From Shigella phage CT01: a stretch of DNA of 64,000 nt. Made by a program: the position numbers and the translations under genes. The notes beneath the pieces are model-generated. The model had not been told where the DNA came from. It ran no database searches and worked only from the letters and a program-made list of their open reading frames with translations. Numbering within the stretch: position 1 is the stretch's first letter; each line of letters opens with the position of its first letter. Below, one piece after another: positions 1-64,000 of this stretch. Location of the stretch: sequence record OK018184; one strand, 5' to 3'.

Positions 1-6
1 GCGTCA

Positions 7-96
7 TCAAAAGCCTTCCGAGGTATAATTACCGCTTGAATACAATTTAACAATTTCAGCTTGTTCGTTTTTGGTCAGGCATTTAATATTGTACAT
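7..96 (-). pseudogene. rIIB: rIIB 5' end at window edge: 25 codons matching T4 rIIB N-terminus, then 4 divergent codons and tandem stops
   Basis: Reverse-strand translation MYNIKCLTKNEQAEIVKLYSSGNYT-SEGF-TGA-TGA; ATG at 94..96 follows the rIIA stop with an AAGGA SD; rest lies outside the window. Confidence 0.45.
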
Positions 97-107
97 AATT
101 TTCCTTA

Positions 108-2285
108 TTAGGCCGCAAGGGCCTTCATAGTTTTAGCGATTTGGGAAACTTCATCATCACTTAAAGAATTGCGATAACCGATGAAGTCGGAAACAATACG
201 GAATTTCTTGGTAAACTCAGCAACCATTTTATCACTGTTTTTTGAAGCATTATTTGATAATACATCAAAAAGATTAGTTACTGTCCAGATGTCATGACCG
301 ATGGTATCTTTTCCACCGTTGAAATATACACCCTGTAATGAACTAACCATATTAGCGAGTCGTGTATATTCTTCAGAAACTTCATCTACACTGAAGTACT
401 TCATCATAAAATCTAACTCAGGATACTTGATAATTTTATCAATATATCGTTTAGCTGAACTTGAATAACCTACATACTTATCATAATCTACATCATCAAA
501 AGCATCTACATATAAATCACGCAGAGTTTCAAAAATACATTGACACTGACCGAGTTCTTTTACCTTTTTCTGTAAAAGCGGACGAATAACATAAAATTCA
601 TTAATGCCAATAAGATTAGCCATACGAATCAAAATATTCGTAGATGGATGACAAAGCGATGTAGTACCATCCATAGAGAAAATATCAGAACGATGCATGT
701 ATGCTACATAACCAGTAATTTCATCTGCTTCTGACGTAAGTGTAAACAATTCCTCTTTTTCCCAGCGCCCGTCTTTAATTTCAAACTTAAATGCAGTAGC
801 AGCTTTAGGACGAGGAGCTGTACTTTTTACTGCCTTTGGAATATAACTTTTAACTAAAGCCTCAATTTCTGACAAATAATGAATGTTAACTTCATCACTT
901 TCAAACATTGTCATAATATCAGGAAGCAAATCAATCTGTGATTCTACTTCCGGATTAATAAACAAAAGGCGTTCATTGTGATGAATATTTAAGGTGTTAT
1001 TAAATTCGCTATCATCTAATGCACGTGCTAATCCACGAACAATATTAACACGATTTTTAATATTATCAATAACAATATTAATTTTTGTCGTATTAATACC
1101 AAACAGACGATAACTTGATGCAACGGCTGAAGTTTCATGACTTTGCTTAATGCGTTTTAGTCGAGGGTCAAGATTTACTTCATACACAACCCCTGCATTG
1201 CATAACTTACTGTCAGGTTCAAACATGCTCTGCATCTTTTTATATGACAGATTTTTAGTCGTGAATTTGACTGAATTGCTAATCATATAATCTCGAGCAG
1301 AATATCCCATCTTCATCAATTCACGGTATGTATGACGAGGAGATGTAGATTCTTTAAATCGTTTTACATCTTCATTAAATGCCTGCTCACTGAGCTCTTT
1401 AACACGCTCAATAATATTTTTACGAGTACGATCATCTAATGAAAGAGCCTCACGCGATGGGGCAATATCAAGTGAACCCATTGGAAACTTAATGTAATTC
1501 ACTTCATTGCGGATGCTTAACCAGTTACGGTCTCTAATAACACCATCAATAGGATAAACAATACCACCGTAGATAGCATACAATCCACCACGATCTGGCC
1601 AATATCTTTCTGGATTTACGCCGTAATAGTCATCAAAATCCGGAAAATAATCAATTTCGCGGTCAAGACCATTAATGATAGCCAAATCTTTGAATGGTCG
1701 CATAATATAAGAAACTTCATAAGCAAAGTTTCTAAAGTCTTTTTCTTCAACTGGAACTACGATTTCAATACCAGTTTTATCGTTTGGACCCATTTCTTTT
1801 ACGAATGTAGGTTTAATCTGTGGACCATCACCATCCATGTAAGCTACATAACCACGAATTTCACCTTTATGATATGAAGTAATACTAAATGTATCAGTAT
1901 AACTAAACGGAGATTTAGAACCTAAACCAAATCCGCCAATGAAATCGTTAGATTCAGCCTTAGATGAACTAAAGTATGAATTATATAACCCAGGAGAATT
2001 ATCATCACCCTGAATATCAAAATCGCTCATACCTGGACCAAAATCTCGGCAAACAAATCGCGGATCTAATCGTCCTGGAACTTGAATGATAAATTTTTCA
2101 GGATTTCCATTAAGAGCATGGGCATCAATCATGTTGGTAATCAATTCACGAACCACTGCGCGAATCTTGTTTGTATACAAATCAGATGACAGAATTTTAA
2201 ATACTTTAGGAGACGCTGTGATGCTAAATGCTTTTGATTTAGAACCATTACCAAGAATTGTTTCTTTTTCAGTGGTGATAATCAT
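108..2285 (-). CDS. rIIA: rIIA protein (N-terminal GHKL-type ATPase-like region)
   Basis: 725-aa ORF, length and sequence as recalled for T4 rIIA; motif [12 protein letters not shown]. Confidence 0.9.
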
Positions 2286-2295
2286 AATTTCCTCA

Positions 2296-2499
2296 TTAAT
2301 TCATATTGCGTTTAATAACTTCAGCAACTTCTAGTAGTTCATCTTTAGTTGCGGTGTCGGATTGAATTTTATCTCTAATATCCTTAAAGCGGTTTTTAAA
2401 CTCTTCGGCTTCTCCCATATCGAAAAAGCGTTGAATGATTCTATATTCTCGATGAACTGCTTTATCAAAAAGTTCTAAATTTACTTTATATGATTTCAT
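2296..2499 (-). CDS. rIIA.1: small early protein downstream of topoisomerase gene (rIIA.1 position)
   Basis: 67-aa ORF, 11 nt upstream of rIIA start, conserved position. Confidence 0.6.
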
Positions 2500-2519
2500 T
2501 TCAATATCCTCATTTGCCC

Positions 2520-2556
2520 AATTAATTATACCACATCCTTGTGGTAAAGTAAACTA
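2520..2556 (-). promoter_or_regulatory. T4-type early promoter (minus strand)
   Basis: Reverse strand reads GTTTAC-18 nt-TATAAT (plus-strand gtaaac 2549..2554, attata 2525..2530). Confidence 0.6.
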
Positions 2557-3135
2557 CTGGCTCATCCATTCTTTACGAAGGTCAGCATTATCTCCCATGA
2601 GCATTTCAAAAAGCTCTTTCCAGTTCTCAGGAAGTTTAACAACATCATATACTGGGTTTTGAATCATCTCACGATATTCAGATTTTTCCAAAGAGCCAAG
2701 TCCTTTAATATAACGGATGCTATGTTTAGGTAGAGCATCTTTGGCACTCTCATATTCAGCGACTGTATAAAACCATTCTTGTTTTTTACCGACCTGAGCG
2801 ATGATTACAGGAGTTTTGACAAAGCGAATTCTTCCTTGTTCAAACAGTTCTGGCCAATTACTAAAAAATCCGAGCAGAGAAGGATAAATGCTTCCTAGAC
2901 CATCATGGTCAGCATCAGTCATAATAGCAATATTATGATAATTCAAGTTTTCAGCTTTTTCACCGAGAACTAATCCAGTGATTGCGCAAATATCAAACAG
3001 TTCTTTGTTTTTAAGCATGTCAGCATATGACATGCCCCAACTGTTGAGAACTTTACCACGTAATGGATAACCACCGTGAAGTTCTTTATCACGAACATCA
3101 ATAAGATATCCGATAGCCGAATCACCCTCAGTCAA
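2554..3135 (-). CDS. 60: DNA topoisomerase II large subunit, C-terminal fragment (T4 gp60-equivalent region), separated from the N-terminal part by the insertion
   Basis: 193-aa ORF with ...IMTDADHDGLGSIYPSLLGFFSNWPELFEQGRIRFVKTPVIIAQVGKK... matching T4 gp60; DHDG codons are contiguous (no 50-nt bypass gap); begins at an internal Met inside repeat copy 1. Confidence 0.75.
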   Translation of the reverse strand: MTEGDSAIGYLIDVRDKELHGGYPLRGKVLNSWGMSYADMLKNKELFDICAITGLVLGEKAENLNYHNIAIMTDADHDGLGSIYPSLLGFFSNWPELFEQGRIRFVKTPVIIAQVGKKQEWFYTVAEYESAKDALPKHSIRYIKGLGSLEKSEYREMIQNPVYDVVKLPENWKELFEMLMGDNADLRKEWMSQ

Positions 3136-3227
3136 GAAAAGAGTAGTATCAGCATCTTTACCACAAAGATTCGCTTTAATATGTTTATGAACCTTAGCTT
3201 TAGAAGCCTTTTTAGCTGCTTTAGTTT
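2856..3227. repeat. direct repeat copy 1 (372 bp, identical to 3901..4272) within the topoisomerase large-subunit coding sequence
   Basis: Exact identity read from sequence; both copies encode TEGDSAIGYLIDVRD...SLLGFFSN. Confidence 0.9.
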
Positions 3228-3281
3228 ATGACTGCATTTTATGCCGCTAATTTATGAGCTGCAGTTGTTCGATGTGGTGGT

Positions 3282-3380
3282 TTCTTCAATCTGAAAGCCG
3301 AGGTCTGAAAGTTTTTGCTGGAAGCGAGCGATGGAATCTTCCAGAGCGGCATCTTTGCCGGGGATAAATGTTTGCGTCAT
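3282..3380 (-). pseudogene. ycaO: 5' fragment (33 codons) of a ycaO-like gene
   Basis: Encodes MTQTFIPGKDAALEDSIARFQQKLSDLGFQIEE, which I recall as the E. coli YcaO N-terminus; truncated at the PstI junction. Confidence 0.7.
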
Positions 3381-3509
3381 GAAAATCACTTTAGTCGTAC
3401 GGAAAGCGCGCAATAATACGGGTTTTATCTCAAAGGCGCTATCACCGCCGCCATGCCGATGAACTGTTGACTATGCTTTTAGCGGATAAACCACGTTAAG
3501 AGCATAAAA

Positions 3510-3786
3510 ATGAAGGCGTTCGATCTCCACCGTATGGCATTTGATAAAGTGCCTTTTGATTTCCTTGGCGAAGTTGCACTACGTAGTCTTTATACCTTTG
3601 TACTGGTTTTTTGTTCCTCAAAATGACCGGAAGACGCGGTGTGCGACAGATGTCGCTGTTTGAAGTGTTAATCATTCTCACGCTGGGTTCAGCGGCGGGA
3701 GATGTGGCGTTTTATGATGATGTGCCGATGGTGCCGGTACTTATCGTCTTTATCACTCTGGCGTTGTTATACCGCCTGGTAATATG
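3510..3786 (+). pseudogene. ycaP: 5' fragment of a ycaP-like (DUF421 membrane protein) gene, divergent from ycaO', with a frameshift
   Basis: Encodes MKAFDLHRMAFDKVPFDFLGEVALRSLYTFVLVF then, after a 1-nt frame change, MSLFEVLIILTLGSAAGDVAFYDDVPMVPVLIVFITLALLYRLV; divergent arrangement with ycaO as in E. coli (recalled). Confidence 0.55.
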
Positions 3787-3871
3787 ATGGCGAGCTGGCC
3801 TGGTCGAAACTCAATAACTCCAACATGACGGAATTTGAGTTCTTTATGGAGCTACTAGTTGAATGGACTAT

Positions 3872-5419
3872 TCAGCAATGCACATTAATTGATTTTAAAA
3901 AATTACTAAAAAATCCGAGCAGAGAAGGATAAATGCTTCCTAGACCATCATGGTCAGCATCAGTCATAATAGCAATATTATGATAATTCAAGTTTTCAGC
4001 TTTTTCACCGAGAACTAATCCAGTGATTGCGCAAATATCAAACAGTTCTTTGTTTTTAAGCATGTCAGCATATGACATGCCCCAACTGTTGAGAACTTTA
4101 CCACGTAATGGATAACCACCGTGAAGTTCTTTATCACGAACATCAATAAGATATCCGATAGCCGAATCACCCTCAGTCAAGAAAAGAGTAGTATCAGCAT
4201 CTTTACCACAAAGATTCGCTTTAATATGTTTATGAACCTTAGCTTTAGAAGCCTTTTTAGCTGCTTTAGTTTCTGCTGCTTTTTCTGCCGCTAATTTACG
4301 AGCCAAAGCAGCTTCAATAATCGGCATTAGAATTGCTTCATTATTTAGAATAGCACGTGAAATCTTTTTAGCATCAAGTTGAATATGACTACGGATTTCA
4401 CCAAATGGAGAAGTCAAACGCTCTTTAGTTTGAGAATCAAATCGCATGTTTTTCATATCACGGACAAACATAACGATAGTCAAACATTCTTTAACGCGTG
4501 CTTTAGTCACATCAATTTTGAACTTACGTTTGATTTGTGGAATAAGGTCTTCACAAATATCATCCATAACACAGTCAATGTGATGGCCACCATTCTTAGT
4601 GTGAATGTTATTCACATAAGTTAATTGACGAAAACCATCCGGTGAACGACCAACCGCAATAGAGCAATTTTCTTGTTCTTGAACGATAGCATGCTCATCA
4701 TATTGGCGTGCATATTTCTTAAAATTACCCTGAACCTTTTTACCATTAAAGGTAAATTGAATATCAGGATAAACTACTGCAAGTGTCTGGAGACGATCTA
4801 GTGTAATGTCAAGATAAACTTGAGATAGCTCATTAGTTTCAAATGACATAAAATCAGGAATGAAAGTAACGCGAGTTCCTTTCCATTTTCCAGGAATATC
4901 TTCCCATGATTTATTTTCCATGCCGTTTGAACAACGAACCACAATATTATTTTGACCGTCGCCAGTTTCACCGACAAACATCACAGAAAAAATGTTAGTT
5001 AAACTAGAACCAACACCGTTCATACCGCCAGTGACGCGTTCTTTATCATCACCAAAGTTACCACCTGCTTTTGGAATAGTCCATGCAGCAACTGGACCAG
5101 GAATTTCTTCACCAGTAGGTGTTTTAACCATCGCCTGTGGAATACCACGACCGTTATCTTCAACTGTTACTTGATTGTTTTTGATAGTAACATTAATTTT
5201 ATTTGCGAATTTAAACTTAGTACGAATACCTTCATCTACCGAGTTATCGATAATTTCATCAATAAGCTTAACAAGACCAGGTACATACTGAACACTTTCC
5301 CATTTACCAAACAGAAAGCGCTCATGCATTTCATTAGCTGAAGAGCCAATGTACATGCCGCTACGCTTTTTGATATGTTCAATATCGCTCAGAATTTTAA
5401 TTTCATTCTTAATCATCAC
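3872..5419 (-). CDS. 39: DNA topoisomerase II large subunit (gp39), N-terminal 515-aa product truncated by the insertion (ends ...SLLGFFSN-FLKSINVHC)
   Basis: GyrB-like ATPase and TOPRIM sequence; the last 8 codons are read from junction sequence. Confidence 0.85.
   Translation of the reverse strand: MMIKNEIKILSDIEHIKKRSGMYIGSSANEMHERFLFGKWESVQYVPGLVKLIDEIIDNSVDEGIRTKFKFANKINVTIKNNQVTVEDNGRGIPQAMVKTPTGEEIPGPVAAWTIPKAGGNFGDDKERVTGGMNGVGSSLTNIFSVMFVGETGDGQNNIVVRCSNGMENKSWEDIPGKWKGTRVTFIPDFMSFETNELSQVYLDITLDRLQTLAVVYPDIQFTFNGKKVQGNFKKYARQYDEHAIVQEQENCSIAVGRSPDGFRQLTYVNNIHTKNGGHHIDCVMDDICEDLIPQIKRKFKIDVTKARVKECLTIVMFVRDMKNMRFDSQTKERLTSPFGEIRSHIQLDAKKISRAILNNEAILMPIIEAALARKLAAEKAAETKAAKKASKAKVHKHIKANLCGKDADTTLFLTEGDSAIGYLIDVRDKELHGGYPLRGKVLNSWGMSYADMLKNKELFDICAITGLVLGEKAENLNYHNIAIMTDADHDGLGSIYPSLLGFFSNFLKSINVHC
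3901..4272. repeat. direct repeat copy 2 (372 bp, identical to 2856..3227)
   Basis: Exact identity read from sequence. Confidence 0.9.
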
Positions 5420-5468
5420 TTATCCTCGTTTGGTTTCGGGAATATTATACTCCGGTAATCATAAAGCT

Positions 5469-5486
5469 AAAGGCCCGAAGGCCTTT
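5469..5486 (-). terminator. UUCG-tetraloop hairpin (aaaggcccgaaggccttt)
   Basis: Perfect inverted repeat; on the minus-strand RNA the loop is UUCG, the stable hairpin type common in T4 intergenic regions. Confidence 0.4.
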
Positions 5487-5746
5487 TATTTAAAACGGAT
5501 AGTCGAATCCTTGAAGAATAGACCAGAACATACTGTTCCTTCTACTTTCTGCCCAGTAGGTCCAATAGCACGAAATCCAGTATGCTGGAAATCATTTTCA
5601 GAGCAACCGAACCAATTATATCCAGTGATTTCAATATTAGTAAAACCACTTGAAGACAAAACTTTAGTTGCATTATCAGCATCAGTACATCCTACTAAAG
5701 ACACTGCTAATACTAATGCTGCGATAGAACGATTAATATATTTCAT
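5486..5746 (-). CDS. small predicted lipoprotein
   Basis: 86 aa; signal peptide with lipobox LVGC (MKYINRSIAALVLAVSLVGC). Confidence 0.6.
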   Translation of the reverse strand: MKYINRSIAALVLAVSLVGCTDADNATKVLSSSGFTNIEITGYNWFGCSENDFQHTGFRAIGPTGQKVEGTVCSGLFFKDSTIRFK

Positions 5747-5927
5747 AATTACCCTTTAAGCAAGTCGTAAAATCCACCATTCACATGCTTAGGAGCGGAA
5801 ACTAACCGAATAGCAATCCGATGACAATCAGGACATACATCAGTATCCCTTTCAGAAATTTTCTTGATTTTTTCGTATTCTTTTGCACAGTCTTTGGATT
5901 GACATTTATAATCATAAAGAGGCATAA

Positions 5928-6347
5928 TTATTCCTTAAAGTGAGCTTTCAACATCTGATACAAGGACCATGCTTGTTCATTATTTTCAATAGTAACTTTC
6001 ATTACCGGGAATTCTGTGAAATCTTCTATTTGTTCTTGCTCTTCCTGCTCTTGTTCTTCAGCAGCCTGATATGGATTTTCAACTTCATCAAAGAACCCAG
6101 CTTCGTTAGTAGAAAGCCAGATAAAGTTTTCGCCAAGGATATCACCATATGTTGAATATCCAACTGTGCCAGTAGATGTCACAATTTTAGTAGGACGCCC
6201 GTAATAGTCAACATCTAAAATTTTAAAAGGTTCCATACCTAAACGGCGTGCATAGATTCCGTTATAAGTATGGTCTTTAATAAAAGCTTCTTGGGCTTGT
6301 TTATTTTTAAATTGATACCATTTATTAACTTCAAATTTAATAGCCAT
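5928..6347 (-). CDS. acidic early protein (possibly goF-like)
   Basis: 139-aa ORF with acidic [10 protein letters not shown] stretch; position between gene 39 and motB/dexA. Confidence 0.5.
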
Positions 6348-6562
6348 TAATAAATTTCCTTCCAGTAAGTTGTGCCGTCTTCAGTAATTTCACGAAATAC
6401 ACCGTAAATTGGCTGTTTATCACCAACCTTTTCATAAACATAAACCGAAGTCAAGTGAGTAAACTTGCTAGTATGTTCCTTTTGAACTACTACCAAATTT
6501 GGATCAAATAATACATCTTCAAATTCATCATTAGTGCAATTCTGAACAATTTTACGTTTCAT
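6347..6562 (-). CDS. hypothetical early protein (cef position)
   Basis: 71-aa ORF, stop/start overlap with upstream gene. Confidence 0.45.
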
Positions 6563-6734
6563 TACAATTTCCTCATTAATTGAACATTGGAGCGGTGCGT
6601 TTCAGAAGAGTATCAGCACCTTTAACGAATTATCCATTTTATTCTTCAAGTTGTTTTCTGTATCAGTAGTTGATATTGATATAGTACCATAATCAACTAC
6701 TGATGTATATAGTTTTATGAAAAAATTTTAAACT

Positions 6735-7226
6735 TTATGCATAGCGAGCTTTGCTGTAGTGTTTAATCCAACTTTCAGGAATGACTTTGTATGTTCCTAA
6801 AAATACCGCGTTGTATAACTTAACGCCATCTTCTACCCATTGATCAGTAATGTATGCACACATAGCGCGAGTACGCTGAGGAAGTGGTTGTCCACCTTCG
6901 GTAAATTCAAACTCATAAGGAGCAATGAACTTAATAGCCTGACCGAGTTTCCACTTAAAGTCTACACCTACATGTGAAGTATCAATCGTTTCAATTCCTT
7001 TAGCAGGAACAGCTTTCAAAAACGCAGATTCAAGAAATTTCGCACGAACATAGCCAAACTGAGGTTTAGACTTTCCATCCTTAGGAATGATACGCACTTT
7101 TACTTCAGAATCTTCATCTTTAACGCCATGTTTAAGCTGAATGCTTACAATTTCAACCAATTTTCCTGTTGCTTTAGAACGGGATTTATCAGATACACGA
7201 GCAATTTCACCAATATTAATAATCAT
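6735..7226 (-). CDS. hypothetical early protein, paralog of 7302..7841
   Basis: 163 aa; shares motif ITDQWVEDGVKLYNAV with the neighbouring ORF (VTDQWIEDGVELLNVV). Confidence 0.55.
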   Translation of the reverse strand: MIINIGEIARVSDKSRSKATGKLVEIVSIQLKHGVKDEDSEVKVRIIPKDGKSKPQFGYVRAKFLESAFLKAVPAKGIETIDTSHVGVDFKWKLGQAIKFIAPYEFEFTEGGQPLPQRTRAMCAYITDQWVEDGVKLYNAVFLGTYKVIPESWIKHYSKARYA

Positions 7227-7265
7227 AGTTATCTCTCACTTGTTAAAAAGATTTTTACTCCACGG

Positions 7266-7302
7266 GACCATTATACTCTGGTCCCAAGAGTTTGTAAACT
7301 AT
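7266..7302 (-). promoter_or_regulatory. T4-type early promoter
   Basis: Reverse strand GTTTAC ... TATAAT (gtaaac 7294..7299, attata 7270..7275). Confidence 0.55.
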
Positions 7303-7841
7303 TAATTCAAAATAGCTACCACTGCACTACGAGGTACTACGCTAAAATCACCTGCATGAACAACGTTCAGAAGTTCAACACCATCTTCAATCCATTGGTC
7401 TGTTACCCAACCACAGACCGAAATAAATGGGGTCTTGATAGCTACTGCACGAGTCAAAAGGTCAGTAGGATCGCATTCTTGAAAGAGGATAAGCTCTGCT
7501 TCAAAAACTATAGTTTTAATTACTTCATCATTATCTAAACGGTGCACTCGAATCACGTAAGCTTTATTCTTATCATGCCAATTACTTTTTGAAAAACTTT
7601 TAACCACAAACTCGCCTTCACCAAAAACACTAGTCAATGCTTTATAACCCAAACTTAGCTCAGTAGTTTTAATTTCAGTTTCAACCAGTTTGTAGGTTTT
7701 GCCGATTTCAATAGCGGTAGTCATAGTAGGTTCCTTAATTTCCAGTGGTTTAACAGGGCATACATAAGTGCTTACAACATCAAAATCAATCAATTTAGCT
7801 ACCGGATTTGGTGTGTATTCAGGATTATAATTAAATTTCAT
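7302..7841 (-). CDS. hypothetical early protein, paralog of 6735..7226
   Basis: 179-aa ORF; shared C-terminal motif. Confidence 0.55.
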   Translation of the reverse strand: MKFNYNPEYTPNPVAKLIDFDVVSTYVCPVKPLEIKEPTMTTAIEIGKTYKLVETEIKTTELSLGYKALTSVFGEGEFVVKSFSKSNWHDKNKAYVIRVHRLDNDEVIKTIVFEAELILFQECDPTDLLTRAVAIKTPFISVCGWVTDQWIEDGVELLNVVHAGDFSVVPRSAVVAILN

Positions 7842-7842
7842 A

Positions 7843-8340
7843 TTATCTCATTTCAATAAAATCTACGAGTTCAGCATGTGATTTGCGGAACATTACTTGG
7901 TGCCCGCCAATGATAACTTGGTCATCTGGCACTTCGTATACAGCAAGATAAAATCCTTTAGAAGATAATTCTTCCCGCTCTTCTCGTGTGAACCATCTCA
8001 TCATATCATATTCGCTAGCAAAAGCAAAATGATAAAGAGCTATAAACCATCCTGGAATATGATATTCTACTCCAACATAATCTTTCTTGAACTTAGTATT
8101 AATTACTATATTAGCGTTTTTAACTAATAGTTTATCTTCGTGTGGTAAAGGAATTCTTTTATTATCGCTATGATGCATAAAATTAGGTCTATCATAACCT
8201 ACGTGTAATAACCACTCTTCGCTCCATGAATCTATTATACTCCTGTACGGCGTTATTTGAACACAAAGATTTCGACGTATTGTTATAGCATCTTCATAAT
8301 CAAGAATACTAAACGATGATTCAACACGATAAATTTTCAT
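7843..8340 (-). CDS. hypothetical early protein
   Basis: ORF 7843..8379 in the track; ATG at 8338..8340 (MKIYRV) is preferred because the promoter -10 overlaps the longer start. Confidence 0.5.
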   Translation of the reverse strand: MKIYRVESSFSILDYEDAITIRRNLCVQITPYRSIIDSWSEEWLLHVGYDRPNFMHHSDNKRIPLPHEDKLLVKNANIVINTKFKKDYVGVEYHIPGWFIALYHFAFASEYDMMRWFTREEREELSSKGFYLAVYEVPDDQVIIGGHQVMFRKSHAELVDFIEMR

Positions 8341-8363
8341 TTTATTATCCTCAGTAGCTATGG

Positions 8364-8400
8364 TGTTATAATACCACAACTAACCGAGGAAGTAAACAAC
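8364..8400 (-). promoter_or_regulatory. T4-type early promoter
   Basis: Reverse strand GTTTAC ... TATTAT (gtaaac 8392..8397). Confidence 0.5.
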
Positions 8401-8403
8401 TTT

Positions 8404-9087
8404 TTATCGTTTTGTTGGAAGAGACAGAGGATCGCACTCTTCCTCTGACGGAGCATCTTCAAGACCCATAGCATATCGCAAAGCATACTTCATCATCAGA
8501 ATGTCTTTCGCACAGTCATGAATAGAATCATGTGCAACGAATCCATCTAAAGCTCCCTTTGGAAGAGGACATGTGGTCATATCACGAACAAGGAGAAGTG
8601 CTTCAATTCTGGTACGAATATCACGCTGATTCCAGAATTTACATGGTTCTAACTTAAATGTGTCAAGTTCATTCTCAGAAACGCCATTAAGACGTTGAAT
8701 ATCGCGAATGAGATCGACTAAAATTGGAAAATCAAACGACATTCCACGGCACCATCCTTGAGATTTCCAAGGATCGATGTTATGTGCATTGATGTAATCA
8801 TTAAATTTTACAATACCATCGATAGTGCTTACATCTTCATCTGATGGTGCAATATTTTTTCGAGCTTCAGGAGACTGATTTTTCCACCATTCGATAGTGC
8901 TTTTAGTAAAAAGACGATGTCCTTTTTGGCTTTTTAAATCAAATTTGATTTTAATGCCGCGCGAAACTAATTCATCAAACGTTTCAACTACTTCTGGATT
9001 AGGGTCAAAAGCAATTACAGCCAAATCAATAACAGCTGCTTTTTCACCACTTCCCATTGTTTCAAAATCTATAATAAAATCAAACAT
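8404..9087 (-). CDS. dexA: exonuclease A (DnaQ-like 3'-5' exonuclease)
   Basis: 227-aa ORF, length and sequence as T4 DexA; MFDFIIDFETMG N-terminus. Confidence 0.8.
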   Translation of the reverse strand: MFDFIIDFETMGSGEKAAVIDLAVIAFDPNPEVVETFDELVSRGIKIKFDLKSQKGHRLFTKSTIEWWKNQSPEARKNIAPSDEDVSTIDGIVKFNDYINAHNIDPWKSQGWCRGMSFDFPILVDLIRDIQRLNGVSENELDTFKLEPCKFWNQRDIRTRIEALLLVRDMTTCPLPKGALDGFVAHDSIHDCAKDILMMKYALRYAMGLEDAPSEEECDPLSLPTKR

Positions 9088-9344
9088 TAAATTTTCCTTG
9101 CTAAATCGCGAATTTGACCTACAGTATAGTCTTGAATATAAACTTTATTAATGGGCTCATCAATAAATTTTGCCACAGATTCAATGTCTTTTTGTATCTC
9201 TTCAAGACTGTATACTATCTTTGAAGCTTTTTCGCGAATAGTAATATTTTCAGGACCTGGATTTTCTTGAATGACATCTTTAACACTTGTCATAAGAGAT
9301 TTAAACTGCCACCAACTTAATTCAATCATTAATAATCGCCTCAT
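9087..9344 (-). CDS. hypothetical early protein
   Basis: 85-aa ORF, stop/start overlaps with neighbours. Confidence 0.45.
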   Translation of the reverse strand: MRRLLMIELSWWQFKSLMTSVKDVIQENPGPENITIREKASKIVYSLEEIQKDIESVAKFIDEPINKVYIQDYTVGQIRDLARKI

Positions 9345-9582
9345 AAAGATAGCTAATTTCGCCTAAAACGTAATCATTGATTGTAACAGTTTTCACTTCA
9401 CCGCAAAAGAATTCTAACGCAATTAAATCTCGTTCAATTTCTTCTAATTGAAGCATCAACTTACTAGATTCAATTTTTACAGTTTTACGATTTTTACCAT
9501 GAGCAATTTCATAAATTTCGCTTACTTTATCTTGAAGAAGATAAAACTGATCTTTAGTTATTTCCACGAATAGCTTCCTCAA
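9322..9582 (-). CDS. hypothetical early protein
   Basis: 86-aa ORF. Confidence 0.45.
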   Translation of the reverse strand: MRKLFVEITKDQFYLLQDKVSEIYEIAHGKNRKTVKIESSKLMLQLEEIERDLIALEFFCGEVKTVTINDYVLGEISYLYEAIIND

Positions 9583-9588
9583 ATTTAA

Positions 9589-10908
9589 TCATACATAAAA
9601 TACATCATAACGACCACGAGTGACACCAACATAAAGAAGCTGCTGAGCTAATTCAGCATCTGCATAATGAATACAAGGCGTATAAATGAAAGCACGGTCT
9701 ACAGACATACCCTGAGCTTTATGGAATGTTGATGCAGGAAGTGCTTTCACTTTACTGAACTGTGATTTAGCATCCCAAAAATCACTCCATGGAGCTTTTC
9801 CGCCTTTGTTCCAATTTTTATAAGTTTCTGCCGTTTTACCTAAAAATAGGTTAAACTTATATAGCTCTTCATCAGATGAAATTATTTTAATCTTTTCACG
9901 ATAATATTCATCATCGCCGTAAGTTTCTACTGTTAAATCCCAATGACGAATTAGATATTCTCCAGAAACACCACGAGCTTTAACAAACGTCGATGTATAC
10001 TCTGCTTCTATAATACGAACTAATTGTCCGTTATTAAAAATAATTTCTGACACAGGCTTTCCATCAATTTTATATGTTTTAATTAATGGTTCCTGCATTA
10101 CAATAATTTCACCGACAATAAAATCTTTATCAGTTTCAAAAATCTTTTTGCGAATAATGTTATTTAACTTATCAACAGATTTATTCGTAAATGCCATTAC
10201 ACGATTTTCAAACAAATCATCTAGTGATTTGACGATTGAAAAATAATTTACCATAAAATCGCGTAAAGCGGTATCACCAGTAAATCCACGTACTCCATGT
10301 CCGTCAACAATTTTATCATAAATCCACTTACCGTTACGAACATCAGTAGCTACATCAATAATAGGAGCATTACTGCGTTTAACTTCAGTGAGTTCACACT
10401 GATAAAAATCTTTGTGTGTAAAGAATGGACTGATATAAGCAGTATTTTCTCCTGGGTCAACAGGTCTAATTTGCTTATTATCGCCTATTCCAATTATAGT
10501 ACACCATGGCGGGATAGTTGAAAGCAGAATTTTAAATAGCTTTCTATCGTACATTGACACTTCGTCGCAGATTAATACTCTGCATTTAGCCAAATCCGGT
10601 ACTTCTTTTTGTTCAAAAAGAACGTTTTCTTCATATGTTACTGGGTTAATTTTGAGAATACTGTGAATAGTACTCGCTTCTTTCCCTGATAGTTTTGAAA
10701 GAATCTTTTTAGCTGCATGTGTAGGAGCTGCTAAAATAATGCCAGTTTCGCCCGTAGATATTAAAGCTTCAATGATGAACTTAGTAAGAGTAGTTTTACC
10801 AGTACCGGCAGGTCCATTAATAGTTACATGATGTTTCTTTTCTTTGATAGCCCTCATAACGATGTTAAAGGCATTTTTCTGACCTTCGGTCAAATCATCA
10901 AATGTCAT
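9589..10908 (-). CDS. dda: Dda DNA helicase (SF1B)
   Basis: 439 aa; Walker A GPAGTGKTT; length as T4 Dda. Confidence 0.9.
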   Translation of the reverse strand: MTFDDLTEGQKNAFNIVMRAIKEKKHHVTINGPAGTGKTTLTKFIIEALISTGETGIILAAPTHAAKKILSKLSGKEASTIHSILKINPVTYEENVLFEQKEVPDLAKCRVLICDEVSMYDRKLFKILLSTIPPWCTIIGIGDNKQIRPVDPGENTAYISPFFTHKDFYQCELTEVKRSNAPIIDVATDVRNGKWIYDKIVDGHGVRGFTGDTALRDFMVNYFSIVKSLDDLFENRVMAFTNKSVDKLNNIIRKKIFETDKDFIVGEIIVMQEPLIKTYKIDGKPVSEIIFNNGQLVRIIEAEYTSTFVKARGVSGEYLIRHWDLTVETYGDDEYYREKIKIISSDEELYKFNLFLGKTAETYKNWNKGGKAPWSDFWDAKSQFSKVKALPASTFHKAQGMSVDRAFIYTPCIHYADAELAQQLLYVGVTRGRYDVFYV

Positions 10909-11216
10909 CGTAAATTCCCTGCAATTGGTATACTAACAATACGCCCAGTATCTAAAATTCGCCTATATAATCTTTGTGTGTCTACATCAGGCTTAACATG
11001 TTTAACTTCTATTTTATTAAACCAAAACTTGCGTGGAGTCTCAACTAATCTCGGAATTCCCATACCTAAAGCTAGTCGATACTGCTCTTTAAGAGTAGTA
11101 AATACTTTATCAGCAATCTCCCTTTCAAAAAATACAGCAGGACGATGTTCATCAAGAGGAACAGGCACCGCAAATCCATCTTTATCTCTATACACTATCG
11201 CATATACATAAAACAT
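10905..11216 (-). CDS. hypothetical early protein (dda.1 position)
   Basis: 103-aa ORF with 4-nt overlap to dda. Confidence 0.5.
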   Translation of the reverse strand: MFYVYAIVYRDKDGFAVPVPLDEHRPAVFFEREIADKVFTTLKEQYRLALGMGIPRLVETPRKFWFNKIEVKHVKPDVDTQRLYRRILDTGRIVSIPIAGNLR

Positions 11217-11217
11217 A

Positions 11218-11964
11218 TTATCCTCGGATAAGTTTAAAAATTGAACAATTTAGCGGGTATCCTCTTTTCAGTTTAAGTTTATCAATAAAAGACAAGTTTT
11301 GATACCGCTCTACACCTTGAATAATTTTATCACACATATCATATTGCATTTCTGCTTCTGACAACTTTTTCACAGTTTTCCAATCCGAGCCTTTAAGAAG
11401 AACGTTCAGTTTAACAACTTCAGCGCCTTCTGCTATACGAGAACCATCAATACGAGCTTTGAGTGCTATAATCGTTAGCTTAATGTCAGATGTTTGTTTT
11501 GACTTAGAAAGCTGAGAAATGTGCTCAATTCGGTTTTCACGTTTTTTCTGTATAGCTTTAATTTGATTATAAGTCTTTTTGATTTTAGCCCATTTCTTTT
11601 CATCTAAATTTAGTTTATGAACTTTTTTCGCAGATGAACGACCAATTCGCAAAGCAAATAAATCACGCTTTTCAATCAACTCTTCTAAAGTATAATCAGA
11701 ACGAAATGTATTATACTTTTTCTTTACTGCAATAACATTCCCTTTAATGTATCCAACGTTATTATCAAAACGTTCTAATGATAATTTCTCTCCTTCAATA
11801 CGATTATCAAAAGGTTCTCCCGAGTAAGCGCAAACTTTCTGATCTAAAATGTTCTTAATGTAATTGAAGTCTAAGTTAAAATCTTTAGAACGTCTTTTGG
11901 CAGATGCCTGAGTATGCTCTAAACGACGTGTAATTTTACGAATTTGATTTTTAGACAGTTTCAT
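11218..11964 (-). CDS. srd: basic early protein, possibly Srd-like
   Basis: 248-aa lysine-rich ORF at the srd position upstream of modA/modB. Confidence 0.4.
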   Translation of the reverse strand: MKLSKNQIRKITRRLEHTQASAKRRSKDFNLDFNYIKNILDQKVCAYSGEPFDNRIEGEKLSLERFDNNVGYIKGNVIAVKKKYNTFRSDYTLEELIEKRDLFALRIGRSSAKKVHKLNLDEKKWAKIKKTYNQIKAIQKKRENRIEHISQLSKSKQTSDIKLTIIALKARIDGSRIAEGAEVVKLNVLLKGSDWKTVKKLSEAEMQYDMCDKIIQGVERYQNLSFIDKLKLKRGYPLNCSIFKLIRG

Positions 11965-11989
11965 ATTTTTCTCACGGACGGTTAACTAC

Positions 11990-12026
11990 TTATACTATAT
12001 CATTTTTACTTCAGCTTGTAAACAAC
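11990..12026 (-). promoter_or_regulatory. T4-type early promoter
   Basis: Reverse strand GTTTAC ... TATAGT (gtaaac 12018..12023). Confidence 0.5.
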
Positions 12027-12079
12027 TTTATGAAAAATGCTTTAAAACTTTCATGGTATAATGAATCTAAGTCCTTCCA

Positions 12080-12682
12080 TTATAGATTAAATCCTTCAAA
12101 ATCAAGAGTATAGATAGTGTATGTTGAATACTTTTTATATTCATATCTATCCGCAATTCTAAATACACTTCCAGCTGGTATCATTACTTCTTGTTCATCT
12201 GAAACTAATTCCATATTACGATAGCGATGGCTATCTGGAAACTTAAAACTTGGACTATATTCTTTACAACGTAGAGCTTTTATAGCATACTCCTGAAAAT
12301 TAAATACCATAGGAGCTTTGAATTCAAAAATAACTTGTGTATTGTATTCTAATCCAGAAGCAAAATGTAGAGCTATATTTTTATCATATGAAGCTGATAC
12401 TACTTTATCAAATGTAATAATATCAATTCCTTGATTTAATACCTGCTTAGTCTCAACTGGAACACCTCTCCAAAGAGGTTTATCGTTTGGAACCAAACGA
12501 GATTTGATTATTTCATTTAACCAAGAGTGGTCGTCTGGCTTATTAGTAATACAATGAATTAAAAGTTCAATTTCAGATAAATTGAATCCTTCAGAAAGTA
12601 ATTCTTCACGAATAGAAGCACGCGCTGATGCATCCATTGATTTGATTTTAAAATCTTTTAATTGCATTGCTGAATATTTCAT
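12080..12682 (-). CDS. modA: ADP-ribosyltransferase ModA
   Basis: 200-aa ORF, size and position as T4 ModA; paralog of the adjacent ORF. Confidence 0.7.
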   Translation of the reverse strand: MKYSAMQLKDFKIKSMDASARASIREELLSEGFNLSEIELLIHCITNKPDDHSWLNEIIKSRLVPNDKPLWRGVPVETKQVLNQGIDIITFDKVVSASYDKNIALHFASGLEYNTQVIFEFKAPMVFNFQEYAIKALRCKEYSPSFKFPDSHRYRNMELVSDEQEVMIPAGSVFRIADRYEYKKYSTYTIYTLDFEGFNL

Positions 12683-13302
12683 TCAACTACCTCAATATCA
12701 TACACTTTAAATGTTCCAAATGAATCGTGTAATTTTTCTTTTGAAATAGAAGTTATTTTATACTTTCCAATTGGAATCATCCATTCTTGTTCACGCACAA
12801 TCATCATTAAGTTATCAGTACGTTCTGAATCTAATCCATCAGTATCTTCATATGTATACTTAAACTCAGTATTAGGAGAAGAAAGTATAATATCGCTGAT
12901 ATGGTCAGAGTAATTAAAAGCTTTATCAGTTTTTAAGCGAAATATTATTTCAGTGAAATACTCAACATAAGAAAAACCACACGCTGTGTGCAAACTAGTA
13001 GTAAATGAATCTACCCTGTTCGTTGAAAACACTTCTCCAACTTGTAAATCTTTAATGAGTTCTTTTGTCGATTTTGATATACCACGATATAGCTGATAAG
13101 GTGATTTAGTTAAATGCTTTTTAACGATTTTATTCAATTGCCGGTGAAGAGCTTCATTCTTTTTGGCTTCCATACATTGCCAAAGAACTGACTGTTCAAA
13201 GTCAGTAAATTTTTCACAGACCTTTTTATACATATCATATTGAAAATCAACACTTTCAGCTTTTATAGATAACTGTTCAACATCTACAAGATTAATAATC
13301 AT
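12679..13302 (-). CDS. modB: ADP-ribosyltransferase ModB
   Basis: ORF 12679..13314 in the track; the internal ATG gives 207 aa as in T4 ModB. Confidence 0.65.
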   Translation of the reverse strand: MIINLVDVEQLSIKAESVDFQYDMYKKVCEKFTDFEQSVLWQCMEAKKNEALHRQLNKIVKKHLTKSPYQLYRGISKSTKELIKDLQVGEVFSTNRVDSFTTSLHTACGFSYVEYFTEIIFRLKTDKAFNYSDHISDIILSSPNTEFKYTYEDTDGLDSERTDNLMMIVREQEWMIPIGKYKITSISKEKLHDSFGTFKVYDIEVVE

Positions 13303-13326
13303 GATAGCCTCCATATACTTCAGAAG

Positions 13327-13361
13327 CTATCATATCATTGTTAGGAAGGAAAGTAAACAAC
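13327..13361 (-). promoter_or_regulatory. T4-type early promoter
   Basis: Reverse strand GTTTAC ... TATGAT (gtaaac 13353..13358). Confidence 0.45.
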
Positions 13362-13369
13362 TTTTTGAA

Positions 13370-13552
13370 TTATTTTGCCCAGGGAGCCCAGGGCGGAGGG
13401 TCAAGATGGTATGAAGCTAGTTCTTCTAGAAGAGCATCTGGGGCTTCAATTCCATAATTCTGTAATACTATACGGTACTCTTTCTTATAATCACTAGAAT
13501 CATTCTGGATATTCGTAGAATGATTATCTTCTAACATCTCAAATAAATCCAT
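13370..13552 (-). CDS. hypothetical small early protein
   Basis: 60-aa ORF. Confidence 0.4.
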   Translation of the reverse strand: MDLFEMLEDNHSTNIQNDSSDYKKEYRIVLQNYGIEAPDALLEELASYHLDPPPWAPWAK

Positions 13553-13560
13553 ATTAATTC

Positions 13561-14043
13561 CTAGCGATAAAAACCAAAATAACGATTAGCTTCAATAATT
13601 TTTCTTTCTTCTTCGGACATTCTCCAGCGTAGTCCAACATCAAAATGAGCCCAGACCATCTTAACAAATGCATTTATATCTTTAATATCTTCAATAATGA
13701 ATGTTTTACTTTTAGAAGGTTGACCTGCTAAATTAAGTGCTAATTTAACTTTATCGTCTTCAAATAGGTCAAAAAGACCATATTCATGAGCTCTTTTATA
13801 GCCTTTGATAGTTAAAGCCTCAGAAGAAGAAAATGGTGAATCAGTATGCTGCAAAATATCTTCAGTATGCTTTATAATTAGAATAACATTTTCTGGGTAT
13901 TTTCTTTCTTTTATATCTTTAATTAAAATATCCGGATTTTCTGCCAAAGGAATAATTAATGAGCACTTTTTATCAAGTGTATTTACTGATTTACCTTCTT
14001 TAGACATAAATTCTATTGAATATAGTTTTGCTACTTCAATCAT
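13561..14043 (-). CDS. hypothetical early protein (mrh region)
   Basis: 160-aa ORF. Confidence 0.5.
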
Positions 14044-14196
14044 GTAATTTCCTCTTGCCTACTAACGGGCCGTCAGGAATTTTGTTTTCCTGGATATATT
14101 TCTCATTTTCTTCCATCATTTTACTGCCAATTTTAAGAAGCAAATCCAATGCTTCATTTGCTTTAGCCTTGGCCTCTTCTAGCTTCATATCTCTGT

Positions 14197-14400
14197 TCAC
14201 GATTTATCCCCATAGATGTCTCTCATCAATTTAAGCGCTGAGCGTTCTAATTTCTTTTCTTTCTCAGCACTAATCATTGATTTCATCCATTCTTCCGATT
14301 CGTTCTGCATTTCTTTATTTGCTTGTTCAACCCAACCATCATCAATGTACATTGAGTTTGGTCTACTGAACCATTCAAACATTTTCTTCAGAACTTTCAT
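14197..14400 (-). CDS. hypothetical small early protein
   Basis: 67-aa ORF. Confidence 0.4.
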
Positions 14401-14872
14401 TTATTTTACCTAAAACAACAGTAGGAGCATCATCAAATTTATGAATTTTTAGCAAATTTGGATTTAAATTATTCCATAAAGAGGTAATAAAATATGATAG
14501 CGCATTTTCTTCCGTAATTATAAATTTATTTCCCTTATCTATTTTCCAGTCATATATTGAATCATATGAATATAATGGCAATGGTTTATTGTTATAATAT
14601 GATTCAGCAACATCAATATAGTTAGATTTAGTAAATGCTTGAATTGACATAAATGGAGAATTTCGTACAGTTTCAATAATTCCGATCTTTTTAAGTTTTA
14701 TTTCAACATCTTCTGGAACTGGCATTGAAATAAAATCTTCTACTAGATACATGTTATTATCATATCTTTTATCAATCATTACTGCTACTGTAATTGGAAT
14801 ATCTTTAGCAAACGCCATGCTATCACTGCTAATATACATTTCAAACAAAATCGCTTCCATAATTTTCCTCAA
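14375..14872 (-). CDS. hypothetical early protein
   Basis: 165-aa ORF. Confidence 0.5.
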
Positions 14873-15060
14873 TCACAAGATGTAGATGAACAACTAGAAT
14901 CGCAAGAACTTCCACACGAATCGCCCGTCCATACATGAACAGGAACATTAGTGTCATATGAATCAGAACTAGACTGTGTATTCTGCGTATTAGATGATGT
15001 AGTAGGTGTTGACCAGCGCCAAGGATTTTTATAATATTCTTGGGCTTCTTCATAAGTCAT
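14869..15060 (-). CDS. small Ser/Cys-rich protein
   Basis: 63-aa ORF ending [15 protein letters not shown]; competes with the overlapping ORF 14841..15053 in another frame. Confidence 0.35.
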
Positions 15061-15208
15061 AGTAACTGCTTCTACTGTTCCATCTCCATATAAACATATT
15101 CAACTACAGTTAAAGGAAGGTAGTCGTTTGAAATAGGAACTACACCTTCTCCAGGAGTTGTAGAGAAAAAATCTGTAAAGAAGCTTTTAAACCAATTAAA
15201 GATAAACA

Positions 15209-15415
15209 TTACAAAAAGCCTCTCTTGAATTCAACTTGCTTCTCGCCATAATCATATCGAATCTCTGCATTAAATTCGACAGAACCATCTGCGTACATCA
15301 TAAATGAATGCACAACAACTTCTGTAGACCATGGCTGCAGTTCATATTTCTTCATTACATGCCGTGAAATGATAATATCTAAATCTTCATTTGGTTTAAT
15401 CCAACGATTTAACAT
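15209..15415 (-). CDS. hypothetical small early protein
   Basis: 68-aa ORF downstream of an early promoter. Confidence 0.5.
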   Translation of the reverse strand: MLNRWIKPNEDLDIIISRHVMKKYELQPWSTEVVVHSFMMYADGSVEFNAEIRYDYGEKQVEFKRGFL

Positions 15416-15439
15416 AGTGCTCTCCTCTATAAGATAATT

Positions 15440-15475
15440 CTATTATACCATACTCATTTTGGAAAGTAAACCAGT
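15440..15475 (-). promoter_or_regulatory. T4-type early promoter
   Basis: Reverse strand GTTTAC-18 nt-TATAAT (gtaaac 15467..15472, attata 15443..15448). Confidence 0.6.
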
Positions 15476-15487
15476 AAAATGAAAAAA

Positions 15488-15507
15488 GGACTCCCGGAGG
15501 AGTCCTT
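15488..15507 (-). terminator. tetraloop hairpin downstream of soc
   Basis: aggactcc-cgga-ggagtcct inverted repeat. Confidence 0.4.
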
Positions 15508-15513
15508 GAATTA

Positions 15514-15750
15514 TTAACCACCTATTTCTGTAGGCGTAAACATTGCAGCATTCTTAGTTTTCCAAGTTGCTGCATCGGAAACTACATCAGAATAAGCTGC
15601 TTTTTCTGACGGAAAGATTTGATAATGAGAATCTGCAATACGGTGTTCATTTGAATATACATCAAATGCTACAGAAACTTCCATACCTTTAACTTCTTTG
15701 CCTTCACCTGCTGGATGAGTAAAGGTCTTGATGTTAACGAAACCACCCAT
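15514..15750 (-). CDS. soc: small outer capsid protein Soc
   Basis: 78 aa; GFVNIKTF...VSVAF...HYQIFPSEKAAYS closely resembles T4 Soc. Confidence 0.8.
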   Translation of the reverse strand: MGGFVNIKTFTHPAGEGKEVKGMEVSVAFDVYSNEHRIADSHYQIFPSEKAAYSDVVSDAATWKTKNAAMFTPTEIGG

Positions 15751-15959
15751 AATAAACTCCTTTATTGTTTAATTACAGGTGTATTTATATCAGTCTTCAA
15801 TGAAAACTTGTGCTAGGAATTCGTGTTCATCATGAATTTGTTTATATAAAGCCATTACAGCATTTATATTAGAGCTATCTACTTTAAGTTGATAGGCATA
15901 CCACTCGTGTAAATTAATTAAAGCTTTTTGTCGTCTAATAAATTCTTCTTTGGATATTT

Positions 15960-16160
15960 TCATTTTGAATGCTCTATAATTAATTTTAAGGCTTCTTTAC
16001 TGACAAAAATTTCATCAAGACCTTCTTCTACACCCCAATCAACTGCACGAAGCTGATTAGATAAGAGCTCACATACGAGCTCCTTGTCATAATTTTTAAA
16101 TAGCTGGTCAATACGTTTCTTGTGGGCTTTCTTAAGTTGGCGTTTATTTAAACGAGCCAT
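15960..16160 (-). CDS. hypothetical small basic protein
   Basis: 66-aa ORF; stop overlaps the gene 56 region. Confidence 0.4.
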   Translation of the reverse strand: MARLNKRQLKKAHKKRIDQLFKNYDKELVCELLSNQLRAVDWGVEEGLDEIFVSKEALKLIIEHSK

Positions 16161-16678
16161 TAATAACCTCGGTCTTGACGAGCGAAGTTTTCAGCATTTT
16201 TCAGATAATAAAGTTTAAAGATTTCTTCAGCCGTAAGACCGAGACCTTGGAACATGTTCAGAACGAAATGAAGAATATCAATCATTTCGAATTTAATTTC
16301 CAACTGGTCCTGTGGAGACAAATCAGTAATTAGAGTTTCACGGCGTTCACCATGCTGAGCTTTCCAAGGCTTCCATACAGCAGATGCATCTTTTTCACCA
16401 TTGCTCATACCACCAAGAGAAGTCAGAAGTTCACGGAATTCATCATCAATGTAATCTTTCTGATTACGCAGCCAATCAACAACTTCACCTGCAGTAGCCA
16501 AATCATCAGGATGACGGTTATATTCAGGTTTATCTTTAGCTAAACGAACCTGCAAAGATTTCTGCATATCAAGCATAACCTGCAGCGGGTCTTTTTCATC
16601 ACCGAGAATATCCCAGTATTCATTTTGAGCTTTATCAGCGCCTTCGATCAGTTGTGAACATTCATTAAAGTAAGCCAT
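16160..16678 (-). CDS. 56: dCTP pyrophosphatase gp56 (MazG-like)
   Basis: ORF 16160..16771 in the track; start at MAYFNECSQL gives about 172 aa as in T4 gp56. Confidence 0.8.
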   Translation of the reverse strand: MAYFNECSQLIEGADKAQNEYWDILGDEKDPLQVMLDMQKSLQVRLAKDKPEYNRHPDDLATAGEVVDWLRNQKDYIDDEFRELLTSLGGMSNGEKDASAVWKPWKAQHGERRETLITDLSPQDQLEIKFEMIDILHFVLNMFQGLGLTAEEIFKLYYLKNAENFARQDRGY

Positions 16679-16749
16679 TATTTTTCCTTTCAATTCATGA
16701 GTTAGTAGATTAATTATACAATAAATATATAAAGCAATAAGGAGGACAT

Positions 16750-16950
16750 ATGGTACAAAAATTAATGGCACTTGTTAATGCCATCAAAGGTAATAAAAAA
16801 CGTATAGCTTTTACTATTTCTGCTATGATAGGAATTTTACTTTGGAATTTTGTTTTATCGCCAGTTGCTATTGCTCATGGCGTTAGTATTCCAGTAATTA
16901 CTCTTGATACATTCGTAGATTTAGCATTTGCTTTAGTTGGGTTAATTTAA
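16750..16950 (+). CDS. plus-strand small hydrophobic protein (66 aa) in the 56-61 intergenic region
   Basis: Strong SD taaggaggacatATG; hydrophobic sequence; the only plus-strand ORF here with a credible RBS. Confidence 0.35.
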   Translation: MVQKLMALVNAIKGNKKRIAFTISAMIGILLWNFVLSPVAIAHGVSIPVITLDTFVDLAFALVGLI

Positions 16951-17975
16951 ATCTTAGCATATTTAGATAGCCGCATTTTAGCCATCAACCCCTGGGCAAT
17001 ATTATTTTTCATATATTCCATAATTTGTTCAGGGGTTGCACCTTCCTTTCTAATCATATCATTAACATCTTTTGATTTCCAGGGAGATTTGTCCCAAAAC
17101 ATAACCCTTTCTCCTGCATCAACTAATTTAGTCATTCGTTTAATAGTATCAGGGTGACGAGGTTCATTATCTAAAACCCATACACGTCTATTTTTAAATG
17201 GAACAATTTCTAGGTCTAATTGACCACCCGTAATAGCTATACCATTTTCAATAAAAAGTGAATCTATAGGTCCTTCTAGAACATATACATCACCATCTTT
17301 AACTCGTTCAACACCATAGATTTTTGTTGCCTCAGGATAAGCTTTGATGGTGATATATTTTTGAGGAGCATCTTTCTTTAATGCACGTCCTTGAAAAGAC
17401 TCAGCTTTTCCATTAGCATTATAAATTGGAATAACAAGACGAGGCTCAGGTATTTCCTTTTTGTATGTTCCTGGTGCTATGCTATTAACTAATTTAGGCC
17501 ATTCGGTTGTAAACCAAAGATATTTCCATTTATCCTTTGGAATACAGCGAGCTTTTACATATTTTATAATTGGATGGTCTTCCGCCAATTTATCTAATCT
17601 AATGCATGACGGAAGAGATTTAATTATTTTCTTCTCAGGTTGTTTAGGAAGTTCTTTAGGTTTTTCTACTGGACGACTTTTACCTTTTTCTTTTCTTATT
17701 TCAAAGATATACTCACGATATAAATCGGGTTCAAACTCCTTTAAATATATTCCGATTGGTGCATGATAGTTGCAGTTATAACAATGAATATTTCCTTCAT
17801 TATTATCGCCATAATACCATCCACGGGCTTTATTTTGGTCGGTTTTTGAATCTCCACAAACAGGGCATCTAAACCGCAATTTAAAAGTTGAACTATTATT
17901 TACTTGTGTGAATTTAGGTAAATGAGCCAATGCACGGTATGCAAACTCATTATCAATCCAAGGTATTGATGACAT
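16947..17975 (-). CDS. 61: DNA primase gp61
   Basis: 342 aa; zinc-finger CPVCGDS...CYNC; length as T4 gp61. Confidence 0.9.
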   Translation of the reverse strand: MSSIPWIDNEFAYRALAHLPKFTQVNNSSTFKLRFRCPVCGDSKTDQNKARGWYYGDNNEGNIHCYNCNYHAPIGIYLKEFEPDLYREYIFEIRKEKGKSRPVEKPKELPKQPEKKIIKSLPSCIRLDKLAEDHPIIKYVKARCIPKDKWKYLWFTTEWPKLVNSIAPGTYKKEIPEPRLVIPIYNANGKAESFQGRALKKDAPQKYITIKAYPEATKIYGVERVKDGDVYVLEGPIDSLFIENGIAITGGQLDLEIVPFKNRRVWVLDNEPRHPDTIKRMTKLVDAGERVMFWDKSPWKSKDVNDMIRKEGATPEQIMEYMKNNIAQGLMAKMRLSKYAKI

Positions 17976-17977
17976 TT

Positions 17978-18143
17978 TTACTCTTCTTTTTCTTTAGATT
18001 CCTCTTTTTTCTTTTTAGGAATCTGTTCAGGACCTTTATTTACTACAGCGCCTGATGTTGTTCCAGTGGAGATATTTTCAGGATTACCACCTGAATCTCC
18101 AGCTACCATATCTTCTTTGATAAATTCTTTATATGTTTTCATA
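17978..18143 (-). CDS. small acidic/basic protein (61.1 position)
   Basis: 54-aa ORF MKTYKEFIKEDMVAGDSGGNPEN... translated by hand; below the ORF-track size cutoff. Confidence 0.45.
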
Positions 18144-18458
18144 TTAACCTCTATTCATAAAAGCATTAAAAATTTGGTCATCAATAGACTGTTTTTCTGA
18201 TGGTAATTCATATCCACATATTACAATTTTGTGATCAATATCAAAATACACAGAAGCAATATGATTAATGATGTTTTCAGTAAAATCTAAATCAACATCA
18301 ATATCTTTTTGACCGCAACCCAAAGGATAAATAATGCGAGTAATTCGATTATCTTTAACAAAGATTCCACCGACATACTCTGTGCTGCGTTTAAAGTCTA
18401 CACGCCGACGAAATGAAAAATATTCAGGCTCTTTATGAGCTCGGCTCATAGGACACAA
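18144..18458 (-). CDS. hypothetical early protein
   Basis: 104-aa ORF. Confidence 0.5.
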   Translation of the reverse strand: MCPMSRAHKEPEYFSFRRRVDFKRSTEYVGGIFVKDNRITRIIYPLGCGQKDIDVDLDFTENIINHIASVYFDIDHKIVICGYELPSEKQSIDDQIFNAFMNRG

Positions 18459-18487
18459 CGAGTAACTAGAATAAGAGATGTCAAATC

Positions 18488-18706
18488 CTACACCAAGTCC
18501 ATTAGATTATAATATGTAAAAGGCACCGGATTAACATCATTAGTCACAAGCACGTAATTAGCAACTGCTATAATTTCGTTGTTTTTAACGAATACAAACC
18601 GCGATTGATGCGAATGACCTGGACCTGCGTTTTCGCGATTAATGATATAACACTGGGCACCTTTATATTTGTACGTGTCTTTGCACTTGTGCATTTGATA
18701 AAGCAT
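18488..18706 (-). CDS. hypothetical early protein
   Basis: 72-aa ORF. Confidence 0.45.
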   Translation of the reverse strand: MLYQMHKCKDTYKYKGAQCYIINRENAGPGHSHQSRFVFVKNNEIIAVANYVLVTNDVNPVPFTYYNLMDLV

Positions 18707-18999
18707 TATTCACCTACCACTTCAGCGATGATATTTTTATTATTGAAGTTTTTATCACAATACAGAACGTAATTATACTGCATTACACCACCAGACTTAA
18801 GCTGTTTTTGCACTTCAGCTTTCATTTCAGGACGATCACGCTCAACGATATTCATAATATCTGCTTCAATTTGAGTTTCAACTTCAGTCTGATCTGCAGT
18901 CATAGACCATTCACACAAGTCTTTATCATAACCTGCCATAGCAGGCTGAGCAGCGCAAGAAGATAAAGCAAAAATTGCAGCAAAGATAAATTTTTTCAT
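18706..18999 (-). CDS. sp: periplasmic Spackle protein
   Basis: 97 aa with signal peptide MKKFIFAAIFALSSCAAQPAMA; size and position as T4 Sp. Confidence 0.7.
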   Translation of the reverse strand: MKKFIFAAIFALSSCAAQPAMAGYDKDLCEWSMTADQTEVETQIEADIMNIVERDRPEMKAEVQKQLKSGGVMQYNYVLYCDKNFNNKNIIAEVVGE

Positions 19000-19059
19000 A
19001 ATAATCTCCTCAGTAGTTTATGTTTATATAATATCTCATTTTCCAATAAAAGTAAACAG

Positions 19060-19359
19060 TTATTTTAAAACTTCTGTATAATCACACGTTACAAACTGTT
19101 TCTCTAACTTGACGATTTTACGAAAGTATCTTTTGCATTGGCGAATCTGCCGCTTTGTAGGGCGCACAGCAAACTTAATAAATTCCACTCGACCAAATGG
19201 AGGGCTTTCTTCTGCTGGAATATCTAATACCAATTCCCACGTATCTGCGATAAGTGCTTTGAATTGAGTATTTTTCCTGACGTTATACGGAGTAGGTTTA
19301 AATAAAACAATATGCATATTATCCTCGGCAATCCACTTCGCATACTTTCTTGTCATCAA
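19060..19359 (-). CDS. hypothetical early protein (61.4 position)
   Basis: 99-aa ORF. Confidence 0.5.
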   Translation of the reverse strand: MMTRKYAKWIAEDNMHIVLFKPTPYNVRKNTQFKALIADTWELVLDIPAEESPPFGRVEFIKFAVRPTKRQIRQCKRYFRKIVKLEKQFVTCDYTEVLK

Positions 19360-19501
19360 TGAAAGCTTTAACTAGCGCTTTATTAACTTCAGCATATTGA
19401 GTAGTAGCCCATTGAACGTCATCTTTCATCATTGTGATTTCTTTAGTAAACATGCTTTCATTCTTAAACCACCCCATAAAAACTACCTTTACTAATTCCA
19501 T
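19319..19501 (-). CDS. dmd: Dmd antitoxin (inhibitor of RnlA/LsoA toxins)
   Basis: 60-aa ORF immediately upstream of 61.x and downstream of gene 41, size as T4 Dmd. Confidence 0.6.
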   Translation of the reverse strand: MELVKVVFMGWFKNESMFTKEITMMKDDVQWATTQYAEVNKALVKAFIDDKKVCEVDCRG

Positions 19502-19527
19502 AACAATCTCCTCATTTAACCAACAAG

Positions 19528-19563
19528 ACTACTATACCATAGTCTTGTCGGCTTGTAAACTAA
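19528..19563 (-). promoter_or_regulatory. T4-type early promoter
   Basis: Reverse strand GTTTAC ... TATAGT (gtaaac 19555..19560). Confidence 0.5.
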
Positions 19564-20987
19564 AATTTTAATTCGTTTGCTAAAGCATCTAACTGGGCTC
19601 GAGTAGATTCATTTCTTTGATAGCGATTCTGTTCAGCTTGTATCTGTTGTGAACCTGCTACTTCATTCACTTCAGTTGGAGTAGAATCTTGTTCAATTTC
19701 TACCCATTTTTGATTTCCTTTTTGAACACCCATCAAAAACTTATTCCATTTATTCTTATCACCATATCGTGATTTGATTTGCTTAATGAGTTGTTGTTCA
19801 GCAGCTGCTAACTCCTCAGTTTCAATGACCGCAAGCATAAAATCGGCTGTTGCTGGAAGACCGGCAGATTCTGCAATATCGCTCATGTTAACATCGGAAG
19901 AGTCCCAAGCTTGCTTACCAACCTGCGCTGCAGTCCAAAGAACAGTTTCGGTTTCAACAGCAAGAGCACGCAATTCCTCTGCAATAGCTTTAACAGTTGT
20001 GTAACTATTTTCTGAGTAAACCCTGATGCGGCAAGATTTACAAATACCTAGATAGTCGACAATAATGATTGTTGGAACAAAATTCTTCTTGAGTTTTAAT
20101 TCGTTTAAAAGCGATCGAAATGTATTAGCGTCTGCTCCACCAGTAGGATACTGTTTAACAATTAAACGGCCAAGAGTAGATTTCTCACGCCATTTTTCCA
20201 TTTTTCCTTTATACTCAGCGTAAGAAATATGCCCGTCATCAATGTCATCAAGAGAAACATCGAGCATATTAGCGTCAATACGCTTAGCACAGACTTCTTC
20301 TGCCATTTCCATGGAAATGTAAAGAACATTGTGTCCGAGCTGCAAATAATCTGCTGCCAATGAACACAATCCTAATGACTTACCAACGTTAACACCAGCC
20401 ATTAAAACGTTCAGTGTTCCAGTTTCAGCTCCGCCTTTAGTAATTTTATTTAGAATTTTGAGTTTAAATGGAACCTTACGAGCTTTATTCATATAAGATA
20501 GCCAACGTGCTTCGTAGTCATCCATCCAATCATGACCGACGTAGCTATCAAATGAAATTGACAATGCTTGGCGCATGATGTCAGGAATAGCACCTACATC
20601 TGGCATTTTCTTATTTCGTTTTTCTGGAGGAAGCTCAGCATTAGTTTGAATTTCAATTATTTTAGACGTAGCATTAAACATCGCCCTTTGCTGAACATAT
20701 TTTTCTGTTTCTTTTACTAACCAGCTGTGGTCTTCTGGAGAATCGGCTAGTTTTGAAATAAGTGTTTTTACACCAGAATATTCTGTTTCAGTAAATGAAC
20801 TATTTTCTAATGCAACATTTAACGCATTAATAGATGGAACGCTATGATACTCATTAACATGAGATTTAATTAATTTGAATGTATTTTTAGCTGGACCACT
20901 TTCAAAATATTCTGAATCCATATATGGCCAAACTTTTGAAAAATAAGCTTGATCAAATATGAGATGAGAAAGAATAATTTCTACCAC
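19560..20987 (-). CDS. 41: replicative DNA helicase gp41 (DnaB-like)
   Basis: 475 aa, length as T4 gp41; Walker A GVNVGKS. Confidence 0.9.
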   Translation of the reverse strand: MVEIILSHLIFDQAYFSKVWPYMDSEYFESGPAKNTFKLIKSHVNEYHSVPSINALNVALENSSFTETEYSGVKTLISKLADSPEDHSWLVKETEKYVQQRAMFNATSKIIEIQTNAELPPEKRNKKMPDVGAIPDIMRQALSISFDSYVGHDWMDDYEARWLSYMNKARKVPFKLKILNKITKGGAETGTLNVLMAGVNVGKSLGLCSLAADYLQLGHNVLYISMEMAEEVCAKRIDANMLDVSLDDIDDGHISYAEYKGKMEKWREKSTLGRLIVKQYPTGGADANTFRSLLNELKLKKNFVPTIIIVDYLGICKSCRIRVYSENSYTTVKAIAEELRALAVETETVLWTAAQVGKQAWDSSDVNMSDIAESAGLPATADFMLAVIETEELAAAEQQLIKQIKSRYGDKNKWNKFLMGVQKGNQKWVEIEQDSTPTEVNEVAGSQQIQAEQNRYQRNESTRAQLDALANELKF

Positions 20988-20996
20988 ACTTACTCC

Positions 20997-21359
20997 TTAA
21001 AAGAATTTAAATTTTTTCTTTGACCTTTTATTAAATGCATCTTGTAGTTGCATTGTAATACATTTTTCTACATGAGGAGCTAACTCAGCTTTTCTTTCTT
21101 GGTCAAGAACAGCAAAGTCCATTACGACTTTTCCATCAACCCAATCTAATTTTGTCACATACACAATGTGTGTAGAACCATCTTCTAGTTTAATGACAAT
21201 CTCCTGGATAACATTTTCCATGGCAGATTTAATTATCTTAAGAGATTCATTAAAAAGACGTTCTTTTCTTTCTTCTTCCCCCTCCGAAGAGGGGGATTCG
21301 TCGATAATTTCTAGATCTAAATCCAAATCATCTTTATTCATTAAATTCTTCCATATCAC
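20997..21359 (-). CDS. 40: gp40-like protein
   Basis: 120-aa ORF between gene 41 and uvsX. Confidence 0.55.
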   Translation of the reverse strand: MIWKNLMNKDDLDLDLEIIDESPSSEGEEERKERLFNESLKIIKSAMENVIQEIVIKLEDGSTHIVYVTKLDWVDGKVVMDFAVLDQERKAELAPHVEKCITMQLQDAFNKRSKKKFKFF

Positions 21360-22515
21360 TTAACTGATCTAGGTCAGTTTCTAAATCAGCTGCTGATTTA
21401 CTTTTACTTTCTGGAGATTTAAATTTTTCAACCTTTGAGTTAATCAATTCATCGACTTCAGCTTCAACAATTTCATTACTATCAATAGCACCTAACTGAT
21501 AAGCACGTTTAATAGCATCTCGGAATGGTTGATGCTTAAATAAAGGACCCCAGAATGTAGTGCAATTGGTATCTTTTGCACGCCAAGATTTTTCTTCGCG
21601 AATCATCTCACCGGTTTCTTCGTCAAGAAATTCACGAGCATACCAACCATTTTTAGGTTTTACTACAAATCCTAATTCAAGAGCCATATCTAACAATCCA
21701 GAATAAGGATCGATACCACCGTCAAATTTAACATCAATAAAGAATTTACTTTTTTCTTTAACGGTACGAGATTTTTCTACATTTAGAACAAATTGATACC
21801 CCTGAAGATCAGAACCATCTTTAATCTGGCGCTTACCGATAATGAATACAGTATCAGCCGAATACATTACGCCTGTACCACCTGTCATCACGGTTTTACT
21901 AAACATTTCAATTGTTTCAATTGTATGGTTAACCGCAACACATGGAATGTTTTTAATACTAAAATAAGGAGTAACAATACGGAATAATGACTTCAGTGAT
22001 TTAGCACGAGTCATATCTGCCACAGATTTTTCATTCAAGGCATCTTCCGTTTCTTTCTTAGAAGCCATATTACCGATTGAGTCGATGAATACAATAACCT
22101 TTTCACCGCGCTCAATAGCTTCAAGCTGATTCACCATATCAATTTTCAGCTGTTCAACTGACTGGATTGGTGTATGAATTACACGTTCCGGATCAACTCC
22201 CATGGATCGCAAATAAGCTGGAGTAATACCAAATTCGCTATCATAGAATAAACAAACCGCATCAGGATATTTGTTCAAATACGCCGCAACCATAGTCAAA
22301 GACATATTTGATTTAAAGTGTTTAGAAGGACCTGCAAAAATGGTTAAACCAGACTGCATACCGCCATCAATCGCACCGGAAATAGCGATATTAAGCATTG
22401 GGATTTTTGTACGGATTACATCCTTTTCATTAAAGAATTTAGATGTAGTCAGTTCAGCAGTCATTTTAGAAGTGGAAGCTTTAATCAAACGGGATTTTAA
22501 ATCTGCAATAGACAT
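21334..22515 (-). CDS. uvsX: UvsX recombinase (RecA-like)
   Basis: 393 aa; MSIADLKSRLIKASTSK N-terminus and RecA-fold motifs as T4 UvsX. Confidence 0.9.
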   Translation of the reverse strand: MSIADLKSRLIKASTSKMTAELTTSKFFNEKDVIRTKIPMLNIAISGAIDGGMQSGLTIFAGPSKHFKSNMSLTMVAAYLNKYPDAVCLFYDSEFGITPAYLRSMGVDPERVIHTPIQSVEQLKIDMVNQLEAIERGEKVIVFIDSIGNMASKKETEDALNEKSVADMTRAKSLKSLFRIVTPYFSIKNIPCVAVNHTIETIEMFSKTVMTGGTGVMYSADTVFIIGKRQIKDGSDLQGYQFVLNVEKSRTVKEKSKFFIDVKFDGGIDPYSGLLDMALELGFVVKPKNGWYAREFLDEETGEMIREEKSWRAKDTNCTTFWGPLFKHQPFRDAIKRAYQLGAIDSNEIVEAEVDELINSKVEKFKSPESKSKSAADLETDLDQLSDMEEFNE

Positions 22516-22592
22516 TCATTTTTTCCATAGGCATCATTATATTTTCCTCACTGGTTAAAGATAGAGTAATTATAACACAATAAATTTAGGCA

Positions 22593-23441
22593 TTAATCGA
22601 CTGCTATTGGATGAATAGCATTAAACTTATGAAACGCTTCTGATTTTTCTTTGCGCGAAACACACATGCGAAGAACCTTTAATGGCTCGTCTTCTTCACC
22701 CAACGATTTTCTCTTTTCAATATTCGATGTTTTCCAACGAGCTTGCTCTGGAAATTCTCTATTGATTTGCTCAAGCGCTCTATTATGTTTTGAATTACTA
22801 CGAATTGAACTACATCCGCCAGGAGCTTGCGCTTTTCCAGATACAACTAGATATTTGAACAAGGCCAAATGCGGATAACCTTGATTAATTAAATTGAGAA
22901 ATGCATACATATCTTCGCATAAATCAATTTTTCCATACCCAATTTGTTCTGTTGTAAGTTTTCCTAAATCATACCAGGTATTCGTGAATCCGTATGAATT
23001 TTCACGATAATTACCCCAAGATGAAGTAATTTTAAAAATAGGTAGACGAGCATGGCCGTGATAATATCCGCAATCCATGGCATCTTCCACGTATTGAATC
23101 AATTCATAGAACTGTTCACGAGTTAACTGATTAATTTTATCTACGCAGCGACGATCATCTTTCTTTCGCATTGAACTCATACGAATAGTAGTATCATCAT
23201 CAATCATCCAAATTCGCTGACCTGCATACATATCAGTAATTGCTTTACGAGTTCCAGCAATTCCATTTACATCGTCGGGAATAGTTATAATTTTAGCTCT
23301 AGACCCATAAGCGTCATAATAAGCTTTTTCTTCGTGTTTACGTACTACAATATGAGGTTCATAATCAGATGGAAACATATCAAGGGCAGAAACTGCCCCT
23401 ACGCGTTGATAACTTGGAATTACGAATTGAATCATTTCCAC
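22593..23441 (-). CDS. putative DNA glycosyltransferase in the beta-gt position, not T4 beta-gt; possibly the T2/T6-type beta-alpha-glucosyltransferase
   Basis: 282 aa with DxD-like IWMIDDDTTI; no resemblance to recalled T4 beta-gt (351 aa). Confidence 0.45.
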   Translation of the reverse strand: MEMIQFVIPSYQRVGAVSALDMFPSDYEPHIVVRKHEEKAYYDAYGSRAKIITIPDDVNGIAGTRKAITDMYAGQRIWMIDDDTTIRMSSMRKKDDRRCVDKINQLTREQFYELIQYVEDAMDCGYYHGHARLPIFKITSSWGNYRENSYGFTNTWYDLGKLTTEQIGYGKIDLCEDMYAFLNLINQGYPHLALFKYLVVSGKAQAPGGCSSIRSNSKHNRALEQINREFPEQARWKTSNIEKRKSLGEEDEPLKVLRMCVSRKEKSEAFHKFNAIHPIAVD

Positions 23442-24172
23442 TCACCGTTATAATCTTTTTTCGCAATATGAGTTTCGCCAGTTTTCCACCAATGGTCAAC
23501 CAAATAAAAATGACGAGAATACACATGAAGGCTTCCGACATTCCATATAATGGAACCTGCTTTATACTGACGAGTTGAATCACCTGCATTCAAATCAGAT
23601 ACTAATTTATCTAGTACGTATTTTTGCCATGCATAATCATTACGGAATCCGAAGACCACGTCATTTGAACGCATGCTTACTACTGCATTGACTTTCTTAT
23701 CACGAATCAGATACTGTACTGTATTCGTACACATGAAATCTGACATGCCATCTTTATTGTAGTCAAACTGCATGGATGGACGAGTATAAATCATGATACC
23801 ACGTCGAGAATCAGGATTTTGACCAAGTTCAGCTAAACACATATCATATTGGGCATAGTTATCTTCTGACCAGATGGCCCAACCATAATTCGAGTTAATT
23901 TCGCCTTTAGAAGATGCTACCTGCTGCCAAATCTTTGGTGTTTCACCTGGAATATCTTTAACAAACAAACTTTGAGACTTATACCATTCAAGTTCACGCT
24001 GAATGTATTCATCATTAAGAGCGCCAAAAATAAAAGGTTCATCTGCTACAAATGATGCACCAATAATTTCAATAGTTTTAACACCGGTTTTATCAATTAC
24101 GAAATCTTTTTCCTTTAATGCAAGACCCAAATCAAGACGGATTTCTTCAATTGTCATATAATCGTTAATCAT
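23432..24172 (-). CDS. 42: dCMP hydroxymethylase gp42
   Basis: 246 aa; thymidylate-synthase-like fold; length as T4 gp42. Confidence 0.9.
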   Translation of the reverse strand: MINDYMTIEEIRLDLGLALKEKDFVIDKTGVKTIEIIGASFVADEPFIFGALNDEYIQRELEWYKSQSLFVKDIPGETPKIWQQVASSKGEINSNYGWAIWSEDNYAQYDMCLAELGQNPDSRRGIMIYTRPSMQFDYNKDGMSDFMCTNTVQYLIRDKKVNAVVSMRSNDVVFGFRNDYAWQKYVLDKLVSDLNAGDSTRQYKAGSIIWNVGSLHVYSRHFYLVDHWWKTGETHIAKKDYNGEWK

Positions 24173-24325
24173 TTAAACCTCAATTGATGCATTCATATTT
24201 AACTTGTAACAGTAATAAACTCCACCCTATAATAAGCGTTGGAATCATACAAGGAACTGTTACGCTATAGTATATACTTATTATAATCATCAAGATTAAA
24301 AGCAATACTGCTAAAATTTTGCTTT

Positions 24326-24577
24326 TCATTCCTTCTCTCTGATGATAATTACTTGATTTTGCTGTACAGATTTTTTAGTTTCACCTGCAATTGACCAAAT
24401 AAAGGTAATAAACCAACCAATAATTGACCAGTTAAACAGTAAAGACGTGAAAAAGATTCCTACTGTCGATTTTGACCCACGCATTAAGGCGATGAACCAT
24501 GGAAGCATGTATATAATAATAGCCAACACGCCTGAAACTAAAACCATAAAAATTGAACCTGCTACTAAAGTTTCCAT
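24326..24577 (-). CDS. imm: superinfection immunity protein Imm
   Basis: 83-aa two-TM protein, size and position as T4 Imm. Confidence 0.8.
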   Translation of the reverse strand: METLVAGSIFMVLVSGVLAIIIYMLPWFIALMRGSKSTVGIFFTSLLFNWSIIGWFITFIWSIAGETKKSVQQNQVIIIREKE

Positions 24578-24584
24578 GTTTTCC

Positions 24585-24965
24585 TCACTTAGTCAAATTT
24601 TTTACACATGAATTATAAGAATTTACTACATACTCCATCGGAGCATTTTTACCGGTACGCCATTGGTAATTATTAGCCCAATTAGCCCAAAGCTCAGCGC
24701 AGTAGTTTTCAATTTTTTCTTCGCGTGTAATCACATCTGAATTGCGATATGCTTGGGCAGATTCATCTGGACGAATAGCTTCGTCAAAATTCGCCTGCAT
24801 TTGTTCTACTGTCTGTTTTGGAGCCTCTTTATAACACTTAACATTAGGATTATAAAATTTGCTTGAACAGTTTACAATTTTTCCTACATCAGACTGATTT
24901 ACTACCGGTCCTTGAGCTACACAACCAGTAAGACCCAATGCAATAACCAAAATAGCGATTTTCAT
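24585..24965 (-). CDS. predicted lipoprotein
   Basis: ATG at 24963..24965; MKIAILVIALGLTGC signal and lipobox; the track ORF 24585..25124 extends upstream through junction sequence from a GTG. Confidence 0.6.
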   Translation of the reverse strand: MKIAILVIALGLTGCVAQGPVVNQSDVGKIVNCSSKFYNPNVKCYKEAPKQTVEQMQANFDEAIRPDESAQAYRNSDVITREEKIENYCAELWANWANNYQWRTGKNAPMEYVVNSYNSCVKNLTK

Positions 24966-25019
24966 TTCATTCTCCAAATCCGCATCAGTTGATAGTTGTA
25001 TAGTACCATGGAAGAACAG
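24870..25019. repeat. direct repeat copy 1 (150 bp, identical to 25138..25287)
   Basis: Exact identity; covers the lipoprotein gene 5' end, RBS and promoter -10. Confidence 0.9.
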
Positions 25020-25137
25020 ACCTAATTGAACACCCAGCGTTCCATTAGTATTCATATGAAGATTATCATCAATTTTTATTGATACTTTACCATTCATGTG
25101 AATAACAGTATTAGATTCAATCACATCTCTGACTATC
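25020..25137. other. 118-bp segment between the direct repeats, origin unknown
   Basis: Open on the minus strand (VIESNTVIHMNGKVSIKIDDNLHMNTNGTLGVQLG), closed in all plus frames. Confidence 0.6.
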
Positions 25138-25233
25138 GTTTACAATTTTTCCTACATCAGACTGATTTACTACCGGTCCTTGAGCTACACAACCAGTAAG
25201 ACCCAATGCAATAACCAAAATAGCGATTTTCAT
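25117..25233 (-). pseudogene. truncated duplicate of the lipoprotein gene 5' end (38 codons)
   Basis: MKIAILVIALGLTGCVAQGPVVNQSDVGKIVN then DSQRCD-stop from junction sequence. Confidence 0.6.
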
Positions 25234-25287
25234 TTCATTCTCCAAATCCGCATCAGTTGATAGTTGTATAGTACCATGGAAGAACAG
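25138..25287. repeat. direct repeat copy 2 (150 bp)
   Basis: Exact identity to 24870..25019. Confidence 0.9.
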
Positions 25288-25300
25288 GGATGTAAACAGT
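25262..25300 (-). promoter_or_regulatory. T4-type early promoter (intact copy)
   Basis: Reverse strand GTTTAC (gtaaac 25292..25297) ... TACTATACA. Confidence 0.5.
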
Positions 25301-25385
25301 TTTGTGAAAAAATTTTTAATGAATTCCAGAGGTCCAGAATCATCTATTTTTCCTAAGTATAGATTTATATTACTTGTATGAAAAA

Positions 25386-25401
25386 GGGACCCGGAGGTCC
25401 C
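25386..25401 (-). terminator. tetraloop hairpin downstream of gene 43
   Basis: gggacc-cgga-ggtccc inverted repeat. Confidence 0.4.
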
Positions 25402-25414
25402 CAGATTTATTCTA

Positions 25415-28111
25415 TCAGCCAAACAGGAAGTCTAACGAAGCTTTTTCCTCATAGTCCATACCTGCCGATTCACACATACCCGCAAGCGGTTTAACAAACG
25501 ATTTTTGGAACAAAGTTGAGTAGTCAATCCAAGACAGTACATCAGAACGAATTTCTTTTGGAAGTTCCGTACCCGACGGCCAAGCAATGCACTTATCACC
25601 AAATGGATTTCCTTCACGTAATGGAAGAACCATTACCTTATTTCCATCCAAAATTGGAGCTACACCTAAACCGTTAACAGCTCGACGATAAGTTAGCACC
25701 CCACGAATATGGAACGGGCATTTAAACCCTGGCCAACCTTTATCATCATATTTCGCTATATCGTTCGCGGTTTTTACTTCAGCAATAACTTTATAGTCAA
25801 GTTGACGATATTCTTTCTCAAAGTTCTTGTAGTATTCTTGGACAGACTCTTCACCTTCCTGAAGAATACGACGAATACTTTCTTCGAGAGCTTCTTGTAC
25901 TGCTTTTGGTGTTGAACTCTGTTGAGTTTCCATACCCATGATTTTTAGATGTGGTTCAGCAAATCGCTTATCTTCCATATCATAAACGTTCAGAGCATAA
26001 CGTTTTTTCGCTTTCCAAAATCCACCAACACCCTTTGAACCGAGTGGAGGGCAAGAAATAGCTTCACGGTCCATATGCATCAGATGCTCGCGGTTATTCA
26101 TATAATCACATAACTCACGATATGCAACATCAATCATAGGTTCCATCTTTTTCTTACCAAACTGATTCATGAATTCAACTAAATCATTTTGTTCTTTAAA
26201 GCGGTCAAGACCTACTTTTTCAATTACTTTATCTACACAAACATATACCGAATCAGTATCACCTGCTGCGATGAAATCTTCACCATCAGTTCCACACACT
26301 TTATTCAGATATTCATTAATTTTACGAGCAATCCACTGAATACCAACTTGACCAAAAATTGTGATAGCAGTAGCATTTCGCAAATCATAGTAACGGAAAT
26401 GAATATTACCAAGAGCACCATAAAGACTGTTGATAAGAATTTTACGGTTCAGCTGATTTGTGTTAGCAAGTGTAGCTGCTTTTTCACATTCTTCGATCAG
26501 ACTATTAAGAACAGATTCAGTGTAATTCGATAATTCGTTTAAGAAATCATCACTGAACTTAACATATCGTTCAACTTCTGGTTTAGTTGAGCAAGACCCT
26601 GCACCTTTCATAATAATCTTTTTAATAGCTTCGGCATTCATTTCTTCAGCGAACATTTTCTTTTTCCAATCTTTACGCTGGAAAAATACTTTAGCGATTT
26701 CCTTTGGAATGATACCTTCTTGGTGCTTATCATACATCCATCCATTCGGAGAGCAAGAATATTCATCACTTGGCTTAGGAGCTGTTCCTGCGATATATTC
26801 ATGAATTGGATGAACTTTAAACTGTCCACGAATAGTCTCAGGACTAATGTTAACCTGACGAATAATGCTAGGATACAGAGATGTCAAGTCAAAACTCATA
26901 ATGTATCGACGGGCAATCGGTTTAGGTTCAAACACAAATGCGCCTGGAAAACTCTGCTTAACGTGCGAACCTTGTTGAGGAATAACCTTATGTTCACTTT
27001 TCAGTGAGTTAAAAATAATAGCATCCCAAGTTTTAATAGGACTCATTACACCAGAAAAAGGCATTTTAGCATAATAAGACATACTTAAAACTAGATCGAT
27101 AAACCCACGAATTTTATCAATTGCTTGAACTGATTCTACGTCAATAATGTTATAACTAATGTATCGTTGATGATTAGTCTCACGAAGTTTATTAATAGGA
27201 CCATCGTACGGCAATTTACCTTTTTTGGTTTCATGTTGAGCAACTGATTCCAAAGAGAATGATGGCAAATTAGTAAATGCGAATTTCTTGTACAAATCTA
27301 AATAATCAAGAATAGATACGCCATCAATAGAATAAATTTCTTTGCTACCGTACATATTTTGAATTAGTTTAGATTTTACTCGACCGATTGGAGAGAAGCG
27401 TTTCATACTACGTTCACCAAGAACCATTTTAACGCGATTCATGATATACGGAACGTCAAATCCCTCAATATTCCAACCAGTAAAAATAGCAGGTCGTTTC
27501 TGTTCCCAGAGATTAATATATTCCATGAGCATATCACGCTCATTATCAAATGGCATATAAATTACTCGGTCAAGAATTTCTTGAGGAACTTCATCACCAC
27601 CTTCACAGTCAAGTTTAGCAGCTAACTTTGCATCCCATTTTGATACTGAACCGTACATTGAATTCAACAAATCAAAGACGTAAAAACGGTCGTCAATTGA
27701 ATCATAATGAGTGATAGCATCAATTTCATATTCTGCTTTCATTGGGTCAGGAAATTTATCGCCAGTAACCTCAATGTCACAGTTAGCTACACGAACAAAT
27801 TTTCGGTCATAAACAATTTCTGAACCATATGTATCACTGATATAAGCGAGTTTAAAATCGTTCATACCAAGAGCTTCGAGACCGATGTCTTCCATTCGCT
27901 TCATCCAGTCTCGTGCATCTTTCATTGATGGAAATTTTTGAGGAGCGCAATTTTTACCGTAAATGTCTTTGTACTTTGACTCTTCCTTACAATGCCTAAA
28001 CATAGTCGGAAGATATTCTACTTCACGAGTACGTTCCTTTCCGTTTTCATCAATATAACGCTCAACAATATTATTTCCGACTGTTTCGATAGAGATATAA
28101 AATTCTTTCAT
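25415..28111 (-). CDS. 43: DNA polymerase gp43 (family B, with 3'-5' exonuclease)
   Basis: 898 aa, exact length of T4 gp43; polymerase motifs including YGDTDS. Confidence 0.95.
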   Translation of the reverse strand: MKEFYISIETVGNNIVERYIDENGKERTREVEYLPTMFRHCKEESKYKDIYGKNCAPQKFPSMKDARDWMKRMEDIGLEALGMNDFKLAYISDTYGSEIVYDRKFVRVANCDIEVTGDKFPDPMKAEYEIDAITHYDSIDDRFYVFDLLNSMYGSVSKWDAKLAAKLDCEGGDEVPQEILDRVIYMPFDNERDMLMEYINLWEQKRPAIFTGWNIEGFDVPYIMNRVKMVLGERSMKRFSPIGRVKSKLIQNMYGSKEIYSIDGVSILDYLDLYKKFAFTNLPSFSLESVAQHETKKGKLPYDGPINKLRETNHQRYISYNIIDVESVQAIDKIRGFIDLVLSMSYYAKMPFSGVMSPIKTWDAIIFNSLKSEHKVIPQQGSHVKQSFPGAFVFEPKPIARRYIMSFDLTSLYPSIIRQVNISPETIRGQFKVHPIHEYIAGTAPKPSDEYSCSPNGWMYDKHQEGIIPKEIAKVFFQRKDWKKKMFAEEMNAEAIKKIIMKGAGSCSTKPEVERYVKFSDDFLNELSNYTESVLNSLIEECEKAATLANTNQLNRKILINSLYGALGNIHFRYYDLRNATAITIFGQVGIQWIARKINEYLNKVCGTDGEDFIAAGDTDSVYVCVDKVIEKVGLDRFKEQNDLVEFMNQFGKKKMEPMIDVAYRELCDYMNNREHLMHMDREAISCPPLGSKGVGGFWKAKKRYALNVYDMEDKRFAEPHLKIMGMETQQSSTPKAVQEALEESIRRILQEGEESVQEYYKNFEKEYRQLDYKVIAEVKTANDIAKYDDKGWPGFKCPFHIRGVLTYRRAVNGLGVAPILDGNKVMVLPLREGNPFGDKCIAWPSGTELPKEIRSDVLSWIDYSTLFQKSFVKPLAGMCESAGMDYEEKASLDFLFG

Positions 28112-28150
28112 AGATATTCCTTAGTTTATAGCCCGAGTTATTAGGCTCTT
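28112..28150 (-). promoter_or_regulatory. gene 43 translational operator hairpin with SD
   Basis: Reverse strand reads GAGCCUAAUAACUCGGGCUAUAAACUAAGGAAUAUCUAUG, matching the recalled gp43 autoregulatory operator. Confidence 0.7.
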
Positions 28151-28169
28151 GATATATTATACTCCAAAT

Positions 28170-28187
28170 AAGGGGCCGAAGCCCCTT
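28170..28187 (-). terminator. UUCG-tetraloop hairpin
   Basis: aaggggccgaagcccctt. Confidence 0.4.
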
Positions 28188-28189
28188 GC

Positions 28190-28411
28190 TTAAATTAATA
28201 CCATTTGTCGGTGAAAAATTGTCAATCCATCTGCATTAATTGACTTAACCACTGCGGTAAAGTGTTTTTGTTCTGGGTGAACTAATTTTTGAAATTCTAC
28301 CTGAAATTTTAGTTGGAGATTTTCTGGTAAATCAAAAAGTGTTTCTGTTGCAGAAAGATTATATTTTTCTTTAAGAGACGCCATGTATTCTTGTGGGGTT
28401 ATAGCAGTCAT
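28190..28411 (-). CDS. hypothetical small protein between regA and gene 43
   Basis: Track ORF 28190..28453; internal ATG at 28409..28411 avoids overlap with the regA body. Confidence 0.4.
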   Translation of the reverse strand: MTAITPQEYMASLKEKYNLSATETLFDLPENLQLKFQVEFQKLVHPEQKHFTAVVKSINADGLTIFHRQMVLI

Positions 28412-28412
28412 A

Positions 28413-28781
28413 TTAATTACCAATCGTATATTTTGGAACGAGTTTCCATTCATGTTTTTGTTTAAAAGAAATAACTCGGAAGTTATTGGTTAAATCTTTC
28501 ATAAAAGTTCTTTGACCAGGAACGATTTCAATCAGTCCCCAATCTTCTAACAGCCATGCAATCGAATCACGACGAACTTCATCTTCTTCTGTCATTTCAA
28601 CCTGGCGACCATCCATACGAAGCATTTCTTTAAAATGAACGATATAGTATAGTCCTTTTTTCTGAAGAATATGACAGGACTGATACAGAACTTTATCTTT
28701 ATTATTAGCAATTCCCATGCGAGTCAAAGTTTCTTTTACTTTCAGAAAATCTTCAGGTTTTTTAAGAGTAATTTCAATCAT
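28413..28781 (-). CDS. regA: translational repressor RegA
   Basis: 122 aa, size and position as T4 RegA. Confidence 0.85.
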   Translation of the reverse strand: MIEITLKKPEDFLKVKETLTRMGIANNKDKVLYQSCHILQKKGLYYIVHFKEMLRMDGRQVEMTEEDEVRRDSIAWLLEDWGLIEIVPGQRTFMKDLTNNFRVISFKQKHEWKLVPKYTIGN

Positions 28782-28782
28782 T

Positions 28783-29346
28783 TTACCATTCCAATGCTAG
28801 TTTTTTGAGTTGTTTCTGTTCTTTTACGTTCTTAGTCACTTCTTTCAAAAAATCATCCGTGACTAAACCTTTTAGTTCTTTTAATACTAAAGGAAGTTTT
28901 CCATTTTTAGTAAGAATTGATTTATAGTTAATTGCATCATTTGTATTAACTTGATACCGCTTAGCAAGTAACTTAATAATCAATACTTCAGTAGAATCTT
29001 CGACCAGTTTTGCCCATTTACCATATCTTTTACCCCGAGGAACAGCAGCCATCAGGTAATTAAAATGGGCTTCATCGCTTAAACCTGATCCAATTAAATT
29101 CATAGCATATACAGCTGGCATGCATTCAGGAAATTGTGATAATGCATTCTCAACCATGTATTTTGAATAATCTTTTTGAGCAATAGAGCATTTAGTTTTA
29201 TTATTGATAGCCCCAATTATTTCAAAAAATTCATTTTCAGCTTTTTCCTTGAAAGAATCAGCAGCAGATTGGACAGCTGTCCAATCTTTTGAATACCAAG
29301 CAACTTGATGCTCGTTTAATTGAATATCATCTTCAAATAAGCTCAT
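28783..29346 (-). CDS. 62: clamp loader small subunit gp62
   Basis: 187 aa, size and position as T4 gp62. Confidence 0.85.
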
Positions 29347-29347
29347 A

Positions 29348-30307
29348 TCACTTCCACTGCATTTCGCATGCTAATTGAATGAAAAGATATGCTAAATGTA
29401 ATTCCGTATTAGCCGCAATTCCATGATACTGGTTATTTTCACCAACAATTTCATACATACGAATAATACTTTGCGGAGTTACACGTGTATAGATTTCTTC
29501 GGCAAGTTTACCAACGAACCACGAATAATCAGCTGCATATTTTGGTGCTAAAGCTCTGAGCTGTTTAACATCTTTATTTTTGAGAGACTCAAGAACATCA
29601 TCAATAGCACCACGATCGTTAGTAACCAGTGATAAAATACCAGCATCCAAAACACCTTTAGATGAATAACTATCGAGCTCACCAATAGTTTTACGAAAAT
29701 CAGGAAAATTCTTTTTAACCAAAGCTGCTACAACTTTCATATCAGCTATAGCAATTCCTTCATGCTTACAGATTTCAGTCAATCGACGAATCATCTGCTT
29801 CATCATTTCAATTTTATCTTCATCGGTTGGTTGACCGAACGTAATAACTCGACAGCGTGACTGAAGCGGTTTAATAATACCATCAATATTGTTAGCAGTA
29901 ATAATAATACTACAGTTTGAACTATAAGCTTCCATAAAGGAACGAAGATGTCGCTGAGACTCTGCTAACCCTGAACGGTCAAATTCATCAATAACAATTA
30001 CTTTTTGACGACCATCAAATGAAGCTGCACTAGCAAAATTAGTCAAAGGACCGCGAACGAAATCAATTTTACAATCTGACCCATTCACAAACATCATATC
30101 AGCATTTACGTCATGACACAATGCTTTTGCTACAGTTGTTTTACCTGTTCCCGGAGAAGGAGAATGAAGAATAATATGTGGAATCTTACCTTTACTTGTA
30201 ATAGATTTAAAGGTTTCTTTATCAAAGGCGGGAAGAATACATTCATCGATAGTAGATGGACGATATTTCTGTTCAAGAATGTGTTCTTTTTCATTTACAG
30301 TAATCAT
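29348..30307 (-). CDS. 44: clamp loader ATPase gp44 (AAA+)
   Basis: Walker [11 protein letters not shown]; start at [17 protein letters not shown] gives 319 aa as in T4. Confidence 0.9.
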
Positions 30308-30342
30308 AATTTCCTCATTCAAGTTTTAGTGTAAATTATAAA

Positions 30343-30354
30343 GGGCCGAAGCCC
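30343..30354 (-). terminator. UUCG-tetraloop hairpin
   Basis: gggccgaagccc. Confidence 0.35.
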
Positions 30355-30358
30355 TCTA

Positions 30359-31045
30359 TTAAAAATCGTGGGTAGAATCAGCTTCAAGAGCTACTACATA
30401 ATTCGCATGTTCACCTTCAAATTTAGCAGCGCCTTGTTTACCTTTTGCCCAGAGAAGAAGTTTATAATTTCCTGGTTGCATTTTCATATTTGCCATATTG
30501 ATAATGAAATTAAATGTATTTTCACCATCATAATCACCAAGAGTCAAAGAATATTTAACACGGGTCAAAGCAGAATCTTCTACTTTGTTAAAACCGTTAA
30601 TTACAATTTTACCTTCTTTTACTGTGATAGCAATTGTATCAATCTGCAGACCGCGAGATACACGCAACAGCTGTTGAAGGTCTTCAGCTTTAATTTCAGT
30701 AACAACAGATGCTACCGGGAATGGAATTGGTTTATTAGGAGCAACTACTGTACTCGGATCGGCTGCTGGCCAAAAAATTGTTGAACGAGCATCAGCAATT
30801 TTAATATTACCATCTTCTGACTGGGAAATTTCTGCATCATCATTAACTAGAGACAGAATACCGAGAAAACCGTTCAAATCGTAAATCGCTACATCAAAAT
30901 CAATAGTGTCAGAAATATTTGCTTCTGCATAAGTTGTACCATTAACCGCGCGAGTCATAATAAATTGACCGGATTTAAGCATAATACCGGAGTTAATAGT
31001 AGCGAAATTTTTAAGCAGAGCAGTAGTATCTTTAGACAGTTTCAT
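30359..31045 (-). CDS. 45: sliding clamp gp45
   Basis: 228 aa, size and position as T4 gp45. Confidence 0.9.
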   Translation of the reverse strand: MKLSKDTTALLKNFATINSGIMLKSGQFIMTRAVNGTTYAEANISDTIDFDVAIYDLNGFLGILSLVNDDAEISQSEDGNIKIADARSTIFWPAADPSTVVAPNKPIPFPVASVVTEIKAEDLQQLLRVSRGLQIDTIAITVKEGKIVINGFNKVEDSALTRVKYSLTLGDYDGENTFNFIINMANMKMQPGNYKLLLWAKGKQGAAKFEGEHANYVVALEADSTHDF

Positions 31046-31100
31046 GTAATTTCCTTCAATTCAAATGAGATTTAATTTTATAACTAATTTAATAAAGCAA

Positions 31101-31490
31101 TTAACGATTAAAATCAGCAGCAATTGTTTCCGCAACAATTTGAGCAGCAACAATTAGACGTTCATCTGCATTACCGCAATAATCATCTTCAAGGCGTTCA
31201 CCGCATGAAGTCATAATAAATTTAGCACCAGCATTTAGAGATTCTGTCGTATGTTTGCGCATTAGTTCAATCCATTTATCACTCACTTCACGATCGATAG
31301 CTTCATAATACGCATGACGAGCAGGTGCAGATTTAATTTTATTCTGAATAACTTCCATTGTGTTATCAGAAAGAGACAAAACCCATGCTCGACGAATTTT
31401 ATTTTGGTTTTGCGGATTTGATTCAGAACGCACGTGTTTTGGCTGAATATCTTTTACATCAACAGTATAATTCACAGTAATTTTAGTCAT
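31101..31490 (-). CDS. rpbA: RNA polymerase-binding protein RpbA
   Basis: 129 aa, size and position as T4 RpbA. Confidence 0.7.
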
Positions 31491-31499
31491 AATACACCT

Positions 31500-31688
31500 T
31501 TAGTCATAATAATCAGTAACAGTCCAAGCTTCATTCCTGTTGGACATTATTTTCGTATATTCTGATTTAAATGCATTCTTAAGCATAGATTCAGTAACTA
31601 TATGCTCTTCATTAGAAAAATTATTTCTCAGAATATATCGTTTTATTTCAGGAATAGTTAATAGATGCTGTCCAGTTGAATATTCCAT
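31500..31688 (-). CDS. hypothetical small protein
   Basis: 62-aa ORF. Confidence 0.4.
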   Translation of the reverse strand: MEYSTGQHLLTIPEIKRYILRNNFSNEEHIVTESMLKNAFKSEYTKIMSNRNEAWTVTDYYD

Positions 31689-31743
31689 GTTTTTCCTCCA
31701 TAGAGATTATACTCTAATAAATTAAAGCATAATCTCTTATAAA

Positions 31744-33426
31744 TTAAACCATTACAGTAAATCGACCAACTTTCTTCATTTGAAGATGCTGACCATATGC
31801 TTGTGGGTCATGGTCTCTATGCGAAATAACAAAAACGTTAGTATTTTTTAAACTATCTAAAATAGTTGAAATAGCTTTTACACCTTCAACATCAGTTGCT
31901 GAATCAAAAACTTCATCAAGAATTAGTGTGTTTATTTTAACACCTGAAACTTTTTCAGCAATATCACGCCAAGTAAATAAAAGAGCAATATCAATTCGTG
32001 CTTTTTCACCTTGACTAAATGAAGCATAACTAAAATCTTCACGACCACGGGATTTAATTGTTTCATTAAATTCTTCATCTAATGTAAACACATAATCCGC
32101 TTCCATTATTTTAAGATAATGGTTAATTTGCTTATTAAATAATGGAATGTACTTTTTAATAATAGCACCTTTAATACCAGAATCTTTGAGCATGTCAGTC
32201 AAAATTCCTCTGTGGTATTTTTCCATTACTAAATTAGTTTTTGTCTTAACAATTTTATCAAGTTCTTCTTGAAGCAGTGCTATTTCATCAGCATGGTCAA
32301 TAAACTCAGATGATGCTTTTTCTATAGCCGCTTTAACTTTTTTAGCTTTATCTACCGTCGTGATTAAGGATTGCTTTTTATTGCGAATATCATTTGCCAA
32401 CGTCTGCTGGGTTTTAATATTATCTCGGTATTCATCAACAAGAACTTTTAAATTATCACGATGTGTTGAAAGCTGTTCAAACGAATGCGTGCATTCAGAA
32501 ACTTTATCTTTAATTTTAGAAACAACTTTATCACCGGAACTTAATTGTGACAAACAGGTTGGACATAATCCACCTTCGTGATACATATTAATGACTTTAT
32601 TATACGAGTCAATTTTTGATTTAATTAAAAATGCTTCTTGACCGATTTTATTAAATGCATCAGTCGGGTCTTCATCCAAAACAATATTAACTAATCTTTC
32701 ATTAGCTTCTTCTATTTCCGATTTTAACGTTCTAGCTTCTTTTGCCAAATCATCATACATGTTCTGCAGACGAGTAAGGTTATCACCAGTTAATTTTTTC
32801 TGGCGTTCAACGTTATCATTATATATTTTAATTTGTTGGATAATACTATCTTTTTTAACATCAAGCACTTGGTTTTGTGAATTTAATTCACGTATTAGTG
32901 CTTTATTAAGCTTATCCATTTCAGCTAATGTTCCTACCTCGAGCAGGTCTTCCACAAGCTTTCTTCGCGCAGGGGTCGACAAACCCATGAAAGGGGTATA
33001 CCCTGCTGTACCAAGGACAACAATCTGCTTGAAACTGGCATATGACATTCCGATAAGCTGTTCAAATTCTGCTTGGAAATCTTTACTGCTGGCAGATTCA
33101 TTAAGACGTGTACCGTTAACGGTGATTTCGAAAACGTTTGGTTTTTGTCCTCTTTTGATATAGTACTTTTTCTCATCATATTCCATCCACAGTTCAACTA
33201 AAAGTTCTTTCTTATTTGTGCTGTTTATTAATTGGCCTTTCTTTACATCACGAAATGGCTTGCCAAAAAGCCCAAATGTGATGGCTTCTAACATAGTAGA
33301 CTTACCGCCGCCATTTCGCCCAGTAATAAGAGTTTTTTGAACCTTATCTAGTTGAATGTCAATAGGATTTCCACCTACTGACATTATATTTTGATACCTA
33401 ACTCGGTTTAGTTTAAAATTCTTCAC
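31744..33426 (-). CDS. 46: recombination nuclease subunit gp46 (Rad50/SbcC-like ATPase)
   Basis: 560 aa; Walker A GRNGGGKST; coiled-coil middle; zinc hook CPTC. Confidence 0.9.
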   Translation of the reverse strand: MKNFKLNRVRYQNIMSVGGNPIDIQLDKVQKTLITGRNGGGKSTMLEAITFGLFGKPFRDVKKGQLINSTNKKELLVELWMEYDEKKYYIKRGQKPNVFEITVNGTRLNESASSKDFQAEFEQLIGMSYASFKQIVVLGTAGYTPFMGLSTPARRKLVEDLLEVGTLAEMDKLNKALIRELNSQNQVLDVKKDSIIQQIKIYNDNVERQKKLTGDNLTRLQNMYDDLAKEARTLKSEIEEANERLVNIVLDEDPTDAFNKIGQEAFLIKSKIDSYNKVINMYHEGGLCPTCLSQLSSGDKVVSKIKDKVSECTHSFEQLSTHRDNLKVLVDEYRDNIKTQQTLANDIRNKKQSLITTVDKAKKVKAAIEKASSEFIDHADEIALLQEELDKIVKTKTNLVMEKYHRGILTDMLKDSGIKGAIIKKYIPLFNKQINHYLKIMEADYVFTLDEEFNETIKSRGREDFSYASFSQGEKARIDIALLFTWRDIAEKVSGVKINTLILDEVFDSATDVEGVKAISTILDSLKNTNVFVISHRDHDPQAYGQHLQMKKVGRFTVMV

Positions 33427-33686
33427 AAAAGATTCCTTTTAATGTATCTTTTAGACCATTCTATCATATCATCATAATCTAAAAAGTATTCATCAAATTC
33501 AGCCATGCAAACAACACCTTGTGCTGCTTTTGATGTGATATAAATTATTCCAACATATCTAGAATCTTCTTCGGTGTAATCAATATTTGCTATGAATTCA
33601 TCATTAATGTCAAATGTCGAAAACTTCACAGTATGCATCCTTAATACAAGATACAGCCATATCTTGTAATGATTTAGGTGTGTCAT
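33423..33686 (-). CDS. hypothetical small protein (46.x)
   Basis: 87-aa ORF; overlaps the next ORF in another frame. Confidence 0.4.
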   Translation of the reverse strand: MTHLNHYKIWLYLVLRMHTVKFSTFDINDEFIANIDYTEEDSRYVGIIYITSKAAQGVVCMAEFDEYFLDYDDMIEWSKRYIKRNLL

Positions 33687-33873
33687 TATCTAAAATGTTG
33701 AAGTTAAAAGATACAGCCCAGTCAGTGCAGACCGTGACCTTTTTAATACAATTATCTTCAACCTCTAACGGTTCAAACCAGTATTCAATAATTTCTTTAT
33801 GCCCAATATCATCTTTTACTTCGCATTCAAAATGCTGACACATCATAACATTTTTAAATTCATCAAAAGTCAT
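33610..33873 (-). CDS. hypothetical small protein (46.x)
   Basis: 87-aa ORF, 4-nt overlap with gene 47. Confidence 0.45.
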   Translation of the reverse strand: MTFDEFKNVMMCQHFECEVKDDIGHKEIIEYWFEPLEVEDNCIKKVTVCTDWAVSFNFNILDNDTPKSLQDMAVSCIKDAYCEVFDI

Positions 33874-34889
33874 TGTGTTGCCTCTACATATAACTGATTT
33901 GCATATTGAATAAGTGCTTCACGGTCAGAATCAGTGATGTCTGGAATTGCATTAATGTATTCTTCCATCAATGTCTGAAGAGATTGAACTTCAACTTCTT
34001 CACTATCATCTGACTCGACAGAGTTATCAATCTTTGACACAACTCGTAATGAATGCACAACTTTTTCTAGTTCAGATTCGAACTTCGTTAGATTTTTGTC
34101 TACCTCAGTTACTATAACACGTACTGATAGATTTGTAAAATCTTTATAGTCAATTTTTCCCTTAAATGGATATTGAATTCGACGATGCCAGGTAGTGTTG
34201 TTTGGAATAAATTCCATTCGTTCTGTTTCTGTATCAAACATCCAGAACCCGCGAGGGTCATTCTCGTCACCTGCAGTTAGTGTCCATGGTGTCCCAATAT
34301 ATCTGACGTTAGCAGCCTCAGAGATAGTATGGAAGTGACCAGACCACACTTCCTTATAAGTCTTAAGGAAATCAGGTTCAAGGCCATGAGATTTCATTCC
34401 TTTATAAAAATAAAATCCATTCAGCTCCCAGTGACCGACACAGAAGGAAGCAGATGAAGTTTTGATGTGTTCAAGAATTTCACCAGTATTTTCTTCACAC
34501 ATCCAAGGAATTAAATCAATCAAACATCCGTCAAAATCTACTGTAGTAGGCTTATCATATACTTTAACATTAGGATATTTAGCCAAAAGCTCAGTAGAAG
34601 CATTTGGAGTTAAAGTATTTTTAAAGTGCATATCATGGTTTCCTACAACAGTATGTAGGGTAATACCAGCATCATCAAGCATTTGAACTATTTCACGTGC
34701 GAACTCCATAGTTTTATGCGTGATTGCTTTTCGCACATCAAAAATATCACCGTATTGAATCCATGTAGTAATTCCATTTTTCTTAGAATATTCTATTGCT
34801 TGTTTAATTCCATCCAACTGAATGGATTGAATCCACTCATCATCGGCTTTAACACCTAAATGCCAATCACCTAAATTTAAAATTTTCAT
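33870..34889 (-). CDS. 47: recombination nuclease subunit gp47 (Mre11/SbcD-like phosphoesterase)
   Basis: 339 aa; metallophosphatase motifs GDWHLG, GNHD. Confidence 0.9.
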   Translation of the reverse strand: MKILNLGDWHLGVKADDEWIQSIQLDGIKQAIEYSKKNGITTWIQYGDIFDVRKAITHKTMEFAREIVQMLDDAGITLHTVVGNHDMHFKNTLTPNASTELLAKYPNVKVYDKPTTVDFDGCLIDLIPWMCEENTGEILEHIKTSSASFCVGHWELNGFYFYKGMKSHGLEPDFLKTYKEVWSGHFHTISEAANVRYIGTPWTLTAGDENDPRGFWMFDTETERMEFIPNNTTWHRRIQYPFKGKIDYKDFTNLSVRVIVTEVDKNLTKFESELEKVVHSLRVVSKIDNSVESDDSEEVEVQSLQTLMEEYINAIPDITDSDREALIQYANQLYVEATQ

Positions 34890-35049
34890 ATATCAAGAAC
34901 CGTCATTGAAATGCAAAATAAAATTATTGAAATAAATCCATCTGGAGTGCTAAAGAACCCAATCCAACACGCTCTAGTGAATAGATAAAACGCTAGAAAA
35001 AGTATCACATATCCAAGAAATATCATTATATCAAACTCCGTATAAAGCT

Positions 35050-35067
35050 AAAGGGCCGAAGCCCTTT
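35050..35067 (-). terminator. UUCG-tetraloop hairpin
   Basis: aaagggccgaagcccttt. Confidence 0.4.
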
Positions 35068-36268
35068 ATTTTGTAATAATGTCAAACTGTTCTTTAAAGC
35101 AGAAGCTTGAATCTTGATGCTGATACAAAAATTCATAAGCTTTTTCGCGTTCACGGTCATAAAGAGCTCGGTCAGATGACAGTTCTTTAATACGCCCAAA
35201 TGTTGATTCCATGTCATTTTCATCAAACCAAACGATACCGCTATCATGAGAAATTAACGGAGTATTATCAACACGGAATTTTAAATTTTCACCAGTAGAT
35301 TTCCAAAATACTGGAATTGTTCCGCATGCACCAAGCTCGAGATGAGTGTATTCTAAAGAACGTTGTAGATATTTTTTATCTAATTTACTCAGCTGATAAC
35401 CAAATCCGGATTTACTCATACGTTCAAGCATTTCGCTATTTACATAACGGTCGAGAATTTGCGTTGGCAAATTAGGAGCAATTTTAATTTGGTCTACCTG
35501 ATGAAGACGATAATACTCGTATGGAATTCCTTTTTCTTTAATAGGAATGAATGCTGGAGAACGTTCCAGACCTTCCATAATAGTACTTAGTCCTGCAGGT
35601 TTAAGATGTTTTTCATGAAAATCAAACATCTGATAAAAGCCTTTCCATGTAGTAGTACGACCAATCCAACGGTTGATATTCATGTTAATTTCAGAAACAT
35701 CTTTCCAGTAGGTTGATCGAACCTTCGCAATATCCATAGGAGGCTGAAAGTTGTATACGGTCGGTGCTTCTTCAATATCATCAAACAGAGAAACTGTTTC
35801 TGGATACCATTCTTTCATCAGAACTTTATTAAAGTCACCATTATCAGAATGGCTAAAAATAACATCAGCTCGACGAACAGTTTCTTCTAATCCCAAATTT
35901 CGGCGTAAAGAAAGAGAAGAATGGTCATGCTGGTAAACTACAACACGAACCGAAGGTTTAATGTTATCAATAATTTTTTTATAGTTATTAATGGTGTCTT
36001 CTTCTACTGAAGTAGCAGGAACTGAATTGATAATTAGAATATCACAATCATTTACCAGCTTAAGGGTTTTATCGTATTCTTTTGCCAATAAAACTGGAAT
36101 TGAAAATGATTTATAATCATGCGCGCAATTACGAGTAAATGATTTATCTTTAGCATAAACCAAAGTTACTTCATGACCATTTTTAATAAACCAATCACGT
36201 TGCTCAAGAGAAAATTTAGTTACGCCACAACCTTCAAGACCTCGAGCCATAAAAATGCATACTTTCAT
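35066..36268 (-). CDS. agt: DNA alpha-glucosyltransferase
   Basis: 400 aa, exact length and position of T4 alpha-gt. Confidence 0.8.
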   Translation of the reverse strand: MKVCIFMARGLEGCGVTKFSLEQRDWFIKNGHEVTLVYAKDKSFTRNCAHDYKSFSIPVLLAKEYDKTLKLVNDCDILIINSVPATSVEEDTINNYKKIIDNIKPSVRVVVYQHDHSSLSLRRNLGLEETVRRADVIFSHSDNGDFNKVLMKEWYPETVSLFDDIEEAPTVYNFQPPMDIAKVRSTYWKDVSEINMNINRWIGRTTTWKGFYQMFDFHEKHLKPAGLSTIMEGLERSPAFIPIKEKGIPYEYYRLHQVDQIKIAPNLPTQILDRYVNSEMLERMSKSGFGYQLSKLDKKYLQRSLEYTHLELGACGTIPVFWKSTGENLKFRVDNTPLISHDSGIVWFDENDMESTFGRIKELSSDRALYDREREKAYEFLYQHQDSSFCFKEQFDIITK

Positions 36269-36320
36269 TTAATATCCTCATTGTTTTGGTTTATTTTACC
36301 AAAAATTTATAAAGCAATAT

Positions 36321-36336
36321 AGGAGCCGAAGCTCCT
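36321..36336 (-). terminator. UUCG-tetraloop hairpin
   Basis: aggagccgaagctcct. Confidence 0.35.
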
Positions 36337-36683
36337 ATCCGCATAATACACCATACAGAGGCTCATTAGAGCTTCTAAATTTTATACGTTTATGTGTTAT
36401 AGTTCCTTCTGCTTTAGCTTTATCATGAGACTCTTTAAAGCGTCTCATCATTTCTACTTTAGAGGAACGAATTTTATTATAATCTATTTCACAAGTCTGG
36501 GCGTTCATCTTTCACAGTTGCCACCATTTTTTGACTTGATAAGAATCAACCCACACTTTCATATTAGGGTCTGCTCTTACAATAGGAGGATTAACTTCTT
36601 TAATTGAACTATCATGGTATTCTTTTTCAGAAATTTTCACACAAAGATGACCATTCAAAGATTCAGTAAATCCTGCATTAATT

Positions 36684-37001
36684 TTAAGACGCTTGAATTT
36701 TACGTGTGTAAGCATCAATCATATCCTCAATCTGCGATCTAGTAGTCTTCCAAAGAATACTAATGAGTTCATCGTTATATGGCTGTTTTAGAATATCCCG
36801 ACTTTTCTTGATAGCATATTCGTATTGAGCAAAATTATTGTTTTCAGCTGCAATCTGAGCGTGTTTATAAAGACGGTTCAGTTCGCGTTTATTTTTAGAC
36901 AATAACTTATTTGCTTTTCTTTCTGCTTCAAGACGGTTCTTTTCTTCAATAGAAGAAATAAGCTTTTCCACTTCATCATTAATTTCGGGTTTATCAGTCA
37001 T
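36684..37001 (-). CDS. hypothetical protein (coiled-coil)
   Basis: 105-aa ORF. Confidence 0.45.
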   Translation of the reverse strand: MTDKPEINDEVEKLISSIEEKNRLEAERKANKLLSKNKRELNRLYKHAQIAAENNNFAQYEYAIKKSRDILKQPYNDELISILWKTTRSQIEDMIDAYTRKIQAS

Positions 37002-37002
37002 A

Positions 37003-37221
37003 TTATTTCTCTAATATAAAATAAAAATCATCATCTGTTAAATGATACCGATAGTTTAATTCTACACCATTAGATTTAAAAGCGGTATCATACGGATTTT
37101 CTGGATCAATATCAATGTCAAGAGCTAAAACTTCCCTGAGATACATTTTAAGTAAATAGGGAATAGCTTCAACTTCAGGTATTTCTTCCAAGAATCCGGA
37201 GAGGTTAATCGTTAGCCTCAT
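37003..37221 (-). CDS. hypothetical small protein
   Basis: 72-aa ORF. Confidence 0.45.
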
Positions 37222-37768
37222 ATAAAAAATCCAAACTAGGAGAATCGTCTACAACACTTTTCTTTTCAGCCCCCGGTGTTCTATAGGTTGATTCTTCGTA
37301 ATGCGTCATTTTATCGTAGATGTCTTGAATAAAAGTTTCATCTACTAACGCAACCATATCGTCGTCACGACTGTCATAGACATTGTGAACGAAGTAACTA
37401 TATTTCTTTGCAACTTCCTTACGTTCTTTTTTAATACGTTGGACGAATGCATTAAAACAAGCTTGAGTTATATATGCATGCGGGTTTTTATATTTCGTTT
37501 CATCAAAATTATGAAGCCCCTTAATAGAAGCTTCTATACCATCTGCAATCATTTCTTGTTTCCAAGATTGGGTGTATCCTGAAAAGTTGAAACGTTTAGA
37601 TAAGCCTTCTGCAATAAGCATAATGGCTAATCCGATAGTATCATTCTGACGAACTACTTTATTTGGGTCTTTATTATTTGCTAATTCTGTTTTCCAATCA
37701 ATAATAGCTTGTAAAAGCTCTTTATTGTTTACGTAATTATATTTAGGCTTAGTTTCTGACATTTTCAC
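37205..37768 (-). CDS. 55: late-transcription sigma factor gp55
   Basis: 187 aa, size and position as T4 gp55. Confidence 0.8.
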
Positions 37769-37840
37769 CTCTTAGCTCAATTCATAGATCTATTATATCA
37801 TAATATTTGAAGATCTATCTTAAAGCATAGAGGATATCAG

Positions 37841-38110
37841 TTATCTAAGTAAGCAGTATGCTTGGAATACTTTCTCCATCATCTTTTTAAATTCATGAAT
37901 ATCTATGTAATGACTAGTTAAATCAGCATGATATAAAAAGTCTAAAAACTTTTCATGTGTGCTAACATATTCGCTTTCATTTAATTCAGAAACATGGCTT
38001 TCCCAATATCCAACACCAGTCTTATTTGGGAAAAATGAAATTTTCATGTATTGGTCAACATAGAAAATTCCATAATTTTCAATAGTAATAGAAATATTAA
38101 TAAATTTCAT
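37841..38110 (-). CDS. hypothetical protein
   Basis: 89-aa ORF. Confidence 0.45.
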   Translation of the reverse strand: MKFINISITIENYGIFYVDQYMKISFFPNKTGVGYWESHVSELNESEYVSTHEKFLDFLYHADLTSHYIDIHEFKKMMEKVFQAYCLLR

Positions 38111-38328
38111 GCATTCATCAACTTAGCCGCTTCAAGAGCTGCATCTAGTGAATCAAATTGATCGACATATTCAATCAGTTTGCCGTAATTAGCGTATAAC
38201 CACCATTGGCTAAATTCATACTCAAGGATGAATCCATTTCCTTCAATTTGAGTTAAACCAATGCCATTTGTATTTACTTCATATCCGGCAAGACGTAAAT
38301 CGTTAATAAGAGCTTCGTTCATATTCAT
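38107..38328 (-). CDS. hypothetical protein
   Basis: 73-aa ORF, overlapping stop/start. Confidence 0.45.
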   Translation of the reverse strand: MNMNEALINDLRLAGYEVNTNGIGLTQIEGNGFILEYEFSQWWLYANYGKLIEYVDQFDSLDAALEAAKLMNA

Positions 38329-38651
38329 ACCTTAGCAATTTTCAGGTCAGCAAATTTTTTCTTGCGTTGATTTTTCATACGACGAATAGTTTTATCGGAA
38401 ATTTCATGTTTTTGATAAGCTTTAGATTCTACACCAAAAGCTTTAACATCAAATTCTGACAAGATATATTGAACCAACAATTCACGGACAGTATTTCGTC
38501 CAATCTTCTGATCATTCTGTTTCATCATCTGATGAAGCTCTTTTTCCCATTTATCCAAAATTTGAGGAGTTACAATATCGCCTTTTTCTAGCAAAGAAAC
38601 TACTTTATCATATGCGTAAGAATTGATGGCGTTTTTAATTTGAATAGTCAT
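38325..38651 (-). CDS. hypothetical protein
   Basis: 108-aa ORF. Confidence 0.45.
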   Translation of the reverse strand: MTIQIKNAINSYAYDKVVSLLEKGDIVTPQILDKWEKELHQMMKQNDQKIGRNTVRELLVQYILSEFDVKAFGVESKAYQKHEISDKTIRRMKNQRKKKFADLKIAKV

Positions 38652-38690
38652 ACATTATCCTCAATTACATTAAAATTTTATTATCCAAAA

Positions 38691-38706
38691 AGGGCCGAAG
38701 CCCTTA
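38691..38706 (-). terminator. UUCG-tetraloop hairpin
   Basis: aagggccgaagccctt. Confidence 0.35.
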
Positions 38707-38904
38707 GCTAAACTTTTTGGCACCCTTCCAGCCTTCGTACATCATTGCGGCTGATATTAATATTGCCCCTGAACAGCTTGAATATTTGTGATTCCAAAAC
38801 CAGTTCAGAAAAACTTCGTCATCAATACCTTGAGCTATCATATTTTCAAAGAACTGGCGACGAGCTTCAGCAATTCGTTGCGATAATTTAGATTCAGGAT
38901 TCAT
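38704..38904 (-). CDS. hypothetical protein
   Basis: 66-aa ORF. Confidence 0.4.
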   Translation of the reverse strand: MNPESKLSQRIAEARRQFFENMIAQGIDDEVFLNWFWNHKYSSCSGAILISAAMMYEGWKGAKKFS

Positions 38905-39120
38905 TTAAATTTTCCAGTTACCGTTTTCATCAATGAATTTAATCCAGTCATTTACTGACCACTTGGTCGTATCGCCTTTTGGAGCAACATTTAAAGTGTA
39001 TAATCCTTGTTTAAAAAGCATGCGTTTGATATTCATATTTTCCTCAGCTGTAACGATAGCACTCGTTTGATTTACGCTTAGCAACTCGTTGAGAAGTATT
39101 ATAATCAAAATCATCGTCAA
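38905..39120 (-). CDS. hypothetical protein with N-terminal signal/TM
   Basis: 71-aa ORF. Confidence 0.4.
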   Translation of the reverse strand: MTMILIIILLNELLSVNQTSAIVTAEENMNIKRMLFKQGLYTLNVAPKGDTTKWSVNDWIKFIDENGNWKI

Positions 39121-39337
39121 TGTAAACTGATTTTTTCAACTTTCTTACTTCACTACGCAATTGACGATTTAGCTCATCTTTAACTTCTGAATCAATGCCT
39201 TTCATTCTACGCCATTTATCAGAGCGAAAAATGTTTTCAACCATATCTTTATGACTTACACCATCAGGAGCTTTACGCTTTCCGAAATAGTCATAATCAC
39301 GTACTTTTAAATCTTTACGACGATACGTTTTACCCAT
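39044..39337 (-). CDS. hypothetical basic protein
   Basis: Track ORF 39044..39382; ATG at 39335..39337 (MGKTYRRKDLKV) overlaps the stop of the upstream small ORF. Confidence 0.4.
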   Translation of the reverse strand: MGKTYRRKDLKVRDYDYFGKRKAPDGVSHKDMVENIFRSDKWRRMKGIDSEVKDELNRQLRSEVRKLKKSVYIDDDFDYNTSQRVAKRKSNECYRYS

Positions 39338-39506
39338 GGAGTTTAATTTCCTTAGCAACTGAACTAAATACAGCACGGTCACAAATCATGTGTTTGTTCC
39401 ATTTAAGTACAGTATAATGAACATCTAGATCATCTACTGCTGTAACAATAACAATATGTCCGTTAACACGATAATACTGATCCCTTTTAATCTCTTTATC
39501 AACCAT
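39330..39506 (-). CDS. hypothetical small protein (58 aa)
   Basis: Hand-translated MVDKEIKRDQYYRVNGHIVIVTAVDDLDVHYTVLKWNKHMICDRAVFSSVAKEIKLHG; below the track cutoff. Confidence 0.4.
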   Translation of the reverse strand: MVDKEIKRDQYYRVNGHIVIVTAVDDLDVHYTVLKWNKHMICDRAVFSSVAKEIKLHG

Positions 39507-39533
39507 ATCAAATCCTCAAAGGCAATTCATATG

Positions 39534-39569
39534 TTAATAATACCACAGTTTGAACTTCTTGTAAACAAC
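39534..39569 (-). promoter_or_regulatory. T4-type early promoter
   Basis: Reverse strand GTTTAC-18 nt-TATTAT (gtaaac 39561..39566). Confidence 0.5.
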
Positions 39570-39647
39570 TTTGTGAAAATTATTTTAGGGAATGATAAGA
39601 AGCGAATGATAGTTAGAATGGTAATATACAGAATGTGAGAAAGAAAG

Positions 39648-39660
39648 GCCCAGAGGGCCC
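39648..39660 (-). terminator. hairpin ggcccagagggcc
   Basis: Inverted repeat immediately downstream of nrdH. Confidence 0.35.
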
Positions 39661-39663
39661 GTC

Positions 39664-39987
39664 TTAGTCTTCTATGATATCTCTATCATATCCAAGTGAA
39701 ATGAGAGTTTCTTTGAAGTGTTTAATGTTCTTTTGTCTAGAATCATTGATGAAAATGACTGGATAACGAATGTTAAGAGATGTAAATCCAGCGCGTTTAG
39801 CAAGAGATACAATCAGTGGACGATCATACTCAATCTTACCATTATTTGTAAGAACTTTATAGAAAGTAAAAGGAGCATTGAGCTCCTTTAGAAGTTTTGT
39901 AACTGATTGACATCCAGGACAACGACCTACTTCTTCGGGGATGCCATAGATTTCAATCTTATTCTTTAAGTTCGAGTTTTGTTCCAC
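39664..39987 (-). CDS. nrdH: glutaredoxin-like NrdH
   Basis: 107 aa with CPGC redox motif. Confidence 0.7.
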   Translation of the reverse strand: MEQNSNLKNKIEIYGIPEEVGRCPGCQSVTKLLKELNAPFTFYKVLTNNGKIEYDRPLIVSLAKRAGFTSLNIRYPVIFINDSRQKNIKHFKETLISLGYDRDIIED

Positions 39988-40246
39988 GAGAAATAATTCC
40001 TTGATAAGCCCAGTATGGCGGGTTAACAGAATTCAGTTTGTTAGTAATTTTATCCAGACGCTCATTGAATTCGCTAGAAGATAAGCCTTTTTCTGGAGAA
40101 ATTAAGCTAATCACGAAAAATATAGCAATAAAAGGAATAAGGAAAATAGCTCCAACTGCCATAAACAAAAAGAACGTTACAGTTGTAAGAAAATCAGCTA
40201 AACCTTTACGAAATTTATACATATTTACCCTTAATTGATTAACCAA
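39959..40246 (-). CDS. hypothetical membrane protein
   Basis: 95-aa ORF with a hydrophobic helix. Confidence 0.4.
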   Translation of the reverse strand: MVNQLRVNMYKFRKGLADFLTTVTFFLFMAVGAIFLIPFIAIFFVISLISPEKGLSSSEFNERLDKITNKLNSVNPPYWAYQGIISRGTKLELKE

Positions 40247-40336
40247 GCATTGATAAGTACTAAACTATACTGCGAATAAAATTCTGGACCAAAATGAAAA
40301 ATCATATCATTTATAGTATCAATAATATAATTCAAT

Positions 40337-40807
40337 TTAATCATGTTTCCACACCCCATCGGTATTTGACCAAAGTCGCTGATTATCTGAACCTCGCCAC
40401 AGCTTTTTGGTCGGAAGATTTTTCTCATACTTCCCATCAATAATAACATCAACATATTTAAGCATTTCTAGTTGTTTAATATCTTCAAACTTGTATCCTG
40501 TCCACAACCAAATGCTTTTATTGGGATAAAGATTTTTTACTGTTTGAACGATGCAATGAATAACATCTCGGTTATCAGGATAGAGAGGGTCTCCTCCAGT
40601 TATAGTTAATCCTTCTATATAATCATTATTCAAACATTCAATTAATTGCTCTAGTGTTTCACCGGTGAATGGAACGCCATTTCTAGCATTCCATGTTGAT
40701 TTATTATAACATCCTTCACATTTATGCAAACACCCCGTAACGAAAAGAACGACCCTGCATCCAGGGCCATTCACAAAATCACAGGGATAAAATCTATCGT
40801 AATTCAT
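40337..40807 (-). CDS. nrdG: anaerobic ribonucleotide reductase activase NrdG (radical SAM)
   Basis: 156 aa; cysteine cluster CLHKCEGC. Confidence 0.85.
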   Translation of the reverse strand: MNYDRFYPCDFVNGPGCRVVLFVTGCLHKCEGCYNKSTWNARNGVPFTGETLEQLIECLNNDYIEGLTITGGDPLYPDNRDVIHCIVQTVKNLYPNKSIWLWTGYKFEDIKQLEMLKYVDVIIDGKYEKNLPTKKLWRGSDNQRLWSNTDGVWKHD

Positions 40808-42621
40808 TGGTGTTTAACCCTATGCATGATTTCTTTATTTTTGCCGAGATTAAATCCGCGTTCATTCGGATTTCCCAAATAACCACAAGTTCTTCTTATT
40901 GTGTTCATCTTTTTAGGATCAGTTTCTCCACAAATAGAACAAACAAATCCGTTTTCAGTAGGAGTCATTTCATGGGTACTTCCACACGTAAAACATTTAT
41001 CTACTGGCATGTTAACACCAAAATAATCTAAATGTTGTGCAGCATAATCCCATACAGCCTCAAGACCTTTTAGGTTATTTTTCATATCAGGAAGTTCAAC
41101 ATAAGAAATGTGACCGCCTGTCGCAATGAAATGATATGGGGCTTCGCGAGAAATCTTTTCAAACGGAGTAATATTTTCTTCTACTGAAACGTGGAAACTG
41201 TTAGTGTACCAGCCTTTATCAGTAACATCCTTTACACTTCCATATTTTTCGGTATCGAGTTTACAGAAGCGATAACACAGGTTTTCAGCAGGTGTAGAAT
41301 ACAAGCTAAAAGCAAAACCAGTTCTTTCAGTCCACTGCTTAAGATGTGCATTCATTTTAGTTAAAATTTCCTGTCCAATATCACGACCGACAAGAATATT
41401 CAATTCGTGAATACCAATGTATCCTAGGGATACTGAACTTCTACCGTTTTTAAATAACTCAATTATATCATCATCGGGTTTAAGACGAACCCCGAATGCA
41501 CCTTCTTGGTAAAGAATAGGAGCAACAGTAGCTTTAACTCCTTTTAATGAACTAATTCTACACATCAATGCTTCAAAACACAAATCCATTCGTTCATTGA
41601 ACAATTCGGCAAATTTCTGTTCATTGAACTGTGTTCCAATATAAGAATCTAATGCAATACGAGGAAGATTCAGTGTTACAACGCCAAGATTATTACGTCC
41701 ATCAAGAATTTCATTACCAGTCGAATCTTTCCATACACTTAAGAAACTGCGGCAACCCATTGGAGAAACAGGAACAGATGAACCGGTGATAGCTTTATTG
41801 TTCTTAGCCGAAATGATGTCAGGATACATTCTTTTACTTGCACACTCTAGAGCAAGCTGCTTAATATCATAGTTCGGATCGTCTTTATAAAGATTAACAC
41901 CTTCTTCAACGAACATAACAAGTTTAGGAAAAATAGGAGTTATCCCATCGCGGCCAAGACCTTTAATGCGATTTTTCAGAATTGCTTTCTGAATCATTCG
42001 TTCAGTCCAGTCAGTTCCCGTACCAAATGTAATTGTTACAAAAGGAGTTTGTCCGTTTGAACTAAAGAGAGTATTTACTTCATATTCATAAGCTTGGAAT
42101 GCATCGTATACGTCTTTTTCTGTTTTAGATTGGGCATAATTCAACGCGTCAGCGATTTGCCATTTTTCTGCGTCCTCAATATGTTTTGCATAGGTGCGTT
42201 TAACATAAGGAGAAAGTACTTTATCTACATTCGCAAAAGTCGTTCCGCCATATTGATGAGAAGCAACCTGCGCAGTAATTTGTGCCATAATTGCAGTAGC
42301 AACACCGATTGATTTAGGAGTTTCAATCTGTGCATTACCGAGCTTAAATCCATTCTCAAGCATTCCTTTTAAATCTACTAAACAGCAATTAGTAAATGGA
42401 AGAGCAGGGGAATAATCAATATCATGGAAATGGATAATTCCGCTTTCATGCGCTTTCATAATAAAAGACGGGACCATATTTTTGGCAATGTGTTTAGACA
42501 CAATACCAGCCATAAGGTCCCGTTGAGTTGGAAAAACACGAGAATCTTTATTAGCATTCTCGTTTAAAAGGTCTTTATTAGTTTTATGAATTAATCCTTC
42601 AATTTCTTTTTCAATCGTCAT
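40804..42621 (-). CDS. nrdD: anaerobic ribonucleotide reductase NrdD, uninterrupted (no intron)
   Basis: 605-aa continuous ORF; C-terminal glycyl-radical and CxxC zinc ribbon (CFTCGSTHEM...CSICG). Confidence 0.9.
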   Translation of the reverse strand: MTIEKEIEGLIHKTNKDLLNENANKDSRVFPTQRDLMAGIVSKHIAKNMVPSFIMKAHESGIIHFHDIDYSPALPFTNCCLVDLKGMLENGFKLGNAQIETPKSIGVATAIMAQITAQVASHQYGGTTFANVDKVLSPYVKRTYAKHIEDAEKWQIADALNYAQSKTEKDVYDAFQAYEYEVNTLFSSNGQTPFVTITFGTGTDWTERMIQKAILKNRIKGLGRDGITPIFPKLVMFVEEGVNLYKDDPNYDIKQLALECASKRMYPDIISAKNNKAITGSSVPVSPMGCRSFLSVWKDSTGNEILDGRNNLGVVTLNLPRIALDSYIGTQFNEQKFAELFNERMDLCFEALMCRISSLKGVKATVAPILYQEGAFGVRLKPDDDIIELFKNGRSSVSLGYIGIHELNILVGRDIGQEILTKMNAHLKQWTERTGFAFSLYSTPAENLCYRFCKLDTEKYGSVKDVTDKGWYTNSFHVSVEENITPFEKISREAPYHFIATGGHISYVELPDMKNNLKGLEAVWDYAAQHLDYFGVNMPVDKCFTCGSTHEMTPTENGFVCSICGETDPKKMNTIRRTCGYLGNPNERGFNLGKNKEIMHRVKHQ

Positions 42622-43091
42622 TTTAAACTCTTTCTAAGCTGCTTCTTAAATGAAGCTATTAATTGTGTTTTAGTGTCAGATTCATTATATTCAAATCCTC
42701 TTTGAAGCATCTCAGCCATCATTTCCTCTTTTCCTAAACGAGAAAATTCCTTTGATTTATCTCCAACGAAGTTAGGGTGAATATTATTTTGGGTGTAATC
42801 GGATTTTAAATAAGTAAGTAAATTTTCTAACCATTCAAGATAATCAACACCTTGTCCCTTTAAGCCAGAACGATTAAATTTATGTTTCATTTGACCTTCT
42901 GCAGCATTGCAGAGATTACATAGCAACCCACGTACCTTTCCTGCTTTTGGTCCATTTAATTCATGGTCATGGTCAAGGTGATTAGCTTGAACATCAGGAT
43001 TTAGTTCTCGTTGGCAAATTAAGCATTTACCGTTTTGTGCATTATAAAATTTTTGTTTTTCTTCTTTGTACAATTTGCCAGTCAATAACAT
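42618..43091 (-). CDS. 49: endonuclease VII gp49 (Holliday junction resolvase)
   Basis: 157 aa; zinc motif CLICQ...HLDHDH...CNLCN; length as T4 EndoVII. Confidence 0.9.
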   Translation of the reverse strand: MLLTGKLYKEEKQKFYNAQNGKCLICQRELNPDVQANHLDHDHELNGPKAGKVRGLLCNLCNAAEGQMKHKFNRSGLKGQGVDYLEWLENLLTYLKSDYTQNNIHPNFVGDKSKEFSRLGKEEMMAEMLQRGFEYNESDTKTQLIASFKKQLRKSLK

Positions 43092-43356
43092 AATAAACCC
43101 TTACCTTAAATAGATAAGGGTATTTATTATTTTCAAGTATTAAAATGCTCGTTCAGAAAAAGAAATTTGAGTTTCAAGAAGTTCTCGTTGGCAAATTAAG
43201 CATTTACCGTTTTGTGCATTATAAAATTTTTGTTTTTCTTCTTTGTACAATTTGCCAGTCAATAACATAATAAACCCTTACCTTAAATAGATAAGGGTAT
43301 TTATTATTTTCAAGTATTAAAATGCTCGTTCAGAAAAAGAAATTTGAGTTTCAAGC
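43003..43356. repeat. tandem duplication, 2 x 177 bp, spanning the gene 49 start and upstream hairpin
   Basis: 43003..43179 and 43180..43356 identical except for the last base. Confidence 0.9.
43140..43268 (-). pseudogene. duplicated gene 49 5' end (30 codons) fused in frame to the last 12 codons of the upstream gene
   Basis: MLLTGKLYKEEKQKFYNAQNGKCLICQREL-LETQISFSERAF. Confidence 0.6.
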
Positions 43357-43781
43357 CATTCAATATATTCTGCTGCAGCTTGCATCAAATTTCCTTCATA
43401 GCCATCGTTATTTTCTTGTGCAGCTAATTTAGCTAATGCATATGAAATACGTTCACCCTGAAAAGCGGCTTTAGGTTTATGAATAGCTTGATCAACTCGT
43501 TCTACAACTTCTTCAATTTCGCCATTTTCTACTGATTCAGTATTCCACAAGCACCAATACGTAATTGGCTTATCATAGATGTTAATAACCTTTCCGTCAG
43601 AAAGTTCAATTTCAATAATTCCAGTATCAGGTTCTATATCATCTTCACATTCTTTTGCAAGTTCACGAACTTTAAAGACAGTACCTGCACTAAGTTCCGG
43701 CCAGTAATTACACAACCCTTTATCAGCACGATTAATTCTAAACCACTTATCTACTGTAATCATGTCCCATCTCCATATCAA
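43317..43781 (-). CDS. hypothetical protein
   Basis: 154-aa ORF upstream of gene 49. Confidence 0.5.
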   Translation of the reverse strand: MIWRWDMITVDKWFRINRADKGLCNYWPELSAGTVFKVRELAKECEDDIEPDTGIIEIELSDGKVINIYDKPITYWCLWNTESVENGEIEEVVERVDQAIHKPKAAFQGERISYALAKLAAQENNDGYEGNLMQAAAEYIEWLETQISFSERAF

Positions 43782-43886
43782 TTATGTCATTTATTGTAGG
43801 TTCATTATATACTGTTTCTTCATCAGTGTAAACCGGTTCTTCCGGCTCTGGCTCTACTGTTTCCCATCTAGCCGCCCACCAAGGTT

Positions 43887-44207
43887 TTATAGCGTAATCC
43901 ATTCTCGTATTGTCTGAGTTACTACACGTTCACGGGGCTCGACTAGTTCAACAGTCGGAACTGCATAATACCAGTCAGAATGGTAAGAACCTGAGCGAGA
44001 TTCATTTACAGACACATGTACATTATGTTTTGGACTAAAATAAACACACTGACGATATTGACATTTGCCATCTTGCACCCAGTCTTCTATTTCGACAGGT
44101 TTAAGATAATCCGAAAAATCGAAATCATAGTTTTCTGAAAATGCATCATGGTCTTCGATGATTTCGCTCAGAACTGCATCAACATCTAATTTATTTTCAA
44201 TAGTCAT
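43887..44207 (-). CDS. hypothetical protein
   Basis: 106-aa ORF. Confidence 0.45.
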   Translation of the reverse strand: MTIENKLDVDAVLSEIIEDHDAFSENYDFDFSDYLKPVEIEDWVQDGKCQYRQCVYFSPKHNVHVSVNESRSGSYHSDWYYAVPTVELVEPRERVVTQTIREWITL

Positions 44208-44217
44208 TTGTCACCAC

Positions 44218-44427
44218 TTAATTTCGCAATTTATTAAGTTCTTCATAATCAATCCAGGATTCTAATCCTGATGGCAAATCAGATTCAATTTCCCAAAGAA
44301 GCTCTTCAATTTTCTGAAGACGATCTAATTCTTCAGCTGGAATAGTAACCATTGACGGAGTTCTTGATACACTAATATCGTAAATCATATTTACCCCAGT
44401 TTGACCATACAATCGCCGTATTTCCAT
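44218..44427 (-). CDS. hypothetical protein
   Basis: 69-aa ORF. Confidence 0.4.
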   Translation of the reverse strand: MEIRRLYGQTGVNMIYDISVSRTPSMVTIPAEELDRLQKIEELLWEIESDLPSGLESWIDYEELNKLRN

Positions 44428-44606
44428 TTAGAAATAGACTTTTCACCATTAGAATAATAAACTTCTAGTTTAGCGCGGCCATTTTTAATTTGAATAACCT
44501 TTGCTGTCATTAAAGTTCCATACCCATAATAAACTGCAACCTCATCCCCCACATATACCGCGCTTCCGCGGTAGTCATGGATATAATCAGTTCCTTCAAG
44601 CATCAT
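44391..44606 (-). CDS. hypothetical protein
   Basis: 71-aa ORF. Confidence 0.4.
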   Translation of the reverse strand: MMLEGTDYIHDYRGSAVYVGDEVAVYYGYGTLMTAKVIQIKNGRAKLEVYYSNGEKSISKWKYGDCMVKLG

Positions 44607-44866
44607 TTAAAGTATTCCCGCAATTGGTCAAATCCACCAATATGACTTCCATCAGGAGCAAATACCTGAGGCATCGTCAATCCGATTTGAGTATCACGAC
44701 CTAGTTTAGTCAGAAGCTCAGCAATTTTCTCATCATCAAAAACACCTTTTTCCGGCATAATATTGATAAATTCAAACGGCTGTTTCTTCACAGTCAAAAG
44801 ACGTTTTGCATTATCGCAATACACACATTTATGGATGTTGCTATCATAACCATATACTTTAAACAT
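44603..44866 (-). CDS. nrdC: thioredoxin/glutaredoxin NrdC
   Basis: 87 aa with CVYC active site. Confidence 0.85.
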   Translation of the reverse strand: MFKVYGYDSNIHKCVYCDNAKRLLTVKKQPFEFINIMPEKGVFDDEKIAELLTKLGRDTQIGLTMPQVFAPDGSHIGGFDQLREYFK

Positions 44867-44867
44867 A

Positions 44868-45110
44868 TTATTCCTTAATTCCTAGTACTTGTTTAAAAGT
44901 CTCGTCGTAATCAAGACTTTGACCTGTTTGTTCTTTATGTTTGTATATAATATCACTTACTTCTGATAGCATATTTTTATATGAACGAGTTAAAGCAGAT
45001 TTAAGCACACTATATCTATCAGGAAATTTACCATGTTCATTATAATAAGCTATTGCTAATTCACGGACTGCCTTTTCAGCAGTCTCCATATATTCTTTAC
45101 GCTTTGTCAT
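44868..45110 (-). CDS. hypothetical protein
   Basis: 80-aa ORF. Confidence 0.45.
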
Positions 45111-45414
45111 TTTCTTCTCGGTTAAATCGGTGTTTACAATGACGACATTTATAACGAAGAATACTAGTTTGCCAATGAATCAATTGAACCTGTTCAGTAC
45201 CACATTTTGGGCAGTTCGGAACATTCTTAGAAGCCCTTTCGCGGCGTTCAACCATAACCATAATGGCATCCCAAGCAGGAGGTTTAAAGTCTAGATCGTC
45301 ATCGCCATGAATCTTTCCACGCATTTCTAGATCGTCTTCTTCACCAGCCATAATAATTTTAATTAGACTGGAATTACTTGAAGCTGCAATATCTTCTAAT
45401 AAGCGCTTTTTCAT
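45097..45414 (-). CDS. zinc-ribbon protein
   Basis: 105 aa with CPKCG...CRHCKH. Confidence 0.5.
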
Positions 45415-46340
45415 TTCAGTACCTCAATAGCATCACGTAAACCATTTGCTTTTGCATTAAGAGCTTTTAACAATTTGGTATGTTCGGCAATCTGAGCTTC
45501 AACTTCAATCAAACGAGCATTGAGATATTCACGTTCTTCGCTCAGGTTATCAACCTTTTCTACTTTAGATTCTTTTACAACTGGCTTATATGTATTAGGG
45601 TTCTTCAGTTTAATTAGAATGCGTGAACTGTATAACATTGAACCATTATCTTCGGTTTCATCATACATTTCCACTACGTCCATCATCTCCACCATCGTGC
45701 AGAGTTTATAAGACAGCGAACGAATAGTTTTGTTATGCTTATTAATTTCTCTAGCTGTCATGGTGCCGAGATTACGTGAGTAATAATAAGGAACCTGGAT
45801 ATTAATTAATACTGATGAACCACCTGGCTTGTGTGTTACTTCATCAGCAATAACCCAATCCTTAACATGAACTGTATTTGTACGGTCATCGCCTGCGGTA
45901 AATAGTTTGCGAGCATGCTTAAAAAGCATATTCACTTGGTCATTGAATTGACAAGCAAATTTATCAGCAAATTTAGTTTCAGGAATGGTAGATAACCAAT
46001 CAGCCAAATGGGTCTTTTTAACATCGTTAACAATAGTAAATTCAACCAAATCAGTTATAGATGTCTCAGATTTAATAAAGCTCGGCTTCATAAAGTTTTT
46101 AATGTTATCACGAGCTATCACAGAAGATAGTAATCGGGAACGTTTGAACCACTCTAGCAAAGAACCAAGAGAATGTGAATACGCATTTTGTGTATCTTTA
46201 CAAATATGGTTTTCCCATCCAATATAGTCTAAAAAATCACGAAGAATATTATTGATTACTGCTCTATGTCCTATCTGATAATTACGATGTTTAGTAATAA
46301 GACTATCAAAATAATCAATATAATGTTTACGAGTTTTCAT
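45411..46340 (-). CDS. hypothetical protein with C-terminal coiled coil
   Basis: 309-aa ORF. Confidence 0.55.
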   Translation of the reverse strand: MKTRKHYIDYFDSLITKHRNYQIGHRAVINNILRDFLDYIGWENHICKDTQNAYSHSLGSLLEWFKRSRLLSSVIARDNIKNFMKPSFIKSETSITDLVEFTIVNDVKKTHLADWLSTIPETKFADKFACQFNDQVNMLFKHARKLFTAGDDRTNTVHVKDWVIADEVTHKPGGSSVLINIQVPYYYSRNLGTMTAREINKHNKTIRSLSYKLCTMVEMMDVVEMYDETEDNGSMLYSSRILIKLKNPNTYKPVVKESKVEKVDNLSEEREYLNARLIEVEAQIAEHTKLLKALNAKANGLRDAIEVLK

Positions 46341-46392
46341 GTTCTTCTCACTTGGTTAATGATTTATACTCCGAGCCATCCTTGGCTTTAAA

Positions 46393-47394
46393 TTACTTAA
46401 TTAACTGTAAAGCTTGTTCAAGACGATCCAGACGATTAACAGATTCTTCCCAAATCCTTTTAGCCTGCTCATATTCTTTCTGCGCTTTATTAGAAATTTC
46501 TAGAACTTCTTTATAAGCCTTTTCTAGTGCAATAACTTCTGGACGAATTTCTACAGGTTCAGGCGAATCATCAAGATTATCCATTAGTTCCTCAAGTGTA
46601 ATTTCTTCTTTAGGAGTATTCACAATTTCATCACATTTTTGTTGGTAAATTTCTTTATCAGTCGGTGAGTACGCACATTTCACTTCACGAAGACTAACTA
46701 CAATTTTATATCCTTCCCAACCGCATATATTCTTAAAAGGATACGTATGAATATTTTCTACTGTTTCCATACAAAGTAATGCGGTTTCTAATTGACGAGT
46801 TATAGTGCTAGCAATTGAGAAAAATTTATTAATATTCCTTTGGTTAGTTTCTGGTGTAAAAAATCCATAATTCACAAAAATAGATACTTTATTTTTATCA
46901 AGTTCATATTCTTTTATGATAATCATATCAGAAGCCAAAGGATGAATTTGACGATAATCGCCATAACATAATTTAGAAGCTGATTTTAGAATCTGTCCTT
47001 TGAAAAGCCTGAAATTACTAATCCAACGACGAGTAAAAATATTCTCAGGGTCTTCTTTATTATTAAGATGATAAGAATTAACATCACCGAACCAATTATA
47101 TCCTACTACATCTTTGGTTCGTTTAATTTCTTTCCCAAAATTACCAAGAATATCCCGATTAACCAAATATGAAAGAAGACGAGACTCTTTAAAGGTTTTC
47201 TTGATAACATCTTTATCTACACGACTAGAAATTTTACGAATTTCATGAATAAATTTAGTAGAAGAAACAATACCTGCATCAACACTATTGAGCCATTGAT
47301 TGATAATAGAAATAACGCTATTTTGACCAAACATCGGTATAGCTTTATCATCAATAACACTATTGAATGATTTGATATATTCGTTACGAGTCAT
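46393..47394 (-). CDS. hypothetical protein with C-terminal coiled coil
   Basis: Track ORF 46393..47445; start at MTRNEY downstream of the promoter. Confidence 0.55.
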   Translation of the reverse strand: MTRNEYIKSFNSVIDDKAIPMFGQNSVISIINQWLNSVDAGIVSSTKFIHEIRKISSRVDKDVIKKTFKESRLLSYLVNRDILGNFGKEIKRTKDVVGYNWFGDVNSYHLNNKEDPENIFTRRWISNFRLFKGQILKSASKLCYGDYRQIHPLASDMIIIKEYELDKNKVSIFVNYGFFTPETNQRNINKFFSIASTITRQLETALLCMETVENIHTYPFKNICGWEGYKIVVSLREVKCAYSPTDKEIYQQKCDEIVNTPKEEITLEELMDNLDDSPEPVEIRPEVIALEKAYKEVLEISNKAQKEYEQAKRIWEESVNRLDRLEQALQLIK

Positions 47395-47419
47395 ATTAAT
47401 CTCCTCAGTAGAAAGTAAG

Positions 47420-47455
47420 AACATTATACCACATCCTTGTGGCAAAGTAAACTAG
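47420..47455 (-). promoter_or_regulatory. T4-type early promoter
   Basis: Reverse strand GTTTAC-18 nt-TATAAT (gtaaac 47447..47452, attata 47423..47428). Confidence 0.6.
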
Positions 47456-48480
47456 TTCAGTGCATTTAGTGCATTGTTCAGTTTAGAACGTTGCTTTGTC
47501 AGATTTTGAACCCTTGACTGAGCTTGTTCTAACACCTTTTCAGCTTCTAGCACTTCATTGGTCGCTTTAACGAGTTCATCATCTACTGCCTTAAGAGACT
47601 TCTCAATCGCGTCAGCGTGCCATTTTTCTACAGGTTTAAAATTTGAATTTTCAGTAGGAAGAAAACTCACTTTATTAAGTTTACATGCATCTATATTGCT
47701 TGAGCTATACATCCAAAATTTAGGATCGTTTGATGAGTAATTGGATAAATTTAAATTTAAGTTATCTTGCACTTCTTGCTTTTTCTCTTGCGGGACTTCG
47801 TCCTTTCTCAAAAAATCGTATTTAAATGAAACGATCATATCAAGTTCATACGTTGTTGTGTCTAATTTAAATCGTTCAAAACGAGGTAAAATCTTAGATT
47901 GAACAGCAGCAACAACATCCATATACTTAAATGCTTCTGTCAACTGCGATTTAAGGCATTCGCAAATTGAAAGAGAATTTTTTGTATTAGGTTTAAAGCT
48001 AATTCGTGCAGTTCTGTTATTTTCTTTTAATGGTCTTACTTCCATCTGAAGAGTATAACCATCAAATTTCAGGTTCTTTAAGTTAATATCAGAACCTTTC
48101 AATCGACTCGCAGTTGATAAAATTTGCTTTAATTGTCTACGGAACAGAGCAATAAATCTCCATTCAATACGATAATGATTTGGATTGAAAAATCCAGATG
48201 ATAAATCGACCTTACTTTGACCAACGCCTTGAACAAATAGAGGATTTTTATAATCAATAGTTTTACAGAAATCGGTGAGTTGCTCACGAGCAGTCATTTG
48301 TGTAATATACCCCGCTTTACTAAAATTACGCATCCATTCACTGCTATTCGTATACTTAAAGTGATGAATAACACGATTAACTTTATCAGGGTCTAAATTA
48401 TTTTCACACAAAAATGTCATAACATCACGAGTATAGCTGGCATTACGAACCATATCTTCAATTTGAGAACGAGTTTTCAT
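47452..48480 (-). CDS. hypothetical protein with C-terminal coiled coil
   Basis: 342-aa ORF. Confidence 0.55.
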   Translation of the reverse strand: MKTRSQIEDMVRNASYTRDVMTFLCENNLDPDKVNRVIHHFKYTNSSEWMRNFSKAGYITQMTAREQLTDFCKTIDYKNPLFVQGVGQSKVDLSSGFFNPNHYRIEWRFIALFRRQLKQILSTASRLKGSDINLKNLKFDGYTLQMEVRPLKENNRTARISFKPNTKNSLSICECLKSQLTEAFKYMDVVAAVQSKILPRFERFKLDTTTYELDMIVSFKYDFLRKDEVPQEKKQEVQDNLNLNLSNYSSNDPKFWMYSSSNIDACKLNKVSFLPTENSNFKPVEKWHADAIEKSLKAVDDELVKATNEVLEAEKVLEQAQSRVQNLTKQRSKLNNALNALN

Positions 48481-48488
48481 GGTGTTCC

Positions 48489-49415
48489 TTAAGATTTAAG
48501 TAAATCAACAATTTTAATTAACTTTTCACGCTCAGATTTAGCTTTACTACTCAATCCAGATAGTCTAAAAATTTCATCATCATATTGTTGAATAGAAATA
48601 TTCAGCTCTTCAATCTGCTTATTAAAATAATCAATTTGTTCAGAATGTTTTTCGTTACTACGAACTGGTACAGGTTTTGTAGGCAATGTAGTTGAACTGG
48701 ATTCATCCGGGCGATAAATTAAAATACAACTTGAACCAATAGGGCATTTTGCACCAGATGAATATTCTAATGTTCCAGCTTCTTTTAAAACTTCAAAAGC
48801 TAAACAGAGATGATGTCCCATATTAACATAATCTGTAGAGTGAGCTCTGATGTAATAATCATCTCCACGAATACTAAATTTAAAGCATTTAAGGTCTTCT
48901 GTATTATTGGTCTTAAAAATCATTTGTTTATCTAGACCTTTAGCTAATCGAGCGCCCAATGCTAATAATCGTCGTTGATTTTCCCACAAATCCGCAATCA
49001 TTTGATCGAATGATAATTTCGGCATTAGTCGACCATAAAGGTCATATCCTTTATTATAATTACGAAGAATTTCACTCGCATTAATACGAGACAACGCTCC
49101 AATTTTATTAAGGGCTTTCATAATGCGATTAGATAAACTCATTCCAGACCCATTTGTTCGCTGTAAATGTTTTTCTAATCCAAAGCCAATATCAACTTTA
49201 AACTTATCTAAAATTTCGGCATGAACATCTCTGTCAATAACATTCAAATCCAAAGTTGGGTTAAATCTATGAAAAAATTTATCTGGCTCTCCACGACGAA
49301 ATACAGTCCATTCATTCATCATTTTTTTATTAACTAAAGATTTAATTACTGCATTGACATTATTAATTACCACTGACATATTTTCCTCACTCAATTTCAA
49401 TTTTACTAAATACAC
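48489..49415 (-). CDS. hypothetical protein with C-terminal coiled coil
   Basis: 308-aa ORF. Confidence 0.55.
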   Translation of the reverse strand: MYLVKLKLSEENMSVVINNVNAVIKSLVNKKMMNEWTVFRRGEPDKFFHRFNPTLDLNVIDRDVHAEILDKFKVDIGFGLEKHLQRTNGSGMSLSNRIMKALNKIGALSRINASEILRNYNKGYDLYGRLMPKLSFDQMIADLWENQRRLLALGARLAKGLDKQMIFKTNNTEDLKCFKFSIRGDDYYIRAHSTDYVNMGHHLCLAFEVLKEAGTLEYSSGAKCPIGSSCILIYRPDESSSTTLPTKPVPVRSNEKHSEQIDYFNKQIEELNISIQQYDDEIFRLSGLSSKAKSEREKLIKIVDLLKS

Positions 49416-49794
49416 AGAATATGATTGAACAGACTACATAAGCACCACACACAGATTGAACTAATACCATCCCAAAGAACCAAACAATATTATCAAACAG
49501 TGTCTGTTTTACGTCGAAAGGACGTAAACTTACAGTAATATTATCACCTTTTTCTATTGAAGAATACATCTCTGGGGAAATATATTCACTAAATCTATAA
49601 CCGTCTTTGAGTTCATATACGGCAATAAACGATAAACTAGACCCTTTTCCTTGTGTTCCTGTAATGGTATTAACTACAGTAACATCATAATCTTTATAAT
49701 GCATATAATCATTAATTGCATAATAACCATATGCAACTACTACACATAAACAACATATCAATAAATTCAATCTTTTAATTATCAACTGTTTCAT
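49387..49794 (-). CDS. hypothetical membrane protein
   Basis: 135 aa with N- and C-terminal hydrophobic helices. Confidence 0.5.
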   Translation of the reverse strand: MKQLIIKRLNLLICCLCVVVAYGYYAINDYMHYKDYDVTVVNTITGTQGKGSSLSFIAVYELKDGYRFSEYISPEMYSSIEKGDNITVSLRPFDVKQTLFDNIVWFFGMVLVQSVCGAYVVCSIIFCVFSKIEIE

Positions 49795-49849
49795 AATAAT
49801 CTCAATTAAAAGGGCTTAGAACCATTATACCATCCTTGGTATAAAGCGG

Positions 49850-50377
49850 TTATGCGAGTACCGTCTTTAACCGTTCTTCAAACTTCCGAAGAGTATTTTG
49901 GCGTTCAGCTCTTTGCTTTTTGTAAGTTTCAATACGCTCTGAAATGAGAGTGTATCGTTCATTTACTGATTCTTTCATAAAATCAGGAATTTCACGAGAA
50001 GCTTTAATCTCGTCAAATTTATCAATAACAGCTTGCTCTTCAGCAATTAAGTTATCATACATTAAAATATCTTTCTTGATAAACTCAATATCTTCTTGAG
50101 TTACACGAGATAACTTAGATGCTTTATCCTTTTTGTACTGTTCATTAGTATCACGAGACCAGTGTAATGTACGATTTTTATTCGTATTCTTGTAAATTTC
50201 TACAATACCAATCTCATCGATAATAACGATCCAATTCCAACGGGATTTGTAAATTTGTCCTCCATCAACTGTGATTTCACCTCCGATTGAGATGTCGTTA
50301 AAGAACTTGCTTTGTGCTTCAGATTTAAATTTACCATCGTTGTAATTTACCAAGTTGAAAATATCTTTAGCGTTCAT
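49850..50377 (-). CDS. hypothetical protein
   Basis: 175-aa ORF downstream of an early promoter. Confidence 0.5.
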   Translation of the reverse strand: MNAKDIFNLVNYNDGKFKSEAQSKFFNDISIGGEITVDGGQIYKSRWNWIVIIDEIGIVEIYKNTNKNRTLHWSRDTNEQYKKDKASKLSRVTQEDIEFIKKDILMYDNLIAEEQAVIDKFDEIKASREIPDFMKESVNERYTLISERIETYKKQRAERQNTLRKFEERLKTVLA

Positions 50378-50401
50378 TTTCTGTTCCTCCGTAGTTGATA
50401 G

Positions 50402-50438
50402 TTGTATAGTACCATAGAGGAACAGTCTTGTAAACCAC
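50402..50438 (-). promoter_or_regulatory. T4-type early promoter
   Basis: Reverse strand GTTTAC (gtaaac 50430..50435) ... TACTATACA. Confidence 0.5.
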
Positions 50439-50752
50439 TAAAAGAAACTTCTTTCACAATTTTTTCCACTGAACCATGCGCTCACTGCTTTCTTAGTCTC
50501 AGGAGCAGTGTTATCCATAAACCATTCAAAGGCAGCCTTTTTATGATTCTGGAGGGCTTCTCGGGCTTTAATCTGCTCACGGTCTATTAACACTAACATA
50601 TGAGCCTTTCTTGTCACCATGGGCTTCTTATGATTTTTTGAATACTCCCAGTCATTTGTCCATCGCATTGTCGTTGCGAACTTAAATACTGCTTCTTTAA
50701 TTTTAGTTTCGTAAATTTCACGAGCCTTTGAGTATAACATCATTACCTCCAT
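50438..50752 (-). CDS. hypothetical protein
   Basis: 104-aa ORF. Confidence 0.45.
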   Translation of the reverse strand: MEVMMLYSKAREIYETKIKEAVFKFATTMRWTNDWEYSKNHKKPMVTRKAHMLVLIDREQIKAREALQNHKKAAFEWFMDNTAPETKKAVSAWFSGKNCERSFF

Positions 50753-50841
50753 TCACCAGTTTAATTCTAGTTATCTTTTTAATGGCAGTCCATATAATCT
50801 ATTTCTGAACTGCCTTTTTGTCATAGAAGTCCTCTTATGAA

Positions 50842-51822
50842 TTATTTCAGAAGAGTAACCTCAGCAATTTCTTCCCAACCGTTTTTGTCGGTCATAATAA
50901 AGTCAGCAAGATAAAGAGCAGTACGCAGTGAAACATTGCGTAAACGATTAACATTAACTTTCATCCATGATAATGCTTTATAAGTTTCTTCATCAGAAAG
51001 ACCGCGCTTTTGCATCATGTCAGTTGAAAGAATAACATCTTCAACCCTGACCATAATTTCTTCATTAGTGTGAACACCCAAATCCAAATAAACCGAGCGG
51101 GACACTAATGCTTGTAAATGTGGAGCAAGTTTAGTACCACGGTCTAATTCGCGGTCAATGTCAACGTTTGTGATAAAAACAATCGTTCCTTTAAATTCAA
51201 ACTCACGCTCAATGCCTTTTTCTTCTAAGTAAGAAGATGCGGTGCTCCAGCAGACTTTACGGGTCTCTCCAGTGTCCAGAGCAGCTTTCAGAAGATTAAG
51301 AATGTCCATATCAGAGAAAACATCCACATCATCAATCAAAAGGACAGAATTCTCTTCACGATTATTCCAAAGCTGTTCATAAAGACCGATACCAGAGATT
51401 TTACCATTAATGCTTTTATATTCAATGTATCCATTATCATTTGCTTTATTCAAAGCTTTATCTAAAGAATACGTTTTACCAATACCCGCCGCACCAGAGA
51501 TAATTAATGAACGAATATTTCCGTTAATAATACCATTCGTCATCATTCCCATAACATTAAATCTTTTATTAATGCGGGTTTTCATATCTTCATATGATTC
51601 TTTAACTTCTTCAACTTTTACACCATCATATGAAATGTCTGATTTGTAAACCCAAACACCGCGACGCTTACCGTCAATTTCAACAAAAACTTTACCATCT
51701 CCTTGTGCATCTACCGGAGCATTATCTGGGAACCATTCACCTAAGAGCTCAAAAGTTCCAGAGATTTCTTTACCGAAGTAGATACCCTTATTGATAGTTA
51801 CAGTTTTCATTTTATTCTCCAA
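50842..51822 (-). CDS. P-loop ATPase
   Basis: 326 aa with Walker A GAAGIGKTYS and Walker B-like LLIDDVD. Confidence 0.6.
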   Translation of the reverse strand: MENKMKTVTINKGIYFGKEISGTFELLGEWFPDNAPVDAQGDGKVFVEIDGKRRGVWVYKSDISYDGVKVEEVKESYEDMKTRINKRFNVMGMMTNGIINGNIRSLIISGAAGIGKTYSLDKALNKANDNGYIEYKSINGKISGIGLYEQLWNNREENSVLLIDDVDVFSDMDILNLLKAALDTGETRKVCWSTASSYLEEKGIEREFEFKGTIVFITNVDIDRELDRGTKLAPHLQALVSRSVYLDLGVHTNEEIMVRVEDVILSTDMMQKRGLSDEETYKALSWMKVNVNRLRNVSLRTALYLADFIMTDKNGWEEIAEVTLLK

Positions 51823-51842
51823 TTTTACATTTGTTTTGATAG

Positions 51843-51879
51843 GGTAATAGTATCACACTACTACCCTGCTGTAAACAAT
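51843..51879 (-). promoter_or_regulatory. T4-type early promoter
   Basis: Reverse strand GTTTAC (gtaaac 51871..51876) ... TACTAT. Confidence 0.5.
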
Positions 51880-52143
51880 TTATTTTAATGTTTGCCAAAT
51901 TTTTACTGCTTCGCGACGAGATACTTCTACGGCGCCAAGTTCTATAGCTTTTTGGCGTCGCCGAGCGTGTAAGTCATAATGTTTAATGCGTTTATCTTGA
52001 AACCAAGAACGTTTCATTCCTATTGCTTCTGCCATTTCATGAAGCTCTTCAATATCTCCATCAGTGAACATATGACAATTTTTAGTTGGATGACCGCGAA
52101 GTTTCCATCCATGATTCATTAAAACATCTACGTAAACTGTCAT
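51880..52143 (-). CDS. hypothetical protein (intact copy)
   Basis: 87-aa ORF MTVYVDVLMNHGWKLRGHPTKN... Confidence 0.55.
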   Translation of the reverse strand: MTVYVDVLMNHGWKLRGHPTKNCHMFTDGDIEELHEMAEAIGMKRSWFQDKRIKHYDLHARRRQKAIELGAVEVSRREAVKIWQTLK

Positions 52144-52306
52144 TGATTCTTCTCCAAATACATTCCTATTGCTTCTGCCATTTCATGAAGCTCTTCAATA
52201 TCTCCATCAGTGAACATATGACAATTTTTAGTTGGATGACCGCGAAGTTTCCATCCATGATTCATTAAAACATCTACGTAAACTGTCATTGATTCTTCTC
52301 CAAATA
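52015..52306. repeat. perfect tandem duplication, 2 x 146 bp, spanning the 5' end of gene 51880..52143
   Basis: 52015..52160 identical to 52161..52306. Confidence 0.9.
52140..52289 (-). pseudogene. duplicated 5' fragment (43 codons) of gene 51880..52143 ending in YLEKNQ-stop
   Basis: Second ATG at 52287..52289 inside repeat copy 2. Confidence 0.55.
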
Positions 52307-52435
52307 AGTTTCGATAATTTTCTGAGCGAGATAAACTGCATTATCTTCAGTTGCATCTTCTAAGAAACTTTCAAAACACTCTGAAATTTCTTCTGTGTCA
52401 ATCAACTTTTTTACTTCAATTGGTGTAATTTTCAT
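52286..52435 (-). CDS. hypothetical small protein
   Basis: Track ORF 52286..52504; start at MKITPIEVKK downstream of the promoter; stop overlaps the next start (ATGA). Confidence 0.45.
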   Translation of the reverse strand: MKITPIEVKKLIDTEEISECFESFLEDATEDNAVYLAQKIIETYLEKNQ

Positions 52436-52467
52436 TTTGTTTTTCCGTTTAAGTGTTTGTTTTGATA

Positions 52468-52505
52468 GTTGTATAGTACCATAAAGCTTTATGCTTGTAA
52501 ACAAT
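52468..52505 (-). promoter_or_regulatory. T4-type early promoter with A-rich upstream element
   Basis: Reverse strand aaaaatttttcacaaaattGTTTAC (gtaaac 52497..52502) ... TACTATACA. Confidence 0.55.
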
Positions 52506-52532
52506 TTTGTGAAAAATTTTTGAAATAAAAAA

Positions 52533-52550
52533 GGGAGCCCGAAGGCTCCC
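52533..52550 (-). terminator. UUCG-tetraloop hairpin
   Basis: gggagcccgaaggctccc. Confidence 0.45.
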
Positions 52551-52552
52551 TA

Positions 52553-53566
52553 TCATTTATAATAACTTCGGTGGTTTTCAAGATAAACCCTCTCAAGGAA
52601 GTCATCCCAAAAACCCATGTCTACTTTTTGCTGCATACCGTTCTTAGAAGCTTCAGTAGATGCTGCTTCTACTTGATCGACCACATCTTCCAAAAACTCT
52701 TGAACCGTTTTAAATGGATGTTTACCCAACTTCACGTCGAGAATAAATGGAGCATCTTGGAGTGGATAAACCAAGTCACCAGTTTTGTAAATTTCCAATA
52801 GTTGGAGTCCACCACGGCAAGCATGACTCAGAGCTTTCCAGTCAATACCTTCATTGGCTTCGGCCTTACGAGCACGTTCACCGTATTCAGCATCTAATTT
52901 GTTCAGTGACTGCTTAAGCTCAATAAGAGAAAGCGTTGTCTGATATTTACGACCCAACACTGTGTAGAACGTCTGTGGGCCTGTTTTCTCATGATTATGG
53001 AATACCCATTCGCAGAATTCGTTCTCTGGAAGACGATGCTTAATATCTTCAACTTTAGTACGACGTTGTCCTTGTGTTCCATCTTCTCGGTAATCAACCC
53101 ACTGATCGGGGATTTGATTAACTACTTTCAATACATCACGTAATGCAGCCAAACGAGAACCCTTAACACCATATTTAGAAGCTTGCTTGCGGACATATCC
53201 TAAATAGGATTTCATGTTAGTCGTATAAAAACGAGAACGATTGTCTTGAATAAACTTCCATACATCAGGCAAATCAGATTTAACCACTAGCTCAGGTGGA
53301 GTGTGAAGCATATCCAATGCTACAGTTTCACCATCTGCTGCTAATTTAAAGAAATACTTAAGACTGTATAGTTCATGGTCAATATCATCTTTAGTGTTTT
53401 TAGATGATGTGTTGTTAGTGTTTTTACTCATATGCTCTTTAACATTTCCGATAAGAATATCACGAGCAGGAGGAACAAAGATTTCTTTAAAATCTACATC
53501 AGATTCTGGAGTAGAAGTTCCATAAAGATGACTACCGAAATAGCTTTTCATTACTGTTTTCATCAT
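52553..53566 (-). CDS. hypothetical protein (conserved large ORF)
   Basis: 337-aa ORF. Confidence 0.55.
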   Translation of the reverse strand: MMKTVMKSYFGSHLYGTSTPESDVDFKEIFVPPARDILIGNVKEHMSKNTNNTSSKNTKDDIDHELYSLKYFFKLAADGETVALDMLHTPPELVVKSDLPDVWKFIQDNRSRFYTTNMKSYLGYVRKQASKYGVKGSRLAALRDVLKVVNQIPDQWVDYREDGTQGQRRTKVEDIKHRLPENEFCEWVFHNHEKTGPQTFYTVLGRKYQTTLSLIELKQSLNKLDAEYGERARKAEANEGIDWKALSHACRGGLQLLEIYKTGDLVYPLQDAPFILDVKLGKHPFKTVQEFLEDVVDQVEAASTEASKNGMQQKVDMGFWDDFLERVYLENHRSYYK

Positions 53567-54024
53567 TCAGCCTTATATTCAATAACAGGACATACTTTAG
53601 CTTTACGCGTTTTTAAAAATTCGACGATAATAGATTTCTTGGGTTGAATAGGAGGTAAACCTTTATACGCCCTATCAATATTTTCTACATGTAAAGCATA
53701 ATCCTTTTTCCATTTATAATCTTTATATTTTTCATGTAGTTGTGCAGGAATAACAAATGAACCGATAATAAGTAAAACAAGAAAAATGGCAAGTATAAAT
53801 GCTGATGGAATAAGAGTCCATAAACTACCAAAAATAAGCCATTTCTGCATGATTTCTGCGCAGATGATAGTTAGACCTGCGAGTATAGTACATCCGAAAA
53901 AAGAAACGAAAAATGTAGGAATAACAATAGACCAAAAATACGCGCACAGTGTCTTAGGTCGTTTCCATTCATCATTAAACATTTTGAATAATTTATAGTG
54001 CCAAGAGCTTTCATTAATAATCAT
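53563..54024 (-). CDS. membrane protein
   Basis: 153 aa with three predicted TM helices. Confidence 0.5.
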   Translation of the reverse strand: MIINESSWHYKLFKMFNDEWKRPKTLCAYFWSIVIPTFFVSFFGCTILAGLTIICAEIMQKWLIFGSLWTLIPSAFILAIFLVLLIIGSFVIPAQLHEKYKDYKWKKDYALHVENIDRAYKGLPPIQPKKSIIVEFLKTRKAKVCPVIEYKAE

Positions 54025-54026
54025 AA

Positions 54027-54548
54027 TTATCCTTTCATTGAAGGTGTAACAGTTGTTAAATACTTAATCATAGCCTCAGCTTCTGATTTTGATAATGAAA
54101 TTTCTCCATTGTTTTGACGAATAGAAATAAAATCAGGATGACGGTCACCACCAGCTTTTAAAACACACATATAAGTATCAGTTTCATCTTCAATATTTGA
54201 AATGATTGAAGCAGTTCCACATGAATGTGGTTTTTGATAAATCAATGCAGCTTTTCTTCCACCGTTTGACTGTTCATAAACTTTTAACACATCAAACAAA
54301 TCACTTCTTTTATCAATAGCTAAGATGTTATTTTCATCTTCAATGTTAAATCCTTCGGATACTTCATAAAGTGTCACCCATAAATCACCGATGTCAATAA
54401 CAGCATTTACTTTTCCATGACTTTCAAGAGCACGGCAAATTTTCTTGATTTCGTCATAACTCATTTTAATAATATCATCTCCTTGAATAAGGAAGATGTC
54501 ATTTTTAAATTCAACACGAATTAAACCACTTTCACTTGAAATAAACAT
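54027..54548 (-). CDS. hypothetical protein, paralog of 54555..55121
   Basis: 173 aa; C-terminal motif EAEAMIKYLTTVTPSM similar to DEAIALKTYLDSVIPTM in the neighbour. Confidence 0.5.
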   Translation of the reverse strand: MFISSESGLIRVEFKNDIFLIQGDDIIKMSYDEIKKICRALESHGKVNAVIDIGDLWVTLYEVSEGFNIEDENNILAIDKRSDLFDVLKVYEQSNGGRKAALIYQKPHSCGTASIISNIEDETDTYMCVLKAGGDRHPDFISIRQNNGEISLSKSEAEAMIKYLTTVTPSMKG

Positions 54549-54554
54549 ATTTCC

Positions 54555-55121
54555 TCACTTTGAAATCATAGTTGGAATGACAGAATCAAGATAAGTCTTT
54601 AGCGCAATAGCTTCGTCTTTGGTAAATGTGACAATATGTGATCGAAAATCATCAATTTGACGAATAGTTAAGACATCTCCCTCTTCATAACATTTTGATA
54701 CATTTAAAAGAGTTTCATCATTCTGATCGCACTGATCGCAATCGTTAGTAATAATAGCATTGCAATTTTTGAGCCATTTTAAACTATGTTTTCTTTCATT
54801 AGAATAATAAAAATATTTAATCTTAGCTATAAAACTATCCCAATGAATAACTGATAAACACATTGACTCACTTTTAATATTAAATCCTGGGCATGAAGAA
54901 TAAAAATGAATTTTGTGCTCATCATTGATGCTTACTATTTTATCAGTATAAGGATATTCAATTTGGGTTAAATGAATGATTTCACTAGGCGTAAAATACA
55001 GCATATCGTCTTCTTGCGTCAAACGATACATGTTATTTACTTTTTCTATAGCCAATTCACCAAAAAGCGGACTAACTTCTAATACTAATCGTTTCATATT
55101 GATTCTCTTCGACTCACTCAC
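54555..55121 (-). CDS. hypothetical protein, paralog of 54027..54548
   Basis: 188-aa ORF. Confidence 0.5.
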   Translation of the reverse strand: MSESKRINMKRLVLEVSPLFGELAIEKVNNMYRLTQEDDMLYFTPSEIIHLTQIEYPYTDKIVSINDEHKIHFYSSCPGFNIKSESMCLSVIHWDSFIAKIKYFYYSNERKHSLKWLKNCNAIITNDCDQCDQNDETLLNVSKCYEEGDVLTIRQIDDFRSHIVTFTKDEAIALKTYLDSVIPTMISK

Positions 55122-55451
55122 AATTACATACTCCTTTGAATAATATCAATAATGTTGTTCACTAGATTATAAGTAAACATTGGGTAATTATATTGAATCA
55201 TCACATACACAACAAACAAAACTTTCATTCTCTTCTCCTTGGCAGTTGACAAGATTACTATATCATAACCTTGCCAACTTGTAAACCATTAAATGACGTT
55301 TTCAATAAAATTCTGAAGCTTTGTGTGAGCATCAACCATGATTTTCATTTCTTCCTTTGCGAAAGCTGTACCTCTTTCTCGAGCAGAATACTCATAGTCA
55401 GAAACTGCATTAGCATATTCTTCAATTAGCTTCATTAAAAACATCTGCTTT

Positions 55452-55646
55452 TCAGTTTTCATTATTCCACCTAATCATTTCAAGATATTGAACTAACTTA
55501 GCTTTGGATTTATCCAAATCCTTTTTAGCTGCTTCTATACCATCGTATGAATATCCTTCACAGTGCTCAACTGCTAATTGATATGAATCTATTTCAACAT
55601 CACGTGCTAATTTAATGATTTTTTCAAACTGTTCGTGTGTCAGCAT
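55452..55646 (-). CDS. hypothetical small protein
   Basis: 64-aa ORF. Confidence 0.4.
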   Translation of the reverse strand: MLTHEQFEKIIKLARDVEIDSYQLAVEHCEGYSYDGIEAAKKDLDKSKAKLVQYLEMIRWNNEN

Positions 55647-55648
55647 AC

Positions 55649-55852
55649 TTAAACTCTCGTATTATGATCGATAATTTCATCAAGAAACATATCTAAAGCT
55701 TCTACAGCATTATCAACTTTAGCTTCAAGTTCTTCAGCGCCTTTATTTGCAATGCCTGCCGAAAACCAAGCAAAGTCACTAAGTTCCTCGTCTGCTTTGC
55801 GAATTAAAGCTACCAATTCTTTAATTTTATCTGCTTGTTCGATACTAATCAT
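55649..55852 (-). CDS. hypothetical small protein
   Basis: 67-aa ORF. Confidence 0.4.
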   Translation of the reverse strand: MISIEQADKIKELVALIRKADEELSDFAWFSAGIANKGAEELEAKVDNAVEALDMFLDEIIDHNTRV

Positions 55853-56040
55853 TATTCAACCACATATGAAAGAGAGAATATTGCACACGCCATATGAGTT
55901 GCAGCTTCATCACACATATCATAACGTTTCTTAAGAAGTTCTTCAAGTTCTTCACTAGTAACATCATCCATGTTGACGAAAAAATCACCATTAATGATGA
56001 CGTAGATATTTCCTTCTTGATTAAGTGCTTCAATTTTCAT
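55852..56040 (-). CDS. hypothetical small protein
   Basis: Track ORF 55852..56187; start at [10 protein letters not shown] downstream of the promoter. Confidence 0.45.
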
Positions 56041-56065
56041 GATGTTCTCCTCTTTATCCGATGGT

Positions 56066-56101
56066 TGTATAGTATCACAGCTCAAATGGAAAGTAAACCA
56101 G
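56066..56101 (-). promoter_or_regulatory. T4-type early promoter
   Basis: Reverse strand GTTTAC (gtaaac 56093..56098) ... TACTATACA. Confidence 0.5.
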
Positions 56102-56112
56102 TAAAATGAAAA

Positions 56113-56130
56113 AGTCTCCCGAAGGAGACT
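56113..56130 (-). terminator. UUCG-tetraloop hairpin
   Basis: agtctcccgaaggagact. Confidence 0.45.
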
Positions 56131-56134
56131 AATG

Positions 56135-56521
56135 TTATTCGAGGGAAAGAAGATACTTACTCTGGTAAAACATTCCAGTAATATCATCTATCGTGCTTTG
56201 AATGGCTGGAGGCATTTCTTTGTAAATGCTGTTAGATTGGTCTAGTATACGATCAATCATTTTAATTGTGTCGGTAGGAAGTTTACTAGCATCTGGAATT
56301 GAAGGTGTGTATTTTCTACCAGAATACCCCAAATATTGCTCGCCAAATTTATCAATCAAATCTGGCAACTCGGAAAAAATAAAATCGTATGCTTTGTGTC
56401 TAGCATAACTTTTAGTTTCAAAATGCGCAGAATGAAAATAAGCTTGTGCAGCCATTAATAAACCTAAGTATTCATCTGCCTTTGAAGGTTTTCCACTTTG
56501 TGAAAAGTCGCTGAATTTCAT
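56135..56521 (-). CDS. hypothetical protein
   Basis: 128-aa ORF. Confidence 0.5.
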
Positions 56522-56811
56522 TCAGTCTCCAATTTAATGTTCATAATTCTAGCGTATGATTGTGCCATCTCCGCGCCTCGCTCTATACATTCAAAATCAG
56601 AAGAGCACGGGTCATTTTTATAGGTCGTTCTCATAAAACTATAGAATTGTTCAGACGATTCTACGCTTTTATTTTCAAAAAGTGTATAAACGTGCCTAAT
56701 ACCAGATTCCATAAATTTATCAAAATGAGGATCGACATTCGCTTCAATCGGCGGAGATAAAACAAACGCTAATCCTAGCATGGCGAATAGTGCCGTTGCT
56801 TTTAAGGCCAT
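56518..56811 (-). CDS. rI: lysis inhibition regulator RI (antiholin)
   Basis: 97 aa, MALKATALFAMLGLAFVLSPPIEANVDPHFDKFMESGIRHVY..., near-identical to recalled T4 RI. Confidence 0.9.
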   Translation of the reverse strand: MALKATALFAMLGLAFVLSPPIEANVDPHFDKFMESGIRHVYTLFENKSVESSEQFYSFMRTTYKNDPCSSDFECIERGAEMAQSYARIMNIKLETE

Positions 56812-56823
56812 AAAGGCCTCCTA

Positions 56824-57036
56824 TCATTTTTGTCCTGTATTTACTTTATGCCGGTGCACGGCCTTAACTTTATCAAGGTATTTTTCAAAATTTCGCAATC
56901 TAGTATAGTCTGCCGGAGATTGGTTGAGCGATACTTCTCGACGCAAAGCTGAAATGATATTTCCAACTTCCCTACGAATTTCATCTAATTGAAGCACAGT
57001 AAGATTGCGAAGTTGCTTTTCAGTTAATTGTAGCAT
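56824..57036 (-). CDS. hypothetical small protein (rI.1 position)
   Basis: 70-aa ORF. Confidence 0.45.
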
Positions 57037-57078
57037 ATATACCCCTTTAGTTAGATAAACCTATTTATAACTTTTGCA

Positions 57079-57660
57079 CTAACCGAGCTTTTTAGTTAAT
57101 TCATTCCAATGTTTTCTACACAAAGAAACGTAAATTTCATCACCAATACAGATTTGATTACCTTCTTTAACTGGTGTTCCATCTTCCATTAATCGAGCTG
57201 TCATAATCGCTTTTTTACCGCAATGACAAACTGCTTTTAGTTCAATAAGTTTATCTGCAATCGCCAAAAGTTCTTTAGAACCTTCAAATAATTTTCCAGC
57301 GAAATCAGTCCTTAGTCCATAAGCCATAACAGGAACATTATATGTATCAACAATTCGGCTTAATTGATGTACCTGTTCAGTTTTTAAAAACTGTGCTTCA
57401 TCTACAAATACGCAATGAATATCTTTTTGTGCTTCAGCCCATTTATAGAACTCAAAAATATCCATATCATCCGTAATAATATTCGCTTCCTGCTTAATTC
57501 CAATGCGAGAAACGACTTCACAGACAGAATCGCGAGTATCAATAGCAGGTTTAAGAACTAATACACCCATTCCGCGTTCTTTATAATTATGCGCAGCAGT
57601 CAAAAGAGAAGCAGATTTTCCAGCATTCATTGCTGCATAAGTAAAAATTAAACTCGCCAT
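57079..57660 (-). CDS. tk: thymidine kinase
   Basis: 193 aa; P-loop AAMNAGKS; zinc-binding CHCG...C; size as T4 Tk. Confidence 0.9.
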   Translation of the reverse strand: MASLIFTYAAMNAGKSASLLTAAHNYKERGMGVLVLKPAIDTRDSVCEVVSRIGIKQEANIITDDMDIFEFYKWAEAQKDIHCVFVDEAQFLKTEQVHQLSRIVDTYNVPVMAYGLRTDFAGKLFEGSKELLAIADKLIELKAVCHCGKKAIMTARLMEDGTPVKEGNQICIGDEIYVSLCRKHWNELTKKLG

Positions 57661-57669
57661 ATCACCTTC

Positions 57670-57855
57670 TTAAAGCGTATTCACATAAGCTATTAATTCG
57701 TTTTCTTTCTTATCAAACCGATCAGCAAATTCTTCCTGCTGTTCGGGAGATAGCGGGCCGTATTCATCATAAAAGGTGTTTGCTTCTGTATGCTCATCTA
57801 GAAGTTCATGGATAAGCTCAAACAATTTATCTTTTTGTTCTTTGCTCAGACTCAT
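57670..57855 (-). CDS. hypothetical small acidic protein
   Basis: 61-aa ORF. Confidence 0.4.
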   Translation of the reverse strand: MSLSKEQKDKLFELIHELLDEHTEANTFYDEYGPLSPEQQEEFADRFDKKENELIAYVNTL

Positions 57856-58021
57856 ATATTAATTTCCAGAAGTTTTAAAATAATTCGCTTTTGCTTAAAT
57901 ATTTCCATAGTTAAATGATCAGTATCTTTTTGACCAATTCCAATGGCAAAACCTTTATTAACAGCGAGTTCAATTAAATTATCAAGTTCACGTAACACTT
58001 CATATTGTAACTCAAAACTAT

Positions 58022-58249
58022 TCATTTTGGTTTACCTTCTTTAACGAAATCAGGATAAGCAAAAATTCCTGAATAAAATCCTTCGCCTTTATGATTGATG
58101 CATCCTTTATTAGAGCAATAGCACCAATAATCGAAATCACAAGCCATTTCATCATTGCATAAAGCAAAAACAACTGGCCATTTACACTTTTCACAATGGG
58201 CATTTTTAAGAATACTAGTTTGGCTCATAACCATGTAACCTTTAAGCAA
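58022..58249 (-). CDS. Cys-rich small protein
   Basis: 75 aa with multiple Cys/His (CEKCKW...CNDEMACDFDYWCYCSNKGCINH); preferred over the overlapping ORF 58018..58203. Confidence 0.4.
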   Translation of the reverse strand: MLKGYMVMSQTSILKNAHCEKCKWPVVFALCNDEMACDFDYWCYCSNKGCINHKGEGFYSGIFAYPDFVKEGKPK

Positions 58250-58437
58250 TATTCTTCTACATGTTGTTTACGACCTTTCTTATCAATAAAGGTATATTCA
58301 ACGAATGTTCCAATATAGTCTTTATCTACATCATGTGGACTATTAATTGGGCATTTAGTACGGCAAATGCGTTCCCATTGACGAATAATTTCCGCTTTAT
58401 TTTTAGGGTCAAACGGATGCGGGTAATGTGCTTTCAT
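58225..58437 (-). CDS. hypothetical small protein
   Basis: 70-aa ORF. Confidence 0.4.
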   Translation of the reverse strand: MKAHYPHPFDPKNKAEIIRQWERICRTKCPINSPHDVDKDYIGTFVEYTFIDKKGRKQHVEEYCLKVTWL

Positions 58438-58888
58438 AATCCACCACTATTAAATCAATATCAGGAGTAAACATGTCGATTAATTTAGAAACCTTATCCC
58501 AATCGCCTCCAGCAATACCGCAACCTATGCGTGGAATATAAATTACTGGTTTAAACAAAAGGGTCTCTGCCTGTAGATTTAATTCTATCATGCAGTTTAC
58601 TAAAGCACCATAATCAAGATTAGGACCCGGTTCGTATTGTGTATACAGGTTATAGCATATACCAAATCCTGTAGGATTATGTTTAAAAACAATAGACATA
58701 TCGCCTAATTTATCACGAGAACCGTACTCGGTAGTGGTTTTATCTATTTCTAAAATTTTGGGATAGGCTCTTGCTAATTGACCCGCTACACCAGAGCCCA
58801 TTGTGTGGAAGCAGTTGCATCCGTGCGCAATAATATTACCTTGAAGAAATAGGGCGACAATATCGCCCTTGATATATTTTACAATCAT
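58409..58888 (-). CDS. macro-domain-like protein (putative ADP-ribose binding or processing)
   Basis: 159 aa; motifs GDIV...IAHGCNCFHTMGSGVAGQLA and IGCGIAGGDW resemble macro-domain signatures. Confidence 0.5.
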   Translation of the reverse strand: MIVKYIKGDIVALFLQGNIIAHGCNCFHTMGSGVAGQLARAYPKILEIDKTTTEYGSRDKLGDMSIVFKHNPTGFGICYNLYTQYEPGPNLDYGALVNCMIELNLQAETLLFKPVIYIPRIGCGIAGGDWDKVSKLIDMFTPDIDLIVVDYESTLPASV

Positions 58889-59226
58889 CTAGTACTCAAT
58901 CCTCGATTATAAGAATCTACCAAACGGTCAACCATTGAATGACAAGCGGCTTTATCTTTCTCCTCCGCAACTGAACATTCTAAGGTATTCCACTTTTTAG
59001 CATATCGTTTTAATAAAGTATCATTTTTGTATCTGCTTGATTTATCTCTTTCTCCGTCTTTATATGCATATATTAATTTCTGCGCAAATTCAGCTTGGCA
59101 TGCTTTATTTTTCCCACAATAATCCGCGGCAGTACGGTTTACATACTCTCTAATTTCAGTGTATGATGTATTTGCTAACGCAGAAAATGAAATTAATCCT
59201 ACACATAAAACCAAAATTTTAGTCAT
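58885..59226 (-). CDS. secreted small protein (vs region)
   Basis: 113 aa with signal peptide MTKILVLCVGLISFSALA. Confidence 0.45.
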   Translation of the reverse strand: MTKILVLCVGLISFSALANTSYTEIREYVNRTAADYCGKNKACQAEFAQKLIYAYKDGERDKSSRYKNDTLLKRYAKKWNTLECSVAEEKDKAACHSMVDRLVDSYNRGLSTR

Positions 59227-59764
59227 TTACTATTTCCAGTAGTTTATTATTTTTAAGGTAGTTAGCCTTTTCTAGGACTTCAGAAGCATATTTAGAACCT
59301 GCTTTAACATTCCATCCCGAATTATAAGAGGATATTGCCTTTCTTATATCGCCCTTATGTATATTTAACCAATAAGAAAGTTCAATGTACGCCCAGGAAG
59401 CTGAATTGGACCGTTTATTCAACATTCTTTTTATTTCGGCATCGGTCATATTATAACCAAGTTCCTTAACTCTTGCTCGCATGGTCGGCAAATAATTTTG
59501 GAACATTCCATAGGCATGATGCTTTGGTTTAGATTTTAAATTAACTCCGGCAGAGCTTTCTTGCCATAAAATAGCAGCCATTATATGACCTAATCCACTC
59601 TTGTGGATATTTTTGTGTGTTTTATATTTTCCATCCTTAGAAAATTGTTCCCCGAATTGATATGCGTAACGCATGTTATCGAGTTGGACATTACTGAAAG
59701 TATGCTCGGAGCTATGTGCCATCATTGAAATGGCCAATAGACCAGCGAGTAGTGCTTTTCTCAT
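59219..59764 (-). CDS. secreted lytic transglycosylase-like protein
   Basis: 181 aa; signal peptide; WQESSAG motif typical of the SLT domain. Confidence 0.55.
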   Translation of the reverse strand: MRKALLAGLLAISMMAHSSEHTFSNVQLDNMRYAYQFGEQFSKDGKYKTHKNIHKSGLGHIMAAILWQESSAGVNLKSKPKHHAYGMFQNYLPTMRARVKELGYNMTDAEIKRMLNKRSNSASWAYIELSYWLNIHKGDIRKAISSYNSGWNVKAGSKYASEVLEKANYLKNNKLLEIVND

Positions 59765-59771
59765 GCTTACC

Positions 59772-60233
59772 TCATTGAGTTTTAATTACTGCTTTAGAAG
59801 CCTTTCCTGGTAAACGACGACTGTTAATAATTGCCATCCTGCACTGAAGCGACGGGTCTTTGAACTTCGCATTAGGTTTACAAACTGTAAATCCAAGCCA
59901 AAGATTTCCATCTGTGATTTCTAAACGCCCAGGACGATATTCAACCCCATCAATAAAATCCTCGTCAATGTCAGGACGCGGAGGCATACTCAGGAATTCA
60001 TTAACTTCTAAAACATGGTCTTTTATTTTATGGAATAATTCAAAAACATATGTCTCATCAATCTCCCGTTGAATTGCACGATCAAGAAGATGCTGAGAAT
60101 ATTTTAGATGAAACGATGAGACCCCTGCTGCTTTTGATGCCTCACGAATCTCATTGTTAATTTGACGAAACTCCGACTCAAAGTGACGACGGAGTTTATT
60201 TCGACGGATAAAAACTTCTGTGTTGATAGTCAT
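59772..60233 (-). CDS. regB: endoribonuclease RegB
   Basis: 153 aa, size and position as T4 RegB, preceded by an early promoter. Confidence 0.8.
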   Translation of the reverse strand: MTINTEVFIRRNKLRRHFESEFRQINNEIREASKAAGVSSFHLKYSQHLLDRAIQREIDETYVFELFHKIKDHVLEVNEFLSMPPRPDIDEDFIDGVEYRPGRLEITDGNLWLGFTVCKPNAKFKDPSLQCRMAIINSRRLPGKASKAVIKTQ

Positions 60234-60257
60234 GTTATTCTCCTCTTAACTGATAGA

Positions 60258-60293
60258 AAAATTATACCACAGTCAAGAGGAAAAGTAAACAGT
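60258..60293 (-). promoter_or_regulatory. T4-type early promoter
   Basis: Reverse strand GTTTAC-18 nt-TATAAT (gtaaac 60285..60290, attata 60261..60266). Confidence 0.6.
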
Positions 60294-60613
60294 TATTCTT
60301 TAAATCTAATCAATTTATTCATAGACTTTGTAACTTCTGCACGAACCTCATGTAAGTTTTTAAGCTGTTCAAGACGCTGCTCATAGTAAGCAATTTCATC
60401 TTCTTCGAGACAGTCCTGTGAATCTTCTTTAAGATAACGTGCATAGTCCTGGAAAGCTTTACGGACTACTTCCTGGAAGTCATCAAGACTTTGAATTTTC
60501 TTAGGAGCAACAGATACACGACGAGGGGCAGTATAATACTCATAACCAAACCCTGCGCTTAATTGAGCCATTAATATTTTTCCTCTGGTTGAAACACAGC
60601 ACGACAAGCCCAC
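60293..60613 (-). CDS. hypothetical protein
   Basis: 106-aa ORF. Confidence 0.45.
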
Positions 60614-60837
60614 ATACTAGCTTCTTTGAGTTTCGTTTTAGCAATAGTTAACTGATCGATGCTTTCAGCATAATTCTTCGCGAATTCATAGTCTTCACAA
60701 TTATTTAGCACTTCCCAGAATTCGTCGTATAAAGCATCAAAGATAAGTCCTAAACGAACTTCAGCATCTTTGATAGCATTCACTTTACCGATTTTCTCTT
60801 CAGTATGTGGCTTATAACCCTTAATATCTTCAATCAT
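60571..60837 (-). CDS. hypothetical protein
   Basis: 88-aa ORF. Confidence 0.45.
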
Positions 60838-61051
60838 ATTTTACTTCCTCACCAGTACCTAAATCATATTCAACTAAACGAATAGGCTCATGAATGCCAT
60901 ATCCTTGAACAGAAATTTCTGTCGTAGGATAAATTCCATTAATATCACCCATGTTCCACGCTTCATTAAATTGCCGTTCGCCTGAATTACTAAACCACTC
61001 GGCGAAAGCATTTAGCACATCTTCAGAACCTTCAATAATTATCTTTGCCAT
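60830..61051 (-). CDS. hypothetical protein
   Basis: 73-aa ORF. Confidence 0.45.
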   Translation of the reverse strand: MAKIIIEGSEDVLNAFAEWFSNSGERQFNEAWNMGDINGIYPTTEISVQGYGIHEPIRLVEYDLGTGEEVKYD

Positions 61052-61413
61052 TACAAACTCTCAGTAAAGGTACGAGCGATAACGTCGCGCTGCTGTTCCG
61101 GAGTCAGAGAGTTAAAACGAACTGCATAACCGGATACACGGATGGTCAACTGCGGATATTTTTCCGGATGCTTAACTGCATCTTCCAGAGTTTCACGACG
61201 CAGAACGTTAACGTTCAGGTGTTGACCACCCTCGATTTTAACTGTAGGTTGTGTTTCAATTTCAATTTCACGGGCATGCAAACCATAGAAAATTTCTGGG
61301 TCTACAAAAGAGTCCTCTTTAAAAGTTTTAGAGACAATAATTCGTGCTTGAATACCATCTTCAAAATAAATAGTACCTTTATGCGTGCCTTCAAGAATTT
61401 GATATGCTTTCAT
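61051..61413 (-). CDS. autonomous glycyl-radical cofactor (GrcA/YfiD-like)
   Basis: C-terminus [63 protein letters not shown] with glycyl-radical motif RVSGY; 3' half is GC-rich and host-like. Confidence 0.8.
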
Positions 61414-61421
61414 ATAACCTC

Positions 61422-61751
61422 TCAATTAGAAAATAAATTTATCCAAGATTGCTCTTTAATTAAAAATGGCTCAGAATCATATGCCATTAAACTTTGGGTG
61501 ATTAGTCCTTTAAAAGGTCCATCAATAAATTCCATGGCAAAATATGGAATTTTATTCATTAATCTTGCATTAGGAGCAGTGCACAAAACTCTGCATCCTT
61601 TGAATACGCCTTTTTGTAATTTGTATTGCTTAGGATAAAATTCGCTCAAGACGTTGTTATTTGCCAAAATTTCAAAATGATTCACCAATTTATTTTTAAT
61701 AGTTTTTGGCGAAAAATAAAGATATTCGAAAAGTTGCGTGTCTGTCATCAT
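61422..61751 (-). CDS. hypothetical protein
   Basis: Track ORF 61422..61802; start chosen at the ATGA overlap with the upstream gene. Confidence 0.4.
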
Positions 61752-62287
61752 TGCATTCCGATTATGAAAAACTGTGGACGAGTAATACCACCAATGCAGC
61801 ATTTACTATTGCAACAGTGGTGCACAGTTTCAATATGAATATCGTAAATTTTATCCATATCAGGAGATTTAACAGGCTCATCGATTATATACAAAATCCG
61901 CGAAAGCGATAAACCTCTGAACTTGCTTCCTTTATTACCGATAAAACTACGGACAGAATCGGTAAATAAGCGGAATCGAATATCATCGCTAGAATAACGA
62001 GAAAACTCTTTTTTAATGTGGCCCGCAGAAATTTTAGCGTAAGCTGAAGTATTAGAAAGAACAATAACTGTTCCACCATCATACAGCCAATTAGCGGCAA
62101 AATTAGTTACTGCAGTTGATTTACCAGATTGACGTCCACCATCTAGTCGAAGTGTGCAATACTGTTTGAGTAAGTCTTCAAATGGTGGGATATAATCGTT
62201 TTTACAAATTTCTTCTACTCTAGCATCAGAATGGTGTGTAAAAGCATTCATCAGGGATAGATAAGGTCCAGTTAAAAATGTTCTCAT
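61748..62287 (-). CDS. P-loop NTPase
   Basis: Walker A GGRQSGKST; track ORF 61748..62335 trimmed to the first ATG (MRTFLTG). Confidence 0.5.
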   Translation of the reverse strand: MRTFLTGPYLSLMNAFTHHSDARVEEICKNDYIPPFEDLLKQYCTLRLDGGRQSGKSTAVTNFAANWLYDGGTVIVLSNTSAYAKISAGHIKKEFSRYSSDDIRFRLFTDSVRSFIGNKGSKFRGLSLSRILYIIDEPVKSPDMDKIYDIHIETVHHCCNSKCCIGGITRPQFFIIGMQ

Positions 62288-62464
62288 TTTATTCTCTCTA
62301 AATTTGGGCCATTCCATGGCGCATGAATTGTCCATTTCTGTATTTACCCATTACCGCACTTGGGCTCGACCTTATTACAGGTTGGCGGGAATCCCTCACA
62401 GAATCATGAGGTCCAGCTTGTTCCCATGTTATTTGAATGTAAATAGGCCTAAGTATAGGCCTTA

Positions 62465-63046
62465 TTAATTACCACGGGCTGCATTAGCAACGGCATAAGC
62501 GTACTGAACATTAGCGTCCTTAAACGTACCTTTAGAGGTATCTATTTCTGCCTTAAAGCCGCCTTTAGCCATAACATCGGCAAATTCTTTACGGAAAGCC
62601 ATTGCATCAAGACCTTTCCATGATGATTTGTGCTTGGCGAATTCAAGACCAGCGTAGTTGACAGCCTTAGCTAATTTATTATCAATGACCCATTTACCGG
62701 CTTTAGGCACAAACTTCGGGCCTTTTTGTTTAGAGAACAGTTTTAAATTCCAGCGACGAAGATCACTGTCGGCTTTAACAAAAGCTGCATCTAAGTTACT
62801 AGCAACAACATCTTCAATATGAGCAAATTTAAGTCCATCAACTTCAATATTTAGATCGTTACGCCAGCGAAGTCCTTCCCAAGCGAAGGCTTTAAAATCA
62901 GAAGCTTTTGTGGCTAGATATCGTTCAAGTGGAGCAGTTTTAGGGTCAAAACCGTTTCCGCCACGATAAGTCCACTCATCTTTATTAATGCCTTTGGCCT
63001 TTACTACAGAAGCTTCAGCAATAAATTCTTGATACGTTTTGAACAT
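62465..63046 (-). CDS. internal head protein (IPIII-like, capsid-targeting N-terminus)
   Basis: 193 aa starting [12 protein letters not shown], resembling the T4 internal-protein targeting sequence [11 protein letters not shown]; the ATG is created at the denV junction. Confidence 0.6.
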
Positions 63047-63146
63047 GTTTACGGACTGCACCAAATACGCGTGGTAATTCACGATACTCTGCCATAAGAT
63101 GTTGGTCGGTCAGTTCAGAAACAAGTGTTAAATTGATACGAGTCAT
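63015..63146 (-). pseudogene. denV: denV (endonuclease V) 5' remnant: 35 codons, then frameshifted into the IP gene
   Basis: [35 protein letters not shown] matches the recalled T4 EndoV N-terminus; followed by QNVSRIYC-stop. Confidence 0.65.
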
Positions 63147-63169
63147 AATTTCCTCCAAGTAGTTGATGA

Positions 63170-63204
63170 ATGTATAGTATCAAAGTCCTTGGAGGAAGTA
63201 AACA

Positions 63205-63206
<2 letters not shown>
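63170..63206 (-). promoter_or_regulatory. T4-type early promoter upstream of the denV remnant
   Basis: Reverse strand GTTTAC (gtaaac 63198..63203) ... TACTATACA. Confidence 0.5.
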
Positions 63207-63998
<792 letters not shown>

Positions 63999-64000
63999 AT

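Follow-up and report, generated by a model that had tools for sequence, protein, structure and literature searches.

The denV gene of Shigella phage CT01 survives as a 43-codon remnant. Very probably, a private and recent deletion between two copies of the hexamer AAAACG cost the phage its DenV and left the neighboring internal-protein gene, ipIII, with an ATG recruited from within denV itself, from which it would be poorly translated. This account is drawn from a 64-kb stretch of the phage genome (hereafter, the window), in which all the relevant features lie on the minus strand. The window is Tequatrovirus DNA; its best match among 50,697 phage records was about 97% identical over 24 kb, and none was identical. 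Locally, the closest relative is Shigella phage SF2-1, and we modelled the ancestor of the locus on this phage, which is 99.2% identical to the window in this region and about 97% identical across 24 kb. From upstream to downstream, the locus contains the following features:

63992, minus strand: late-promoter motif TATAAATA, the sole copy in the region by motif scan, just upstream of e
63483..63971, minus strand: e (lysozyme) gene, the upstream context of the locus, 95% identical to T4 e
63205..63486, minus strand: IP93, an intact 93-aa internal-protein-like gene that directly precedes denV in this lineage; its product is identical (100%) to the "internal head protein" of SF2-1
63174..63203, minus strand: early-type promoter-like motif GTTTAC-N18-TACTAT upstream of denV, retained, from a scan for the T4 early-type pattern
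63152..63156, minus strand: denV Shine-Dalgarno sequence (SD) GGAGG, 5 nt upstream of the ATG, with an anti-SD duplex of -9.3 kcal/mol, identical to SF2-1
63015..63146, minus strand: denV remnant ORF (pseudogene), 43 aa, comprising 37 native codons, then VSRIYC and TGA
63044..63046, minus strand: putative recruited ATG of ipIII, within denV codons His34-Val35 (cATGtt), in the ipIII frame and adding Phe2
63035..63040, minus strand: AAAACG, the one copy of the 6-bp direct repeat left at the junction, from breakpoint mapping and exact reconstruction
62465..63046, minus strand: ipIII ORF, 193 aa, by homology to T4 IPIII and SF2-1 IPIII
62445..62462, minus strand: terminator-like hairpin AGGCCTATACTTAGGCCT directly after the ipIII stop, the right boundary of the internal-protein (IP) array, before the vs.8-like gene

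Reading from its ATG at 63146 to its stop at 63015, the remnant contains 37 native and six foreign codons. Of residues 1-35, 34 are shared with T4 endonuclease V, and residues 1-37 are identical to DenV of SF2-1. Compared with PDB 2END, the remnant gave E=1.5e-18 over residues 1-41, of which residues 1-37 are the native part, and the Pfam profile PF03013 matched at 29.7 bits (cutoff 23), covering profile positions 1-36 of 81. These matches bear out the homology to the N-terminus of T4 endonuclease V that a first-pass annotation, made from the sequence alone, had proposed. That annotation counted 35 denV codons followed by eight others; the total of 43 and the DenV homology stand, but the identity to SF2-1 moves the boundary to 37 plus six.

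T4 endonuclease V is a pyrimidine-dimer DNA glycosylase with AP-lyase activity that protects the phage from UV. The N-terminal catalytic and DNA-binding residues of the enzyme are Thr2, Arg3, Arg22, Glu23, and Arg26. All five are present in the remnant, which we attribute to the recency of the deletion; the stub shows no decay relative to SF2-1, whereas R3, R22, and R26 are replaced in the denV stub of phage ESCO47. Set beside T4 denV (PDB 2END/1VAS; PF03013), the remnant shares the N-terminal residues and the early-type promoter and SD context, but only 27% of the T4 protein is left and everything beyond residue 37 is missing. The remnant lacks a complete catalytic domain (about 137-138 aa), with six unrelated residues and then a stop following residue 37, and 100 of the 137 residues of SF2-1 DenV are lost. 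Among them is the C-terminal aromatic segment WYKYY (residues 128-132), which is found in both SF2-1 and T4 DenV and has gone from the window with the deleted segment.

The denV remnant is therefore described here as a gene remnant, or pseudogene, and not as a member of the PF03013 family in the functional sense. Judged from the sequence, DenV is almost certainly inactive. Since DenV would be non-functional, the phage is expected to be about as UV-sensitive as T4 v-minus or T2. The expected phenotype is the same as that of the classical T4 v-minus mutants, but the lesion here is a 639-bp deletion running into the next genes and not a point mutation. A full-length denV elsewhere in the genome had been named by the first-pass annotation as the finding that would speak against this loss. 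A tblastn search found no second copy in the 64-kb window, and a second denV in the remaining ~100 kb of the ~168-kb genome is unlikely, because the 1,119 phage records that carry DenV hold just 1,123 places for it.

The extent of the lesion emerged from comparison with related phages. Every close relative aligned to the locus in at least two pieces, which spanned about 2,340 bp against 1,701 bp in the window query. In SF2-1, the annotated order is e, internal head protein, endonuclease V, small internal head protein, and internal virion protein. We placed the breakpoints by direct string comparison with SF2-1; a MAFFT pairwise alignment placed the gap wrongly. Both breakpoints fall within a shared hexamer, AAAACG, which occurs at positions 2461 and 3100 of SF2-1 and as one copy in the window (63040..63035), where it forms part of denV codons 36-38 and of ipIII codons 2-3. 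Deleting positions 2461-3099 (639 bp) from SF2-1 in silico reproduced window positions 63220..62440 at 781 of 781 bases, and across 3,001 nt the SF2-1 sequence so deleted differed from the window by 13 substitutions and no other indel. The locus thus has the features by which a microhomology deletion is recognized, namely two repeat copies in the relative, one at the junction, and colinear flanks.

The deleted segment held denV codons 38-137 (SF2-1), the whole of a small internal-protein gene bearing a capsid targeting sequence (CTS), and the expression signals of ipIII: its early-type promoter GTTTACGCTTAAGTATTAATATGATATAAT, its ribosome-binding site AAGGAAA, and its ATG. A deletion that took the rest of denV and the original IP start had been proposed by the first-pass annotation, and the exact reconstruction from SF2-1 confirms it. 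The loss goes further than was described, however, in that it also includes the small CTS-bearing IP gene and the ipIII promoter and SD.

We propose that the ancestor carried the order e - IP93 - denV - small IP - ipIII - vs.8, as SF2-1 and many other Tequatroviruses do, and that 639 bp would have been lost through microhomology-mediated slippage or illegitimate recombination between two AAAACG hexamers, the first at denV codons 36-38 and the second at ipIII codons 2-3. This route is favored because one copy of the 6-bp repeat is retained and the flanks are perfectly colinear. Past codon 37, the reading of denV runs out of frame and stops six codons on, and the ATG of denV codons 34-35, which by chance lies in the ipIII frame, would become the new start of ipIII.

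Three other origins of the junction were weighed against this deletion. An artefact of assembly or sequencing, or a deletion acquired during laboratory propagation of the stock, is unlikely. The junction is indeed unique among the public collections searched, and the zero divergence of its flanks from SF2-1 points to a very recent event, but a clean loss of 639 bp with a 6-bp direct repeat at its edges is what biological deletion leaves behind, the repeat is far too short for assembly collapse, and an analogous event in phage ECO07P2 and many denV stubs are found in independent assemblies. A deletion of laboratory origin would look no different from a natural one in these data. Far less probable is a cassette exchange by homologous recombination in the conserved promoter/RBS/CTS module, a process that Repoila et al. 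(1994; cited in PMC12373910) reportedly proposed for shuffling in the hyperplastic IP locus. The right breakpoint at CTS codons 2-3, the extreme cassette variation among relatives, and the differing order in T4 (e-ipIII-ipII-denV) would agree with such an exchange; the left breakpoint, however, lies inside the denV coding sequence (codons 36-38), where there is no CTS or promoter module, the shared identity is just 6 bp, and the product is what a simple colinear deletion makes of an SF2-1-like array, without any insertion. The first-pass annotation had suggested a natural T2-type v-minus allele, shared with T2, and this we find hardly credible. The deposited T2 genome is denV-less and T2 is UV-sensitive by textbook accounts, but this T2 sequence has no stub, carries ipIV in the locus, and shows zero denV similarity genome-wide. 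Moreover, no record reached 99% identity or more over 24 kb although both T2 records were in the collection, so the window is not T2, and the junction was found in none of the INPHARED phages.

The loci of T2 and T6 are built differently. The T2 record LC348380 has ipIV and then a vs.8-like gene after e, and tblastn and blastn searches detected no denV similarity across 163,825 bp (best protein E=4.6). In T6 (AP018814), e lies directly beside regB, separated from it by ~60 bp (L022 951..1013), and at this e locus the IP genes, denV, and the vs.3-vs.8 block of T4 and the window are all absent. T2 and T6 are classically the more UV-sensitive among the T-even phages, and the absence of denV from their loci fits the classical UV sensitivity of T2. 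All three (T2, T6, and the window) are without a functional denV at the e-proximal locus, but T2 and T6 have neither stub nor ipIII gene and represent different, much older structures. As far as the sequences indicate, the denV-null state of T2 is a complete absence, unrelated to the truncation in the window. In the comparison with T4, T2, and T6 that the first-pass annotation had called for, the homology of DenV and IPIII to T4 held and the junction structure of T2 and T6 differs. In the T2 record (LC348380; L004 7002..7973), a "nudE" CDS at 63001..63972 overlaps the whole e CDS (63001..63495) and shares its end, which looks like an annotation error.

With the AAAACG deletion as the preferred origin, the question turns to its effect on ipIII. 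The sequence cATGTTCAAAACG holds the ATG at 63046..63044 that opens the 193-aa ipIII ORF, which ends at 62465. The encoded IPIII is 94.3% identical to T4 IPIII over 192 aa (tblastn) and 99.5% identical to SF2-1 IPIII, and the ORF itself has zero nucleotide differences from SF2-1 ipIII. Its N-terminus reads MFKTYQEF, with one extra Phe after Met1; T4 IPII and IPIII share the same N-terminal start without that residue. The junction does, as had been noticed at first pass, recreate an in-frame ATG with one extra Phe relative to these T4 proteins. The KTYQEFIAE↓A core of the CTS is intact and is moved one position from the N-terminus by Phe2. Overall, the window version is like T4 Ip3 along its full length (94%) and retains both KTYQEFIAE, the core of the CTS, and the site cleaved by gp21, but it differs in having Phe2, in lacking a promoter, SD, and ATG of its own (all of which lay within the deleted 639 bp), and in starting out of frame within the denV remnant. 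The ipIII ATG sits inside the remnant ORF in another frame, with the remnant's stop codon 29 nt downstream. The two are overlapping ORFs and do not form a protein fusion, contrary to the earlier description of denV as fused to the internal-protein gene. Programmed frameshifting joining the remnant to ipIII was also considered and set aside, as inspection by eye found no obvious slippery heptamer in the overlap.

Within the 10-residue CTS, targeting depends on positions 4 and 7 and processing on positions 8 and 10, and T4 lacking IPIII gives a burst of ~40% of normal (PMC9026906). Packed into the capsid, cleaved by gp21, and injected, Ip3 inhibits a specific GmrSD type IV restriction enzyme, GmrSD(ECOR17) (PMC12373910). 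The ancestor's well-spaced AAGGAAA is gone, and the new ATG has no properly spaced SD, with just a GGTG at a distance of 12 nt on its 5' side. Structure prediction puts this ATG in an A-rich loop that is unpaired, and the surrounding region shows no significant folding (z=0.16). The retained GTTTAC-N18-TACTAT motif is now the promoter closest to ipIII as well as to the denV remnant. Modules of this type also precede denV or IP genes in SF2-1, ESCO47, and T2, and the motif fell below threshold in a generic sigma-70 scan; from its sequence, we infer that it is and functions as an early promoter. Terminator and motif scans revealed no terminator-like site between the e late promoter and ipIII. 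Transcription of ipIII would accordingly be expected to persist, driven by the early-type promoter of denV and by transcripts that start at the e late promoter and read through. Its translation would be poor and would rely on SD-independent initiation at the unstructured A-rich start. As an alternative route, ribosomes terminating on the denV remnant 29 nt downstream could reinitiate, and Adhin and van Duin are said to have reported, in 1990, post-termination reinitiation within a range that covers this distance. Any IPIII produced would have its CTS residues at unchanged distances from one another and from the gp21 site (IAE↓A), so that the mature IPIII* would be normal.

We consider it probable that some IPIII is made, at a reduced level, and less probable that ipIII is effectively null; the phage would be compatible with viability in either case, since IPIII-minus T4 still gives a ~40% burst. 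A triple null, in which denV, the small IP, and effectively ipIII are all inactivated because an SD-less ATG inside a well-translated out-of-frame ORF is little used, is a serious possibility that stops short of being the expected outcome. The new ATG has no properly spaced SD, the ipIII promoter and RBS are deleted, and the loss could be borne, IPIII being dispensable at the cost of that reduced burst (PMC9026906). The intact ipIII ORF is uninformative on this point because the deletion is too recent for decay. Against complete inactivation, the ATG lies in an unstructured A-rich stretch, transcription should persist, and the stop of the remnant falls 29 nt downstream, reportedly within the range of reinitiation. 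The opposite reading, that ipIII was not killed, is possible but doubtful. Here the regenerated ATG would be used, either SD-independently or by termination-reinitiation with the strongly translated 43-codon remnant as leader, and the propeptide would still target and process IPIII. If this were true, the locus would represent a natural regeneration of a gene start by microhomology deletion, as well as a natural test in which the capsid targeting sequence of T4 works despite an N-terminal insertion.

The choice of repeat bears on the same point. In an SF2-1-type array, 73 maximal direct repeats of at least 6 bp have one copy in denV and the other in the stretch that extends to ipIII +60. Three of these 73 pairs regenerate an ATG beside the CTS core, and of the three, AAAACG alone leaves KTYQEFIAE whole. 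That the core was kept by one of the 73 repeat pairs could hint at selection for the anti-GmrSD Ip3 while denV was being lost.

Deletions of the direct-repeat type recur at this locus, as an independent event in the Escherichia phage ECO07P2 (OP172785) matches another of the repeat pairs. ECO07P2 has the same ancestral array and likewise a short-direct-repeat deletion, which begins within denV, takes out the small IP gene, and stops short of the promoter of the next IP gene. The 626 bp lost lie between copies of TTTAACA, one of the 73 pairs, and the event was reproduced in silico. Unlike the window, ECO07P2 retains just eight denV codons, and its next IP gene keeps its own promoter, SD, and ATG. 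Phages ESCO47 (OM386662) and TU01 (MZ560701) carry 42-aa DenV stubs that break at codon 36-37, nearly as in the window. These stubs, however, sit at the T4-type position of denV, belong to another sequence lineage, and are partly decayed, with a right junction (...AKIFTFK*) that is joined to sequence before vs.8; in TU01, the stub coexists with a full-length denV. Further losses were seen in metagenomic phages. One has only denV codons 1-3 and 102-137 left, and another has a denV with a 1-nt deletion near codon 15. A stub search of 5.8 billion proteins yielded 22 short DenV N-terminal products with assorted breakpoints, none of which had the tail found in the window.

The breakpoints of independent DenV truncations cluster around codon 36-37, where the sequence is A-rich (GCAAA(C/T)GG / CAAAACGG). 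The ESCO47 stub (L007 2501..2629) and the TU01 stub (L015 4642..4770) both end in ...VAKIFTFK*, and protein P0004 looks like a frameshift at codon 36-37 of DenV. The stretch at denV codons 36-37, which includes the AAAACG of the window, may be a local slippage hotspot. In two other phages, a second, C-terminal denV fragment (residues 118-137, 70% identity) was observed at L014 ~4449..4508 and L017 ~4790..4849. In both phages, the 93-aa IP gene is followed directly by a full-length denV, and the fragment lies near the end of the IP array, in the place that denV occupies in T4. Since these fragments and the N-terminal stub of TU01 sit at the T4-type denV place, they suggest that denV has occupied two alternative slots in the locus.

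We searched for the CT01 allele itself in several large collections. Patterns of 42, 27, and 21 nt covering the exact junction were absent from INPHARED, IMG/VR, GTDB (one genome per species), and the JGI metagenomes, and the three exact products that the junction could yield (43, 193, and 205 aa) were all missing from 153 billion gene positions. The allele looks private and recent, because neither its junction nor its products are on record and the remnant is undecayed relative to SF2-1. Among the DenV phage records, 1,091 of 1,119 keep at least 80% of the gene. The kind of event is nonetheless common, and the allele is one more in the hyperplastic internal-protein locus of T-even phages: ten loci with an identical 93-aa IP were followed by many different downstream arrays. 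The exact IP93 protein was present in 1153 blocks of the assembly collection. A Pfam search recognized none of IPIII, the 93-aa IP, and the small IP.

Two further observations were made in the window. A 54-aa ORF at 17978..18142 (minus strand), directly upstream of a primase (gene 61-like) ORF, begins with MKTYKEFIKE; nothing else in the window exactly fits a degenerate pattern for CTS starts (chance expectation 0). Going by this N-terminus, the ORF may encode a further small protein targeted to the capsid, away from the two classical IP loci. Downstream of the IP array, the vs.8-like gene (61751..62399, minus strand) is split relative to the 219-aa vs.8 of T4, with residues 1-32 and 26-219 in different frames, leaving a 195-aa ORF that starts at 62335. 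T2 and several relatives have the same arrangement (179-195-aa genes), so the split is either a feature of the lineage or T4 is the exception, and it has no link to the deletion.

For annotation, denV of Shigella phage CT01 should be recorded as a pseudogene. For the phage, one small internal protein is lost and UV sensitivity is predicted; Ip3 may be under-produced, which could narrow the host range on strains with the GmrSD type IV enzyme. The allele raises no new question and settles no long-standing one. It does provide a base-exact example of how repeats of 6-7 bp reshape the hyperplastic internal-protein locus and, together with T2, T6, ECO07P2, ESCO47, and several metagenomic stubs, it shows that denV has been lost repeatedly in T-even phages.
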